Assembly (NCBI RefSeq): GCF_000142905.1
Contig: NW_013657677.1
Location: 372,001 to 436,000, forward strand
Direction: 5' to 3'
Length of the DNA stretch: 64,000 bases
DNA from: Thecamonas trahens ATCC 50062
Lineage: Eukaryota; Protista; Apusomonadida
This document shows positions 1 through 64,000 of the stretch, piece by piece. Both the position numbers and the translations under genes were made by a program. Numbering within the stretch: the first letter of the stretch is position 1; the number at the start of each line of letters is the position of its first letter. Under the pieces are notes generated by a model. The model was given only the letters and a program-made list of their open reading frames with translations, was not told the DNA's origin and did not search any database.

Positions 1-761
1 GAACAATGATCTCGGCCTCGTCCTTGGGAACGCCCTTGACCTTCTTAGACCGCGAGTTAAACGCGTCCATCAGCGTCGTGAGGTACATGACAAAGGCCTC
101 CTGCCGCGACGCGACGTCGCCGAACTTGTCGAGCAGCGTGTACATGACGTTGACTGAGACGTCGTCGACCATGTTGTCCAGGATCCGCGCCTCGACCTGC
201 CGAGCAAAGACCTTGTTGAACTGGTGCTTCCACGCATTGAGGTCGATGTGGTACTCTTTGGCGGCATCATAAAGCGCACTGCGTTGTTGGCATTGTGGAC
301 GAAAAAAAATACCGCAGACGGTGAGTGGCCCGCTCGCAAAAAAGCAACTCAGACGCTGAACCTCGAACGAACAACTTGCCTGCACAGCTCCATGGGGAGT
401 GGTAGCGTTGTCATCCAGAGGGGTTATTGGGAGGGAATGGTAGGCGAGGGATGGTAGAGACTGGAATGGGAGGGAGGGGGGAGAGCGAGAGGAAGGAAAG
501 AGGGAGGGGGGAAGGGGGGGGGAGTGGGAGAGGGTGTGGGCGGGGATCAGTGTGGGTTTCCCGCTGGACGAAGTGGCAGCAGACAGAGCCGGGAAGGGAG
601 GGAGATACTGGTAGCGCGTACCGCTTGCGGCTCATGATGTCAGTGACGAGCTGGGTGGACTTGTGCTTGACCATGAGGCTGAAGACCTCATCATCGTGGC
701 TGTCGTAGCTCTCATAGGAGCCAGCACTGGAGGAGCCCTCGGTCTCTGAGTAGGTTGACAT
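1..761 (-). CDS. Hypothetical protein, 5' part (runs off window start); spliced
   Basis: ATG at 761 gives MSTYSETEGSSSAGSYES...SRKR. A GTACGC donor at 621 and ACTCAC..CAG acceptor at 279 join in frame to ALYDAAKEYHIDLNAWKHQFNKVF..., which is open to position 1. Confidence 0.6.
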
Positions 762-862
762 GACCCTGGAGACGAGTTGGCCGTGCGGGAGTGAATTGAG
801 CCCTGTCGGGCAGGGCGGGCAGGGATGGGGGCTTGTTACTAAGATAGATACGGCAGTCCAAG

Positions 863-2207
863 TTAGGCCTTGACATCGTAGGTGCGACGCCACATGTCGT
901 CGATGTTGGTGAGGTAGTAGGTACCCGGGAGGAGGTCATCGTGCGAGTCAGTGGGGTGTAGGGGGCGGAGCCGTGGGCAGCCTCGCGGAGAGCGAGCTTG
1001 GCGACAAACTCCTCGGGGGTGCGGACGGTGCGGGCGGCAAGGCGGGCAACGACGTCGGTCTTCTCGCGGATGGAGGCAAGCGAGCCCTTGACGGTGAGCG
1101 AGAAGAGCGAGGAGGCCATGCCGGAGCCGTAGGAGAACATGAAGATGCGCTTGCCGGCGAGGGCGTCGTCGTCGAGGTTGGCGATGAGCGAGAGGAGGCC
1201 GCCGTAGACCGAGGCGGTGTACATGTTGCCACAGAGCTTGGACATGGCGACCGAGGGGCCGACGACGCGCTCAAAGCGCTCGGCGTTGGGCTTGAGGAAG
1301 GCGGCGAGGATGCCCTTCTCGTACGAGTCAGCCTCGGCGACGGCGGCGGCGGTGACGAGCTCGGGGGCGTCGGCAAAGGCCTCTGGGTTGGTGCGCACGT
1401 CGTTGTAGAGGAAGCGCCCAAACGACTTGATGACAAGCTTGTTGAACGGGCAGTGGAAGGCGGCGTAGTCAATGGCGTTGATGTTGAACGGCTCGCCGGT
1501 CACCTTCTCAAACTTGGCCTTGTAGTTGTCGTAGCAGCGGTCGAGGGCGCGGAGGTAGCACTTGATGGTCTGCGGGCCGTCGACGGTCGGGTACTCGGAT
1601 GAGAGGTCGGGCTTGTAAAAGTCGTACGTGTGCTCAAAGTGCGAGGCGCGGAGCTTGGTGTCGAACACCAGCGGGGCGTTGGGCCGATGAGCATGGCGAC
1701 GGCGCCACAGCCACCGGTCGGGCGCGCGTTGCCCTCGGCGTACACCGCAATGTCACCGGCGACAACCAGGGCGTAGCGGCCGTCCCACGCCGACGACTCG
1801 ATCCAGTTGATCGAGTTGAAGAGCGCGTTGGTTCCGCCGTAGCACGCGTTGGTGGTGTCGATGCCCTCGACGTCATCGTTGCCGGACTCGGCAAAGAGCT
1901 GCATGAGGACCGACTTGACTGACTTGGACTTGTCAATGATGGTCTCGGTGCCGACCTCGAGCCGACCGATGTCAGAGTACGAGATGCCGTACTTGGCAAC
2001 GAGCGAGGAGACAACCGTCAGACAGATCGAATGGATGTCCTCGAGGTCACCAGTGAACGCCATGGCGGTTTGGCCGAGGCCAATGGTGTACTTGCCGGTC
2101 GAAGCGCCGTCGTGCTTCTCGAGCTCGGCCTGGTCGACACACGTGGCGGGGACGTAGAAGTCCATGGCCACAATGCCAACGTCTGAGGGGCGGGATGTCT
2201 CGGCCAT
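863..2207 (-). CDS. HMGCS: Hydroxymethylglutaryl-CoA synthase (two single-base frameshifts)
   Basis: Motifs [17 protein letters not shown], active-site NACYGGT, YDFYKP and GNMYTAS. Adding one C at 1681-1683 ([11 protein letters not shown]) and one at 953-956 restores the frame through [16 protein letters not shown] to TAA at 863-865. Confidence 0.93.
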
Positions 2208-2390
2208 GGTGGGCAAGGTCTGGACGTGCCCAACGAGGACAGAAGCGGGGGCAACGCAAACAGAGTTAGTTGAGCGCGGTGGTGGAGGGAGGGAGAAGAG
2301 CGGGAGGAGGGGGGGGGGGAGAAAGCAGGAATGAGGGAGGCGGAGGTGGAGGGAAGGGAGGAGGGCGGAGGAGGAAGGGAGGAAGGGAGG

Positions 2391-2394
<4 letters not shown>

Positions 2395-2423
<29 letters not shown>
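2395..2423. repeat. (TG)n/(CA)n microsatellite upstream of HMGCS
   Basis: Perfect GT dinucleotide run within a G/A-rich intergenic tract. Confidence 0.9.
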
Positions 2424-2426
<3 letters not shown>

Positions 2427-2667
2427 GGTGAGGGAGGGGATGAGGAGGCCGTAGGCGGAGGCTGTCGGTGTGGGTCGTGTCGGCGGTGCAACGTGGCAGA
2501 GGGAACGAACAATGAAAATGAAGAAAGGTGGCGAGGTGCCAAGTGGAAGAGGGAAGGACTTGCGGAGGAGCGGCAAGCTGTTTTTTCGTGGTCTTGCGCT
2601 GCCAGATGCTGGAGAGAGAGAGAGAGAGAGAGAGTGTGTGTGTGTACATTTGCGCGCGCCAAACAGA

Positions 2668-3591
2668 TCAGTCAGCCTTGGAGGCCGGCGAGGCGGACGA
2701 CGGCGCTGAGAGCGAGTGGTAGACCGAGTGGAAGGCGAGCGAGGGGAAAAAGGTGACGTGAGCCCACTCAAAGCGAACCTTGCCGGCTGTGTCGACCGCT
2801 GCCGCCGACGTCTTGGCCTTGTTGAGGTTGATGAGGGTGGCTGTCTCACCGGTGATCTTGTGGGCCGTACCCTGCATGAGCGGGGCGGTAAAGGAGCAGC
2901 CCCAGAGAAAGGCGAGGCGCGAGCCGGTCAGGATCGCCACGGCGCGGCAGGCGAGCGCGCCTCCGATGGCCGGAGCTTCGGGCACCTTGGGCGACGCCGC
3001 CGCCGCCACAACGAAAGCGGCCAGGACCGCCAATGCCGTCGCGCGCGAGCCTGCCAGTGCCAGGCCAGCGTAGGCCTCCAAGCCGGCCCACAGGCCAAAC
3101 CATGCACCCCAGCCGGCGGTGGCGGCGAGGACCTTCTTGGACACACCGAGGGTGAGGAGGAGGACGGCGAGAAAGGTGCCAATGCAGGTCATCTCGAGCA
3201 GCATGGGATCAATAGCCGGGGAGGCCCAAAAGCCGCCGGCCACGGTGGCGATGGCGAGTAGGGTACACACAAACGGAGCCGGGGCAGTAGCGAGCGCCAA
3301 AGCCCACCCGGCGGCGGTGACCGCGGCAATCGGCCGCGCGATGGGAGAGCCCTGAAGCAGCGGCGCGACAATGTTATCCAGCGTGTCGAGGAGCGCAAAG
3401 TTGCCCAGGACCTGGAAGACTAAGCAGACCATGTGGAGGGCCAGATTCGGCGCAGTCCGATGGTCGCGGCGAAAGTGCTTGTAGGCCGTGGCGTAGCCGT
3501 CACCAGCCAAGGCGTTGACCACGGGCTTCCAAGGGTAGCAGTAGAACGGGCCGGGTGCATAGAGGAGTGTCTGCAGAGCAAGTGTCGCCAT
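2668..3591 (-). CDS. Multi-pass membrane protein, Mpo1/DUF962-like (putative 2-hydroxy fatty acid dioxygenase)
   Basis: ATG at 3591 follows a (CA)n tract. His motifs [20 protein letters not shown] and [10 protein letters not shown] resemble the Mpo1 H-x4-N-x3-H and Q-x3-H-x3-E patterns; there are several hydrophobic helices. Confidence 0.55.
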
Positions 3592-3596
3592 GGCGA

Positions 3597-3603
3597 CGTG
3601 TGT

Positions 3604-3644
<41 letters not shown>

Positions 3645-3647
3645 TGT
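3597..3647. repeat. (TG)n/(CA)n microsatellite just upstream of a start codon
   Basis: Near-perfect TG run ending 5 nt from the ATG at 3591. Confidence 0.9.
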
Positions 3648-4198
3648 TTGGGGAGGATGGGAGGAGTGGGGTGTGGCCCAGGTGTTTGGTGCTTGCCCAG
3701 TGGCTGGTGTGCGGCCGGTAACGGGTTGGCGGCCGGCGACGGGTGGGCCTCCACAGCCGGCACCGGGACCGGCCCCTACAGACGCCGCCTGCTTGCCTCA
3801 CCTCTCGCTCTCTGTAGTGTGTGGTACCCTTGACTGGCTAGGGGACGACAGACCAGCAATATGTACGTGTGTGTTTGTGTGTGTGTGGAGGGGGGGGGGA
3901 GGCTGAGTGTGAGTGAGAGAGAGAGAGAGAGAGTGTGTGTGTGGGGGGGAGGTGGCGGGTGCTGGCGGCCGTTGTCGTCGCTCCAGGCGACGGGCAATTT
4001 TTGGCTTGTCGGAGAGGGCACTGGCCGAGGCGGCTGGAGCCAGGATGGGGCCGACGGGGCGGAAGGGAGCTAGTGGGTAGGGTGGCGTCGGCGGGGGGAA
4101 CGGGAGCGAGGGTGCGGGAGTTGGCTCACGGCGGGCGAGGCGGGCGCAGGTCGCTTTCGCCGAACAAGCGACGCGGCGGGCCGGCAACGGCCGGCGCG

Positions 4199-6724
4199 AT
4201 GCGGCAGGGACGGAGCCGGCGGCTGGACGCGACGGTGGCAGAGGACCGCGAGCTGCTGGAGGAGCTTGCAGAGGAGTTCCACCCAGGCATGCGGGTCAAG
4301 GCTGTGCACTTTGAGGACTACGAGGGCGTGGTGCGGTTCATCGGGAACACGCTGCTGGGCCCCGGCCCGTGGATCGGGATCGAGCTCGACGAGCCGGTGG
4401 GCCGGTCGAACGGGTCGATTGCAGGCGTGTTCTACTTTGACTGCCCTGAACACCACGGAGCCTTTGTGCCGCCCGACTGCGTTGAGCCCATTGACGACGT
4501 GGTTGATCCGCTCGAGCCGCCGCGGGCGTGGGACGTCACCGAGCACCACTACCTGACGGCTGCCCGCGACCGGGCGGGCGACGCAGCGCACCTCGCCATG
4601 TCGTCACCGCTCGCCAAGTTCCAGGCGGCGCAGGCGGCGGCGGGCTTTGACGCCGACTCGGACTACTCGGGGGCATCGCATCACTACTTTGAATCGCTCC
4701 CGCCCAAGCTGCGGACGGCGCCGGCGGCCGGGCTGGCATCGCCGAGCGGGGCGCGGCGGCGCGGCGGCAGCGGGCGCACGGCGACCCACATCATGACCCG
4801 GCGCGCCGGCGACAGCGGTCCCGAGGTTGGCGGCACGCCGCCTCACCTGCGCGCGCTTGACGCCCTGCGATCGACGGTTCCGTACTACGAGGCCTTTGCG
4901 CCGGTCCACAAAGATCCCGAGGTCGGGCAGCGGGTCCGAGTCAAGGGCCACCTCGGCGTAGTCAAGTTTGTGGGCGGCACGCTGTTTGAGTTTGGCTCAT
5001 GGGTCGGCGTCGAGCTCGACGAGCCGCTCGGCCGCAACTCGGGCTCGGTCAACGGGACCTTTTACTTCAAGTGCAAGCCCTCGCACGGCATCTTTGTGCG
5101 GCCGCACAAGGTCGAGTGGGTCCCGTGGGAGTTTGCGCCGCTGCCGCACTCTGGCTCGCCGCGCAAGCGCCGGGTCCGCAAAACCGGTGCCGCGCTGTTC
5201 CAGACCTCGTCGCGGGATCCGTCGGAGCTCTCGGGCGACGACGAAGAGGGCGAGGCGAGCGGGGCGAGCGGCGACGGGCTCACGGGCACCTCGGCGGCGC
5301 CCGAACAGCCACCGGCTTTCCGGTCGCCGTCCCAGGGCCCACCGCAGGCCCTCTCGGCGTCGGGCCTACCGGTGCCTGGCATGCAGTTTGAGGAGGTCGA
5401 CGGCGTCTTGCGGTTCCCGTCTTTGCTCGAGGGTGAGGGCGGCGCGCCTGGTACGCCCGCCGGAGAGGACAAGTCGTTCTTTGGCGCCGGCGGCGACGTC
5501 GGCGGCGCGCACGCCATCCTCGCCGGCCCGCACCAGGTCGAGTTTGAGTTTGGCTGCTCGGACATGAAGTTCTACCAACTCGACTCAAAGATCCAGGGTC
5601 TTTTCCACGGCTTTTTCGTTGGCTCGGCCATCGGCCTCCTCTGCGAGGATCGCGCCGCCGACGACCTGGCCACATTTGCCAGCACCGGCGGACTCGACTC
5701 GTACGGGCCGACTATTGCTTCGCACGACGCACACCGTGCGCAGTGGTACTCGAGCATCGAGGCGGGCGGTGTGTGGGGCGTCGACGGTGACGCCGCGCTT
5801 GTGCTCCTCGACGCGCTCGTCACCGCCAAAGGTCACGTCGACCACAAGGTCTTTGCCGAGAAGCTCGCCGGGTGGATCGACGAGGGCATTGTCGCCACCG
5901 GGCAGGCCGGGCCCATCGGCGTCGAAGAGACGCTGGTGGAGATTGTGTGCACTCCCGAGTTCACCACGCATCCGCTGGCCGCCGCCAAGAACGTCTACTT
6001 TAAGAACGGAAAGTCGTTTGCCGACAACGGTGCCGTGGCCCGCTCGCCACTGCTGGCCATTTCCGACTTTTGGGACCTCGACCGGGTGGCGGCCAACGCC
6101 ACGATCATGGCTCAGGTGACTCACTCGGACCCGCGGTGCGTCGCCTCGTGCATCGCCGTCAACGTCGCCATCGCGCTTCTGCTGCAAAAGGGCGCGCGTT
6201 CGCACACCGCCAAGGGCCTCGTCTTTGTCCTCAAGAAGGCCTTCAAGTACGCCAAGGCCGTGGGCGTGCCCGACGAGGGCGCACTCAAGGCCGCCATCAT
6301 GACTGCCACCCCGGCCTCGCTTCGGCTCGACGACCCCAAGACCTGCCGCCACACGTACAAGGCGCTCGGCGCAGCCTTCTACGCCCTCCGCACCGGTACC
6401 GACTTTAAGTCAACACTCCTCGAGATTGCCATGTGCGGCGGCGACGCAGACGCAAACTGCGCTGTCGCCGGCGCGGTTCTCGGCGTCAAGCTCGGCATGT
6501 GGGCCGTGCCGGTCGACTGGCCGCCGCGCTCACTCCCATTCACGGCCCGCTCGTGGCCGCCGGTCTTTGGCCAGTTCCAGCCTGCCACCGAGCCCGAGAA
6601 CATGCCGCAGTCCTGGCTCGACCTTCGCGGGCCCGACTACCGCTACGCCCGCTCGCTCTTTGACGAGCACCTCACCAACCTCAAGCTGACCATCGAAACG
6701 TACTCGACCAAGCGCGACTATTGA
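4199..6724 (+). CDS. Protein with two CAP-Gly domains and a C-terminal ADP-ribosylglycohydrolase-like domain
   Basis: CAP-Gly motifs WIGIELDEPVGRSNGSIAGVFYF and WVGVELDEPLGRNSGSVNGTFYF. ARH-fold motifs IQGLFHGFFVGSAIG, DNGAVAR, QVTHSDPRC and GGDADANCAVAGAVLG. Start set at the first in-frame ATG. Confidence 0.8.
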   Translation: MRQGRSRRLDATVAEDRELLEELAEEFHPGMRVKAVHFEDYEGVVRFIGNTLLGPGPWIGIELDEPVGRSNGSIAGVFYFDCPEHHGAFVPPDCVEPIDDVVDPLEPPRAWDVTEHHYLTAARDRAGDAAHLAMSSPLAKFQAAQAAAGFDADSDYSGASHHYFESLPPKLRTAPAAGLASPSGARRRGGSGRTATHIMTRRAGDSGPEVGGTPPHLRALDALRSTVPYYEAFAPVHKDPEVGQRVRVKGHLGVVKFVGGTLFEFGSWVGVELDEPLGRNSGSVNGTFYFKCKPSHGIFVRPHKVEWVPWEFAPLPHSGSPRKRRVRKTGAALFQTSSRDPSELSGDDEEGEASGASGDGLTGTSAAPEQPPAFRSPSQGPPQALSASGLPVPGMQFEEVDGVLRFPSLLEGEGGAPGTPAGEDKSFFGAGGDVGGAHAILAGPHQVEFEFGCSDMKFYQLDSKIQGLFHGFFVGSAIGLLCEDRAADDLATFASTGGLDSYGPTIASHDAHRAQWYSSIEAGGVWGVDGDAALVLLDALVTAKGHVDHKVFAEKLAGWIDEGIVATGQAGPIGVEETLVEIVCTPEFTTHPLAAAKNVYFKNGKSFADNGAVARSPLLAISDFWDLDRVAANATIMAQVTHSDPRCVASCIAVNVAIALLLQKGARSHTAKGLVFVLKKAFKYAKAVGVPDEGALKAAIMTATPASLRLDDPKTCRHTYKALGAAFYALRTGTDFKSTLLEIAMCGGDADANCAVAGAVLGVKLGMWAVPVDWPPRSLPFTARSWPPVFGQFQPATEPENMPQSWLDLRGPDYRYARSLFDEHLTNLKLTIETYSTKRDY

Positions 6725-6769
6725 ATGCAGTCTCCAACCCACGCCCTCGCTTTACCGGTGCTCTCTAGC

Positions 6770-9700
6770 CTAGAGCGCCGTCGCCTCGGTGAAGAGCGCA
6801 GGACGGATCATGGCAGCCTCGCACTCGTGGCAGTGGCACTCGTTCTGGACCCAGCGGTGGAGCCGGGTGTCGAGGATGAACAGCGGAGTCGGCCCGTCGT
6901 AGTCGTCACGGGTGCCGACCATGATGAACACCTTATCGTCAACTGTGTAGCCCGAGAGGACGGTGTGTCCGGTCGGCGGGGCATGGCCGGTGGTGGTGAC
7001 CCGAGACCACTTGCGCGAGGCGAGGTCAAGGCGGTGCATGGTACGCGAGGTGGCCACCTCGGCGCCGCGAGGCGATGTCGTCATGCCGCCGTATACATAC
7101 ATGTGCCGGCCGACGAGGACGGCGACATGGTTATAGCGCGGGCACGGCGGGCGGCCTGTGGCCGTCAGCTCGCAGTACCGGGTCTCGGCCTTGGGCGAGA
7201 CGTACACGGTGTTGGTTGGCGCTTTGGACGGGAACTGGCGGGCGTCGAGGCCACCAAAGACAATGATAAACTCGTCCGAGGCGCAGATGGAGTGCCCGAT
7301 GAGCGCGGGGAGCGCAGCCTGCTGCTCAACGTACGCGTCGACCGCGTGTGCAGTCCAAACCTTGTGTCGTGCGAGCGCCAAACCGTGCGGTGCGAGGCTC
7401 GAGTCGGCAGAGTCGAGTTCGACGTCGTTGTCGGATGCTGTCGGCGTTGTTGTTGACGAGTACGTGGCCGACTCGTCACCACCATTGGCACGAGTTGTCC
7501 GTCGCGAGCGGGTGTACGGACTTGCCGTCGACTGCAATTCCGACGGGAGCTCGAGGCCCGATGCAAGGAGCAGCGAGCGCGAGTGCGATGAGCAATGCGA
7601 CGAGAAGTCGTGCGAGTCCACAAATGCCTCTGAGGTGAGCGAATGCGGCGACGACGGACCGCCGACAAACCGGGACCGCCGGCGGCGGAACTTGTGCCGG
7701 CGGCGCCTCCGCGTGTGCGGGCCGAGGTGCTCAATATCGGTGCCGGGGAAGAGGCCTGCTGGCCGCGACGGGCGCGAGTTGGTGTGGCGCGGCGAGACGG
7801 TCTTGTCGACCTCGCCGCGCGTGGAGCGCGGCGGTGAGGCCGAGGCGTGGGCCGAGGCAGGGACCGGACTTGTGTCCTGGCGTGGCGCTCTGCTCGGCTC
7901 TGCGTAGAGTGACTTGAGCGAGATGTGAACGGCGAGGGCATCGCGCTGCAGCGCCGGCGGCGGATGCATGAGCGGCGAGATCGAGGATGCTTTGGGTTCG
8001 GCGGAGCCTTGGCGCGGTGGGGTCCGACGCCTTGCGCCCTGCGGGCGGCGGTAGCGGCCGTGCGGCGAGCCGGAAGCAGGCTTGGTGTTTCGCGCCGAGG
8101 CCAGCGTCGAGCCCTTGCGGAGGCCAGTGCGGAGGAAAATGTATGGGTCGTCGGCCTTGGACCGGGCCCCGTACGCAGCGTAAGTCTTGATACCAGTGCG
8201 GCGGGTGCGAGTCCGCGGCGACGCTGATGCCGGACGGCGCGAGTTTGGCGAGGCTGCAAGTGGCGACGCTATGGCATCCTTGGCGGCGGAGACCGGTCGG
8301 TGCTGCGGCGGGAGCGCCTTGCGCAGCGGCGTGAGCAGCGCGTCCGACTTGACGACGGTGAACTTCTTCTTGTTCCGAACCTCGGGCAGCGGCTCGGGCA
8401 TGAGCGCATCAAAGTCAGAGGCTTTGAAAGTGGTGGCAAAACCAGCAGCACGGCCCTGAGCGGCGGCGCCCGGGTCTGCAGACTCGAGCGCAGCTGCAGC
8501 GGCGAATCGGGCTTCGACGCTCGGGGTTGGCTCGACGTAGGCGGGGCGCGGGTCGCGCGGCGGCGCGGTGACGACGTCCATGTCAATCGGGCGCGGCACG
8601 GATCCGAGCTCGCTGTCTGCAGGCAGGGCGTGGCGGCGGAGCGCAAACGGATGCATCGAGGTGGCGACCCAAGAAGTGTCGTCTCGGGCGCGGAACTTGG
8701 GGCGTTGCCGCGAGTCGGAGAGGGCAACATGCTCGCGGGCGCGAATGATGGAGCGCGAGACCTTGACAACCAGCGGTTCCTTGCGGTGCGGCAGGGTGTG
8801 CTCGACCGAGACAATGGCAGCCGCAGGGTCGACGGAATCATCGCGGGTGTCGAGTGCGACGACAGCTGGTGGGAGAGCAAACAGTTGTCGCTCGAGCTCG
8901 ATGATCTCGGCGTCAAGCGGGTCGAGCGGCGGCTCGACGGCAATCGGCAGCGGAGGCGCAACCGCTTTTGCTGTGTCGGGCTCGGACTCGGGCGCGAGTT
9001 GCGGCGGTGATGGTGGCAGCGACGACGAGTTGTATGAGTCATCCGAGTCTGAAGTAGACGCGGTAGCGGGAGCGGGATTGGAAGGCGAGGCGGAGGCGGA
9101 GGCCGTGGGTGTTGAGCTGCTTGAGCTGTACTGCCACGACTCGGGTTCGAGCTCGGGCTCAGGCTCGGGCTTGGGCTCGGGCTCGGGCTCGGGTGACGAC
9201 GATGGGCACGACTCTGAAAGATGAACCGGGCTTGCCTTGGCAGGGAGAAGAGGCGGCGGCGAGTCGACAACAGCGGCAACGACGGCCAAGGCAGCGACAT
9301 CAGGCGTGGTGGGCTCGGGGCTGGCGACGGCGTTGGCGGGCTTGGGGCGAGTGGGGCTCACAGCCACAGCATCAGTGCTGGAGGGCAGCGAGACAAGGTC
9401 TGGCTCGGGTTCTGGCTCTGGTCCTGGTTCTGATTCTGGCTTCGGCTCTGGCTCTACATCACAGACATTGTTGTCGTCGTCCGCCTCGAGGTTGGCAGCG
9501 CGAATGCGTAACACAATGTCATCTGCAGCCAACGAGTAGCGCAGCGACGGTGGATGGCGAGCGAACGGGCCGGGTGGGCGCTTGAGCGTCGGGTGCTCGA
9601 GACCGAGGCTCTGACGGCGCTCGAGAATAGAGCCCGGCTCGGGCTCGTGCTCGTGCTCGTGCTCGTAGTCGTGCTCGTGGTCGTGCTCGGCCGCGGCGGC

Positions 9701-10912
9701 ATCGATGGGGTCGTCGGCAAGTGAGTGGTCGGGATCAGTCGTGGCCCAAGAGTTGGTCTCACCGCCATCATCAGCGGGGATGAGCAGCACGGAATCTCCG
9801 CCATCGGCATAGGAAGCGCCATCAAGAGCAGCACCCGAGTCAGTGCGGGCGCTGGGCTCATCTTCTGCCTTGGTGTCATACCCGGGCTCAATCGCCAGCT
9901 CGGCACAATCTGCGATTGTGGCGTTTGCACCAGCGTCGACCTCGGGCTCAACGGCTGGTTCGGGACTGGTCTCTGGCCCGGCATCAAGCTCGGCCTCGTC
10001 ACCCAACTCTGAACCGTCATCGAGTTCTTTGCCGATCTTGACGTCGACCTCGGGCTCTACGGCCGGTTCGGGACTAGTCTCTGGCCCGGCATCAAGCTCG
10101 GCCTCGTCACCCAACTCTGAACCGTCATCGAGTTCTTTGCCGATCTTGACGTCGACCTCGGGCTCTACGGCCGGTTCGGGACTAGTCTCTGGCCCGGCAT
10201 CAAGCTCGGCCTCGTCACCCAACTCTGAACCGTCATCGAGTTCTTTGCCGATCTTGACGTCGACCTCGGGCTCTACGGCCGGTTCGGGACTAGTCTCTGG
10301 CCCGGCATCAAGCTCGGCCTTGTCACCCAACTCTGAACCGTCATCGAGTTCTTTGCCGATCTTGACGTCGACCTCGGGCTCTACGGCCGGTTCGGGACTA
10401 GTCTCTGGCCCGGCATCAAGCTCGGCCTCGTCACCCAACTCTGAACCGTCATCGAGTTCTTTGCCGATCTTGACGTCGACCTCGGGCTCTACGGCCGATT
10501 CGGGACTGGTCTCTGGCCCGGCATCAAGCTCGGCCTCGTCGCCACCATCGACATCGTCTCCTACTCCTTCGTTACCCTCGACAATGTCCGCGACCTCTCT
10601 GCGCATCTCCAAATCGTCACTCTCGACATCAACTGCGGCCGAGTCGGATGCCGAGACGGAGGCCGAGTCGGACACGGCCTCGCTTGCGGAGCTGGTGCAA
10701 CTGGCACTGTCACTGGCACTGCCGCTGGAACCACCTGCACTACTTGAATCGTCTTCTTTAGCTGCGCCGCCTTTCTCACTGACGTGCGACGCAGACTCCG
10801 GCGGCGGCTTGTCCTTGGTGTCGTCGAGTCGCAGCGAGGCCGATAGCGAGTCTGAGTCCGAGTCCGACGAGGAGGCTGCCGCCGGCGCGGGCACAGGCAG
10901 GGGCTGAGACAT
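6770..10912 (-). CDS. Large acidic/low-complexity protein with C-terminal Kelch repeats
   Basis: ATG at 10912 (MSQPLPVP). Kelch motifs GHSICASDEFIIVFGG, PCPRYNHVAVLVGRHMYVYGG and GYTVDDKVFIMVG. Also contains 36-aa tandem repeats and (EP)n tracts. Confidence 0.75.
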   Translation of the reverse strand: MSQPLPVPAPAAASSSDSDSDSLSASLRLDDTKDKPPPESASHVSEKGGAAKEDDSSSAGGSSGSASDSASCTSSASEAVSDSASVSASDSAAVDVESDDLEMRREVADIVEGNEGVGDDVDGGDEAELDAGPETSPESAVEPEVDVKIGKELDDGSELGDEAELDAGPETSPEPAVEPEVDVKIGKELDDGSELGDKAELDAGPETSPEPAVEPEVDVKIGKELDDGSELGDEAELDAGPETSPEPAVEPEVDVKIGKELDDGSELGDEAELDAGPETSPEPAVEPEVDVKIGKELDDGSELGDEAELDAGPETSPEPAVEPEVDAGANATIADCAELAIEPGYDTKAEDEPSARTDSGAALDGASYADGGDSVLLIPADDGGETNSWATTDPDHSLADDPIDAAAAEHDHEHDYEHEHEHEPEPGSILERRQSLGLEHPTLKRPPGPFARHPPSLRYSLAADDIVLRIRAANLEADDDNNVCDVEPEPKPESEPGPEPEPEPDLVSLPSSTDAVAVSPTRPKPANAVASPEPTTPDVAALAVVAAVVDSPPPLLPAKASPVHLSESCPSSSPEPEPEPKPEPEPELEPESWQYSSSSSTPTASASASPSNPAPATASTSDSDDSYNSSSLPPSPPQLAPESEPDTAKAVAPPLPIAVEPPLDPLDAEIIELERQLFALPPAVVALDTRDDSVDPAAAIVSVEHTLPHRKEPLVVKVSRSIIRAREHVALSDSRQRPKFRARDDTSWVATSMHPFALRRHALPADSELGSVPRPIDMDVVTAPPRDPRPAYVEPTPSVEARFAAAAALESADPGAAAQGRAAGFATTFKASDFDALMPEPLPEVRNKKKFTVVKSDALLTPLRKALPPQHRPVSAAKDAIASPLAASPNSRRPASASPRTRTRRTGIKTYAAYGARSKADDPYIFLRTGLRKGSTLASARNTKPASGSPHGRYRRPQGARRRTPPRQGSAEPKASSISPLMHPPPALQRDALAVHISLKSLYAEPSRAPRQDTSPVPASAHASASPPRSTRGEVDKTVSPRHTNSRPSRPAGLFPGTDIEHLGPHTRRRRRHKFRRRRSRFVGGPSSPHSLTSEAFVDSHDFSSHCSSHSRSLLLASGLELPSELQSTASPYTRSRRTTRANGGDESATYSSTTTPTASDNDVELDSADSSLAPHGLALARHKVWTAHAVDAYVEQQAALPALIGHSICASDEFIIVFGGLDARQFPSKAPTNTVYVSPKAETRYCELTATGRPPCPRYNHVAVLVGRHMYVYGGMTTSPRGAEVATSRTMHRLDLASRKWSRVTTTGHAPPTGHTVLSGYTVDDKVFIMVGTRDDYDGPTPLFILDTRLHRWVQNECHCHECEAAMIRPALFTEATAL
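9934..10540 (-). repeat. 108-bp coding tandem repeat, about 5.6 near-identical copies
   Basis: GTCGACCTCGGGCTC recurs at 9935, 10043, 10151, 10259, 10367 and 10475. The unit encodes DEAELDAGPETSPEPAVEPEVDVKIGKELDDGSELG. Confidence 0.95.
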
Positions 10913-11096
10913 GGCGCCCAAGGTGCCCTGTACTCTACCTATAGGTGAGCACCTGGCGTGTGTACGCGTCTGCTTCTGCGTCGCCTGGTGTGCGTCTGCT
11001 CGAGCGCAATGCGTCGACAAGTGGGCCTCCGTCTCGCCCTCCTGCCAACCGCCTCCGTCTCTCACCGCAGGATTGCCCCACAGGACTCGGGAGACT

Positions 11097-12389
11097 TTAA
11101 TCAAGCAAACTGGGCAGGCGGAGCGAGGCCCGAATGAGCGCAAGGTACATCTTGGCGGCAATAGGGATGATGCCGTCGTTAAAGTCATAGCCGTCGTTGT
11201 GGCACATGACAGGATCGCCGTTGTCTGGCGCACCGCCGAGGAAGAAGAAGCAGCCCGGGCGGGCCTCCAGAAAGTAGGAAAAGTCCTCAGCAGCGAGCAT
11301 CGGCAGGCCGTCGGACGAGACCGCGTCGGCACCGAGGAGTGACTGGCCGAGCGAGCGCACAATCTGCGTCTGCTCCGCGTGGTTGACCACGGCGGGGTAG
11401 AGCGATCGAATCTCGAGCTCCGCCCTGGCTCCGTACGCCGCCGCCGTGTTGTGGACAACTTCGTGGATGCGCTTGGTGAGGAGCGCAAAGACCTCGGGAT
11501 CGAGGTCGCGAATCGTCGCCTTGATATCGCAGTGGGGCGGAAGGACGTTGTACGCTGTGCCGGCGTGGATGGAGCAGACCGAGATGACTGCTGTGTCCGA
11601 GTACTTGACGTTGCGCGAGACGATCGAGTGCAGGCCGTCGACAATCTTGCAAGCCACATGAATGGCGTCGACAGCAGCGTGCGGCTGCGAGCCGTGCCCA
11701 CCCGAACCAAAGATGCGGCAGTCGAGCTCCGAGACGTGGCCCATGGTCGGGCCCTCGATGACCTGCATGGTGCCGACCGGTCCCGAAGGCCAGTTGTGGA
11801 AGCCGTACACCTCGTCCACGCCCTCCATGCATCCAAACTCCACCATCGGCAGCGCCCCGCCCGGCCGCTCCTCCGCCGCCTGCAGCAAGAGCCGGACCGT
11901 GTAGTTGGATGGGATCCGTGCCCGGAGCCCGTTGCTCTCGTCGAGCAGAACAAGCGCCGCCGCCATGAGGCTTGCCATGTGGCCGTCGTGCCCGCACGCG
12001 TGCATCACTCCGTCGTGCGTCGACCGGTACGGCAGCTCCTCCGCACTCGCCGCCTCCTCCATCGGCAGGCCGTCCAGATCCGTCCGCAGCGCCACGCACC
12101 GCGGGCCGTCGGCCGCCGCCGGCCCGGTCCCCACAATGTCCACCACCTTGCACGTCTGCGCCATGTCGGTGATGGCTTCGGCTGGCACACCAGCCTCCGT
12201 CAGCACTTCAACCAGTTTGGCGCCCGTCACATGCTCTGCAAAGCCCAGCTCGGGATGGGCATGCAGAAAGTGCCGCAGCTCCACAGCCTTGGCCGCCACT
12301 CCCGAGCCCACCACCAACTCCTCCAGGCGGGCCTTGTGGTCCTCGCTCAGCTCAAAGAGCCCACCTGTTGCGTCCGTAGTGCTTGCCAT
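11097..12389 (-). CDS. M20D family amidohydrolase (hippurate/IAA-amino acid hydrolase-like)
   Basis: Motifs LHAHPELGFAE, LRTDLDGLP, MHACGHDGH, QAAEE, GGHGSQPH and AEDFSYF. Confidence 0.9.
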   Translation of the reverse strand: MASTTDATGGLFELSEDHKARLEELVVGSGVAAKAVELRHFLHAHPELGFAEHVTGAKLVEVLTEAGVPAEAITDMAQTCKVVDIVGTGPAAADGPRCVALRTDLDGLPMEEAASAEELPYRSTHDGVMHACGHDGHMASLMAAALVLLDESNGLRARIPSNYTVRLLLQAAEERPGGALPMVEFGCMEGVDEVYGFHNWPSGPVGTMQVIEGPTMGHVSELDCRIFGSGGHGSQPHAAVDAIHVACKIVDGLHSIVSRNVKYSDTAVISVCSIHAGTAYNVLPPHCDIKATIRDLDPEVFALLTKRIHEVVHNTAAAYGARAELEIRSLYPAVVNHAEQTQIVRSLGQSLLGADAVSSDGLPMLAAEDFSYFLEARPGCFFFLGGAPDNGDPVMCHNDGYDFNDGIIPIAAKMYLALIRASLRLPSLLD

Positions 12390-12763
12390 GATCAAAATCG
12401 AAGTAAAGCGCAAGCAGAGTGAGCTGTGTAAGCAGCCGCCACACCTTATCCTCGTCGCGGCCGCTGCCCCCGTTCGGCACATGTGGTAGTCCGATGCAGT
12501 CGTGCCCGTCACCACCAGTCATCATCACCAGACTTCGTTCTCTCGCAAATGCACGCTCATTTTCGCCCGAAACCACCGCCTCAGAATTTGGGGCATCAAG
12601 GTTAACGATTGAGGTTGTTGTTGGTTGGTTGTTGGTGGTGGGGCGGGGGGAGGGGGGGGAGGGGGGGGCGCACTCGATTCGGCCGGGAAGGAGTCGACCG
12701 GGAGAAGGGGTCGGGGGTGAGGGAAGGCTTGGGAACAAGCCACACTTTGCTCAGCACTTTCTC

Positions 12764-12829
12764 ATGTTCCGGTTCAAGTACGTGTGAGGAGCTAGAGCAG
12801 TTGTGGGTGCGCGCATGCACGTGTGTGTA

Positions 12830-12866
<37 letters not shown>

Positions 12867-14018
12867 GTGTGTGTGTGAGGGGGGAGTATGGTGGTTTGCG
12901 GGTGCCGTGGTGGGCCTGCTTGGAATGTGCCTCCCCCGTGGCGGGCGGACGGAACGCAAAAAAGGCGACCGACCAGCAACGGGCGGGCTTGGCATGGGGG
13001 GGGGGGGGGTTGTTTGGGCTGGTGTGGGGACAGGCAATGGCGGTGAAGGGGAGGGTACCGGGCATGGGGAAAGGGGGGCTGCTGCGTGGGGGTTGTGGTG
13101 CAAGTCGAGCGGCGGTGGCGGCATGAGTGGAGGACTCACGGCGAGCGTGTATGCGGCGACGGCAGGCGCGACAAGAACAAGACCTTCCGTCCCAAGAAGG
13201 GCTTTGGTGCCGGTACCAAGCTCAACGACCTCCACAAGTATGCCAAGGCCACGCTGGGCTCGGGTAACCTCCGCGAGGCTGTGGTCCTTCCAGAGGGCGA
13301 GGACGTCAACGAGTGGCTGGCCGTCAACAGTACGTCATATCCTCCTGCCCTTGCGCCCTTCCTCCCTCCTTTTCCCCCACCACTAACTCATACCCCCCGA
13401 AACAGCCGTCGACTTCTTCAACCAGGTCAACCTGCTCTTCTCGTCGGTCATGGAGTTTTGCACTGACGAGTCGTGCCCGGTCATGAACGCCGGCCCCAAG
13501 TACGAGTACATGTGGGCCGACGGCAAGACGGTGAAGAAGCCCATCAAGGTCTCGGCCCCGCTCTACGTCGACTACCTGCTCTCGTGGGTCCAGGACGTTC
13601 TTGACGACGACTCGATCTTCCCGTCGCGCGTCGACGTCCCGTTCCCCAAGAACTTTACCAACGTCGTCAAGACCATCTTCAAGCGCCTCTTCCGCGTCTA
13701 CGCACACATCTACTACAACCACTTTGATCGCATCGTGGCGCTCGGCGAGGAGGCCCACATCAACAGTACGTCGTCACTGCCTTGGTGGCTTTGCTCGCTC
13801 CCCTTGCTCATCCCCCCTCACTCACCTGTCTGCTCCCCTGCTCCCCTCGCTCTCCAGCCTGCTTCAAGCACTTTTACTACTTTATCGACGAGTTCTCGCT
13901 CGTCTCGTCGCGCGAGCTCGCGCCGCTCCAAGAACTCATCGACTCGCTCGTTTCGCGCGACGAGGCCAAGCTTGGCGATGACGATGATGCCACTGCGTCG
14001 ACCACGACTACCTCGTAG
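12764..14018 (+). CDS. MOB1: MOB kinase activator 1 (4 exons)
   Basis: Exons 12764-12777, 13166-13329, 13406-13765 and 13858-14018, all with GTACGT..AG introns. Protein reads MFRFKRDKNKTFRPKK...[34 protein letters not shown]...CPVMNAGPKYEY...KRLFRVYAHIY...NTCFKHF. Confidence 0.95.
12820..12876. repeat. (TG)n microsatellite in MOB1 intron 1
   Basis: Long TG run inside the G-rich intron 12778-13165. Confidence 0.9.
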
Positions 14019-14426
14019 GCTTGCCTCGTCAAGAGGAACTGAGCTCCCCACCTTGCACATTCGCCGAGCCTGCGCCTCGCGCTTGTTGCCGTCGCCCACC
14101 GTCATCCGCCTAACGACCTCCTGCGCCGCCCTTTCTCGACCTCTCCGTATCCCACCCGCTCCTTCCTCCCTCTCTCCCCTCTCCACCCCTTGCCATAGCC
14201 ACCCCGCCCCCTTACATGGTCCCTCCTTGCCCACCATTCGCCATGTCGCCTGCTCCTCCCACCATCAAAGCCGCGCGAATCTGGTCCCCATACCCTCGTC
14301 GATTCCGGCAATATGGCTGACACACGGACGCCTAACTCGGTGGTCACAGACGAACGCACACACAGACTTTCTCTCTCTCTCTCTCCGTACCACCACTTCT
14401 CGCCCCCTTGTAACCGGTCCTTCGGT

Positions 14427-14954
14427 ATGCTCCCACCACTGTCACAACCGGCCTGGGAGCCCATAGGGTCCGCCGTAGGCGGTGCCGACGCCACCGGGAC
14501 TGGTGGTCCGGCTAACCAGCGCAGCCCCGCCAACTCGTCCGACCTCTCGTACTCACAGCAACCGCTGTCATCCGAGAGCCACTCCGAGCTTGAGACAGAG
14601 AGTGGCTCGTCCTCACCGACTCATGCCAGTGAGTCGCCACTTGCCTCGTCGTCGTCACCCGAGTGGACAGGAGGCAGCGAGGCCTGGGGCTCCGGCGGGC
14701 GGCGGACGGTTGTGCCGCAGTTGGCAGCCATTGCGCCAGCTGGAGCGGTGGCGAGGCCGCCGCGGCGCATGTCGATGTGGGCACTCAACCCGCCCGATGG
14801 CTATGACCCGGACATGCCACGTACTCACTCGGCGATCATCCGCGAGCGCAACCAGCGGCTGCCCAAGCCAACGGCCCTGTTTTATGCCGTGCTGACGCTG
14901 ACGGGGTGCGCGTGTCTCGCCCTTGTCGTCGTCGGCCTCGTTGTTGCGGCGTAA
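14427..14954 (+). CDS. Small hypothetical protein with C-terminal TM helix (tail-anchored-like)
   Basis: Ser-rich ORF ending in ALFYAVLTLTGCACLALVVVGLVVAA-stop. The start is uncertain (alternative ATG at 14313). Confidence 0.5.
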   Translation: MLPPLSQPAWEPIGSAVGGADATGTGGPANQRSPANSSDLSYSQQPLSSESHSELETESGSSSPTHASESPLASSSSPEWTGGSEAWGSGGRRTVVPQLAAIAPAGAVARPPRRMSMWALNPPDGYDPDMPRTHSAIIRERNQRLPKPTALFYAVLTLTGCACLALVVVGLVVAA

Positions 14955-14970
14955 GCGCGCTAGCATGCAA

Positions 14971-16332
14971 CTATGCGCTGTCGTCAGCCGGAACCACGGC
15001 GGGCCCAGCGAGCGACGTGGCGTTGTCGAGGCGCGGATGCGCGCGCTCAAAGTACGCCGGGGTAATGCCGCGGGCCGCGCACGATTCGACGGTGGCCTTG
15101 ATGAGGTGGATGGCAGCGACAACATCACCAGTGTGTCCAGACTCGGAAACGGTGTGCATGGAGCGAATGGGGAAGCCAATCGAGGTGACGGCGGCGTCGA
15201 CGCCGCCGAGCACGCCGGCCATGGCATCTGTTCCGGTGTCGACACCACACATATCGCGCTGGACTGGGATGCTCCCCTGGGCGTAGTCCGCCGCCGCGGC
15301 CATGATGAGCGAGTTGAGCGACTCAGAGGTGACCGAACCACTTGCCAACGTCGCGCCCTTGCCCATAGTCAGCGGCGGGTACCGCTTGTCGGCCACACCC
15401 GGCGCGCCGTTAAAGTCGTGGTTGACGTCTGTGGCGAGAATGACGTCGGGCTGCTCGCGCGCTGCGAGCACCCGCGAGCCGAACCGACCGATCTCCTCGT
15501 AGGCGGCAAAGGTAAAGAGGAGGCGGACCGAGTCGAGGGCGTCCGGCTGGGCAGCGAGCAGCTTGGCCAGCTGCGCCGTGACAAAGCAGCCGAGGCCGTT
15601 GTCGAGGTACGCGCCGCTGAAGGTGTTGGGCCACACTCCGCGCTCAATCGGGCGGTCGAGCAGGAGCGGGTCGCCGACGCGGATGCCCATGTCTTCCACC
15701 TGCTCCTTGCCCTTGGGCCCGTGGACGCCGAGCTCGAGGTAGAGCGAGTCGCCGGACACACCCTTCTCGCCGCTCCGCACCGCCGCCGATGCAAAGTGGA
15801 TGGCACCGAGCGCCTCGATCGTCCCGCCCGAGACCGCGCGGTACGCGCCCGGCGACGCTGCGTCTTCGGAGAAGAGCGTCACCTTGTTGCCGAGCAGGGT
15901 GGCGGGGAGGAACGAGTCCGAGTTGATGTAGATCTTGCCGTCGGGCGCAATCGACCGGACCTGCATCCGGATCTTGTCTGCATGGCCCACCACCATCACG
16001 GTCAGCTTGTCGTCGGGGTTACCCGGGTCGGTGTCGACCACCAGCGATGCCGATCCCTTGTACCGCTTAAAGGCCCAGCCAGCCGGCGCCACAGCCTCCA
16101 GTGCCGGCGCAAGCACACCCTCGGTCATCGCCGCCTCCAGCCCGACCGGCGACGGCGCCGACAGGATCTCCCGCATAAAGGCAAAGTCCTCATCGCTCAT
16201 AGTCTCCTCCCAGGGTGCGACCTTGTCCGTCGCGCCCGTCGCCAGCCCGCGCCAGCCCGCGCCAAGGCCGGCCCCCGCGACCGTCGCCGTCCGCGTCGCC
16301 GCCCGCACCGCCTGCATGCTCCGTCCAAACAT
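14971..16332 (-). CDS. M42 family (TET/glutamyl aminopeptidase-like) metallopeptidase with predicted mitochondrial presequence
   Basis: Metal-ligand motifs GHADK, LDNGLG, YEEIG, TDVNH and RSMHT, plus GTDA. The N-terminus MFGRSMQAVRAATR...WRGLAT is Arg/Ala-rich and free of acidic residues. Confidence 0.85.
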   Translation of the reverse strand: MFGRSMQAVRAATRTATVAGAGLGAGWRGLATGATDKVAPWEETMSDEDFAFMREILSAPSPVGLEAAMTEGVLAPALEAVAPAGWAFKRYKGSASLVVDTDPGNPDDKLTVMVVGHADKIRMQVRSIAPDGKIYINSDSFLPATLLGNKVTLFSEDAASPGAYRAVSGGTIEALGAIHFASAAVRSGEKGVSGDSLYLELGVHGPKGKEQVEDMGIRVGDPLLLDRPIERGVWPNTFSGAYLDNGLGCFVTAQLAKLLAAQPDALDSVRLLFTFAAYEEIGRFGSRVLAAREQPDVILATDVNHDFNGAPGVADKRYPPLTMGKGATLASGSVTSESLNSLIMAAAADYAQGSIPVQRDMCGVDTGTDAMAGVLGGVDAAVTSIGFPIRSMHTVSESGHTGDVVAAIHLIKATVESCAARGITPAYFERAHPRLDNATSLAGPAVVPADDSA

Positions 16333-16622
16333 GCTACTCAAGTGTTCGAGGGATAAAGAGAGAGAGAGAGAGAGAAGTATGTGCCGGTGGGTGGTGGTGG
16401 TGGTGGTGGTGGTGGCGGTGGTAGCGTCGGTTGGGAGCCATGGCTCGGCTTCGGCGTTTGTAGCTGGCACTTGCCGCCGTCCTCTTCCACTTGATCCGGC
16501 CGCCACTCGCTGTCGCCCGTGTCGCGTTGCGGTGGAGAGCAGCGGCGACGACGACGACCACCTGCTCACCACCCGTTGCCGCCGCCGTCACCACCACCAG
16601 ACTACACCCTGCCGCCCACAAC

Positions 16623-17747
16623 ATGCTGCCGTCGCTTGTCTCGGGTGCATATGAAGACTCGGAGTCGTACTCGGACTCGGACGAGGAGGTCGACGCGTGC
16701 GGACAGGCGGAGGTCGTCGAGCCGTCGCCGGTCGCATCCGGCGGACGCTCTGGTGTCTCGCCCGCACAGGCGGCGCAGGGAAGCAAGCCGCGACTCTTTG
16801 CCGTCTCGTCCACCACATCTGTCGCGTCGTCGACCGATGAGGCCAGCCGCAAGCGCAAGCGGGTCATCACCCTCGCTCTGCCTGATCCGGTGACGGGCGA
16901 CGATCCAGAGCAGCCGGGCGTGGGGCCTGTCGCCCCGCCACCGGCCAAGAAGACGCGCCCGCTGTCGGGTCTAGCTGCACTGCTGCCGCCTCCGACACGG
17001 GCGACACCTGTTCTGCCAAAGCCGTCGTCGGTCGTGACGCAGCAGGCGCCATCGCCTTCAACAGCGCGCCCCAAGCGGACCCAGGCCCCTCTCCCGCTGC
17101 TCCCGCACCAGATGACCGCTGCCGGCCGTGCGAATGCCGCACGCGTCGATGCAGCCATCCGCGCCGAGACCCGCGGAGCAGCAGCTGCCGAGCTGTCACA
17201 GCAACCGCCATCAGACGCAGCTGCCGCCACCGCCGCCGCCATCGCTGCAGCCCGCGCCCGCCGCTCCGGTAAGAGCGTACCATCCGCACCTGCAACATCG
17301 GCAGCGCCTGCGCCTACGCCACCCAAATCCATCGCCGCTCCAGCGGCGTCCCCATTTGCACCGCGCCGCCGCAAAGCGTCGCCGTATGTCCCGCCCAGCG
17401 ACTTTTTCAACCTCGAGGCACCGGCACCCGTGCCCGCACCAGCACCAGCACCCGCATCCGTGCCAGCACTTGCAGCGCCGACATCAACGTCTACTGCCGG
17501 CAACGGCCTCGCTGGAGTCACCTTTGTCGAGGTGGCCCAGGCTGATCTCCTCGACACCTCGGGCTATCAGCCGCAGATCGACGCGCTCCGCTCGTTGCAG
17601 AAGCGGATGGCGGCGGCCAACGCGGCAGCATCAGAAGTCTCGAACGAAGCCAAGTCGAAGAACCACATTTCGCACATGGTGGTACAGGCCGAGGCCACCC
17701 GCCTCCGCAACATGCACCGTCAGGCCATGGACGCTGTCCGGCGGTAG
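16623..17747 (+). CDS. PRCC: Proline-rich protein PRCC-like
   Basis: N-terminal SLVSGAYEDSES and internal SGLAALLPPP. The C-terminal EAKSKNHISHMVVQAE resembles the PRCC K-x-K-H-Q-I-T-x-L motif. Confidence 0.6.
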   Translation: MLPSLVSGAYEDSESYSDSDEEVDACGQAEVVEPSPVASGGRSGVSPAQAAQGSKPRLFAVSSTTSVASSTDEASRKRKRVITLALPDPVTGDDPEQPGVGPVAPPPAKKTRPLSGLAALLPPPTRATPVLPKPSSVVTQQAPSPSTARPKRTQAPLPLLPHQMTAAGRANAARVDAAIRAETRGAAAAELSQQPPSDAAAATAAAIAAARARRSGKSVPSAPATSAAPAPTPPKSIAAPAASPFAPRRRKASPYVPPSDFFNLEAPAPVPAPAPAPASVPALAAPTSTSTAGNGLAGVTFVEVAQADLLDTSGYQPQIDALRSLQKRMAAANAAASEVSNEAKSKNHISHMVVQAEATRLRNMHRQAMDAVRR

Positions 17748-18004
17748 CCTGTGCTGCCGTGACCCTCCCCCCCCCTCTGCAAAAAAAAGCATCGGCTGGC
17801 CCACAATAAAAACCTGCGCAGGCCGGAACGACTGCACCTCCCCCCGGCAGGGCAGCCACCAGTGTCCGGAGGGGCGTGGGCACGTAGCGCACAGCTCTCT
17901 CTCTATCTCTCACCCCCCCCCTCCCACACTCTCCCGGCGTTTACCTCGGCGCGAGCGCACAAACACGCATTCGCACCTGCTGCCTTTGCGTCGCTGTACC
18001 CGCC

Positions 18005-20193
18005 ATGGTTGCCCTCCGTCCCGCTGCCTGGCTTGTCGTTGTCGTCGTCGTCGCCGCCGTCGCTACCACCGCCACCGCACAGGGACCTTCGCCTCCACCG
18101 CCACCGTCTCCCCCGCCACCACCACCACCATCGCCTCCGCCGCCACCGTCGCCGCCTCCGCCGCCTCCGTCGCCGCCTCCGCCGCCACCGTCGCCGCCGC
18201 CGCCTCCGTCGCCGCCTCCGCCGCCACCGTCGCCTCCGCCGCCTCCGTCGCCGCCGCCGCCACCACCGTCGCCGCCGCCGCCACCGTCGCCTCCTCCTCC
18301 GCCGCCGTCACCGCCGCCGCCGCCGCCGTCACCCCCGCCGCCGCCGCCTTCACCGCCGCCGCCGCCGCCGCCGTCACCCCCACCGCCGCCGCCACCATCG
18401 CCGCCGCCGCCGCCGCCGCCGTCACCTCCGCCGCCACCACCGTCGCCACCACCACCACCGCCCGCCTGCATGCCTGCGTGCCCAGTTGGGCGTGCTGACT
18501 GTGTCAACGGACAGTGTGTGTGTCGTGCCGGGTACGACGGTCCGTTCTGCTACGCCATCATTCCGTCGCAGGTCATCAACGGCGGCAAAGCGAACCAGCC
18601 CGGGACCCAAGCTGGGCTGATCACCATCTGCGTGCTCATGCTTGTGGCGCTCTTGGCATACTTTGGTTTTCTTGCTTGGCGCCGCGGGACCGGTCGTGAT
18701 CCAGACGACTTTCTGGCGTCAGGCCCAACGGCGCACCGGGAGCATCGGCCGGTCTGGATGGCTCGAGCCCCATGCACACGTACCCGTCTACTGACGCATC
18801 TAACGCCAAGCCAGCAGACACATCGCTGCAGCCCGCTTCAGCGGGGGTCGGCACCGCATCATTGCCGCCATCTGCTGCCGAGCCGGCCGTCCTCACCGAC
18901 GAACCCGAGAGCGCTCCAACGGCCGTCGACTCGCTCGGTGTCAACGATGCCGGTGACTCGGGCGGGCCAGGCCCAGACTCACTCGGCGTCGGACCGGCGG
19001 CTGGTCTGGGCTCGCACTCGGACTCAGGCCCGCCGCCTGCTGCCGCTAGGTCAGTCGCTGCGGGAGGCACCGTTGCAGGAGGCATGGCTATCACCACCGG
19101 CGCCGCTGCAAGCTCCAGCTCTGCCACGGGTATGGCGACGACTGCCTCTGTAGCCGAGACGGCTGCGGCTTCAGCCGCAGGCACTGTACCGGCCAGCGCG
19201 TCACCGGACGACCCTACGCCTGAGCAGCTGCAGCTGCTTGAGAGCACGCTTCTGGAGCGCGACCTCGCGCTGGTGTTTGCGATGGACGAGTGCGTGGCGA
19301 GCCGACCGGCCAAGTTTGCCATCAAGCTGGCCAAGGCCATGGTGTGCGTGTTTGAGGAGCAGGGCTCGTGCATGCGGCTCGTCCGCAAGACCATCCAATT
19401 CGAGGTCAACAAGACGTCGTCGTCGGCGTCGCTCTCGTCGGCCGTCTTCCTTGACGACCTACTCACGACCGAGATTGTCGTGGCGCATGCGAACCACATG
19501 GCACACATGGCGCTTGCCGACTGGCTGGCGTCGTTTGCCGAGCAGCTGGCCGAGGCTGGACCCATCGAGCTCGACCCGGCCAAGGTGAGCAAGGCTGAGG
19601 CCGCAACGGCGGCAACCAAGGCCATGGAGCTCGCCATGGCCTTCATCCAGTCGGCCACGCAGGTGGCAGCCGAATGGTCACCCTCTCTCCGCCACGTCTT
19701 CAAGTTTGTCCACTCGGCCGTTGGCCCGGCCAATCGGGCCGAGGAAGTCGGCCGCATAGTCTTTGACCGCGTGCTCTTTGTCAACCTCCTCAACACCGAG
19801 CGAGTCAAAAGCAACAAGATGCTCAAGAACTCCGTCAAAGTTCTTGCCAAGGTCGTCAAGACAACCTACCGCCACAAGCCGCTCTCGTACCCTTCCCCCG
19901 CCTCGGTGGCCAAGGCTGTGGCGACATGGGCCGACAACACTCGCCCAGCCACCGAAGCCTTCCTTGCCCTTCTCGTCGACGTGTCAGACGACTCGATCGT
20001 CGAGGTCGTGCGCCAGGTCGACGACGAGCGCAAGCGCCTCCACCTCATCAACGCCTACCGCATCCTCGCCGACATGCAGCCTGACATGACCGGCAAGTAC
20101 TCGGACGACTTCCGCGGCAAGTTCAACCTTCGCGAGTTTAACCGTCACGCACAGCTGTTGCTCAAGGTCAAGAAGATCATGGGCCAAGAATGA
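18005..20193 (+). CDS. Type I membrane protein: signal peptide, (SerPro5-7)n, EGF-like domain, TM helix, RasGAP-like cytoplasmic domain (one frameshift)
   Basis: Signal peptide, about 18 SP repeats, EGF CMPAC..CVNGQCVCRAGYDGPFC and TM LITICVLMLVALLAYFGFLAW. Adding one C at 18724-18726 joins ORF 18772-20193, which has RasGAP-like IELDPAK, SPSLRHVF, IVFDRV and VKVLAKV. Confidence 0.7.
18089..18463 (+). repeat. Extensin-like Ser-Pro5-7 coding repeat
   Basis: TCN followed by (CCN)5-7, about 18 units. Confidence 0.95.
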
Positions 20194-20236
20194 ACATAAG
20201 AGGAAGCTATGCCTGGAGCAGCTAGCGGGTACAGGC

Positions 20237-21751
20237 TCAGATCTGCGTGTTCCATCGGTTCGGATCGCGGTGTCGCCGCTTGTCAACCGCAGCTTTGGAC
20301 TTATGAAGAGCGAGCATGGCGTCACGCGACCGCGACTTGGCCAGCGCCTCCTTTCGCCACGTCTGGCTTTGCGGGACGAGAGGGAGGAGATTTGTCCGCT
20401 TTCGCCGGCGCTTTCTCCTGCGGCCACTCTTAGCTGGACTCTCATCATCGGCACGCCCGCGCTTGCGAGCCGTAGCCTCTCGACTCGGACTTTCCGCAGA
20501 AGGCTGCGACGGTGGCGGCGGCTGCGGTAGCGCTACCTCTTCAAATGACGGCTCTTGGCTCTGGTCAAGATCTGGCAGTACTTGCTCGGCTCGATCCAGC
20601 GCCGCTGCCATGGCAGCCTTGGTCTCCAGTAGCCGAGCCATGAATCGCGACTGCAGTGTCCGCTCATAGCCGCCAACAGGAAGCTGGACCTTGCCCACCA
20701 CCGAAATCCAGCGGCTAACTTCGAGCTGCGACGTCGTGCGCAGATCCAGTGCAGCATCGCGGACTGCGGTGCAAAGATGGGCCAACGCTGCCCGTTCGGT
20801 CGTAGACGCTGCAGATGAGCATGATACCGTGGCAGATGGCCCGTCTTCCATGTCGTCAGCGTCTTCGTCGTCCGACCCGTACTCGTACTCGTACTCACCG
20901 TCGCTACCGGCGCCGGCCTGATCCGCAAAGTACCGCTGCTCGAGAAGAGCCGGATCGAGCCGAGACTCGGACTCGCGGTCCAAGAGTTCCACGTTCGAGA
21001 CGTCGGTTCGACTCTTGCGCTCGTTGACAACCTGCCTCGCCTGCTGCGCAGTTTCCAACAGGGTTGTGGCGTTGGCGAGAACTTCGACCGACGACGCAGC
21101 AGCGTCAAAAACGGCATCGGCACGCTCCACAAGTTCGTCAAACTTGGCCCGGAGCAGCACCTGTGTTCGCTGGATTCGAACTGAGCGGTCGTCGGCGGAG
21201 ACCGGAAGTGCACCACGCGGGAGGCCTGTTCGCGATGGCGGGCGTGCGAGGCGTGGGCGCGGCGCGGAACGGGCGGCCTCGGCAGCGCGCCGGATCTGGG
21301 ATGGAAGCTGCAGGCGCAGACGGCTATTGATGTAGTGGATGGCCAAGTCCAGGTGTTGTGCCACGTCGGGCACCTTGGCGTGCCAGCGATCGATAGCGGC
21401 CAGCGCGGCGGCGCGAAGCTGCGGCGCAACCGCAGCAGGCTTGGGGAGCGGCTCGGCCGGCGAGCCGACGACGAGCGCCACAAACGCGTTGAGCTCGCGA
21501 ATGACGGCCTTGCGGAAGGCTTTGGAAGCGGTGAACAGCGCATCGGTCAGGGCAACCATCGAGAGCCGGACCTGCGCATGCTTCCGCGGCAGCTCCTTCC
21601 ACATTGCCTCGAACACCGTCGCGCCGACGCCGCTCACAGTCTTGCCTAGCGCCCGCAACTCGGCAAGGACTTTGGGCTCGACCACGGGCCGACCCGAGTT
21701 GGCCACGCCCTTGACCAGGTCATGGATGCGGTGCCGTGTCGCTACGTCCAT
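20237..21751 (-). CDS. UVSSA: UV-stimulated scaffold protein A homolog
   Basis: VHS-like N-terminus (NSGRPVVEPK..HAQVRLS..LFTASKAFR..PLPKP..LRAAALAAIDRW) and C-terminal ..DKRRHRDPNRWN match UVSSA patterns. Confidence 0.8.
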   Translation of the reverse strand: MDVATRHRIHDLVKGVANSGRPVVEPKVLAELRALGKTVSGVGATVFEAMWKELPRKHAQVRLSMVALTDALFTASKAFRKAVIRELNAFVALVVGSPAEPLPKPAAVAPQLRAAALAAIDRWHAKVPDVAQHLDLAIHYINSRLRLQLPSQIRRAAEAARSAPRPRLARPPSRTGLPRGALPVSADDRSVRIQRTQVLLRAKFDELVERADAVFDAAASSVEVLANATTLLETAQQARQVVNERKSRTDVSNVELLDRESESRLDPALLEQRYFADQAGAGSDGEYEYEYGSDDEDADDMEDGPSATVSCSSAASTTERAALAHLCTAVRDAALDLRTTSQLEVSRWISVVGKVQLPVGGYERTLQSRFMARLLETKAAMAAALDRAEQVLPDLDQSQEPSFEEVALPQPPPPSQPSAESPSREATARKRGRADDESPAKSGRRRKRRRKRTNLLPLVPQSQTWRKEALAKSRSRDAMLALHKSKAAVDKRRHRDPNRWNTQI

Positions 21752-22029
21752 TTGCCACAGGGGTGGACGCAAGCCAGGTGTCTGCGTCTGCGACGCTGGA
21801 CAAGCCGCAGGCAAGTCGCATTGGCCCGTGTTGCTGATGGGGGGACATTCCGTGAGATTTTGTGTCAAATATTTGCTGACACCCAAATGTTCACCGTGAC
21901 ACATGGGGTTCCTGCTTCCAGCCCTTCACCAAACATGACTGCTCCTTCTGCTGAGACGTCACACAACACACCACCGCACTCACTGTCCCTCTGGCCACAC
22001 GCTCCACAGACGGCGGTCAGGTCTGCAGC

Positions 22030-25000
22030 ATGTCGCGCTTGCTGAGCAAGCTTGCCGAGCGTGTGCTGAAGAAAGTGATCGCGCAGTATGTGGAGGAGGT
22101 ATCGGTGGAGAGCGTCGGCGGCGGGCGGCGTGAGTGCTGGGCCAAGTGTAGCTCTGCCAGGCTCCGCCCGTCGGCGCTCATGTTCCTTGCCGACGTGCTC
22201 CCGTTGCGGGTGACCACGGGCTTTGTACGCTCGCTCTCGGTCACCGTCACTTACAGTCCGCTCTCTGCTGTTGTCCGCCTCGATGGTGTCGTGGCTCTCG
22301 CCTCGCCGCCTCCGGAAGACGGCCATCCCGCCGCCGCAGAGTGGGAGGCCGACCTCGCCGCCCGCCGCGCCGCCGCCCGCGACGCCGCACTTGCCACGCT
22401 CGAGTCTGACCACGTGGCCCAGCTCCGCGGCGGTGGGTATGATGCCGGCGTGGATGCTGGTGTGGATGCCTCCACGGATACCGACGATGAGACCAGCCAC
22501 TCTTGGATTGAGAACAAGGTCCGCCACATCCTCGCCAACCTCCACGTCGACATCTCGGACATCAACGTCCGCTACGAGTCCCACAAAGGCGGCCCAGCCC
22601 TCGGCATTGTTGCCGACACGCTGGCGCTCAAGTCGACGGACGCAGCGTGGGCCGAGCTCGGTCCGGGCGCCACGCCGCGCTCGGCCACAGACAGCACCAT
22701 GTTCAAGCTCGCGTCTCTCACAGGCCTTGGCTTTTACATTGAGCCGCAGTGTGACTCAGCTGTAGACGTTTCTTCGTCCGTAGACGAGCTGGCACAGACG
22801 CTGACAAGTCTGGCCTCGTCGCAGGAGCATTGCGAAGCCGATTCGGTGCCTGACAAGTTTGTCCTCCATGGCCTCAGCGCTCAGGTGCGAATCTCGCTCT
22901 CTGGTGATACAGCCGTGGTCAACGCCAGCCTCGATGCCTCGCCCGAGAGTCCTTGCGTGGCGCGTCTCTCGCAGGCTCAATTTGCTGCTATTGTCACGAT
23001 CCTCGCAGCAGCCGCCTCCCCGCCATCACCCCGCCCACCACGTCTTGTCGACGGTGGTGGCGCCGCCGCCTGGTGGGCGTACCTCGCAGGCAAGCTTGGC
23101 GCGAGCAGCTCGACATTGCGACTCGGTGAGTCACTAGTTGCCCGCTCTGCTCGCAAGCATGCCTACATTCGGTGCTACTTTACCATTATTGTCGCCGAGG
23201 CCGATCTCAGCCTCACGTTTGATGACTGTGGTAGCTCAGCGCTTTCGCTCTCGCAAGCACGCACCCAGCTTGCCCAACTCGAGGCTGATCTGTCCATCGA
23301 GGACATTCAGTACTTTCGTGAGTTGGCTCTTGATCACGGCTTTGCCCGCCTCTTTGCGGCGCCGACACCAGATTCTGCCAAGAAACGCGGAGTCAAGAAG
23401 CGACTCATGCGCCTTGTCCGCCGCAAGAAAAGCAACGCATCGCCAGACGCCGGGCTCGGCCAGACCGAACGCGACGCCCTTGCCGCTGCCCGCCGTCTCG
23501 AGCTTGCCCAGCGGGTCGCGGTTGTGTATGGCGGCCAGAGCAGTCTCAGCGAGCTGAGCATGACCTACGAGCTCATAGTTGCTTTTCCGGCGCTCCGGAT
23601 TGAGCTTGTGCCCAGCAGTGAGACCACTCCCTGCTTCATGGCCAACATGCGTGGTCTGGTATTCCGGCTCACGCCGGGCACGGCCTCTGTTGCTGTTGCC
23701 CACGTCGATGCAATCGCATCGCGTCTCTACTCGGGCACCCTTGTCGAGTGCACCGGGGAGTCTGCGGGAAGCCCAGCTCTCGAGGCGTCGATTGATTTTG
23801 CGCTTGAGCGAGGCGAGAGTAAGCCGGGATCTCTTCCGCCGATCGTTCTTCGGCTAACGACCCAACCAGCGATGCTGACGTACCATCCGGGCGCAGCAAG
23901 GGAGCTCGCGTCGTTCTTTGCACATCCACTCCGCCGCGAGGCCAGGCACCGGCTGGTCCATGCATCGGCGCGCAAGCGCGCGCAGCTCGTCCAGGCCTCG
24001 CGCGCTTCGGTCGAGTACATTCTCACAGAGCGGCGCCTGGTTGAGTTTGATGTTTCCATGGCTGCGCCTGTTGTCACGGTCCTTGTTGACCCTGAGCGCG
24101 ATGCCAGTCGTGGCTTTGTCGCTACGCTCGGCTCGCTTACCATCTCTTCGGAGCAGGCCTCGCTCGCGTACCAGCGGTATCAGATCGAGCTCGCCGGTGC
24201 GCGTGTAGTCCACATCATGCCAGCGCAGTGCACCGATTCGGTTGTCATCGACGATACCTCTCTTTCGGCTACCGTGCAGCGATGTGTCGTCTCAGACGAT
24301 CTCGTCTTACTCCCGCTCCATGTCGAGGCCGAAGTACAGCGGGTGGCGGTAGCTCTTGACGAGTTAGCGCTCGCCACGTTGGCCCAGACAGCTGTTGCCT
24401 TGGCAGACCTCGGTGGGCGCTATGAGCCTGCATCTAGCATTGCTGGTCAGTTTGCGACAGCCCCACCCGAGCCGACCGCGCTGTCTGCCGCCCACTGTGA
24501 TGCACTCGCGCAGGTCGAGACACTGCGGACTGTTCAGGCTCAGCTTGTCGTCCACCATGGCGAGGTGACGGTAGCCGACGCGCGAGGCGATCCTGTTGTT
24601 GTTGTGCGCGCGCAGCAGACGTGCACCTCGGTGCTCTTTCGCGCCTGTGATGTTCACCTGCGATCGACGGTTGCCAGTATGCACATGACGGACGGTCAGG
24701 CTGTCATGCTCACGGCGGTGGTACCCGAACCGCACCCTAGCGCGTCAATGTCACAATCGTTTGTCTCGCTCGAGTCGCTGCTGGACGAGCTGGAGGTGTT
24801 GGCGACGTCGCTTCTTGTCTCGCAGTTTGACAGCGACTTTGGACTCCGCATCGAGGCGCACCTCAAGGCCTGGCTCGAGCATCTGGATGTACCCACTGCA
24901 AAGCTGGAAGCATTGCGAGCGAGGATTACTGCCACGCCCGCGTTTTCACCACATCTGAACGCGCTCATTGTGGCCGGCCATGCTTCGCCTGCCATCTGCG

Positions 25001-28000
25001 AGCTCGGTGAAGCAGTGCTGTCCCGAGTGGCGTTTGCCTCTGCGCGCGCTGAGCTCAAGTGGTCGTCGCTGCGGCCGGGGCCGGCAACTAAGCTCTGGCT
25101 CAGTGCTCTTGACCATCTGCCACACCTGAAGACAGCAACGCGGCCAAGTGTTGTCCTAGTCTGGATCGACGCCTACGAGCTCGAAAGCGAGCTGATATGG
25201 TCGTCACTCACCCGGATCGCAGAGCTGTCTGGCGCGGCTCGTCGTGCCTATCACGACCGCCGCCGCGTGGTCAACACCGGAGAAAGCTTTGACATCGGCG
25301 AGCGTGTTGCCGACGATTCCCCAGCCTGTGGTATGTCCACGCCCACCACCTCGATCTCATCTGCAGTCACGTCGTGGATGGACCGTCACCGAACGGAGCG
25401 GCTAGAGCTTGTTCAGGTCGAGTTGCGACTGCGAGCGCTCTCGCTTGCAGTGGTCACGCCACCTTCGCTCAGCGTAGCCAGCTTTGTTTCCGCAGTCGAG
25501 CCGGACGGATTGGCCGGGCGCGTGTTTCTCGACGCTAACTTGCGCGGTCTCGAGATGCGGCTGAGCCAGACTCGGCGGGGGGTGTCGCTCGGCGGTTCGT
25601 TGCACACACTCCGACTGGTAGATGCTCTTCTCACGCCGCCAGTCCCGCTTGTGGTGATGACCAAGGCGCGGGCTACAGGCGCGGATGGCGCTGGGTCGTC
25701 CAGTGTCGAAGCGTACGCCACGGTTGCGTATGATGCGACCGACGAGGTGCCGACGTCAACTATCACTGCGGGGTGCATCGCCCCGTCGCGGGTGGTTCTG
25801 GCGCCAGAAGCTCTCGTTCATCTCGGTGCCATGGGCGAGGAGCTACACAAGCTCTCGCGAGCGTGGACAGGGGCTGCTACAAGCGAGGAAGCCGGCGTGC
25901 AGTCAAGCGCTGAGATCGAGCAGGTGCCGGAGCCGGCGGCGCAGGTTGGCAAGGTCATCTTCTCTCTGCGAATTCAGTCTCCAATCGTCATTGTGCCACC
26001 ACCATCACTCGCTGGTGGGCCGCTGCTCGCGCTGAACATGGATGTGTTTCAGGCGGAGGGAAGCGCGTACGGCGCGATGAACGACCTGGTCTTCTCCACC
26101 GATGCCGCGCAAGTCGTCTTTGTGGCGAATGGCGACTGGATTGGCCTCACCAACTGGTCGTGGGCGCTGGACCACCAGCTTGCGCTACCGTCGTACCTCC
26201 ATGTCCTACCGTGTGCACAAGCGCAGGCCAAGATCCAGACCCGTGCCGGATCGGAGCCGCGGCTGGAAGTGGGTGTGACCCAGGGCGGACGCGAGATCGT
26301 GAGCATGCACCTCTGTCCCGAGCTCTTGTCGTTTGTCACTGATCTTCGGCGGCGGCTAGAGTGCGTGCCGGAGCTCGGCGTCGCCCGCGGAAGGCAGGCC
26401 GGCGACAGCGAGATGCGAGTGCCTGGCGAGAGCGAGCGGATGCAGTTTGCTGAGCTTGCGCGGTGGCTCTTTTCACGCCGGAGCATCTCGTGCTCGACGC
26501 GTGGCAGCCGGCATGGAAACTCAAGGCTACGTTTCCGTATGGCCTGCGAATGCAGCTGTTCCGGTCGGCAGCGTTGATGAAAGCCGCCTGCCAGGCAGAT
26601 CGACCGGTTGACGCCCCTGAAGTGCTCGCGCTTGTGGTGGCGACAGCCAACGTCGAGGTCCGGGTCGAGGCAGCGAGCAACACCCACCGGTGGAGCAACA
26701 TTGGCCCGTACTTTGTGCTGCGGCGGCGGCGGATCGAGATTGACTGCGGCGAACTTCAAGTTGACAACTACTTTGCGTCGAACCACCACAAGCCGGTCAT
26801 TCAGTCGCACCACTCGCTGCCGGTGCAGGCGGTGATCTCGAGCTTCTCGCTCGAGCCGACCCAGGCAACGAGGTTGGTGATGCGGATGTCGGCGCAGCGT
26901 GAGCCGTCGCCGACGTGGCAAGAGCGCTTCCGGCTTTTGCAGGATATCCGATCGGGAGTGGTGTTTGGCGAGGCGACGGTTGCCCTTCAGGGTCGATTCA
27001 TGCTTCACTACCGCAAGAGCGCGGTCGACGACTTGCGGCGGTTCATCAACTCGTCGCTGCTGCCAGCGATGCAGATGCCGAGCGCAACATGGCGCGGCGA
27101 TCGGATGTATGGCCTCGCGCGGGGCGTTCAGCCGCTGCTCTACTTTCACACGCTGCGATCGTCGGAACTTGACGCCACTCTCAACCTCGAAGCCGTGCGA
27201 ATGGTCGTCAACGCCAACGTGCGCGACTTTCAGCTCAGTGTCCCGCCGCTTGCCGAGACCGAACTTGTAGTGTGTGCCGGCAACGTGGGCAGGCTCTTTC
27301 TTAACCACTACTTTTCGTCGGATACTGGGTCTGGAGTGTGGGCACAGGCAACCCGGCTGGCACAGGCGGGGTGGAGCCGTGTCAAGGGCTATGTGCCACT
27401 GCTTGATCCACAGATTCCAACGGTGCCGACAGCCGTCCTTGCGCGCGTGCCTCGCGGTGCCTCGCACTCGCCGTTTGTCACGATGGAGATCCGTGACGGT
27501 GACGGGCGGCTGTACCGCGACGACGATGAGGCGGGGAACGAGGTCAGCGATGGCGGCCTCGCTCGCGGCGATGCACGATTTGTGGACATCACGCCATGGG
27601 CCGAGGTGGTTGAGCTTCCCGGAGCCGAGGCCGAGGCCAAGGCATTTGCTGCGGTGCTCTATCCCGACTTGGACCGCGCTTGGCACGGCCGGGCCGAACC
27701 GTGCACCTTTATCATTGATCTCGGCATGCAAGTAGTGGTGGCACAGGTGGACATCCGCAACGCACGGGGGGTGACTGGCGCGGAGCGTGGGGCCCGGCGA
27801 GTCAAGATTGCGCTTGCCGTCGATCCAGAAGGCCCATGGCTCCAAGCGGTCGACGACGAGCTGCGATATCCGGGGAGCGAAGCCACCGACGCTCTCCCGC
27901 TGCACTCGTTCCGGGTGCTTGTCAATCCCAGCGGCGGCGCGAGGTTTGTCCGCGTTGCCATCGAGACGTGGTACGAGATCGGGCCGGGCCTCACGCTGCT

Positions 28001-29387
28001 ACGGTTCCAGTGCGAGCGCCATGCGGTGCCGCATGCAGCGCTGTACGGGACGCGGTCGCGGCGGGCGCGACGGGCTGGTGGGATGCACGTGATATATGCG
28101 CTCGATGAGCCGTGGGGCAATCAAGGCGAGCTGATCATTGATCTCGGCGCCCAGTACGAAGTGACGGGTGTTGCAGCCTCGAACGTGGTGGTGGTGAGCA
28201 GCGATTGCGCCGACGACGTCGAGTCGCTTGTGTACGAGCCACGAGGCGTGGCTGTTTTTGAGCTTGCGTGTGCTGCAGCTGGTGGTAGCGGCTTTGTGCC
28301 GTCGGTGTACGGGCGGCTGCGGGCGCCGCCGGACCTCGACAGCGCCGAGTGCTGTCTGCCGGGCGAGTCGCGGCTCACGCCGCCGTTCTTCCGCGTTGCG
28401 CCATTGCTTGGTGGTACGGTCCGCGCCCGGTTTGTGCGGTTCCGAGTGCTCGAAGCTTGGGGCGAGGGACCGAGCCTCGAGTATTTGCAGATCTACGGGC
28501 GGTTGGCGCAGGAGGTGGCCGGGCCGAGTGGCGTAGGTAGCGGCGATTCTGACCCACATATTGCTGGAATCGTCAACATGCGGGCACTCGAGATGGCGCT
28601 CGAGCGCGAGCAAGGTGAAGGCAGTGGAGGCGACGCATGGAGTGGGCCTTGGCGAGGCGCCGTGGGTGCGTCTGGCCGAATGTTCCGTCTTGTTCCGCTC
28701 GATGATGGCGCCGTGGTGTGCTCGATTTCGGTCCAGCAAGCGTGGACAGCGAGCCACGACGACGACGCCGGTGGCGCCGGCATCCGCGGCATTGTGGTGT
28801 GGAACGGTGAGCGGCGACTGATTGATCCAGAGCTGGCGCGCGAGAGTGCCGGGCGGTGGGTGACGCTCCCGACGCCGCTAGTGGCGATCGAGGAAGGCGG
28901 GCTGAGCTTTGAGCTCAACTCGTTCCACGGGACAGGTGGTGCTTTTGACGCGATTGCAGTGCGCGGAACAGGCGATTCGGAACTAGTGGAGGCTCTCATG
29001 GCCGGCAAAGTTCGCGCGGCGCTGCCGCTGACACTCGAGCCAGTGGGCGAGGCTGGAGCGCTCGCGGTCACAGCGCCGCCGTACGACCGAGCGGCGCTGG
29101 TCTCCGGCATCGAAATCCGTGGGCCGCCGGGCGTCGTGTCTGTACAGGGCTACTTTGCGCGACGCGGACAGTGGGTGGACTTGTGCGTGGTCACGCTGCT
29201 TGGCCTCGAGGTGTGGGTATGTGTCGATGTGGCACGGCCGGTGGCGACGCAGTGGATCCGGGTGGTGACGAGCAGTGCGGCCGAGTCGGAGCCGTGGCCG
29301 GCTGACCGTCTGGTAGTGCTCGGCGCACCTCGTTCGCGGGCACGGTCGCGGTCACGGCCACTCTCGCGGCGGCAGGGAGGTGTGTAA
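22030..29387 (+). CDS. VPS13/chorein-N bridge-like lipid transfer protein with C-terminal discoidin/galactose-binding-like domains (one frameshift near 26470)
   Basis: Chorein_N features (VLKKVIAQYVE..LPLRVTTGFVRSLSVTV..ILANLHVDISDINVRYE..FKLASLTGLGFY) and VPS13-like LEADLSIEDIQYFRELA. ORFs 22030-26577 and 26463-29387 join by adding one T at 26470-26473. The C-terminus has IIDLG..ARFVR motifs. Confidence 0.7.
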
Positions 29388-29420
29388 AGACAGACTTGTC
29401 GCAGGGAGTTCTACAATCTG

Positions 29421-30911
29421 ATGCTGCGGGCTCTGGCGCGGAGCGTGAGCTGGGCAGGGTGCGGGGTGCGCGCGGTGGCAGGTGTAGTCGCCGTGCAGCG
29501 GAGGGTGGGCGACGGTCGGCGAGGGATGGCGGCGACGTTTGGCGAGACGTACGCGGCGCTGGTGGCGGGCGGCAAGCTGCGGGTGGATCCGGTGCAGCAA
29601 GCAGCGGTGGCAGAGCTGACGCGGCTAGAGGAGCGAGTGTTGGCATGGGAGGCAAGCGGCGGACCGGGCAAGGCGGCAGCAGCAGCGGCGACGGGACGAG
29701 GTGCGAGCGCGGGCGCGAGCAGGCGGGCCGGTGGGTGGCTAGGCTCACTTCTCGGCGGCGGCGGAGTCGAGAATGGCGCGAACAAGACGCTTGCCCCACC
29801 GGCCGGCCTTCCAAAGGGCCTTTACATGTACGGCGGGGTGGGATGCGGGAAGACGATGCTGATGGACGCGTTCTACGAGCACGTCGACGTGGGCTCCAAG
29901 GCTCGGGTCTCGTTCCACACCTTTATGCTCCGGGTCCATGCGGCGATGCACAAGTGGAAGCAGAGCGAAGGCGCCAAGGCACGACAGGCTGGTGGCGAGT
30001 CGCGGATGATGGGCGATGTGGCTGCCGAGATGGTGCGGTCCGGCTGGCTGTTGTGCTTTGACGAGTTCCAGGTCACCGACATCGCTACGGCAATGATCAT
30101 CCGGCAGCTGTTTGAGAACCTATTCGCGCACGGTGCGGTGGTTATGGCAACGTCAAACCGACCGCCTAATGAGTTGTACTTGGGCGGCCTGCAGCGGGAT
30201 CTCTTTCTCCCGTTCATCGACTTGCTGAACGAGCGGTGCGAGGTTCACCACCTGGCGTCGAATCGCGACTACCGGGCAGTGCTCTCGGCCGAGAGTGCGG
30301 CACAGCCGACCGAGGGCACGGAAACGTACATGTTCCCGCTTGCCCAGTCTGTGGAGGAGCGGATGGAGGCTGCCTTTGCACAGGCAACAGCCGATGCCAG
30401 TCAGGCGCCAGCGCCGATGGAGCTCCCGGTCATGATGGGTCGCAAGATCGTGATTCCGCGCGCAGCTAACAGGGTGGCGTGGATTAGCTTCTCTGAGCTG
30501 TGCGAGGCGGCGGTGTACTCGGCTGACTACCTCGCACTGACCGAGGCGTTCGACTCGGTGTTCATCACCGGCGTGCCGCAGCTCGGCGAGGAGACACCCA
30601 ACGAGGCGCGGCGGTTTGTGACACTCATTGATCAGCTGTACGAGGCCGGTGTCAAGGTTGTTCTCTCCGCGGAAGTTCCGCTCAACGAGCTGTACCAAGG
30701 TATCAAGCGCGATGCACACGGGGTGGAGGTGAGCGCGGCAGGAGACGGGGGTGGCAAGGGTGCCGGAAGCGGCCTCCGCGAGGACGTGGCCTTTGCCTTT
30801 GATCGCACCGTCTCGCGAATCCTCGAGATGAACTCGGACGAGTATCTCTTGCGATGGGCGAAGCGGCGGCGAATTGTCGATGCTGGACCGGGGGTGGAGC
30901 CGAGCCAATGA
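29421..30911 (+). CDS. AFG1L: AFG1/LACE1/ZapE family mitochondrial ATPase
   Basis: Motifs PKGLYMYGGVGCGKT, LLCFDEFQVTDIA, ATSNRPP, GLQR and RRFVTLIDQLYE; Arg-rich presequence. Confidence 0.93.
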   Translation: MLRALARSVSWAGCGVRAVAGVVAVQRRVGDGRRGMAATFGETYAALVAGGKLRVDPVQQAAVAELTRLEERVLAWEASGGPGKAAAAAATGRGASAGASRRAGGWLGSLLGGGGVENGANKTLAPPAGLPKGLYMYGGVGCGKTMLMDAFYEHVDVGSKARVSFHTFMLRVHAAMHKWKQSEGAKARQAGGESRMMGDVAAEMVRSGWLLCFDEFQVTDIATAMIIRQLFENLFAHGAVVMATSNRPPNELYLGGLQRDLFLPFIDLLNERCEVHHLASNRDYRAVLSAESAAQPTEGTETYMFPLAQSVEERMEAAFAQATADASQAPAPMELPVMMGRKIVIPRAANRVAWISFSELCEAAVYSADYLALTEAFDSVFITGVPQLGEETPNEARRFVTLIDQLYEAGVKVVLSAEVPLNELYQGIKRDAHGVEVSAAGDGGGKGAGSGLREDVAFAFDRTVSRILEMNSDEYLLRWAKRRRIVDAGPGVEPSQ

Positions 30912-31039
30912 ATAGTGACCATCTGGCGTGCCGGCTAGCCGGCGTGCGGTCGGCCCTGGCGACGGGCGGCAGGCGGTGGCAGCTGCGCACACGCGACTTT
31001 CGACGCCGGCGGCGGGCGAGTCGGGCGTGGGAGGAGGGC

Positions 31040-32172
31040 ATGGGCGGCAACGACGTGATTGGGTGTGCGTATGGCGGTGGGCTGATGGCGGGGAGTGCCA
31101 AGTGTGTGCGTGTTGCGGTGCTGGCGGGTGTGGCTGTGGCGGCATGGGCCTTTGTCCTTGCCCGGGTGGCGTTCACCGTCGGCTCGTCGGGAGCGCAGCT
31201 GGCGTCTGTCCGCGGCAGCATCCTCGGTCTTGCGGCGGTGTATGTGACGCTGCTTGTGGTGCACTGGATGGCGCTAGGGGTAGTGGCGCTCGACTACGTA
31301 GCCATCTATCTCAAGGTTGTCCTCGCTGCTCTTGTCGCCCTCCACTACGCCCTGCAGGTGGTGCGGCTGTTCCGCTTCGGCGCCCGCTTCCGAAAGCGGG
31401 CCATGGTGGCTTGCGCGTGCGTGATAGCGGTGGCGAGCGCGGTGCTCGCGGTCTCGTTCATGGCTCCGCTGAAGAATGCTGTCTTTGGCTCGAATGTGTC
31501 GTGCAAGCGCCCGGCGTGGATTCTGCAGAGCTCGCTGGAGTTTGCCATGGCGTTGGCGTGCCTCGCCGGCGCAGTGCTGCTGACTCGCCGGCTGCGGGCG
31601 GTGGCGGCACTCTCGTCGTCGTTTGTGGCGTTTGAGCTGAAGCACATGTGGCTGCTCACTGTCGTGTTTGTTGTCACCTCGAGTGTCTCGCTCGGCTACG
31701 AGATTGCGGAGCTTGTGCAGATCCGCACCGAGGCCGACTGCACGTCGTACCTGGACTCGCCCAAGTGGGCGGCGGCCAATGCCGGGCTCCGCGTTGTGGT
31801 CCTCATCCTTCCGGTGGTGACGACAGTGGCGGTCTTTGCTTCGCTGGCGCGCAAGTATACGGATAAGTTTAACGCGGCTGGTGGCAGGGGGGAAGCAGCG
31901 AGCCGCTGATGGGCGGCGGAGTGAGCTCGATCAATGGGCCACAGGTTGCGGGCGCGTTCGCCAACCCGACGGCGGGACTCGCGCCCGGCGCTGGGGGCAT
32001 GGCGAGAAGTGGCTCGCGGTACTACGGCTTGCGAGCCGGCCACGCATCGCTTCACAATCTTGTTGGTCGTTCGCCGGGCAAGGCCTGGGGGCCTGCGGCG
32101 CACCCGGACACGGTCTTGTTTGACGAGAGCGAGACCGGCGACGAGTACGCAAGTCTGCCGTACGGAACATGA
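31040..32172 (+). CDS. Multi-pass (6-7 TM) membrane protein, hypothetical (one frameshift)
   Basis: Repeated hydrophobic helices. Adding one G at 31887-31892 joins ORF 31909-32172 (..GGSSEPLMGGG..). Start uncertain (30909 or 31040). Confidence 0.55.
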
Positions 32173-32176
32173 GGAG

Positions 32177-35100
32177 CTAGCGTGGCGGCGGCGGTGGGCC
32201 CGGTTTGTCCTCTTTGAAAGCGGCATGGACGAGGTTCTGGACGTAGTTGAGCGAGGTGTGGAAGACGTCGACGTAGACGTCAAGGGCACCGTTAGCACGG
32301 AGTTTGATGGTGCCCTTGTCAAGGTACTTGAGGATGACGTCCACGTTGAGGCCAGTGATGGTCCCGTGGGTCCTCGGTGAGATCCAAGTCGACGACGCTG
32401 GGATGGTCCACTGGCTTTCTGCCGTGAGCGAGATGTTGACGATGGCGACCTGGGTCTTGCCCTGCCAGATGGTAAAGTTGCCTGCGCGCATGGCGAGCGA
32501 CGACGGGTACGGATTGACCATTTCGAGGATGAGGTCAAAGGAGCGCGAGCCTTCGGCGAGCTTAATAAGGTTGATGTGGAGGTAGGCAAAGTCGATGAGC
32601 GGGACCTTGTTGGCTGGAATGATGGCGGAGGTGGACCAGATCTTGCAAGCGGGAACAAGATACGGAATGTTTGTGCCGTTGGCGTTCGAGGCGACACTGA
32701 CAGTGATGTCCGAGCCCGAGACGTAGTTGGAGAGGAACTCGACACCAACCTCGGGTGCATCGGCAGGAGCAGTGTAGAGCGCGACGACGTTGAACGTGTT
32801 CCATGCATTCGAGTCGAGCCAGAACTTTTCAAGAACGGCCGATGCCATGATCACGCCCTTGTAGCCGACGTAGAGGACAAGCCTCCCGAGGTGACCGCCA
32901 GCGGTCGACGGGTTGTAGATGCCAAGGTCGAGCTTGATGGTGAGCTGGTTGTGGGAGACCGCGGTGTCAAGGATGGCAGAGCGGACGTCGATGGGAGGGT
33001 GGGAGAAGCCGGCAGCGCCGAGCAGAAAGACTGGCTCGTCGACCGGGAGCGCCGAGAGGGTGACGTTGCCAAACGGAGTTTCCGCCGCAACCGAAGCGGT
33101 GCCGACCATACGAATGGATGTGTTGGCGTGGAGGAGCAAGTCGTTAATGAGGAGCGAAAAGGTGGGCCCGAGGCGACGGTGAGGGGCGTGTGATCAAACG
33201 AAACAACAAGCGTTCCGGCGGCCTGAGATGAGACGGCGGGCGTCCAGGGGACAGCAGCCGAGCCGAGAGCCGAGCCATTGACAAAGATGGTAAAGTCGAG
33301 GGCGAGGGCCGAGATGTCGAGGGTGATGTGAAAGGCACAGGCCCAGATGGCGAGGGCAGTGCCGGCGACGGTGGGCGAGGCAACCGGGAAAACGTCAAAG
33401 TTGAGGCGCTTCATGGCGATACCGTGGATGACCGAGTCGTTGGACGGTGGGAGCGTGACCGGAATGGTGAGCGAGGTGATGACGGAGCGGAGCCAGGCGG
33501 CGGACGTGGTGCCCGAGGTGCCGCGGACGACAAGCGAGGCGTTGCGCCCGGAGAGATACTTGGAGATGGTGTCCGATGCAGCTGGTAGGGCGGACGAGTG
33601 AGGATCAAAAACGCCAGTCATGGACAGTGCGTTAGGTCCGGGGGTCATGGCGAGAGAGCCGACCGTGACTGAGCCTAAGCGGGCGCCGGAAGGGTGGAAG
33701 ACACCGAGGTCGACCGAGCCGAGATCAAACGAGGCGACAGAGGGGTTGGTCAGCTCGGCATCAATGTCAAGCATCACACCGCCGGTCGGCGCATTTCCAG
33801 GCAGACTAAAGGAGATGACGCGGGTCGCGCCTGGAGCAGTAAAGCCGCTAAAGCCAGTGAGAGGGATGGCGACGTCAAACGGGAGCGATGCGAGGATCAT
33901 GGTACCGGCGGCGAGGGTGGCGTTGACCGAGGCGGTGCCGGTGAGTGTGAGCGAGATTTGTGGCGCATCGACAAAGCAGGAGACCCAGGCGGCAAAAGCT
34001 GTGCCGTCCGAGTGGAGCGGGAAGATAAGTGAGGTAGCGATGTCCAAGGCAACCGTGGTGGGGTTGGGCATCGCAGTCGGAGTCCATGGCGTGGTGAGAG
34101 TGCCGAGGACGGTGCCAGAGGCGTCGGTGAGCGCAGCTGTAAAGGTGGCGGCATGAACAGTGCACGGCGAGTTTGCGCCGAGCGGGTTGACAATGGCCAT
34201 CGAGGCGGCGGCGTTGAGTGCGACGGCGGTGTTAGGGCAGCGGCGTCGACGCTGACTGCGAGCGAGGAGTAGGTGACGCCGGCGATGAGTGCTGTCTTGT
34301 TACCGATGAGCAGCGTGTCGATGCTGAGGCCATGCAGGGCGTCGTTGTAGAGATGCTGCGAGCAGACGATGCCTGTCGAGGCGGCGCGCGATGAGACGGT
34401 GACGTTGTCGCCGCGGAGGTAGGCCGAGATGACCTCGGCGCCGAGCACGGTGTCTTGCGGGTTGAAAACGCCGGAGAGTGCGACGTGGTTGTAACTGTGG
34501 GCAACGAGGACAACGTTGCGAACAACAACGTGACCCATGAGCACATCCTGGTAGTAGATGCCAAAGAAGAGGTCGCCGAGCGGGTCGATCGTGACGACCG
34601 ACGGGTTGTAGATGTTGATGACAAGGTTGAGGACGACGGCGTGTGGCGTGGAATGGTCCATGTCAAAGACAAGCATGGAAACGTCTGCAAGGCCACCAAA
34701 GGCCGGCAGCGTGATATCCTTAGTCAGAGAGATGGAGCGGCAGTAGAGGCCGGCGAGAACGCAGACACGCGGGGTGCCGGCGACTTGCCACACGACCGCC
34801 GAGTCGTTGACGAGCGCCTGGCCAAAGGCGGAGAAGACGACCGGGTCGGGCACCAGCGTGTCTGTGCGCTCAACGACGGCAGCACCGCCCGAGACATGTA
34901 CATCGCCGACGTCAAGGTCGCCAAGGTGGCTGCCGCGAAAGGCGATGGCGAGGCGGAGGCCGTGAAGGGTGGCCGGGAAGCTCCCCGCATGCGAGAGGCG
35001 TGCGGTGTAGGCAACAACGACCGAATCGTTCTTTGGCTGCGAGAGCGAGACGGCCGAGATGTCGAGGCAAGAGCCGGCGACGGCGGCGTGCATGGCGTGC

Positions 35101-35264
35101 GGGATGACGACGGCAAAGACGAGGACGACGATGATGGTGGTGAGGACGAGGCAGGCAGCGCAGGCACCTGCAGCGGTGCACCGGGAGCAGCAGCGGCGGG
35201 GGGAGGGTGAGGAGGCGAGCGAGGGGCGAAGGAGGGGATGTGCCTCTGTTTGAATGGATGTCAT
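32177..35264 (-). CDS. Single-pass membrane protein with tandem DUF3712/LEA-2-like beta domains (two frameshifts)
   Basis: N-terminal EAHPLL dileucine motif, then a TM helix. Repeated units: F..F...L...W, IYNPS/LTNPS and ISAYLRG/ISKYLSG/LSNYVSG. Adding one C at 34235-34237 and one at 33164-33166 joins three ORFs. Confidence 0.7.
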
Positions 35265-35579
35265 GGATGGTGTTGTGGTTGTGGTGTGGTTGGGGTGGGG
35301 TGGGGTGGGGGTGGGGTGGGGTGGGGAGGGGGGGAGGGGGGGGGAGGGGGAGGGGGAGAAGGGGGAGGTGGAAGGAGGGTCACGGGCGCGGGCATCGGGG
35401 GCACTTGTCTGCATACGACTGTGGTGTGTGGAAATGGCCGACGGACCTGTGTTTCCTCCTGTGCTGACGGCTGAGCGTGGTATGTGGTAGGGGGGGGGAG
35501 GGGGAGGGGGAGGGGGAGGGGAGGGGAGGGGAGGGGAAGGGGGGGGCGTGCACGGTGGGAGGTGGGAGGGGTAGTGGCA

Positions 35580-35633
35580 GGCGGACAGGGCGGACAGGGC
35601 GGACAGGGCGGACAGGGCGGACAGGGCGGACAG
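35580..35633. repeat. 9-bp tandem repeat (GGCGGACAG)x6 in a divergent intergenic region
   Basis: Six perfect copies between the DUF3712 gene and KYNU starts. Confidence 0.95.
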
Positions 35634-35686
35634 GATGGCCAGGGTGGTGCTCACTCGCCTGCTTGCCGCTCGCTCACTCACCTACA

Positions 35687-37065
35687 ATGGCCATGGCGGT
35701 CTGTCGTCTCTCAGACTCGCTGGTTGATGAGCTGCTGCAGGTGGCGGCCGAGGTGGGGAGCAGCACGGTGTGCGACGCCAAGGTGGCGGCGGCGCTGGAC
35801 AAGGCCGACGGCCTGTCACGCTTTGCCGACGCCTTTGCCTTTCCCACGCTGCATCTCGAGGGCGAGAATGCGTGCGAGGACGGACGTCAGGCAGTGTATC
35901 TGTGCGGCAACTCGCTCGGTCTCATGCCGCACAAGGCGCGCGAGTACGTCAACGAGGAGCTCGAGGCATGGGCCAAGTCGGGCGTCCGCGGGCACCACGA
36001 GGGCAAGCGGGCGTGGCTGTGGATCAACGAGCGGGTCACCGACGGTGCGGCGCGGCTGGTCGGTGCTAAGCCGATCGAGGTCGAGGTCATGAACTCGCTG
36101 ACGATGAACCTCCACGTCATGATGGCACCATTCTACCGGCCGACCGCGACCCGGTACAAGATCATGTACGAGGCCAAGGCCTTCCCGTCCGACTCGTATG
36201 CGTTTGCTTCGCAGGTGCGCATGGCCGGCTTTGATCCGGCCGACGCGCTCATTGCTGTCGCGCCGCGCGACGGCGAGTACACGCTACGGACCGAGGACAT
36301 CGAGGCCGCCATCGCCGAGGCCGGCGACTCGCTCGCGCTCGTCTGCTTCTCGGGCATCCAGTACTACACCGGCCAGCTGTTTGACATGCCGGCCATCACC
36401 AGGGCCGGACACGCTGTCGGTGCCAAGGTCGGCTTTGACCTCGCGCACGCAGTCGGCAACGTCGAGCTGCGGCTGCACGACTGGGGCGTCGACTTTGCGG
36501 CGTGGTGCCACTACAAGTACTGCAACTCGGGCCCGGGCGCCATTGCCGGAGCGTTTATCCATGAAAAGTACGCGCACGACGCCGAGCTTCACCGCATGGC
36601 CGGCTGGTGGGGTCACAACAAGGCCGAGCGGTTCCTCATGGAGCCCGAGTTTGTGCCTGATCCAGGCGCCGCCGGCTTCCAGGTCTCCAACCCGCCGGTC
36701 CTGCAGACGGTTGCCGTTGAAGCATCACTTGAGATCTTTGACGAGGCAACGCTGCCGGCTCTCCGTGCCAAGGCTCTCCGGCTCACCATGTTCCTCGAGC
36801 TGGCGCTCGAGTCGGCGCTCGGCTCGGACCATGTTGTCTCCATCACGCCGGCGGACCGAACGCCCGCGGCTGCCAGCTCTCGCTCCAGTTCACCAAGCCG
36901 GTCGAGGCCGTCCATGCCGCACTCGAGGCCGCCGGCGTCTATTGCGACGTCCGTAAGCCCGACGTCATGCGCATCGCCCCGGTCCCGCTCTACAACTCGT
37001 TTAGCGACGTCTTGCGGTTTGTCGAGCTCCTGGCGGCGGCTGTCAAGTCGGAGGCGGATGTGTGA
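35687..37065 (+). CDS. KYNU: Kynureninase (one frameshift)
   Basis: Motifs YLCGNSLGL, MNSLTMNLH, AFPSD, QYYTGQ, FDLAHAVGN, WCHYKYCNSGPG and GWWG. Adding one C at 36856-36857 restores ADPNARGCQLS..RIAPVPLYNSF, ending at TGA 37063-37065. Confidence 0.95.
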
Positions 37066-37094
37066 GCGCGTTTACTAAACAGGTCCGGACTTGG

Positions 37095-37721
37095 TTACTC
37101 GTCGGCAGGCTCGACAACGCGGGCCTTGACCACGTAGTCGAGGTCCGGGAAGGTCGACTTGAGGTACTCCTCGCCAAACTGCATGATGGCGCCCTGGTCG
37201 GGAGCCTCGCCGTAGCCGTCGTACAGCTGGGAGACAACGTCCATGCCGGCGGCGTCGATGGTGGCAAACGGAGCAAAGCCCTGTGAGTCGAGGAACGAGT
37301 TGTCACCAAGGTTGATGAACAGCTGCGTCGAGCGCGAGTCCGGCGCCATCGACTTGGCGTAGGTGACCGTGCCCGGAGCGTTGGAGGCCTTGACCGGGTC
37401 ATCCTTGATGGTCTCGGCCATGCGGGCCTTGGTCACCGCCGGGTCTGACGAGAGGCCAAACTGGACGACAAAGCCCTTGGCCATGCGGAAGAAGGCCACG
37501 TTGTCAAAGTGACCGGCCTGCACCAGGTCGTAGAAGTGGTCCACTCCGATCGGCGCCAGATCGCGCTCCACCTTCATCGTCACGTTGCCCTTGGTCGTCT
37601 CAAACTCGACGTCAAACTGGGCCGGTGCCTCGGCAGCCGCAGCCGCAGCCGCGAACGTCCGCGGCAGCGTCAGCGTCGCCGTCCGCGACGCAAGCATGGT
37701 GGTCCGGAGCGTGGTGAACAT
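37095..37721 (-). CDS. Cyclophilin-type peptidyl-prolyl isomerase (bacterial PpiA-like) with predicted mitochondrial presequence
   Basis: Motifs ETTKG, APIGVDHF, FFRMAKGFVVQFG, RSTQLFINL, LDSQGFAPF and YLKSTFPDLD. Confidence 0.88.
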   Translation of the reverse strand: MFTTLRTTMLASRTATLTLPRTFAAAAAAAEAPAQFDVEFETTKGNVTMKVERDLAPIGVDHFYDLVQAGHFDNVAFFRMAKGFVVQFGLSSDPAVTKARMAETIKDDPVKASNAPGTVTYAKSMAPDSRSTQLFINLGDNSFLDSQGFAPFATIDAAGMDVVSQLYDGYGEAPDQGAIMQFGEEYLKSTFPDLDYVVKARVVEPADE

Positions 37722-37952
37722 TGTGGAGGGGGGAAAGAGAGAGAGAGTTGTGACTATGGCTGGACGGCCAGGGCGGTGGCCAGGGGGGGGGGGGGGGAGG
37801 GCCGAGTGTCGCGTTGGATCGGAATCGGAATCGCTAACCGGCGACGGCTGTCGGCCAGCCGTGTCGGCGATCGTTCGGCACTCGGCACGCCCTCATCAAC
37901 GGTAGTGGGTGGGTGTGACTGGTACAGGGTGTGGTGTATTGAGAAGGCGTTT

Positions 37953-40271
37953 CTAGGGGTGCTTGGCATCAAAGCCGGCAAAGTATGGGTGGGCAAGCGC
38001 GGCGGGGGCGGTAATGCGCTTGGCAGGCGATAGCTCGAGCATCGCCATGAGGAGCTGGTGCTCTGGGCCCCAAGAGTCGATCTCGGTGAGAATGCGGGTG
38101 AGGTCCTTGTAGTACAGGGTGGAGCGGCCCTCGATGAGGCCGCGGAAGAGGATGTTGCCAAAGGTCATGCCGACGCACCAGATGTCGACCGCCGGCCCGT
38201 AACGCCGCCGGCCGTGGGTCTTGTGCGACTTGTCGATCTCGGGCGCAAAGAAGCCGTCGGTTCCGACCCGCGACCGCGGCAGCCGGCTCGCTGAGAACCG
38301 GGTTGCGCAGTCAAAGTCGATGAGCACCACGCGCCGTGCCTGCGGATCGTACATCACATTGGCCGGCTTGATGTCGCGGTTCATGATGCTCCGCGAGTGA
38401 CAGTGCGCCACTGCAGAAAGCAGGTCGTGGAGGTAGCCTTGGACCGCGCTCGGGTCGCGCACATCGACAGGCCCGTCGGCAATGTACTCGGTCACAATCG
38501 CCATGCACCGCTGCTGCGGCAGCGGCACGTGCTCTATCAGCCGCTGCACGTTGCGGTGGCCCTGGACCTGCTGCAGGCACACTACTTCCTTGACTTGTGC
38601 GCCCGGCTCGACCTCGTCAAGAATCTTGACCGCTACCTCGGCGCCCGTCGCCCGATGCCGAGCCCGGAACACAGCGTTGTCCTCGTTGGCTGCCAGCCGC
38701 TCGCCAAACTCGTACCTCGACTCGAGCAGCGACACGCAGTCTTGCATCAGGTACCGGAAAGCTGGGCTCACAAACGTCTCGTCGCCGTCCGAGTACTCCG
38801 AGTCCGAGTCCGAGTCCGAGTCCGAGTCGGAAAACGCGCGGCGCTCGCGCAGCCGCCGCCGGAGCTCGGCGTGCGGATCCGGGGACAAGAGCGCAGGCTC
38901 AAGTGCATGCGAGATGAGCACTGCTGTCGATGGATCGACGGCAGCGTCGGCTTGAGGCGACGACGGCCGGGTCTCCGTATTCTCATCATGCACACCCTCG
39001 CAAGCATCTCCGCACTCCATCTCACCCGGTTCGGGCCCGGCCACCATCGACAGTGCCGCCGCAGCAGCCGGCGCTGCCGCCGCCGTCAGCTGGCGAATCG
39101 CCACATTTTTGGACACAAGCATAGCCTCGAGCTCAGAGACCCGGGCGCGGAGCTTGGTCACCACGTCCGGCGCGGCGGTGTCCGACGACTTCGTTGCACT
39201 GTGAGCGGCCGCCAGCTCGACATCGCGCTCGGCAAGTTGCGTCTGCAGCATCTCGATCATGGCATTTGTAGCCACGCTACGCCGCTCCGACGCCTCGAGC
39301 TGCCGCTTGAGCGCCTTGACGTTTGACTGCAGAATAGCAATGTGCGCCTGGGCCTGGCCGGCCTCCTCCTGGTACTCAGAAAGCTGTGCCTCGCGGGCCT
39401 CGAGCAGAGCGCCGGCCTCAACTGCAGCCATCTGCTTGCTTCCGCTCTGACCATCAGCCTCGAGCAGCACAGCCTCCTGCCGGGCCAGACGCATGGCCAC
39501 CCGGCGCGACGCAGCCTCGGTGCGCGCCGCCGCCAGCCGCGACTGCGCGTCGGCAAGCGCCTCCACACGCGCCTCACCAGACGCGCTCGCCACAGCCTCC
39601 AAAGCCGCCGAAAACTCAACCTCGAGCTCCATCTGCAGGCGACCAAGATCCTTGATCTGGGCCACTGCCGTCGCGTACTTTGTGGCGAGCATGTCGTGCT
39701 CGGCCTCGGATTGGACCCTGGCCTGGAACTCGCCGACGATCGACTGCGAGAGCGCATCGACGTCGGCGTTCTCGCCCGAGAGCGCCTGTTGCTGCTCGGC
39801 ATGAGCGTGGAGCTTGTACAGCGCGCTCTTGAGCGCCATGTTGTCGGCCTCGAGCTGGGCAATCCTCGCCGCTTGGGCCTTCATCTTGGCTAGCGGCTCG
39901 CGGCTGTCACTCACTCGAGCGCCACCGCGCGTCCTAGCCCGCGCCTGCGGCCCGGCAGCGAGACTCTCCTTACTTGCCCGCGCCCCGTGCGCAGGACTGG
40001 CTTTGTGGTTCTGTGCTCCAAGCGGGGTGCGAGGGAAGCCGCTGTGGCCCGCGCGCCGCGAGTGCGGCGGTTGGCCACGTCGACCTGGCCCCGCGACCGG
40101 AGATGGCGGCGCAAGGGCGTTCATTCCCGGCCTCGCCGGGCTAGCAGCATGATACCCCGCCATCATCTTGCTCTTACGCATCGGCGTCTGTGGGCGGCTT
40201 CTCTTGCCTGCGCCTGCACGAGGACTCGCATACCGAGCATGCTCGGGATGGCGGTGGACCGGGCGGAACAT
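37953..40271 (-). CDS. Coiled-coil protein with C-terminal Ser/Thr kinase domain (atypical motifs)
   Basis: Motifs VAVK, NRDIKPAN, LIDFD, GTDGFFAPE, DIWCVG and KRITAPAALAHPYF; long heptad-rich N-terminal half. Confidence 0.85.
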   Translation of the reverse strand: MFRPVHRHPEHARYASPRAGAGKRSRPQTPMRKSKMMAGYHAASPARPGMNALAPPSPVAGPGRRGQPPHSRRAGHSGFPRTPLGAQNHKASPAHGARASKESLAAGPQARARTRGGARVSDSREPLAKMKAQAARIAQLEADNMALKSALYKLHAHAEQQQALSGENADVDALSQSIVGEFQARVQSEAEHDMLATKYATAVAQIKDLGRLQMELEVEFSAALEAVASASGEARVEALADAQSRLAAARTEAASRRVAMRLARQEAVLLEADGQSGSKQMAAVEAGALLEAREAQLSEYQEEAGQAQAHIAILQSNVKALKRQLEASERRSVATNAMIEMLQTQLAERDVELAAAHSATKSSDTAAPDVVTKLRARVSELEAMLVSKNVAIRQLTAAAAPAAAAALSMVAGPEPGEMECGDACEGVHDENTETRPSSPQADAAVDPSTAVLISHALEPALLSPDPHAELRRRLRERRAFSDSDSDSDSDSEYSDGDETFVSPAFRYLMQDCVSLLESRYEFGERLAANEDNAVFRARHRATGAEVAVKILDEVEPGAQVKEVVCLQQVQGHRNVQRLIEHVPLPQQRCMAIVTEYIADGPVDVRDPSAVQGYLHDLLSAVAHCHSRSIMNRDIKPANVMYDPQARRVVLIDFDCATRFSASRLPRSRVGTDGFFAPEIDKSHKTHGRRRYGPAVDIWCVGMTFGNILFRGLIEGRSTLYYKDLTRILTEIDSWGPEHQLLMAMLELSPAKRITAPAALAHPYFAGFDAKHP

Positions 40272-40480
40272 AAACACCGTTCAAAAATTTGACAGCGCCC
40301 GCACGACAACGACAAGTGGCCAACGGCAGCGTGTGGCGGCAGGCAGCGAGGGAGAGTGTGCGGCGGCGGCCACTCGCTGCCTGCCGCCACTCGCTGCCCG
40401 CCAAACGCATCAGGAGGACCAGCAACCACAGCCAAGTCCTTGGCCGCGGCCCTGACACACCTCACCCCCACATCCCCCCC

Positions 40481-40512
<32 letters not shown>

Positions 40513-40520
40513 ACACACAT

Positions 40521-41234
40521 ATGGACGACCTGGACGACCTGCTCGACGAGGTCGACGAGCTCATGGCCGGGGGCCCGCCACCGACGTCGTCGCGGACGTC
40601 GTCGTCGACGGCGGGAGCAAGGGCAGGCGCAACGGCAGGCGTGACCGCGGCGCCCAGGTCGCGAGTTCGGGCACGTGCTTCGCGGTCACGCCCTAGTCGG
40701 ACGCAGGCTCGGGCGGATCGTGCCACGGCATCACGCAGGGGAAAAGTCGAGGATGGCGACGACGACGATGATGATGACGATCTCGACGACCTGCTCGCTC
40801 TCGATGTGCCGAGCAGGCAGCGCAGGAGTGGCGGCGAGAGGGTAGTGTCGACAGCAGTGTCGACAGCAGTGTCGAGCGGAGGCGGAGGAGGTGGTGGCAA
40901 GCGCAAGTGCAGACCGGTGTTTCTGGCGGACGCGTCGCTTGCCGGCCGGGGGCGGACGGCATCGGCGGCCATGCCGCGGGCGTGCGACCGGCTGCGGTGC
41001 TCGCGGTGCTGCTTTGCGGTCAAGGCGTGGCCGGACTCGGCGTGGGATGCCGGCGTCGACTATCTCTTTCTCCGGTACAACTTTCCCGACACCGAGCGCA
41101 TTGCGCCAATGCTCGTACCGACCAGCGCCGGCTCGACCGCGCTCGCCTGTCAGTGCGCGTGGCGGACGGTGACCACGCCAACCCGCTTGCAGAGCGGAGA
41201 AGACCTCGCGTGGTTCTGCGCAGGCCACGCGTAA
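40521..41234 (+). CDS. CFAP418: Cilia- and flagella-associated protein 418 (C8orf37) homolog
   Basis: Motifs MDDLDDLLDEV, KCRPVFL, CDRLRCSRCCF, DYLFLRYNFPD, ACQCAW and WFCAGH. Confidence 0.88.
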   Translation: MDDLDDLLDEVDELMAGGPPPTSSRTSSSTAGARAGATAGVTAAPRSRVRARASRSRPSRTQARADRATASRRGKVEDGDDDDDDDDLDDLLALDVPSRQRRSGGERVVSTAVSTAVSSGGGGGGGKRKCRPVFLADASLAGRGRTASAAMPRACDRLRCSRCCFAVKAWPDSAWDAGVDYLFLRYNFPDTERIAPMLVPTSAGSTALACQCAWRTVTTPTRLQSGEDLAWFCAGHA

Positions 41235-41260
41235 TTCCAGCTTTACCGCGCGCTTACAAC

Positions 41261-42844
41261 CTACATCACCCGGCGGAGCCGGTCCATGCACTCGGCCTTG
41301 CCGAGCAGCGCAAACAGACTTGCCAGCGGCGGCCCGCCTCGGGCGCCGGTCACACCCACTCGCAGCGGAAACAGGACCTGCCGCGGCTTGAGCTTGTGCG
41401 CGTTCCGGTAGCCAGTGAGCACGCCGTTGATGGCATCGGCATCCCACTCGGACAGCGCGTCGAGCTCGGTGATGAGGGCATCCAGCTGCGGCAGCGCGTG
41501 CAGCTCGGCCGAGGCCGCGGCGCACGCGGTGTGCGGCGGGGGCGCAAACATGTAGCTGGCGGTAGCAACGAGCTCGTTGCCTAGCGAGAGCGACGGCGCA
41601 AACTCGGCCCACACCTTGTCGACATAGTCGACCGATGCAGGGGTGCCGGCAGCCGACAGCGCAGCCGCTGTCTCGGCAACGAGGCCAGCCCGGGAGGCTG
41701 CGGCCTGCTCGGGTGCCATGGGCGGGTTCGGCTTAAACAGCGACGCGAGGTGCGTCCCATTCACCGCGAGCGCCTTGTCGTAGTCGACGATGGCCCCGCC
41801 CTTGTTGATGTCGTCAAGGCTAAAGACGTCGACGAGATCATCAAGCGACATGGCCTGGGCGTCGACGCCGGCTAGCGCCGCATCGTTGGGCGACCAGCCG
41901 AGAAAGGCCACAAAGTTGAGGAGCGCCGACGGTAGGAAGCCCTGCTGGCGGTAGTGGTCGACCGACGAGGAGGCGTCGCGCTTGGAGAGCTTGCGCTTGG
42001 CGGTGTCGAGCAGGAGCGGGAGGTGGACAAAGGTCGGCGGTCTCAGCCCGAGTGCCTCGTACATCATCACGTGCTTGGGCGTCGAGATGAGCCACTCCTG
42101 CCCGCGGATGACATGGGTCATGTGCATGGCTGCGTCGTCGACAACGTTGGCCAGATGGTACGTCGGCAGGCCGTCCGATTTGACAAGGACTTGGTCGTCG
42201 ATCTGGGCGTTGGCGACGCGGACAGTGCCAAAGACTGCGTCGTGAAAAACTGACGAGCCCTGCGGGACCTTGAGCCGCACAACATGCGCCTCGCCGCCGG
42301 CCGCACGCGCACGCGCCTCCTCGGGAGCAAGCCCCATGCACCGACGCGAATAGATCTGCAGCCGCCCGGCCCGCCGCGCAGCCTCCCGCTCGGCATCGAG
42401 CTCGGCCGGCGTGCAAAAGCAGCGGTACGCCGCACCAGCGTCCATCAGTGCTTCGGCCGCCTGCGCATACTCGGCTGTTCGCGCCGACTGCACCAACCGC
42501 GCATCGTCGGCGGCAGGCTCGGCCACCGGCGCGTCATCGGGCGTGAGCCCGGCCCAGGCCAGCGCGTCCAGCAGCGCGGCGCGTGCACCCGGCACCGTCC
42601 GGCTCGCATCGGTGTCCTCAATGCGGACCACAAACTCGCCGCCCGTCGCCCGCGCAAACAGATAGTTGAACAGTGCTGTCCGCAAGCCGCCCAAGTGCAG
42701 GGCGCCCGTCGGCGACGGCGCAAACCGCACCCGCGTCGTCGCCGGCGCCGCGTCGAGTGCCACCCTGCCTACCGCGCTGCTGCTGCTCAGTACCCGCGCC
42801 ATCCCGCATGCCACTCGTGCGCTCCGTGCGCCTGCCCTGAGCAT
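41261..42844 (-). CDS. EARS2: Mitochondrial glutamyl-tRNA synthetase
   Basis: Motifs RVRFAPSPTGALHLGG, RIEDTD, PTYHLANVVDD, HVIRGQEW and KLSKR; presequence. Confidence 0.93.
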   Translation of the reverse strand: MLRAGARSARVACGMARVLSSSSAVGRVALDAAPATTRVRFAPSPTGALHLGGLRTALFNYLFARATGGEFVVRIEDTDASRTVPGARAALLDALAWAGLTPDDAPVAEPAADDARLVQSARTAEYAQAAEALMDAGAAYRCFCTPAELDAEREAARRAGRLQIYSRRCMGLAPEEARARAAGGEAHVVRLKVPQGSSVFHDAVFGTVRVANAQIDDQVLVKSDGLPTYHLANVVDDAAMHMTHVIRGQEWLISTPKHVMMYEALGLRPPTFVHLPLLLDTAKRKLSKRDASSSVDHYRQQGFLPSALLNFVAFLGWSPNDAALAGVDAQAMSLDDLVDVFSLDDINKGGAIVDYDKALAVNGTHLASLFKPNPPMAPEQAAASRAGLVAETAAALSAAGTPASVDYVDKVWAEFAPSLSLGNELVATASYMFAPPPHTACAAASAELHALPQLDALITELDALSEWDADAINGVLTGYRNAHKLKPRQVLFPLRVGVTGARGGPPLASLFALLGKAECMDRLRRVM

Positions 42845-42957
42845 GGTGGCGCGAGGGGGTGAGGTGGAAGGGTGGTACGCCGGGTGAGTGCGCTGCTGGT
42901 CGACGGATGAGTGCCCAGTCGAATTCCCTGATTTACGGCCGGACTCTGCTGTGGCGG

Positions 42958-45900
42958 CTACGCCACGCCGAGCCAGGAGAGATAGCGGGCCACGAGCTGG
43001 TCATCGATCTGTGGCCAGGTGGGATGGTCGATGCCGGCGGCGGCGAGCCAAGCAAGGAACGCATCCGTGTGCGAGGTGTCCAGTGCACGGTAGCCCATTG
43101 AAAAGTCGACGGCAAAGAAGGGCCGGAGCGGGAACAGCGCTGGGCCGTCGTCGGCAAGGAGCCGGGCACGCCACTCTGGATACGGCAGTGCAACAAGCGT
43201 GCGCGGCGGGTCATGGGCAGCGCAGAAAGTCGCGATGGCCCGCCCCAGCGCAGCATAGCTTCGCGATCGCGCCACGTTGGTGAGGTGGAAGACGACAGAG
43301 CCAAAGCCGGCGCGCAACCCGTGCTCGCCCAGCAAGACAATGACTTGAGCTACAAAGTCGACCGGCGTCATGTCGAGTACCGCGTCAGAGTCAAAGTACG
43401 CGCCGAGCGCGGGCACGCCCACCATCAGCCGCGAGACAAAGTCTGTTGGGTTGCACACGCCGGTCTCCGAGCATCCGGTCACCATGCCCGGACGAACGAT
43501 GACGCCGCGGATAGCGCCACTCGCCAGCGCGCGCGCCACAAGCTGCTCTGCCACCCACTTGGAGAGGGCGTAGCCCGACGAGCTTAGCATGTTCTCAAAC
43601 GGCTGCAGGTCGTTCTCGGTCCAGCCGGCGGTCCCAACCGTAGAGAGGGCGACCAGTGTCGGATCGCGGGATCCGGCGGCTGCTAACCGCAGCACCTCGG
43701 CCGTGCCGAGCACGTTGGCGCTCCGCAGTGCTGCGTAGGGATCGAGCCAGTTGACTATCGCACCCGAGTGAACAATGACCTCAACCAGCTCGACGAGCCC
43801 AGCCCAGGACGAGACGTCGAGCCCCAGTTGCGGCTCCGCCAGGTCTCCCGCCAGCACGCTCAACCGCGTCAGGGCATGCTCGTCGACACCGGCTGTGGTG
43901 AGAACTGATGTCAGCCGCGCGCGGGCGGCAGCGTGAGACTCGCCACGGACAAGCGCAATTACGTCCACGTCCGGAAGTGCCAGCACGGCACGGATGACGT
44001 GCGAGCCGATGAGTCCGGTTCCTCCGGTCACAAACCAGGTCTTGTGGTCATTGCTCAGCACGTTGCCCTTGCGCTCGCACCTCTGCAGGTTGAGATCCAT
44101 GCCCAGATCGGCTGCGACCACGCTGGCGAGGTCTGGCGCTGCGGCGCTCGAGCCAGGGCTTTCCAGCAGAGCGGCAAGCACGTCGTCACCGCGGGCAGCC
44201 GCCTCAAGCAAAGCACTTGGAGCCACCACTGAGCCCGTCTGGGCTTGGAGAAGCGATGAGAGCTTGACCGCCGACATCGAGTCGAGGCCCTGGCCCGGTT
44301 GGGTGGCAGCGGCGAGCAGGTTGTGGCCATGGCCCGCCCGCTGTGGTCCGGCCGCGTAGAGCGCCTCAATATCGTCGATGTAGCGGGTGGTGAGCTGCTT
44401 CCGGGCCAGCTTGTTCGAGTAGGTCATGAGCCCGTTGTCGGGAGTAAACGGCTCAGACGCCAGGTGAACAGCAGCGGGGATCTCGTATTGCGGCATGTGG
44501 GCAGCAGCGCCAACGCGAGACAGCTCGGCAAGCATCTTGGCCGCGAGCTCGGGGTCTGCGGTGTCGACTTGAGCATGGGCAGTGTTGGGCACGATGACAG
44601 CAACGAGGAAGGTCCGCTGGGGATCTCCGTAGACAAAGAGCTGATCGATGAGCGGCGAAGCGAGGAGGGTGTTCTCGATGCCTTCTGGGGCGCAGAACTC
44701 GGCGTTGGCGAGCTTGAACACGTTCTTGGCGCGGTCGATGATGCGGACCTGGCCGTCGGCCTCCATGACGCCGACATCGCCTGTGCGAAAGTAGCCATCG
44801 GAAGTAAAGGCTGAGCGAGTGGCACGCTCGTTGTTGTAGTACGAGGTGATCATGTGTGGGGTCTTAACGCAGATCTCACCGCGCGGGTGCGGCTTGTCGG
44901 CGGTGGTGTAGCCGAGGTGCGGCAAGTCGAGGAGCCTGACGTCGACGTTGTTGGAGATGACATTGTCGACGGCAATGCCGCCGACTTCGGTCGTGCCAAA
45001 GCCGTCGTAGAGCGGACAGGCGAACGCCCGGCGGAGAAAGCGCTTGACCTCGGCCGAGGTCGGTGCCGAGCCGGTGACAATGTACTGGGTCCGGCCGCCG
45101 AGCACGGACGAGAACGACGAGACGACGGCATTGTCGACCTCGATGGGATTGGTCGACGGCGGTGCAGCGGCGAGCGCGGCATCGAGTGCGGCCTGGTACT
45201 TGGAGTACAGCAGGTTGTAGAACCGGGGGACCGAGGCGAACATGGTGGGCCGGAGCAGGGCCAGCTCGTCAAAGATGCGGTCCATGTCGCCTGTGTAAAA
45301 GCCGAAGCGCCCGCCGCACGCCATGGTGATGTACAGGGTCTGCCGCTCGGCGACGTGCGCAAACGGCGCAAAAGAGATGCGGATGATGGGGAACGGCATG
45401 AGGTACGGCGCGGTGATGAACTTGTTCCACCGGTCGCAGGTCATGACTGCGCCCTTGGGAGGGCCGGTCGAGCCGCTGGTGTAAATGATGGTGTGGATGG
45501 CCGACGGCGGGATAGAGTCCGAGTGCGGTACAAAGGCGGCTGCGCCAGCAGCGACAAGCTGCGGGTAGCCGAGCAGCTCCAGGTTGATGGCGGCGGCGGC
45601 GGCGCGCGCATCATCGCTGAGCGTCTCGATGCCCTCCATGCAAACAAGGGTGCGGAGGGCGAGCGGCTCGGTGGCTGTCGCCAGTGCCGCCAGCAGCTTG
45701 TCGGCAGCCTCGGCGGCGACGATGACAACCGTGATGCCCGAGTGGGCTGCGATGTACGCCATGGCCTCGGCGGAGAGGGTGACGTGCAATGGGACCGAGA
45801 CCATACTGTAGAGGACGCACGCCAGGTCAGCAACAACCCACTCTGCCCGGTTGATGGAGCAGAGGCCGATGAAGGGCTGGTTGCCTGCGGCGGATGCGGC

Positions 45901-46212
45901 AGTGATGCCAGGCAGCGCCTGCAGGGCCGAGCCGAGAGCCTGCGCGGCGAGCCAGACCTCTGCGTAGGTCACAAACGCATACTCGCCCAACGCGCCGCTG
46001 TCCTCGTCGCGCTGGCGAGTGCCGAGGAGCGGGCGGTCGTGATATAGGCCAAAGTACGCATATAGCGAGGCATACAGCGTGTCCTTCTTGTTCGACTGAT
46101 GCGCCGCCGACGCCCATGATCGCAGGTACTCGAGCTGAGTCGCCGACAACTGTTCCGGCTCGATGCTTGTGTCAAGGGTGAGGCCTTTCAGCTCGTCGGC
46201 GGTGTCTGACAT
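42958..46212 (-). CDS. Carboxylic acid reductase-like adenylation-thiolation-reductase (A-T-R) enzyme
   Basis: A domain: YTSGSTGPPKG, GFGTTE, YFRTGD, IIDRAKNVFKL. Carrier Ser motif: GLDSMSAV. R domain: VTGGTGLIG, ANVLGT, GYALSKWVAE, RPGMV. Confidence 0.85.
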   Translation of the reverse strand: MSDTADELKGLTLDTSIEPEQLSATQLEYLRSWASAAHQSNKKDTLYASLYAYFGLYHDRPLLGTRQRDEDSGALGEYAFVTYAEVWLAAQALGSALQALPGITAASAAGNQPFIGLCSINRAEWVVADLACVLYSMVSVPLHVTLSAEAMAYIAAHSGITVVIVAAEAADKLLAALATATEPLALRTLVCMEGIETLSDDARAAAAAINLELLGYPQLVAAGAAAFVPHSDSIPPSAIHTIIYTSGSTGPPKGAVMTCDRWNKFITAPYLMPFPIIRISFAPFAHVAERQTLYITMACGGRFGFYTGDMDRIFDELALLRPTMFASVPRFYNLLYSKYQAALDAALAAAPPSTNPIEVDNAVVSSFSSVLGGRTQYIVTGSAPTSAEVKRFLRRAFACPLYDGFGTTEVGGIAVDNVISNNVDVRLLDLPHLGYTTADKPHPRGEICVKTPHMITSYYNNERATRSAFTSDGYFRTGDVGVMEADGQVRIIDRAKNVFKLANAEFCAPEGIENTLLASPLIDQLFVYGDPQRTFLVAVIVPNTAHAQVDTADPELAAKMLAELSRVGAAAHMPQYEIPAAVHLASEPFTPDNGLMTYSNKLARKQLTTRYIDDIEALYAAGPQRAGHGHNLLAAATQPGQGLDSMSAVKLSSLLQAQTGSVVAPSALLEAAARGDDVLAALLESPGSSAAAPDLASVVAADLGMDLNLQRCERKGNVLSNDHKTWFVTGGTGLIGSHVIRAVLALPDVDVIALVRGESHAAARARLTSVLTTAGVDEHALTRLSVLAGDLAEPQLGLDVSSWAGLVELVEVIVHSGAIVNWLDPYAALRSANVLGTAEVLRLAAAGSRDPTLVALSTVGTAGWTENDLQPFENMLSSSGYALSKWVAEQLVARALASGAIRGVIVRPGMVTGCSETGVCNPTDFVSRLMVGVPALGAYFDSDAVLDMTPVDFVAQVIVLLGEHGLRAGFGSVVFHLTNVARSRSYAALGRAIATFCAAHDPPRTLVALPYPEWRARLLADDGPALFPLRPFFAVDFSMGYRALDTSHTDAFLAWLAAAGIDHPTWPQIDDQLVARYLSWLGVA

Positions 46213-46323
46213 AGCTGTGCTGATCGAGTGGGGGTTAAAAGGGGGGGGGGGGGGGGGGAAGAAGGGGGGGGGGGAGGAGGAAGGGGGAAGAGGAGGGGGC
46301 GGTGACGAATGTGGCGTGTTGCT

Positions 46324-46392
46324 GCCACCGGCCACCGGCCACCAGCCACCGGCCACCAGCCACCGGCCACCGCCACCAGCCACCAGCCACCG
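46324..46392. repeat. 7-bp tandem repeat (GCCACCR)n in the CAR/GMPS divergent intergenic region
   Basis: About 10 copies of GCCACCG/GCCACCA. Confidence 0.9.
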
Positions 46393-46436
46393 GTCGTCGG
46401 GGCAATTACCACCTCACCACCACCGCCACACGATCA

Positions 46437-48605
46437 ATGGCGACAGACGAGAGCGCCACCGTGGCCATTCTAGACGCAGGCTCGCAGTTCTCCAAGGTCA
46501 TCGACCGCAGAGTCCGTGAGCTTGCGGTCCATTCCGAGATTCTCCCACTGGATACCCCGCTTGATGTCCTCGCCAAGTACAAGGTGCGTGCCATGCCCGT
46601 CCCTGCCGTCTGTGGCTCTCGCGTGAGCTGATGGCCATCCCCTGCCACCTTTCGCCCTCTTTGCTGGCTGCCCTCTCCTCCTCGTCTCCGTCCCACACTC
46701 ACTCTCTCGCCATTATCTTCGCAATTGCTACATCTGCATGGTTGTGGGTGGGTGGGTGGGTTGGTGGGTGTGCGTGTGCGGGGCGGGGGATGGATATAGG
46801 CGCTGATTGTGTCGGGTGGGCCCGGGTCGGTGTACGACGCAGCGGCGCCGCAGGCAGCCGACGGCCTGTTCGACCTGGATGTCCCGCTGCTGGGCATCTG
46901 CTACGGGATGCAGATGATGGCCATGCACTACGGGTGCCGGGTCGAGGCTGGCGAGGTGCGGCAGGACGGAGTGTTTGCCATCCAGCTTGCCAGCGAGCCG
47001 ATCTGCCCGCTGTTTGCCGACCTCGCGTCAGCCGAGACCACCGAGGTACTCCTCACCCATGGCGACTCGGTGCTCGAAGTCTCCGAGGACGTGCGGAGCG
47101 TGGCAGCGACCGATGAGGGCATTGTGGCGGCGATCGAGGTTCGCGATGCGAACAAGGCTCAGTTTGGCCTCCAGTTCCATCCCGAAGTCGACCTCTCGGT
47201 CGAGGGCATGACCATTCTGCGCAACTTTCTGTTCGCCGTCGCCGGAGTTCCGGCCACATACACGCTCACCTCGCGCAAGGAGATGGCGATCGAGTACATC
47301 CGCGGAATGGTGAGTGGTGACGACAAGGTGCTGGTGCTTGTCTCGGGCGGTGTCGACTCGTCGGTCTGTGCCACGCTTGTCAACGAAGCGCTCGGCCCCG
47401 AGCGCGTTGTCTGCATCCACGTCGACAACGGCTTTATGCGCAAGGGTGAGTCGACACAGGTTGCGGCGGCGCTGCGGGCGGTCGGTCTCGAGCTCGATGT
47501 CATTGAGGGCGCCGAGACCTTTTACAACGCGCACACCGAGGTCGACGGCGTGAGCGTCGGCCCGCTCAACGAGCTCGTCAATCCCGAGGCCAAGCGCAAG
47601 GTCATTGGCGACACGTTCATGCGGATCACCAACACCAAAGCTGCCGAGCTCGGGCTGGACCCGAACGCGGTCTTCCTCGCCCAGGGCACGCTCCGGCCGG
47701 ACCTCATCGAGTCGGCGTCCAAGCTGGCCAACGCGTCGGCGACGGCGTCGGTCATCAAGACCCATCACAACGATACCGCGCTGGTGCGGCTCCTCCGCGA
47801 CGCTGGGCGCGTCGTCGAGCCGCTGCAAGAGTACCACAAGGACGAGGTCCGCCAGCTCGGCCTCGAGCTCGGCCTCCCAGAGCACCTCATCTCGCGGCAG
47901 CCATTCCCTGGGCCCGGCCTCGCCATCCGCATCCTCTGCGCTCACTCGGCGTTTGTCCCGCCCAACGCGGCTGCCATTGCCGAGGTGCTGGCGGGAGCCA
48001 CCGCAGAGACGCCCGACTACTCGGCCGCTGTCCTCCCGGTCGCCTCGGTCGGCGTCCAGGGCGACGGGCGGACGTACGCCTCGCTCGTCGGCCTGTTTGG
48101 CCCGGTCGTCGCCGACGACACGCTCGCCACTGTCGACGCCATCGACTGGCGCCACGTCTTTGACCTGGCCAAGTCGATTCCCAAGCGCGCCCGCGGCGTC
48201 AACCGCGTGGCGTACGTCTTTGGCGAGCGTGTGGCCAACGGAGATGCCGCGCTGGCCACCATCACGCCGACGCTCCTCACGCCCGACGTCATTGCGTCGC
48301 TGCAGGAGGCCGACGCGGTCGTCAACGCCATCCTCGGCGACGCCGGCCTCCTCACCAAGCTCTCGCAGGTCCCGGTCATCCTCTTCCCGGCCAACTTTGG
48401 CGTCGACGGCGCGCGGTGCATCTGCATCCGCACCATGGTCACCAACGACTTTATGACCGGCGTTCCGGCGCTCCCAGGCACCGAGCTCATGCCAAAGGCT
48501 GTTCTCGCCGCCATCGTCGACGCCCTCCTCGCCCTACCCAATCCGCCAGCGCGGGTCGTCTACGACTGCACCTCCAAGCCGCCGGGCACGACTGAGTGGG
48601 AGTAA
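46437..48605 (+). CDS. GMPS: GMP synthase (glutamine-hydrolysing), 2 exons
   Basis: Exons 46437-46583 and 46800-48605 (GTGCGT..TAG intron). Motifs ILDAGSQ, GICYGMQ, QFHPEV, SGGVDS, QGTLRPDLIES, IKTHHN, RQPFPGPGL and TSKPPGTTEWE. Confidence 0.96.
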
Positions 48606-48669
48606 CACGCGCGCGTAGCAGACAAGCGCAGTCCAAAACAAGTCTGTTTATCGACACCCGCGCCTGGTC

Positions 48670-49699
48670 TTAGTACGAGGCCGAGGCCGAGGCCTGGTCG
48701 TAGGTGTACTCGTCGTCGATGGCGTCCGAGTACGAGTGGCGGGCGCCGCCGGCGCAGCAGAAGCAGTCCTCGTCGATAAAGGTCCACTTGTAGCCGAGAA
48801 CAAAGAGGGCGGCACCGGCAAACGGCAGGACAAGGAAGACCCAGAAGTCGTCAAACTCGCCCGAGATGATCGACGTGCCGAGCGAGTACGCCGGGTTGAA
48901 GATCGACGTGGTCAGCGGCGCGGCAACCGTGACAAGCGACTGCACAAAGAGGCCGAGCGCGAGCGGCGCCGTCGACTTGAACGTCTGCTGCTTCTTCTTC
49001 GAGTAGAGGACGTAGAACGCCGTCGCCAGCGCGCCCGAGAGGAAGAACTCAAGCATGATCCCGTTGAACAGCGTGTAGTTGTTGCCGCCGCGGTATGAGT
49101 CGGGCACGCCCGAGACACCGAGGTTGAGCACGTCGCGGCCAGACTCGGACACAAACATCCACGCCAGCAGACCGCCGGCAATGCCGCCCACAAACTGCAC
49201 CACAACCAGCATAATCGCAAGCACCAGCGAGCTCTCGCCGGCGAGCGCAAACGCTGTCGTCACCGCAGGGTTAAAGTGCCCAAAGCCATCCGACGATGCC
49301 TCCTGCACCATGTACAGCAGACCGATGAGCGCAAGTCCCGCCACAGACGCAGAGCCCGCTGCAAATCCATCAACCACATGACAATAACCGGTGAGTGTGG
49401 GCCAGCAGTAACTCGTGCCGCGTCGTAGAGTCACAACACCATCGTCAGCAGCGCGTAAGAGCCGTTTGCTGACGGGAGAAAAAAAAACCGTTGAAGCCCG
49501 TCGCAGGCAAAGCAGGGCACATTCCCCCCTCTTCCCCCTCACGCATCATGCCCATCCACACTACCAGCTAGGACGTACATCCAGCGGTGGCGGCTGTAGC
49601 CACCACGCCGACGTAGAGCGAGGTCCCAATGAACTCGAGGGACAGCTCCCTCCACCACTTGCGGGCCTCGGAGGTGTCGCAGTTGCAGTCGATCGACAT
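48670..49699 (-). CDS. Aquaporin/MIP family channel, 2 exons
   Basis: Exons 49699-49579 and 49358-48670 (GTACGT..ACTCAC..CAG intron). Motifs LEFIGT, GHFNPAVT, LEFFLS and IFNPAYSLG. Confidence 0.85.
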
Positions 49700-49959
49700 G
49701 TTTGTTCGTTCGTTCGAGAGAAGGATGTCATGCCACGTCCACGCTACGCCATTCCGCGCGCGGAGCCGGGGCCACCGACGGCCGAACGACCGATCGGCTC
49801 AAACGACTGAACGCACACGCGACTCGACACCTCGTCACCGGTGCGCTTTGCGCCTGCTCTGTGATTTCTCACTCTGCCACATCGCTCTGCCACTCTCCCG
49901 ACCGAGCTGATTCTGGTCGTGGCCCACATCGGTCGTATTCTCGTGCCGAGCAACGTTGT

Positions 49960-50690
49960 GGTGCTGGCGAGAGCGCCTATGCCGCTATCCTCGGCTCGCA
50001 CGACGGGCGCGCGCTCGCTCGCGCCTCGGCTGGATATGCGAGGTGCATGAAGCTGGGGTTATGGGACAGGGTGCGTGTTGCGCTTGTCCGGCCTGCCAGC
50101 TCCTCAGACTGGGACGGTGGATTATTCTGGGCTCGGGCGAGCCACATACTGCCGGTGGCCAGCGCGGTCAACCGCGACCCGGTGTGGCCGACGCTGCGCC
50201 GCAGCGCTTGGTCCGTGCGCCCACGGCGCCGACGGCAGCCAGAATGGCGCACAAGCTCAGTGTGGAGCCGCACAGCCACGTGACGTTGATCGCATGTGTG
50301 ATCTGCCATGAGCTGGGCGTCGACGTCCGTGCAGTGACCGGCGCTAGCGCTTGAGCTGCTGCTCCTCGCTTGTGCGGCGGATCGATCCGCGTGCTGACGT
50401 CGAGCCTCGAGCCAGCAAGCAGCAAGCAGCAAGCAGTATGCCGTCCACAACGGGCGCACGTCTGATGGTCAGCCTTGTCCTCGCATCTGGCATCGTTGAT
50501 CCCGCCGGCGTCAATCAAAGGCCCGCGGAGATTGTCGGCAAGCTTCTCGACTCTGCTGGGCGTCGACCTGACCGCCGACCTCAGCTATGCCTTTTAGGCT
50601 ACGTCTGCCCTCGGCGACAACGCCACCATCACCTACATCGCCGAGGCCGCCGAGTTTGCACCTCAATCCGAACGCATGTCCGGTACCGAG
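49960..50690 (+). pseudogene. Probable decayed ankyrin-repeat gene
   Basis: Fragments in different frames, broken by stops: RALARASAGYARCMKLGL; ELGVDVRA; TGARLMVSLVLASGIVDPA..EIVGKLLDSAG; GVDLTADLSYAF*ATSALGDNATITYI. Confidence 0.4.
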
Positions 50691-50755
50691 ACTCGGTCAT
50701 GCTGTGACCGGCGTCGTCACTGCCTCTCTCTCCCTCGGCAACCTCATTCTTCCCC

Positions 50756-52827
50756 ATGGGACAGAACCGCTCCCGTCCCAAGGCAGACAATGAGTGTACG
50801 CACACCGCAGCCGCCTGCAAACTTCAGCCGTCGCCCTCCACCCTCTCCTCCCTTCCCGGCACATGTGCTGCGTCGGTGACGCGTGCATGTGACTGCGCCC
50901 CCCCCCCTTGCGACATTCACAGGCACAGACACAGACACACACACACACACACTCTCACTCACTCACTGCTGCCCACTCCCACCATCCACCTACTCTTGCA
51001 GTGGCGCAAGAGTTTGCCACCCGGTTCGTCCGCGGGTGGAGGACCGAGTCCAAGGCGCTTGCTGTGCCCGGCAGGAAAGAGCTGGTGGAGGCGGTGGTCG
51101 ACGTTCTCAAAGCCGTCCCGCGCGAGCATGCAGTGCTGGAGCTCTCGTTTGCCTGCATCCAGTTTGATCCTCCGGCGTGGACAGCGCTGGTGGGTGCGGC
51201 GACGGCTTCGCGCGGGCTCTCGCAGTTGGTGCTGGCTTCAAATGGGCTTTCAGCCCGCCACGCGCCGGCGCTGGCCGGTCTCGTTGTTCAGGCGCCGAGT
51301 CTGCTGCAGCTCTCGCTTGAAGGCAACAGGCTCGGGCTCGACGGCCTCGCACAGGTGCTGCGGGTTGTGCCGATGGCGCGCATTCTGCGGGATCTCAACA
51401 TCTCGGCGTGTGTTGTCCGCGGCGAGTGCGGCGACGAGCTGGTCGACCTGCTTGTCGAGGCCTACGCCGGCTCTAGCACGTTGGAGATGGTGGCCATGCG
51501 CGAGTGCAACGTCTCTTGGCACGGCTTTGCCAAGCTCGAGGCTGCACTGGATGTCATCCCGCAGATCTCGTACGTCGACTTGGTCGATAACCCGCTGTCG
51601 GGCGTCAACCGCGAGCGACGCGTCGCCTTTGCGGCCGCCCTCGAGCGCAACGCCGCGGTATGGGGCGTTGTCAAGGGCCTCTTTGATGCGATGTACGTCG
51701 AGATCGGCGCCAAGCGGCGGGCGTCGTTTGCAGCGAGCCAGATTCGGCCAGGGCGTTCGGTGTCTGTTGTCGACGAACAACCAGAGCGTGACTTTGCGGC
51801 GCAGTCGGTGTACAAGAGCTTAACGCCCGGCCAGCGCCTTATTGGGCGCAGCGGCACGCCGGCCACCGTCGCGGTTGCCCCCGACGTGCCCGATGCATTG
51901 CCCAACGTGAATGACCCGCGCGAGCTGGAGGCTTCGTTTGCCTCGCCGGCGCTGACGCTCTTTGCCTACGACATGCAAGGTCGGCGGCAGGAGATGGAGG
52001 ATTCGCTGGTGACGGTCTCGGGCTTTGGAGGGAGCGAGGCCGTCGACGTACTTGGCGTGTTTGACGGCCACGGCTCGACCGAACCCTCGCGCTACGCCAC
52101 CCGCAACCTCCTGCCGCTTCTTGCGCGCGAGCTGGCGCAGGCTGCTGCTGGTCCGTCAGCCGGTGCAGCGGATGACTCGGCCACAGTGACGACCGGGCAG
52201 ATGCGGTTTGCGCTCTCGTCGACGTTTGTCGCACTCGACAAGCTTATGACGCCGTGGGCGGTCTACTCTGGCACAACCGGCTTAGTGGTGGCGCGGGTTG
52301 GCCGCGCGCTCGTCACCGCCAACGCCGGCGACTCGCGGGCGGTCCTCGGTCTTGCTGACGGGAGTGCGATTCGGCTCTCGGAAGACCACAAGCCCGAGCT
52401 CGCATCGGAGAAGAGTCGGATCGAGGAGGCCGGCGGCTTTGTAGAAGCCGGCCGGGTGAACGGACGGCTCGGTGTGGCCCGCGCGCTCGGCGACGGTCTC
52501 TACGGCGACGCCGTCACCGCGCAGCCGGGCGTGACTGTCACATCGCTCGAGCCAGGCGTGCTGTGTGTCATTCTCGCATGCGACGGCGTGTGGGATGTGC
52601 TGTCGGACACCGCGGCGGTTGGCATTGTGAGCCGAGTCCTTGCCGCCGACGGTAGCAGCAAGCGCAACCCGGCCGAGGCCCTTGCTCGTGCCGCATACGT
52701 CTCGGGCTCGATGGACAACATCAGTGTGCTTGTTGGCGTGTTTAACGATGTAGCGGCGACAACGGCGAAGCCGGCGACGCCGACGACCGAAGCTGGCTCA
52801 CCGGCTGCGGAGCCGTGCCCGACGTGA
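50756..52827 (+). CDS. LRR (RNI-like) + PP2C protein phosphatase, possible N-myristoylation, 2 exons
   Basis: Exons 50756-50795 and 51002-52827 (GTACGC..ACTCAC..CAG intron). LRRs LVLASN, LSLEGN, LNISAC. PP2C motifs GRRQEMED, VFDGHG, ANAGDSR, ARALGD, ACDGVWD and DNISV. Confidence 0.88.
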
Positions 52828-54468
52828 CCCGCAAGACGTGCTTGACGACCGAGGCGCGCGGCCGTGGCCGTGTTGCCGCCGCTGCTGCCGCCGCCGCGTT
52901 CTTGCCCAAGACGGGCTGTGAGACTGAGCGGAGAGGGTCGCCACGCGGCAACGGTGACGGCGACGACGCTCGCGGCGGCGACTCTGACTGCGAGCGCGAC
53001 CCAGATCCAGACCCAGATCCCGAGCCCGACCGTGACTCCAGCCTCGAGCCCAACCCGGATCCCGACCGCAAACCCGACCGCAGACTGGTTCTGCGCCGCT
53101 TGGGTGAGCCCGGACTCGAACCCGAGCCAGAGCCAGATCCCGTCCCCAAGCCCGAGCCCGAGCTTGGGTGTAGTGACCTGGAGTTGCCTTTGGCCCGCCG
53201 CCGCTTGCGCAAGCGGCGGCGCGGCGAGTTGACTTTGCCCGCTGCTGCCGCGATGGGCGCTGCCTGCAGCATCCAACGGCCGACGCTTGGCGAGTAAGCG
53301 ACGAGATCAAGGTCGCGTAGGTTGTGCATGACGGCCAGTCCTTGGTCCTTGGTCCGCAAGCCGAGATGGTCTTGCAGCACGCGCCGCGAGACATGGTCGC
53401 TGCCTGCGCGTAGCTCTGCAGCAAGGAACGCGACGGCTGCGGCGAGCTGGGCGTCGCTGCGCGGGTTGTCCGACGCTGTGTCGGCACCCGGCGGGGTGGG
53501 CGGCGGCGGCGTGACCCGCTTGGAGCCGCCAACAATGCGTGGGCCAGCTGTGCGGGCGGCGTCGTCGAGACGGGCGAGCTCGGCCTCCAGCGCCGCGTTC
53601 TCGCGCTCGAGCCGGCGAGTGTCGGCCTCGAGCGACGACAGCTCGTCGCGCTCCGACTCGGGACTGGGGCGAGGCCGTGGCGGCTGCGGCAACGGTGATG
53701 GTGATGGCGACGGCGCCGAAGCGCCAAGCGGAACGTCAGCTGGAAAGACGCCGAGCTTGGCCGGCGCCACTGGCGGGGAGGCTTCGTCGTCAGCAAGCCC
53801 GTCGAGCACCGTCCGCATGCCCATGTCGTAGACATGGTGATGGGTCCGGACCGAGCCGACGGCAAACTCGAGCGGCTTGCGGGTGAAGAACATGGGCTCG
53901 TTGGCCGGAGCCGGCTGGAAGAAGAGCGGCTCGTAGTCGGGCGGCGCGGTGTCCGAGTAGATGACCCGCATCATGATGTAACGGTCGACGACGAGCGGCT
54001 GCAGAGTCTGGCACAGCAGCGTCAGCGTCCGCATCATGGTGATGGTGGAGAACTTGATCTCTTTTTGGTCTGTGGCGGGTGCGGGCGTCGCGGCGTCGTA
54101 TCGCCTGATGCCGCAGAGACAGAGACCGACGGCAGCCCGTCGGGGCCCGATGGGTACTGGACCTGAAAGTGGTACGACTCAACGAGCTCGTCCGAGGCGG
54201 CCTCGTAGACGCCGAGGATGATGTGATCGATGTAGCCGAGCTTGAGCGCCGGAAACACGCCCTGCTCCAGCCAGTTGCACAGTTCCTGAGCCTCATCAGT
54301 CGACGGCTTGAGCGACTTGATCCGCAGCCCATTGAGCGTTCGGTCGTAGAAGCAGTGCTCCGGAAAGAGCGAGCGGAGGTAGGCAATGGTGGAGATCGAG
54401 CAGCGGAGGAGATTGCGGACGAGGCAGAGTGACTCGGATGCGGTGACAGACTCGGTAGCGCTCGCCAT
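52742..54468 (-). CDS. HOP1: Meiotic HORMA-domain axis protein Hop1/ASY1/HORMAD (one frameshift)
   Basis: HORMA motifs ESLCLVRNLLRCSISTIAYLRSLFPEHCF, WLEQGVFPAL, VESYHF, MMRTL..LQPL, YSDTAPPDYEPLFF and VGSVRTHHH. Adding one A at 54062-54066 joins the two ORFs. Confidence 0.88.
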
Positions 54469-54754
54469 CGCCGCAGCCACAGATCGGACCATGACGAGGT
54501 GTGCCTCCGATGTAGATGTCGGCGCTGCAGCTTGCGTGCCCCTCGCTTACGTGGCTGCGGTTTTGACGACGCCCGCCAGAAGAAAGCCACCAGCGGTTGA
54601 TCGCCGTATTCCGAAAAAGGCCGTGGCGATCAGGCATTCTTTGCCAAGTTGGGAGGTGTGCCGTGCATGTTAAAACACAGCCATTCTCGCTTCCGTGCGC
54701 ACACCCCCTCCGCCTTTGATATCCACATCCTTTGATAACCAGCCATCAATAGTC
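54469..54754. promoter_or_regulatory. Putative bidirectional promoter shared by HOP1 and DMC1
   Basis: 286-bp spacer between divergent start codons; function inferred from geometry only. Confidence 0.55.
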
Positions 54755-55802
54755 ATGGCCGCGACTGAGGATATGGTGGTGGCGGTAGGCACCGAGATGG
54801 CGGCTCAGGCCAGCTACCAAGTCGAGGCCGAAGACGCATTCGATCCGATCGACCGGCTTCAAACGGTCGGCGTGTCTGCGACCGACGTGAAAAAGCTTGT
54901 GGCCGGCGGGTATGCAACAGTGCAGAGCGTGCTGATGTCGACGATGCGCGATCTGTGCGAGGTCAAGGGTGTGTCCGAGGCCAAGGCGCTTAAGATTGTG
55001 GAGGGCGCGGCGATGCTGTGCGAAAAGGGGACGGCGTTTGTGAGCGGCAAAGCGGCGCTCGAGGCGCGGGAGCACGTCGTTCGCATCTCGACGGGCTCGA
55101 GTGCGCTCGACACGCTGCTGGGCGGCGGAGTGGAGACCATGTCGATCACCGAGGCGTTTGGCGAGTTCCGGACGGGCAAGACACAGATCGCGCACGCTCT
55201 GCGTCACCTCGCAGCTTCCACTCGAGGCCGGCGGCGGCGGCGGCAAGGTGCTGTACATCGACACCGAAGGCACGTTCCGGCCGGGCCGCATTGTGCAGAT
55301 CGCTGAACGGTACGGCCTCGATTCCAACGACGTGCTGGAGAACATCCTCACCGTCCGGGTCTACACCCACGAGCAGCAGTACAACATGCTTGTCCGCGCG
55401 GCGGCGCTGATGGCCGACGACGGCTGCATTCGCATGCTCATCGTCGACTCGATCACGGCCCTCTTTCGCGTTGACTACACCGGCCGCGGCCAGCTCGCCG
55501 AGCGGCAGCAGAAGCTCAACCAGATGCTGGCACGGCTGACCAAGCTCGCCGACGAGTTCAACATTGCCGTCTTCATCACCAACCAGGTGGTGAGCGATCC
55601 GGGCGGCGGCGCCATGTTTGTCTCGGACCCCAAGAAGCCTGTCGGCGGGCATGTCCTCGCCCACGCCTCCACCACTAGGCTCTCGCTTCGCAAAGGCCGC
55701 GGCAACCAGCGAGTGTGTAAGCTCTTCGACTCGCCGTGCCTTCCCGATGCCGAGGCCGTGTACGAGATCGGGCCAGGCGGCGTCTCCGACCCACTCGACT
55801 GA
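54755..55802 (+). CDS. DMC1: Meiotic recombinase Dmc1 (2-nt frameshift at about 55193-55196)
   Basis: DMC1-type rather than RAD51-type residues: [35 protein letters not shown] and [15 protein letters not shown]. Confidence 0.92.
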
Positions 55803-55935
55803 CGGCAGCGAGGGCGAGGCAACAGCAGCCAGCCGGAAAACAAACCCACCTTACCAGCTCGGCCGAAAAACCTGGACGGATCTCGGGCTGGATCCGCAGC
55901 TCTCAAAGGCTCGCACTCTCATCTCCACCACAAAC

Positions 55936-57122
55936 ATGTACAAGACTCTGTTTGTCGTCCTTGTTGCGCTTGCGCTTGCGGCTTCGGCCTCTGCTGCCCC
56001 CACCGTCGTCTCCGACCTCGGAAACCCCACCACGTGCGAGCTCTGCGTCGGTACGGCCTCGGAAGCGTGCCGATTTCCCACCCATTTTTTGGCATGCGTT
56101 GCCGGGCGACGCCCGCCGCATTCGCCCACCCCCTCCTTTCCCCGTGCCCCCCCGCAATGCTCGCCCGCTCTGTCCCCTCTCCCGCTTGCCCTCCCTACAT
56201 CCTTGCTCACTCACTCCTTCCTGCTACACGTATAGAGTTTCTCTCGCAGGCCGAGAACGAGCTGCTCCAGGTACGTCGAGGGTCCTTCCAAGAAAGTCGG
56301 CAACCGACAGGCTTCACGAGCTTTCAGGCGCCAACCTCCCTTTTACGACCGCTTCCAACTTTTTCCCCCCTTTCCCATGCACAGCCACCTGGCGCAACTC
56401 ACTCTTCCCTCCTTCCCCCCCCCTCCTCTCCCCCCCCCTCTTGCCATCACTCCCACAGGCTATCCTCCAGCTCGGCATTGTCGACTCGTGCGGTGACCTC
56501 TGCGGCCTCCTCCCGTCCCGCCTCGAGGGCACCGTCTGCGACCTCCGTACGTGACGCAGGCGTGACTGCGCTGCACCTGTTGCTCCCCCCCCCCCTTCCA
56601 CCTCGGGCAGACTCACCGCTCCCCTCTCCCCCTCCCCCCCCCCCCCCACCCACCATAGTCTGCGACTACATCGGCGTGACCGAGTTTGTCAAGATCATCC
56701 AGGAGCACTCGCCGGACCCCATCTACGCCTGCCAGCTCCTCAAGCAGTGTTCGATCAACGACAACGCCAAGGCGAACATGATCGACTTTGTTGTCGCGCC
56801 CAAGGTCGGCCAGCAGGGCACGACCTTTACCTTTGGAGCCACGTTCAACGTGACCAACGGCCCGACCGGTGCTGGCGAGCTCGCGCTCGGCGTGCAGCCG
56901 CCGCAGGGCATGCCTTTTGGTGACGGTGCGGTCAACGACGGCATCCCCAACGGTGAGCACACCGTGACGTTCTCGCTCAAGGCCCAGCCCAACGAGCAGG
57001 AGCCGTTCTCGGCCGGCACGTACGAGGTCGAGTTTGCCGTGTGCAACGGCATTTGCGGCGCGACCAAGCCGCACTCGGCTGTCCTCGCCGTCGGCAAGGG
57101 CTCGTTCCGCATTGAGCAGTAA
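55936..57122 (+). CDS. Secreted countin-like saposin-B-domain protein, 4 exons
   Basis: Exons 55936-56050, 56236-56270, 56459-56546 and 56659-57122. Signal peptide followed by CELCVEF..GIVDSCGDLC..VCDLLCDYIGVTEF..PDPIYAC..CSINDNA, matching the Dictyostelium countin pattern. Confidence 0.8.
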
Positions 57123-57227
57123 GTTGACTCGCGGAGGCGGACCAGGCTTTTTGCTCCCTCGACCCGTGGCGGGCGGAAGCTCGTTCTAGCGGGAGTAAAG
57201 GCGTCGATGTTTTGATTGCACGGGCGG

Positions 57228-59324
57228 CTAAAGAGCGTTGAAGCGGGCAGTAGTGATGAGGTCGCCGTAGACGTCAAAGCCGGAGAGGGCAAGAAAGTTG
57301 TGGTTAGACGAGTTGCGGCCCGACTGCAGGATGCGAAGGTAGCGGTAGGCGCGCGGGGCGCCGTCGACGGGCCACGACGCCGAGGCGAACTTGCCGTTGA
57401 GCGCCGTATCGTTGCGATGGCGCTTGAGGTCCTCCCAGCTCACGCCGTCGACCGAGCCCTGGAGCTCCCAGTTGCGGAGCGAGTCGGCCTTGTAGTTGCC
57501 GCCGTGACGAAGGGTGTAGTAGGTAGGCCGAACGCGGCGCTCGTCGCCAAAGTCGATGCAGAACCACGAGGCCGGGACGTTTGCAGTCCAGAACGGGGCC
57601 TGACCGTCGCGGGCAAGGACAAGCAAAGGGGTGCCCTTTTGAATCGACGAGGCCGTGACCTTGACCGACTGGAACTCAGCGCCGGCGACGGGAATGGCCG
57701 GGTTGCGGAACTCGTGGGCGCCACCGCCGGTCCCGATGTAGAACAGGATGCCGTTCTCGTCAAAGTCGTACTGGTACTCAAAGTGCTTTCCGTAGGCATT
57801 GCGCGGCTGGAGACGGGCCGCGCTTGAGACCTGCATCGGGTCCTCGCCGAGCTCGACCCGTCGGAGACGGGCGAGCGCGGCCTCGAGAAGGAGCTCGCGC
57901 GGGACGAGCTTGTTGGTGGCGACTTCCTCGAGCTGGGCCACAGTCATAAAAGTAAAGCGGACAGCCTCAAAGAGGGCGGCGACGCGGTCCGATGCGGCTG
58001 GCGGGTTCGAAGTCGACGACGACGACGAGCCGAGCCGGGGTCGGTCAAACGCGGCGCTAGCTGGGAGGCTCCGCGGCGGGTCATCGGCAAGCATGGCGGC
58101 GCAGTACGCATTGACGGCGGTGTAGACAGCAAACTCGGTCTTGGCGGAGAGCCGCGGGTGGAAGAACAGCTTTGCGGCGAGGTGGAGCGGGAGCGAAGAG
58201 TAGTCGGCCTTGCGCAAGCGGTGGAAGTTGCGGGCAATGGTGTCGATGGCACGCGAGGCGACCGACTCGCAGCCGAGGGAGATGGCGGTGGAGAGGGCGT
58301 CGATGGCGTTGTCGGCCTTGATGGCGCGGCGGACGTAGGTAGTGAGCACGTTGCGGAGCTCGTCGACGCCGTAGGCGTCTGCCAGCGCCATGAGGGCAAT
58401 GTAGTTGTCTGGAGTCACCCGCGCCTTGCCGGTGTACATGAAACTCAGCAGCTGGCCGAGCAGCCGCTGAGGGTCGGGCGCCGAGACGCGGACAACGACG
58501 ACCGAGTCGAGGACGATACCTTCGAGGTCACCACTGTGTGCTGCGGTGACGGCGGCGGCGGAGGCCGGATCGAGGACGGCGACCGGCGACGAGGTTCGGG
58601 TCGGCGGTGTGAGCAGAGCACGCGGTCGCTTCCACAGCGGCGGCATTGCGCCCTTTGGGCTCCGCACATGACCGAGGCTGGCGGGGGTGGCTGAGCTCGA
58701 GCTTGACGCCGATGAAGCCTCACCTGACGACGCCGATGTTGAGTCTGACGAACTCGACGAGGAGCCCGACTCGGATTCCGAGGCCTTGCCCTTGCTCGCG
58801 CGTCGGCCCCGCGAGAGGGTGCGCTGGCGGCGGCGGCGGCGTGCGGTGGCGGCGGCGTGCATGGCGACCATGCCGCGCGATGAGGCCGAGCCCGTTCGTC
58901 GCGGGCCAAAGGCGTGGGCCTCGTCCGGATGGGCGGTGAGGGCGGCGGCAAACTGGTCCGACGCGTTGCACAGGATGAGCTTGTGGGCGCGGAAGACCAC
59001 GTCTGCCGCCGCATCATGGACCACCACGTCAGCGTAGAGGCCCGAGTCGAGGAAGCTGCCAAAGCCCGAGTCAAAGATCGAGCCTTCGCCGCCTCCTCCG
59101 CCTCTTCCCGCCGCACCCTCTGCGCTTGCGGGGCCAATCGACGACGCCGCCGCTGCCACTGCCGCCGCCGCCGCCGCCGCCGCCGCCGCTGCTGCCGCTG
59201 CCGTGACCGACGCCGAGCGCCGCGACGAACGGGCTGCCGCCTCGCCAGCCATGTGCACCCGTGCGGGGCTGGCCGCGTCAGGAGGCTGCCAATCGGTGTC
59301 TGTCTCCGACGAGTCTGTACTCAT
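57228..59324 (-). CDS. BTB/POZ + BACK + F5/8 type C (discoidin-like) domain protein
   Basis: BTB motifs YADVVV..FRAHKLIL and LLSFMYTG; BACK-like helices; C-terminal YDFDENGILFYIG, SWFCIDFG, LRNWELQGS and YRYLRI. Confidence 0.85.
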   Translation of the reverse strand: MSTDSSETDTDWQPPDAASPARVHMAGEAAARSSRRSASVTAAAAAAAAAAAAAAVAAAASSIGPASAEGAAGRGGGGGEGSIFDSGFGSFLDSGLYADVVVHDAAADVVFRAHKLILCNASDQFAAALTAHPDEAHAFGPRRTGSASSRGMVAMHAAATARRRRRQRTLSRGRRASKGKASESESGSSSSSSDSTSASSGEASSASSSSSATPASLGHVRSPKGAMPPLWKRPRALLTPPTRTSSPVAVLDPASAAAVTAAHSGDLEGIVLDSVVVVRVSAPDPQRLLGQLLSFMYTGKARVTPDNYIALMALADAYGVDELRNVLTTYVRRAIKADNAIDALSTAISLGCESVASRAIDTIARNFHRLRKADYSSLPLHLAAKLFFHPRLSAKTEFAVYTAVNAYCAAMLADDPPRSLPASAAFDRPRLGSSSSSTSNPPAASDRVAALFEAVRFTFMTVAQLEEVATNKLVPRELLLEAALARLRRVELGEDPMQVSSAARLQPRNAYGKHFEYQYDFDENGILFYIGTGGGAHEFRNPAIPVAGAEFQSVKVTASSIQKGTPLLVLARDGQAPFWTANVPASWFCIDFGDERRVRPTYYTLRHGGNYKADSLRNWELQGSVDGVSWEDLKRHRNDTALNGKFASASWPVDGAPRAYRYLRILQSGRNSSNHNFLALSGFDVYGDLITTARFNAL

Positions 59325-59413
59325 GGTGTGCGTGTGTGTGTGTGTGTGTGGGGGGGGGGGGGGGATAGGTGGCCAGCAGCCAGCACGACGCCAGGGTGGC
59401 TGGGCAGCCGTCA

Positions 59414-59444
<31 letters not shown>

Positions 59445-59495
59445 ACACACTATTGGAACAAACCCCCCTCGAAAAGAACACCTTTGGTTCTCTTT

Positions 59496-59595
59496 NNNNN
59501 NNNNNNNNNNNNNNNNNNNNNNNNNNNNNNNNNNNNNNNNNNNNNNNNNNNNNNNNNNNNNNNNNNNNNNNNNNNNNNNNNNNNNNNNNNNNNNN
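59496..59595. other. Assembly gap (100 N)
   Basis: Run of 100 N. Confidence 1.
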
Positions 59596-59991
59596 ATATG
59601 AGTTGATGTCAGTGCAAGTCGCTCCGCTCAGCCGAGCGGGGCCACACTTTACGTTTCGAAGACTGACTTGCGCGGTCGCGAGAGCATATGCGCATGGTGA
59701 CTGTCAGTAGCATCTCGACCGAGATGCGCTCCCGTCCGCCCCCCCCCCCCACGCCCCCCCAGCCCCCCCCGCCTCCCGCCCCCCGCCCCCCCCTGCCCAC
59801 TCCCTTTGCCCCACCTTCCGATCTTTCGCGCCATTCTTCTTTTCGCTTCCAATTCCAATGCCGACTCACTTGCTGGCAGTGGCAAAACCCCATTGCCCCA
59901 AACGAGAGCCACACCCGGCGGACAGCCGGCAGACACTGTGCTGCCGCTAGGAGTAATACTCCTCCCCAGTCTGTAGCGTGGAGTGGTGATC

Positions 59992-61188
59992 ATGGCAAGC
60001 GAGTCGAATGCGGAACGAAGGGCCGAGGAGCTGGAGGTTATGGCGGCCATCTATGCTGACGACGGCGTGTTCTATGCAGGGGTGGACGGCGAGGCCGAGC
60101 TTGTTGTCCGCCCCGATGGCTGCGACGACCTGCCGCCGCTACGCCTGCGGGTCTCCTTCCCAGATGCCTACCCATCAGAGGCACCACCGCAGGTAGTGGC
60201 GCTCTCGGCGCCTTGGATTGAGCCGGCAGAAGCGCTGGATGTCCAGGCCGCGCTTGCTGCCGCCGCCGATGAGCTCGCTGGCGAGGTGGTCCTGCACGCC
60301 TGGATCGAGGTCCTCCGTGAGCATGCCGATGAGCTTGTCGACCGTGCGGTGGCGCGCATGCGCCTGCCCGGCACCGTCTCTGACGATCATGCCGAGCATG
60401 GTGGGAAGGGTGTAGCCGGCGGAGAAGATACCCGCGACGCCCGTGCGAGCATGATGGGCGGCGGCCGGAGCTTGGTGGTAGTCTCGGGCAAGCCGGTGTC
60501 GGAGAAGCGTTCCAAGTTTGTGGCACACGGCGCCCGGGTGCGAAGCATGGAAGACGTCAACGCGTTGGTCAACGGCCTACTGTGCGAGGCCAAGATCGCC
60601 AAAGCCACCCACAACATGCTCGCGTACCGGTTTGTGCCGCGCGGCGGCGGCCCGCTCAACGAGGGCCGCGACGACGACGGCGAGGGCGGCGCCGGCGACA
60701 CTATGCTCAACATGCTGCAGACGCTCGGGGCCACCAACGTGGCGGTTGTTGTTACTCGCTGGTACGGCGGCGTGCACCTCGGCTCGCTCCGGTTCAAGAT
60801 CATTGCCGACGTGACCAAGGACCTGGTCACCTCGGCCGGCTGGGTCGAGTCGGACGAGTCCGCGCAAGCGGCGGCCACGGTGACCAAGACCGATGCCGAG
60901 AAGTCGAGCGGTAACAGACTGCGGCCGTCGTGGGAGGTTCATGCACGGATCAAGCACGACCCGCATCTCGACTCGAATTCGTTTACCATCGGCTACGTCG
61001 ATCGCTTCACCGGTGTCCAGGAGGTGCCGTTCGACGAGTTTCAAACCGAGGACGTGTACGCGTATGAGGGCATTCCTCTTCATCGCATCGTCTACTTCAA
61101 GCGCGACGGGGAGCTGGTGTGGGACCGCGAGACGCGGCTGGATCTTCTGTTCAAGGACTCGGGCGATCCGCGCGCGGCGTCGTCGTAA
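59992..61188 (+). CDS. IMPACT: RWD + IMPACT (UPF0029) protein with C-terminal MJ1316/DUF504 domain
   Basis: RWD: EELEVMAAIY..FPDAYPSEAPP. IMPACT: KRSKFVAH, ATHNMLAYR, DDDGEGGAG, VVVTRWYGGVHLG. DUF504: RLRPSWEVHARIKHDP..IGYVDRF..IPLHRI.YFK..G.LVWDR. Confidence 0.88.
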   Translation: MASESNAERRAEELEVMAAIYADDGVFYAGVDGEAELVVRPDGCDDLPPLRLRVSFPDAYPSEAPPQVVALSAPWIEPAEALDVQAALAAAADELAGEVVLHAWIEVLREHADELVDRAVARMRLPGTVSDDHAEHGGKGVAGGEDTRDARASMMGGGRSLVVVSGKPVSEKRSKFVAHGARVRSMEDVNALVNGLLCEAKIAKATHNMLAYRFVPRGGGPLNEGRDDDGEGGAGDTMLNMLQTLGATNVAVVVTRWYGGVHLGSLRFKIIADVTKDLVTSAGWVESDESAQAAATVTKTDAEKSSGNRLRPSWEVHARIKHDPHLDSNSFTIGYVDRFTGVQEVPFDEFQTEDVYAYEGIPLHRIVYFKRDGELVWDRETRLDLLFKDSGDPRAASS

Positions 61189-61210
61189 ACGCGAACACAA
61201 GCAGCGCTGA

Positions 61211-61663
61211 TCACCGTCGCGGCGGCCGCCACGTCGGCCCAGACGCCGACGACCGGCGGCCTCCGCGACCGCCAGGTCCGGCATTGGCAATCCGCCGCGC
61301 CGTCTCGTCGCCATGCTTGCGGCGCTTCCGGGCGCTGCCGCCGCCGGGGGCGCGCGAGCCTGAGCTGGGCGTCGTGGTGTCTGGGCCGGGCCGCTTGCGC
61401 GACGGCGTGATAGGGGACGGTTTGGCAGCTGATGAGGCCAACTTCTTGTTGAAACCACGGTACGAGCGGCGGCCGGGGATGCCGCGGAAAACAGATTCGA
61501 CCTGCTCGCGGTGGATGCCCTGCGCCACGCCATGGGCCTCGCTCCGCCACTGGGCCGAGGCCATCTGCGCCGCCCGCGCCGCCTCCAACTGGCTCCGGGC
61601 CTCGCGCTCCTTTCCACGCTGCATGAACTTCATCTTGAGGAGATTAGATGACGGGGACGACAT
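61211..61663 (-). CDS. MPP6: M-phase phosphoprotein 6-like nuclear exosome cofactor
   Basis: Both conserved MPP6 motifs: SSNLLKMKFMQRG and GRRSYRGFN. Confidence 0.8.
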   Translation of the reverse strand: MSSPSSNLLKMKFMQRGKEREARSQLEAARAAQMASAQWRSEAHGVAQGIHREQVESVFRGIPGRRSYRGFNKKLASSAAKPSPITPSRKRPGPDTTTPSSGSRAPGGGSARKRRKHGDETARRIANAGPGGRGGRRSSASGPTWRPPRR

Positions 61664-61803
61664 GGTTGTGTGTGTGTCTGTGTCTGTGCGTGGGTTGTGT
61701 GTGGGGTGTGTGGGGAGAGGAGGGGGCAGGGGGAGGGGTGTGTGGTGTGAGGTGGTGCCTTGATGGAGAGGATGGCCGAAATGCCAGTCATCCTTCGCCA
61801 TCC

Positions 61804-61873
61804 GACGGCGGGCGGACGGCGGGCGGCGGACGGCGGGCGGCGGACGGCGGTGGGCGGCGGGCGGACGGCGGGC
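61804..61873. repeat. Degenerate GGCGGAC/GGCGGGC tandem repeat in a divergent intergenic region
   Basis: About 9-10 GGCGG-containing units between the MPP6 and LRR gene starts. Confidence 0.8.
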
Positions 61874-61888
61874 ACTCCACTCGGCTGC

Positions 61889-64000
61889 ATGTCGTCGTCG
61901 TCGTCGTCGTCGTCGTCGCTGTCACCTCCGGGCTCGGCGAGAGACGCCGGGGCGGCAGGGAAGGCTGACCATGGGAGAAGAGGTCAAGTAGGAAGCAAGT
62001 CTTCCGTCGCGCGTGGGTCAGGCACCTCCTATGCCGCCCGCCACCGCAAGGTACGTGCTGTCGGCTTTTGGCGCCAGAGAGCAGACCGCGCCGGTCTCCT
62101 CCCTCACACCCCTCCGCCTTCTCCTCCCCCTCCCCATCCCCCCCTCCTCCTTTTGAGGAATACTCACCATTCGCTCCCGTGGAGACATCTGCTTACAGGC
62201 CCAGAGCTTGGCGTCGAAGCGTGTGCCACCGTCGGCTGCACATGGCCGTGGCGCGCGTGGCGGCAGCAGTGGGCGGGCGCGGCTGCCGGCGCAGGCGCGT
62301 GTGATGGCCGATGACGGCGCACCCGAGCTGAGCCTCGGCGAGGCGCTGGCACAGCAGTCGGCCGGCTTTGATGTGGCGACAGGCAAGATCTCTGTGGTGG
62401 GAAAGTTTGTGACTAGCGTTGGCGGGCGGCTGCCCGCGGGCGCAGCACAGGCCGAGACGCTGTTCCTCTCCAGCAACTCGATTGCGACAGCAGCACCGCT
62501 GGCGCGGTTCCAAAACGCACGGGTCATCTCGCTGGCTAACAACCTTGTGTCGTCGTTTGATGATGTGGCTGCGTTGGCTGCGCTGCCCTCACTCAGTGTG
62601 CTCTCGCTCGAGGGCAATCCCATTGTCGAGCTGCCGCTGTACCGGCCTCGGCTTCTGCTCCTCCTCCCGCGACTCCGCATGCTCGACGGCGTCGAGACTT
62701 CTGCTTCCGAGCGCAAGGCCGCCGAGGCTGCTGTGGCGGCGTTCGAGACGACGTGGGACCTGCTGCTTGGTAATGCCGCAAGCGTGGCAAGGCTGGAGGC
62801 GTCACGGGCAAAGGCCGAGATGCATCTTGAGCTGGCAGCGCGCGGTGGTCAGCAGCTGGGCCCCGGATTTGAGACCGACAAGGTGCTTGCGCTCACTGGT
62901 GGCGACGCACGCGAAGGGCTCAGCATCGAGCAGGCCGAGGCGCTGGAGGCCGGAGTCATGGAAGCCGCGCTCGCACTCCGCGACGATCGACCGGGCCTCT
63001 CGTGGGGCGACGCCTTTGACGCTCTTCTCCTGCAGCAGCAAACCCGCATCCGAAGCCTGCTCGCAGAGCTCGACCAGGTTGCTTCCGAGACCAAGGCTGT
63101 TGCAGCAACGGCAAGCACATCGTCGACCTCGCTGGTCGAAGAAGCTGTAGCCGCTGCGGCCGAGGCCGAGGCCGAGTTGCGCCGCGAGCGCGAGCTCGTC
63201 ATCTCCGAATTTGTAGCCACCGCTCGCGCCGCCGAGGTAGACGCTCCTCCGCAAGCGCCTCGACGCAAGCTGCAGACGAGTGGAACGTTGCCGGCTGCCC
63301 CGAGCGAGGGCAAGAAGCGCAAGCTCCGGCGTCCCAAGCCGACCAAGATCACTCGGCACAAGGTACGCGCCCAAGAGCAACTGGTGCCCGCGCGGCGCCC
63401 TTTGCCGATGGCTGCCCCGGAAGTGCTGTCGACGCCGCATGCAAAGCGCGCACCGCGGCCAGCGCCCCACCCTGTGGCACAACCTGTTCCACACCGCCAA
63501 TCCCGCGCCGTCCCACATCTCACCGACGACAGCTGGTTCCGCGGAGGCGCACTGGGCGGCAGCCTGGCGCCACCCTCACCCGTCCCACCGCCTGTCCACC
63601 CCGGCCTTTATACGCAACAGCGACGGGTTGTGCCGCGCAACTCCAAGCCGCGACCCGAGCCGGAGCCACAAGAAGCGGCGCCAGCGGGCCCGCCGCCACA
63701 AGAGCCTTCTGCCGCTGAGGCTGAGGCGCTTGTTGCCGAGGTTGGACTGCTCCGCGATCGGTTGCGGAGCCAGGATAATCAGCTCGCCCAGCTTCAAGAC
63801 GTCCTTGACGACGTGGAGGAGCGATACGCTTCCGAGCTGGCGGACGCCCGGTCCACGATACGCGAGCTCGAGGGACTGGTGGCATCCGGAGACGAGTCGG
63901 CCAAGCGGCATGCCGACGGCGTGGACGAGCTGCTCCGTCTGCTCTCGTCAGCGCAGAGTAAGCGCGTCAGCGATGTACTTCCGGACGCAATCCGGATCCT
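61889..64000 (+). CDS. SDS22/U2A'-type LRR + LRRcap protein with coiled-coil C-terminus (partial, runs off window end)
   Basis: Exon 61889-62050, intron 62051-62198 (GTACGT..ACTCAC..CAG), then LFLSSNSI, ISLANNLV, LSLEGNPI and YRPRLLLLLPRLRMLDG. Confidence 0.75.

What the first reader, a model, noticed from the sequence alone, without database searches (positions are those of the whole stretch)
52742..55802. HOP1 and DMC1, two meiosis-specific genes, head-to-head across a 286-bp spacer
Seen: a HORMA-domain Hop1 gene (- strand, ATG 54468) and a DMC1-type recombinase (+ strand, ATG 54755) diverge from one short spacer. Unlike most divergent spacers in this window, it has no microsatellite or poly-G/C tract. 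Established: Hop1/HORMAD and Dmc1 are core meiosis-specific proteins acting in inter-homolog recombination. Inference: this is a co-regulated meiotic cassette on one bidirectional promoter, pointing to cryptic sex in this protist and giving a handle on its meiotic transcription motif.
Basis: partly seen in the sequence, partly recalled or inferred. Interest (0 to 1): 0.8.

Follow-up and report, generated by a model that had tools for sequence, protein, structure and literature searches.

The report
HOP1–DMC1 divergent pair in Thecamonas
Two meiosis-type recombination genes of the protist Thecamonas trahens do sit head to head on a 286-bp spacer, and that spacer carries a variant of a promoter word that marks about 100 promoters, many of them for DNA-recombination and repair genes; both genes are frame-broken in the reference assembly, and the public gene models hide the breaks.

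Summary
The window is Thecamonas trahens ATCC 50062. A HORMA gene (- strand, ATG 54468, stop 52742) and a RecA-type gene (+ strand, ATG 54755, stop 55802) diverge from a repeat-free 286-bp spacer.

- **Identity.** The recombinase is a DMC1 orthologue. All its best named hits are DMC1. It falls in the DMC1 clade (SH-aLRT 99) and carries the DMC1-specific L1 (E/Q/K) and L2 (P/G) residues. A separate RAD51 lies on another contig. The HORMA protein matches only meiotic HORMADs; MAD2 is a separate gene.
- **Frame breaks.** Neither gene is one open frame. HOP1 lacks 1 nt, like about 8 other breaks in the window, so this is probably an assembly error. DMC1 lacks 2 nt (CACAC read as CAC) just after Walker A. 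The public models bridge the breaks with 26- and 31-nt fake introns, and the DMC1 model loses Walker A.
- **Wild relative.** A 98.9%-identical metagenome contig has the same arrangement and an intact 349-aa DMC1.
- **Spacer motif.** The centre of the spacer holds CCGAAAAAGGCCGTG, one mismatch from a word whose 12-nt core occurs 118 times in the genome (control 3). The word lies upstream of HOP2, MND1, BRCA2, HROB, MCM8/9, FANCI, FANCM, RecQ, RAD9 and MAD2, but not SPO11.

Co-regulation is therefore plausible, but within a recombination/repair regulon rather than a meiosis-only one.

The parts
54037..54468 (-). HOP1 piece 1: N-terminal part of the HORMA domain (upstream reading frame)
   Evidence: Pfam HORMA E 8.7e-31, profile positions 1-111. 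PDB hits are only HORMAD1 (E 2.3e-10) and HIM-3. Window 54126-54478, which covers the first 114 codons, is 100% identical in the relative's contig L020.
54037..54175 (-). Zone where both HOP1 frames are open and 1 nt is missing. Candidate sites are the A5 run at 54066-54070 and the C4 run at 54142-54145.
   Evidence: The public model P0122 bridges the zone with a 26-nt GT..AG 'intron' (deduced from the sequence). Codon scores do not fix the exact site.
52742..54073 (-). HOP1 piece 2: C-terminal part of HORMA, a coiled-coil-like stretch, and an SG/SR-rich tail with three SQ sites; stop at 52742-52744
   Evidence: Pfam HORMA E 9.9e-17, profile positions 130-209. PDB hit is HORMAD1 only, E 1.2e-7. 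SQ sites at residues 361, 385 and 426 of this piece.
54469..54754 (.). 286-bp divergent spacer with no tandem repeats
   Evidence: Seven substitutions against L020 fall in 54479-54707; six of them lie in this spacer by the 54468 start, or all seven by the 54492 start. That compares with 3 in the 1050-nt DMC1 CDS.
54611..54625 (+). CCGAAAAAGGCCGTG, a one-mismatch (T11C) variant of the genome-wide promoter word CCGAAAAAGGTCGTG, lying at the centre of the spacer
   Evidence: Identical in L020.
54713..54741 (+). Two copies of CCTTTGATA(T/A)CCA, 16 nt apart, 14-42 nt upstream of the DMC1 ATG
   Evidence: The only exact copies in the window. Only about 2.6-fold over control genome-wide. Not found at other meiotic loci.
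54755..55195 (+). DMC1 piece 1: N-terminal HhH domain and Walker A ([12 protein letters not shown])
   Evidence: Pfam Rad51 E 1.7e-17 and HHH_5 E 9.7e-6. The best PDB hit is human DMC1.
55190..55196 (+). DMC1 frame break: the reference reads GCACG where the relative reads GCACACG (2 nt 'CA' absent); not in a homopolymer
   Evidence: The public model P0001 skips 31 nt here and loses Walker A.
55194..55802 (+). DMC1 piece 2: RecA core with L1 (LAERQQKL) and L2 (SDPGGG) loops; stop at 55800-55802
   Evidence: Pfam Rad51 E 4.9e-93. The best 120 hits are mostly named DMC1, and no canonical RAD51 is among them. Trees.

Best explanation
These are the Thecamonas trahens orthologues of HOP1 (the meiotic chromosome-axis HORMA protein) and DMC1 (the meiotic strand-exchange recombinase). 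They are transcribed divergently from one 286-bp promoter region. At the centre of that region lies a near-canonical copy of a 15-nt promoter word (consensus CCGAAAAAGGTCGTGRWW). The same word sits roughly 50-500 nt upstream of many recombination and repair genes, including the DMC1 cofactors HOP2 and MND1. The most likely mechanism (inferred) is that one still unknown DNA-binding factor switches on a recombination regulon and drives both genes of the pair from the shared site. The two frame breaks are defects of the reference sequence, or very recent lesions of the reference strain, not old decay. HOP1's break belongs to the assembly's common 'one base missing' class. DMC1's 2-nt gap is atypical, and the gene is intact in a wild relative. 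Shown: gene identities, layout, the breaks, the intact relative, the over-representation of the motif and its neighbours. Inferred: co-regulation, function of the spacer's variant site, a meiotic role.
For: - **Organism and public models:**
- **DMC1 identity.** The best 120 hits are mostly named DMC1 (61-70% identity), with no canonical RAD51 among them. In the 30-row tree it sits in a DMC1 clade of 17 rows (SH-aLRT 99). The own-genome C52 protein groups with fungal rhp51 and Brugia RAD51. Forcing it into the RAD51 clade costs 41.4 lnL, p-AU 0.0455.
- **Signature residues.** L1 reads LAERQQKL and L2 reads SDPGGG. The own RAD51 reads LSARQMHL and AQVDGA. These match the lineage-specific residues of PMC6719624 and PMC7809202.
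- **HOP1 identity.** PDB hits are only HORMAD1 and HIM-3. Atlas neighbours are HORMAD1/2, ASY1-like and fungal HORMA+PHD clusters. The genome's other HORMA gene is MAD2, E 7e-50.
- **Relative.** Contig L020 is 98.9% identical, has the same layout and encodes an intact 349-aa DMC1.
- **Frame breaks.** About 8 other direct frame switches in the window are all '1 nt missing'. Three were read by eye at short base runs, two of them inside recognisable conserved motifs.
- **Motif counts.** 95 sites with at most 1 mismatch against 6 for the control. The core AAAAAGGTCGTG occurs 118 times against 3. 55 of 62 sites are non-coding and 50 face a gene start.
- **Motif neighbours.** HOP2, MND1, BRCA2, HROB, STAG, Pol delta, a HhH-GPD glycosylase, a MutS homologue, RAD9, FHA-RING, FANCI, FANCM, RecQ, an SNF2 helicase, RecA, Zwilch, MAD2, MCM8 and MCM9.
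Against: - The spacer's copy differs from the canonical word at a well-conserved position (T11C). The C-variant core is not over-represented (4 sites against 5 for the control), so its activity is uncertain.
- No expression data could be reached.
- The DMC1 2-nt gap is unlike the other breaks and could be a real loss-of-function allele in ATCC 50062.
- The AU test is only marginal (p 0.0455) and used the simpler LG+G4 model.
- The pairing is absent next to DMC1 in Acanthamoeba, Balamuthia, Acrasis and one further long eukaryotic contig. No other apusomonad genome could be examined.
- About 40 motif neighbours have no Pfam hit or an unrelated function.
Confidence: 0.6

Rival explanations
1. DMC1 (and perhaps HOP1) is truly inactivated in the reference strain ATCC 50062. 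On this reading, a recent CA slippage deletion after Walker A truncates the protein, reflecting relaxed selection on sex in long clonal culture, while wild relatives keep the gene.
For: The 2-nt gap lies outside a homopolymer and is the only break of its kind in the window. A 98.9%-identical wild contig has the CA and an intact frame. The rest of the CDS shows no decay, with 2 synonymous and 1 non-synonymous difference, which fits a very recent event.
Against: The assembly is demonstrably rich in missing bases. At all three indels between the reference and L020, the reference is the shorter. No reads were available. HOP1's break fits the common error class.
Confidence: 0.35
2. The adjacency is incidental. 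Each gene has its own promoter, the central word serves one gene or neither, and there is no cassette.
For: The pairing is not conserved in four distant eukaryotes. Divergent pairs on short spacers are common in this compact genome. The spacer's motif is a non-canonical variant. A separate tandem CCTTTGATA pair lies next to DMC1 only.
Against: The chance of two core meiotic genes being neighbours is about 0.01 (inference). The chance of a 14-of-15 match to the word in 286 bp is about 1e-4 (from the control counts). The site is central and is kept in the relative.
Confidence: 0.2
3. The pair works in vegetative DNA repair rather than meiosis. It would be expressed with the Fanconi, BRCA2 and MCM8-9 repair program after damage or in S phase, so it says little about sex.
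For: The motif is shared with FANCI, FANCM, BRCA2, HROB, MCM8/9, RAD9, RecQ, Pol delta and MAD2. The three SPO11-like loci have no site nearby.
Against: DMC1 keeps the Dmc1-lineage L1 and L2 residues, and HOP1, HOP2, MND1 and SPO11-like genes are all retained. In studied eukaryotes these proteins act in meiosis (established knowledge). The same general recombination genes are also needed in meiosis.
Confidence: 0.25

Closest known systems
DMC1 (meiotic RecA/Rad51-family recombinase; human DMC1, yeast Dmc1, plant DMC1/LIM15)
   Same: HhH N-domain plus RecA core. Walker A is encoded. It carries the Dmc1-lineage L1 E/Q/K and L2 P/G residues. It sits in the DMC1 clade. The HOP2 and MND1 cofactors are present in the genome.
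   Different: The reference sequence is 2 nt short right after Walker A. The public model XP_013762486 lacks Walker A because of a fake 31-nt intron. It has a long stem branch (about 0.5-0.6) within the clade.
Hop1 / HORMAD1-2 / ASY1 / HIM-3 (meiotic axis HORMA proteins)
   Same: N-terminal HORMA domain, best matched by HORMAD1 and HIM-3. Long, low-complexity C-terminal tail with SQ sites.
   Different: No PHD or other Pfam domain was detected after HORMA. The closure motif was not identified. Sequence searches at database scale find no relative above threshold. It is 1 nt short in the reference.
Bidirectional promoters of DNA-repair gene pairs (known in animals, e.g. BRCA1-NBR2; stated from general knowledge)
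   Same: Head-to-head genes less than 1 kb apart, with related functions and a central shared element.
   Different: Both partners are meiosis-type genes. This pairing is not reported in the literature I could search.
Cell-cycle and repair regulon words such as E2F sites or fungal SCB/MCB boxes
   Same: A short word about 50-500 nt upstream of many recombination, repair and checkpoint genes, in either orientation.
   Different: The sequence (CCGAAAAAGGTCGTG) matches none of these consensus sites by eye. The replicative MCM loci checked lack it, while MCM8 and MCM9 have it. The binding factor is unknown.

Membership tests
DMC1 | Rad51/RecA core with Walker A and an N-terminal HhH domain | tested here: met
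   Pfam Rad51 on both pieces. HHH_5 scores 26.4 bits, just under its cut-off of 27. GEFRTGKT is readable at 55160-55183.
DMC1 | Groups with DMC1, not RAD51, in a tree that holds the genome's own RAD51 | tested here: met
   DMC1 clade with SH-aLRT 99; forcing RAD51 placement costs 41.4 lnL, p-AU 0.0455 (marginal). The 67-row tree agrees, with supports of 81-90. Clade names.
DMC1 | Dmc1-lineage residues in L1 (E, Q, K) and L2 (P, G) | tested here: met
   The window reads LAERQQKL and SDPGGG. The own RAD51 reads LSARQMHL and AQVDGA. Definitions from PMC6719624 and PMC7809202.
DMC1 | One uninterrupted reading frame | tested here: not met
   The reference is 2 nt short at 55193-55196. This is met in the relative's contig L020 / P0121. 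It bears on function in this strain, not on ancestry.
DMC1 | Meiosis-specific expression | not testable with these tools
   No transcript data could be reached.
Hop1/HORMAD | N-terminal HORMA domain | tested here: met
   Pfam HORMA profile positions 1-111 and 130-209 over the two pieces.
Hop1/HORMAD | Closer to meiotic HORMADs than to MAD2, REV7 or p31comet | tested here: met
   PDB hits are HORMAD1 and HIM-3 only. Atlas neighbours are HORMAD1/2, ASY1-like and HORMA+PHD clusters. MAD2 is a separate gene. No tree was built, because no named relatives passed the thresholds.
Hop1/HORMAD | C-terminal closure motif that binds its own HORMA domain | not tested
   The tail is low-complexity and no alignment partners were available.
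Hop1/HORMAD | Central chromatin-binding region (PHD / winged helix), present in many but not all members | tested here: inconclusive
   Pfam finds nothing beyond HORMA in the 443-aa piece. The structure was not modelled.
Bidirectional-promoter gene pair | Head-to-head starts less than 1 kb apart | tested here: met
   286 bp.
Bidirectional-promoter gene pair | Shared cis-element and co-expression | tested here: inconclusive
   A central 14-of-15 match to a regulon word, but it is the non-canonical variant. No expression data.
Bidirectional-promoter gene pair | Arrangement conserved in relatives | tested here: inconclusive
   Kept in a 98.9%-identical contig. Absent in four distant eukaryotes. 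The closest other DMC1 contigs are too short.

The most novel reading that the evidence does not exclude
CCGAAAAAGGTCGTG is the binding site of a dedicated, still unknown regulator of a recombination regulon in apusomonads. That regulon would cover meiotic strand exchange and axis (DMC1, HOP1, HOP2, MND1), BRCA2, HROB-MCM8-MCM9 and the Fanconi genes. The HOP1-DMC1 pair would be its only bidirectional meiotic unit, and the reference culture strain would have just lost DMC1 by a 2-nt slippage. That would give both a switch to look for sex in the sister lineage of animals and fungi, and a case of sex being lost in culture.
Probability: 0.2. Interest if true: 0.7.

Novelty: new member of a known kind. 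Interest (0 to 1): 0.5.

Why it matters
- **Sex in apusomonads.** Apusomonads are close relatives of the animal and fungal lineage, and no sexual cycle is known for them (stated from general knowledge). A verified DMC1-HOP1-HOP2-MND1 set, plus a promoter word that ties these genes to BRCA2, MCM8/9 and the Fanconi genes, gives concrete reporters and a candidate site for finding the conditions and the factor that turn recombination on.
- **Gene inventories.** The public DMC1 model of this reference genome lacks its ATP-binding loop only because a frameshift was hidden by a fake intron. Inventories and alignments that use it are affected.
- **Assembly quality.** The window shows that single missing bases are frequent in this assembly.

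Tried and rejected
- **JGI metagenome scans for HOP1.** A 27-nt HOP1 word and the HOP1 HORMA piece both found nothing. No independent read of the HOP1 break was obtained.
- **Word-index searches for HOP1.** Two searches found only the public model itself.
- **First DMC1 tree.** It used three very long own-genome paralogues as outgroup and put the outgroup on the Thecamonas DMC1 branch. I treat this as long-branch attraction and replaced it with trees that have real RAD51 sampling.
- **AU test under the mixture model.** It did not finish in three runs, so I used a smaller set under LG+G4.
- **CCTTTGATA as a shared meiotic motif.** Absent from the HOP2, MND1 and SPO11 loci and only weakly over-represented.
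- **C-variant core as a motif class of its own.** Not over-represented.
- **Exact site of HOP1's missing base.** Codon scores do not decide it.
- **PDB search for the MutS neighbour.** No hit at E 1e-5, so it is not assigned to MSH4 or MSH5.
- **RAD51's promoter.** It lies in an N-run and could not be read.
- **Literature.** No paper was found on Thecamonas meiotic genes, on this pairing, or on frameshifts in this assembly.
- The pieces were searched separately, and full-length comparisons used the database proteins P0121 and P0122.
- **Human sequence.** No contig looked human.
Full report
**What is there.** The window is contig C3:372001-436000 of a 28.7-Mb assembly. The 100%-identical database proteins identify it as Thecamonas trahens ATCC 50062. 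On the - strand a HORMA-domain gene runs from ATG 54468 (or an upstream ATG at 54492) to a stop at 52742. On the + strand a Rad51-family gene runs from ATG 54755 to a stop at 55802. The spacer is 286 bp.

**Both genes are frame-broken in this assembly.** HOP1 reads in one frame down to a stop at 54034-54036, and then continues in the frame one base back, which is open from 54178. The overlap zone, 54037-54175, holds an A5 run (54066-54070) and a C4 run. Codon scores do not decide where the base is missing.

DMC1 reads ...[12 protein letters not shown] in one frame and TLCVTSQLP... in the next. The two codons CAC and ACG share 2 nt, so 2 nt are missing and there is no room for an intron.

The public models hide both breaks with tiny GT..AG 'introns':
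- P0122 (574 aa) skips 26 nt in HOP1.
- P0001 / XP_013762486 (338 aa) skips 31 nt in DMC1 and so lacks [13 protein letters not shown], the Walker A loop.

**An independent relative.** The 90% cluster of P0001 has a second member, P0121 (349 aa), from ENA assembly ERZ1643211.
- Its 2320-nt contig (L020) is 98.9% identical to window 54126-56440.
- It has the same head-to-head layout and the same 286-bp spacer.
- It reads CACAC where the reference reads CAC, which gives an intact DMC1 with GKTQIAHTLCVT.
- Differences: 7 substitutions between 54479 and 54707 (six inside the spacer by the 54468 start, seven by the 54492 start); 3 in the 1050-nt DMC1 CDS (two at third positions, one N to D); and none in window 54126-54478, which holds the first 114 HOP1 codons.
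- The substitution at 54479 would be non-synonymous if the ATG at 54492 were used. This mildly favours 54468 as the start.
- L020 stops before the HOP1 break, so that break has no independent read.

**How common are such breaks?** I ran a codon-usage frame path over the window. It finds about 8 other direct frame switches, and all are of the '1 nt missing' type. Three that I read by eye sit at short base runs. Two of them interrupt recognisable motifs: GAVAMLIGP|NAPLVFD, which looks like HMG-CoA synthase, and ITPAD..RGCQLSL, which looks like kynureninase. The third is at a T run at 26470.

HOP1's break fits this class, so it is probably an assembly error. DMC1's break is the only '2 nt missing' case and lies outside a homopolymer. 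At all three indels between the reference and L020 the reference is the shorter. I put a real lesion in the reference strain at about 0.35. Earlier notes of this scan report the same error class and the same fake-intron habit elsewhere in this genome, and I confirmed both here.

**DMC1 or RAD51?**
- *Named hits.* The best 120 word-search hits to the 202-aa core are mostly named DMC1, from plants, kinetoplastids, Amoebozoa, Heterolobosea, fungi and animals, at 61-70% identity. No canonical RAD51 is among them.
- *The genome's own RAD51.* A canonical RAD51 lies on C52 (429 bits to Pfam Rad51; 61% identical to the window protein).
- *First tree.* A tree rooted with three very long paralogues was misleading.
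- *Better sampling.* I used the one large HMMER search with the C52 RAD51 to obtain RAD51 and RadA representatives and named some of them (fungal rhp51, Brugia and Parastrongyloides RAD51, beaver DMC1).
- *Trees.* In the 67-row tree the window protein sits with an environmental protein (P0002) inside the group that holds all named DMC1, and C52 sits with the RAD51s. In the 30-row LG+G4 tree the DMC1 clade, including the window protein, has SH-aLRT 99. Forcing the window protein into the RAD51 clade costs 41.4 lnL, p-AU 0.0455.
- *Signature residues.* L1 reads LAERQQKL (E, Q, K) against LSARQMHL in C52. L2 reads SDPGGG against AQVDGA. These are the lineage-specific positions described in PMC6719624 and PMC7809202.
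- *Cofactors.* HOP2, MND1 and three SPO11-like matches exist in the genome.

**HOP1 or a mitotic HORMA?** Both HORMA pieces hit only HORMAD1 (E 2.3e-10 and 1.2e-7) and HIM-3 in the PDB. The ESM Atlas neighbours are HORMAD1/2 clusters by features. By structure they are an 'essential for meiotic synapsis' plant cluster (TM 0.86) and fungal and arthropod HORMA+PHD clusters. The only other HORMA gene found in the genome is MAD2 (E 7e-50). No PHD or other domain is detected after HORMA. The tail has three SQ sites. The closure motif was not tested.

**Synteny.** No HORMA gene lies within 10 kb of DMC1 in Acanthamoeba castellanii, Balamuthia mandrillaris, Acrasis kona or a 756-kb ENA contig. The closest environmental DMC1 contigs are 1.1-5.4 kb, too short to tell. 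The pairing is therefore lineage-specific as far as can be seen.

**The spacer and a regulon word.** Looking for spacer k-mers in the upstream regions of other meiotic genes gave CCGAAAAAG in both HOP2 and MND1. In context, HOP2 and MND1 share 18 nt (CCGAAAAAGGTCGTGTTT), and the spacer has CCGAAAAAGGCCGTG at 54611-54625, the centre of the spacer.

Genome-wide counts:

| Pattern | Sites | Control (pattern read backwards) |
|---|---|---|
| 15-mer (Y at position 11), exact | 20 | – |
| 15-mer, at most 1 mismatch | 95 | 6 |
| Core AAAAAGGTCGTG | 118 | 3 |
| C-variant core AAAAAGGCCGTG | 4 | 5 |

Of 62 distinct sites examined, 55 are non-coding and 50 face a gene start, at a median of about 280 nt from the predicted coding start. 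They occur in either orientation. Only about 18 nt are conserved, so this is not a mobile element.

Neighbours identified by Pfam or PDB:
- *Recombination and repair:* HOP1/DMC1, HOP2, MND1, BRCA2, HROB, FANCI, FANCM, a RecQ/BLM-like helicase, RAD9, a MutS II-III protein, an SNF2 helicase, a bacterial-type RecA, DNA polymerase delta, a HhH-GPD glycosylase, and an FHA-RING protein.
- *MCM8 and MCM9:* MCM8 has the word 142 nt upstream of its ATG. MCM9 has the core 54 nt upstream.
- *Cohesion and checkpoint:* STAG/SCC3, MAD2, Zwilch.
- *Sources:*.

That is 17-19 of about 63 loci. By my rough estimate, which rests on an assumed background rather than a measured one, about 3 would be expected. The rest are unrelated (kinases, calpain, an ABC transporter, ATG16, Rpb1 and others) or have no Pfam hit.

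The word was not found near:
- *Replicative MCMs.* Four of the five loci have no site nearby. For the fifth (C57), only the 15-mer search is complete, and its nearest site is about 130 kb away.
- *SPO11-like loci.* None of the three has a site with at most 1 mismatch nearby. SPO11c has only a 2-mismatch match inside its locus.
- *RAD51.* Its promoter lies in an N-run and could not be read.

**Caveat on the spacer's copy.** It carries C at position 11, where T is nearly invariant, and the C-variant core alone is not over-represented. Full 15-mers varied only at position 11 (one C, three G) are still more frequent than chance would give, and the copy is kept in L020. Its activity is plausible but unproven. 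A separate tandem pair of CCTTTGATA just upstream of the DMC1 ATG is unique to this locus and unexplained.

**Reading.**
- The layout is real and unlikely to be chance.
- The spacer does give a motif, but that motif belongs to a wider recombination, repair and chromosome-surveillance regulon, not a meiosis-only program.
- The reference strain's DMC1 may or may not be functional.
- Sex in this protist remains an inference from the toolkit.

**Limits.** I had no expression data, no reads and no second apusomonad genome. About 20 motif sites were not annotated. Gene starts come from a simple codon-usage path.

Noticed in passing
window 1500-1752, 26454-26577, 32851-33193, 36742-37078: Further '1 nt missing' frame switches inside genes, for example what looks like HMG-CoA synthase at about 1680 and a kynureninase-like gene at about 36860. 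The first three sit at short C or T runs; at the fourth a short C run was only inferred. They look like assembly errors that the public models probably hide.
   Followed up: partly
genome-wide; e.g. G000:C42:304273-304287 (MCM8), C24:235179-235190 (MCM9), C22:9066-9080 (BRCA2), C42:1966-1980 (HROB), C9:183692-183706 (FANCI), C6:503981-503995 (FANCM): The promoter word CCGAAAAAGGTCGTG (core: 118 sites against 3 for the control) marks a set of recombination, Fanconi and checkpoint genes. The factor that binds it is unknown. Many neighbours have no Pfam domain and could be unrecognised repair or meiosis genes.
   Followed up: partly
window 54713-54741: Two copies of CCTTTGATA(T/A)CCA, 16 nt apart, lie just upstream of the DMC1 ATG. 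It is the only place in the genome list where two copies lie close together. The sequence resembles an HMG-box/TCF-type site by eye (from memory, not tested).
   Followed up: partly
window 52742-52827: The HOP1 stop (52742) and the stop of the convergent PP2C-like ORF (50908-52827, + strand) overlap by 86 bp, if both ORF ends are real.
   Followed up: no
L009 2487-3729 (G000:C52, upstream of RAD51): The RAD51 gene's 5' end and promoter run into a 1.2-kb N-run, so its first exon and any motif there cannot be read.
   Followed up: no
L100 1994-3013 (G000:C71): A bacterial-type RecA (Pfam RecA, 423 bits), presumably organellar, lies about 480 nt downstream of a one-mismatch copy of the regulon word.
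   Followed up: no
G000:C74:4882-5810: Seven copies of CCGACAAAGGTCGTG occur at 79-319-nt spacing. This is a tandem array that carries a one-mismatch version of the word.
   Followed up: no
window 56084 and 56128 against L020 1962 and 2007: Two more single-base length differences at T and C runs, in what is probably an intron of the downstream secreted-protein gene. The reference is the shorter in both.
   Followed up: partly
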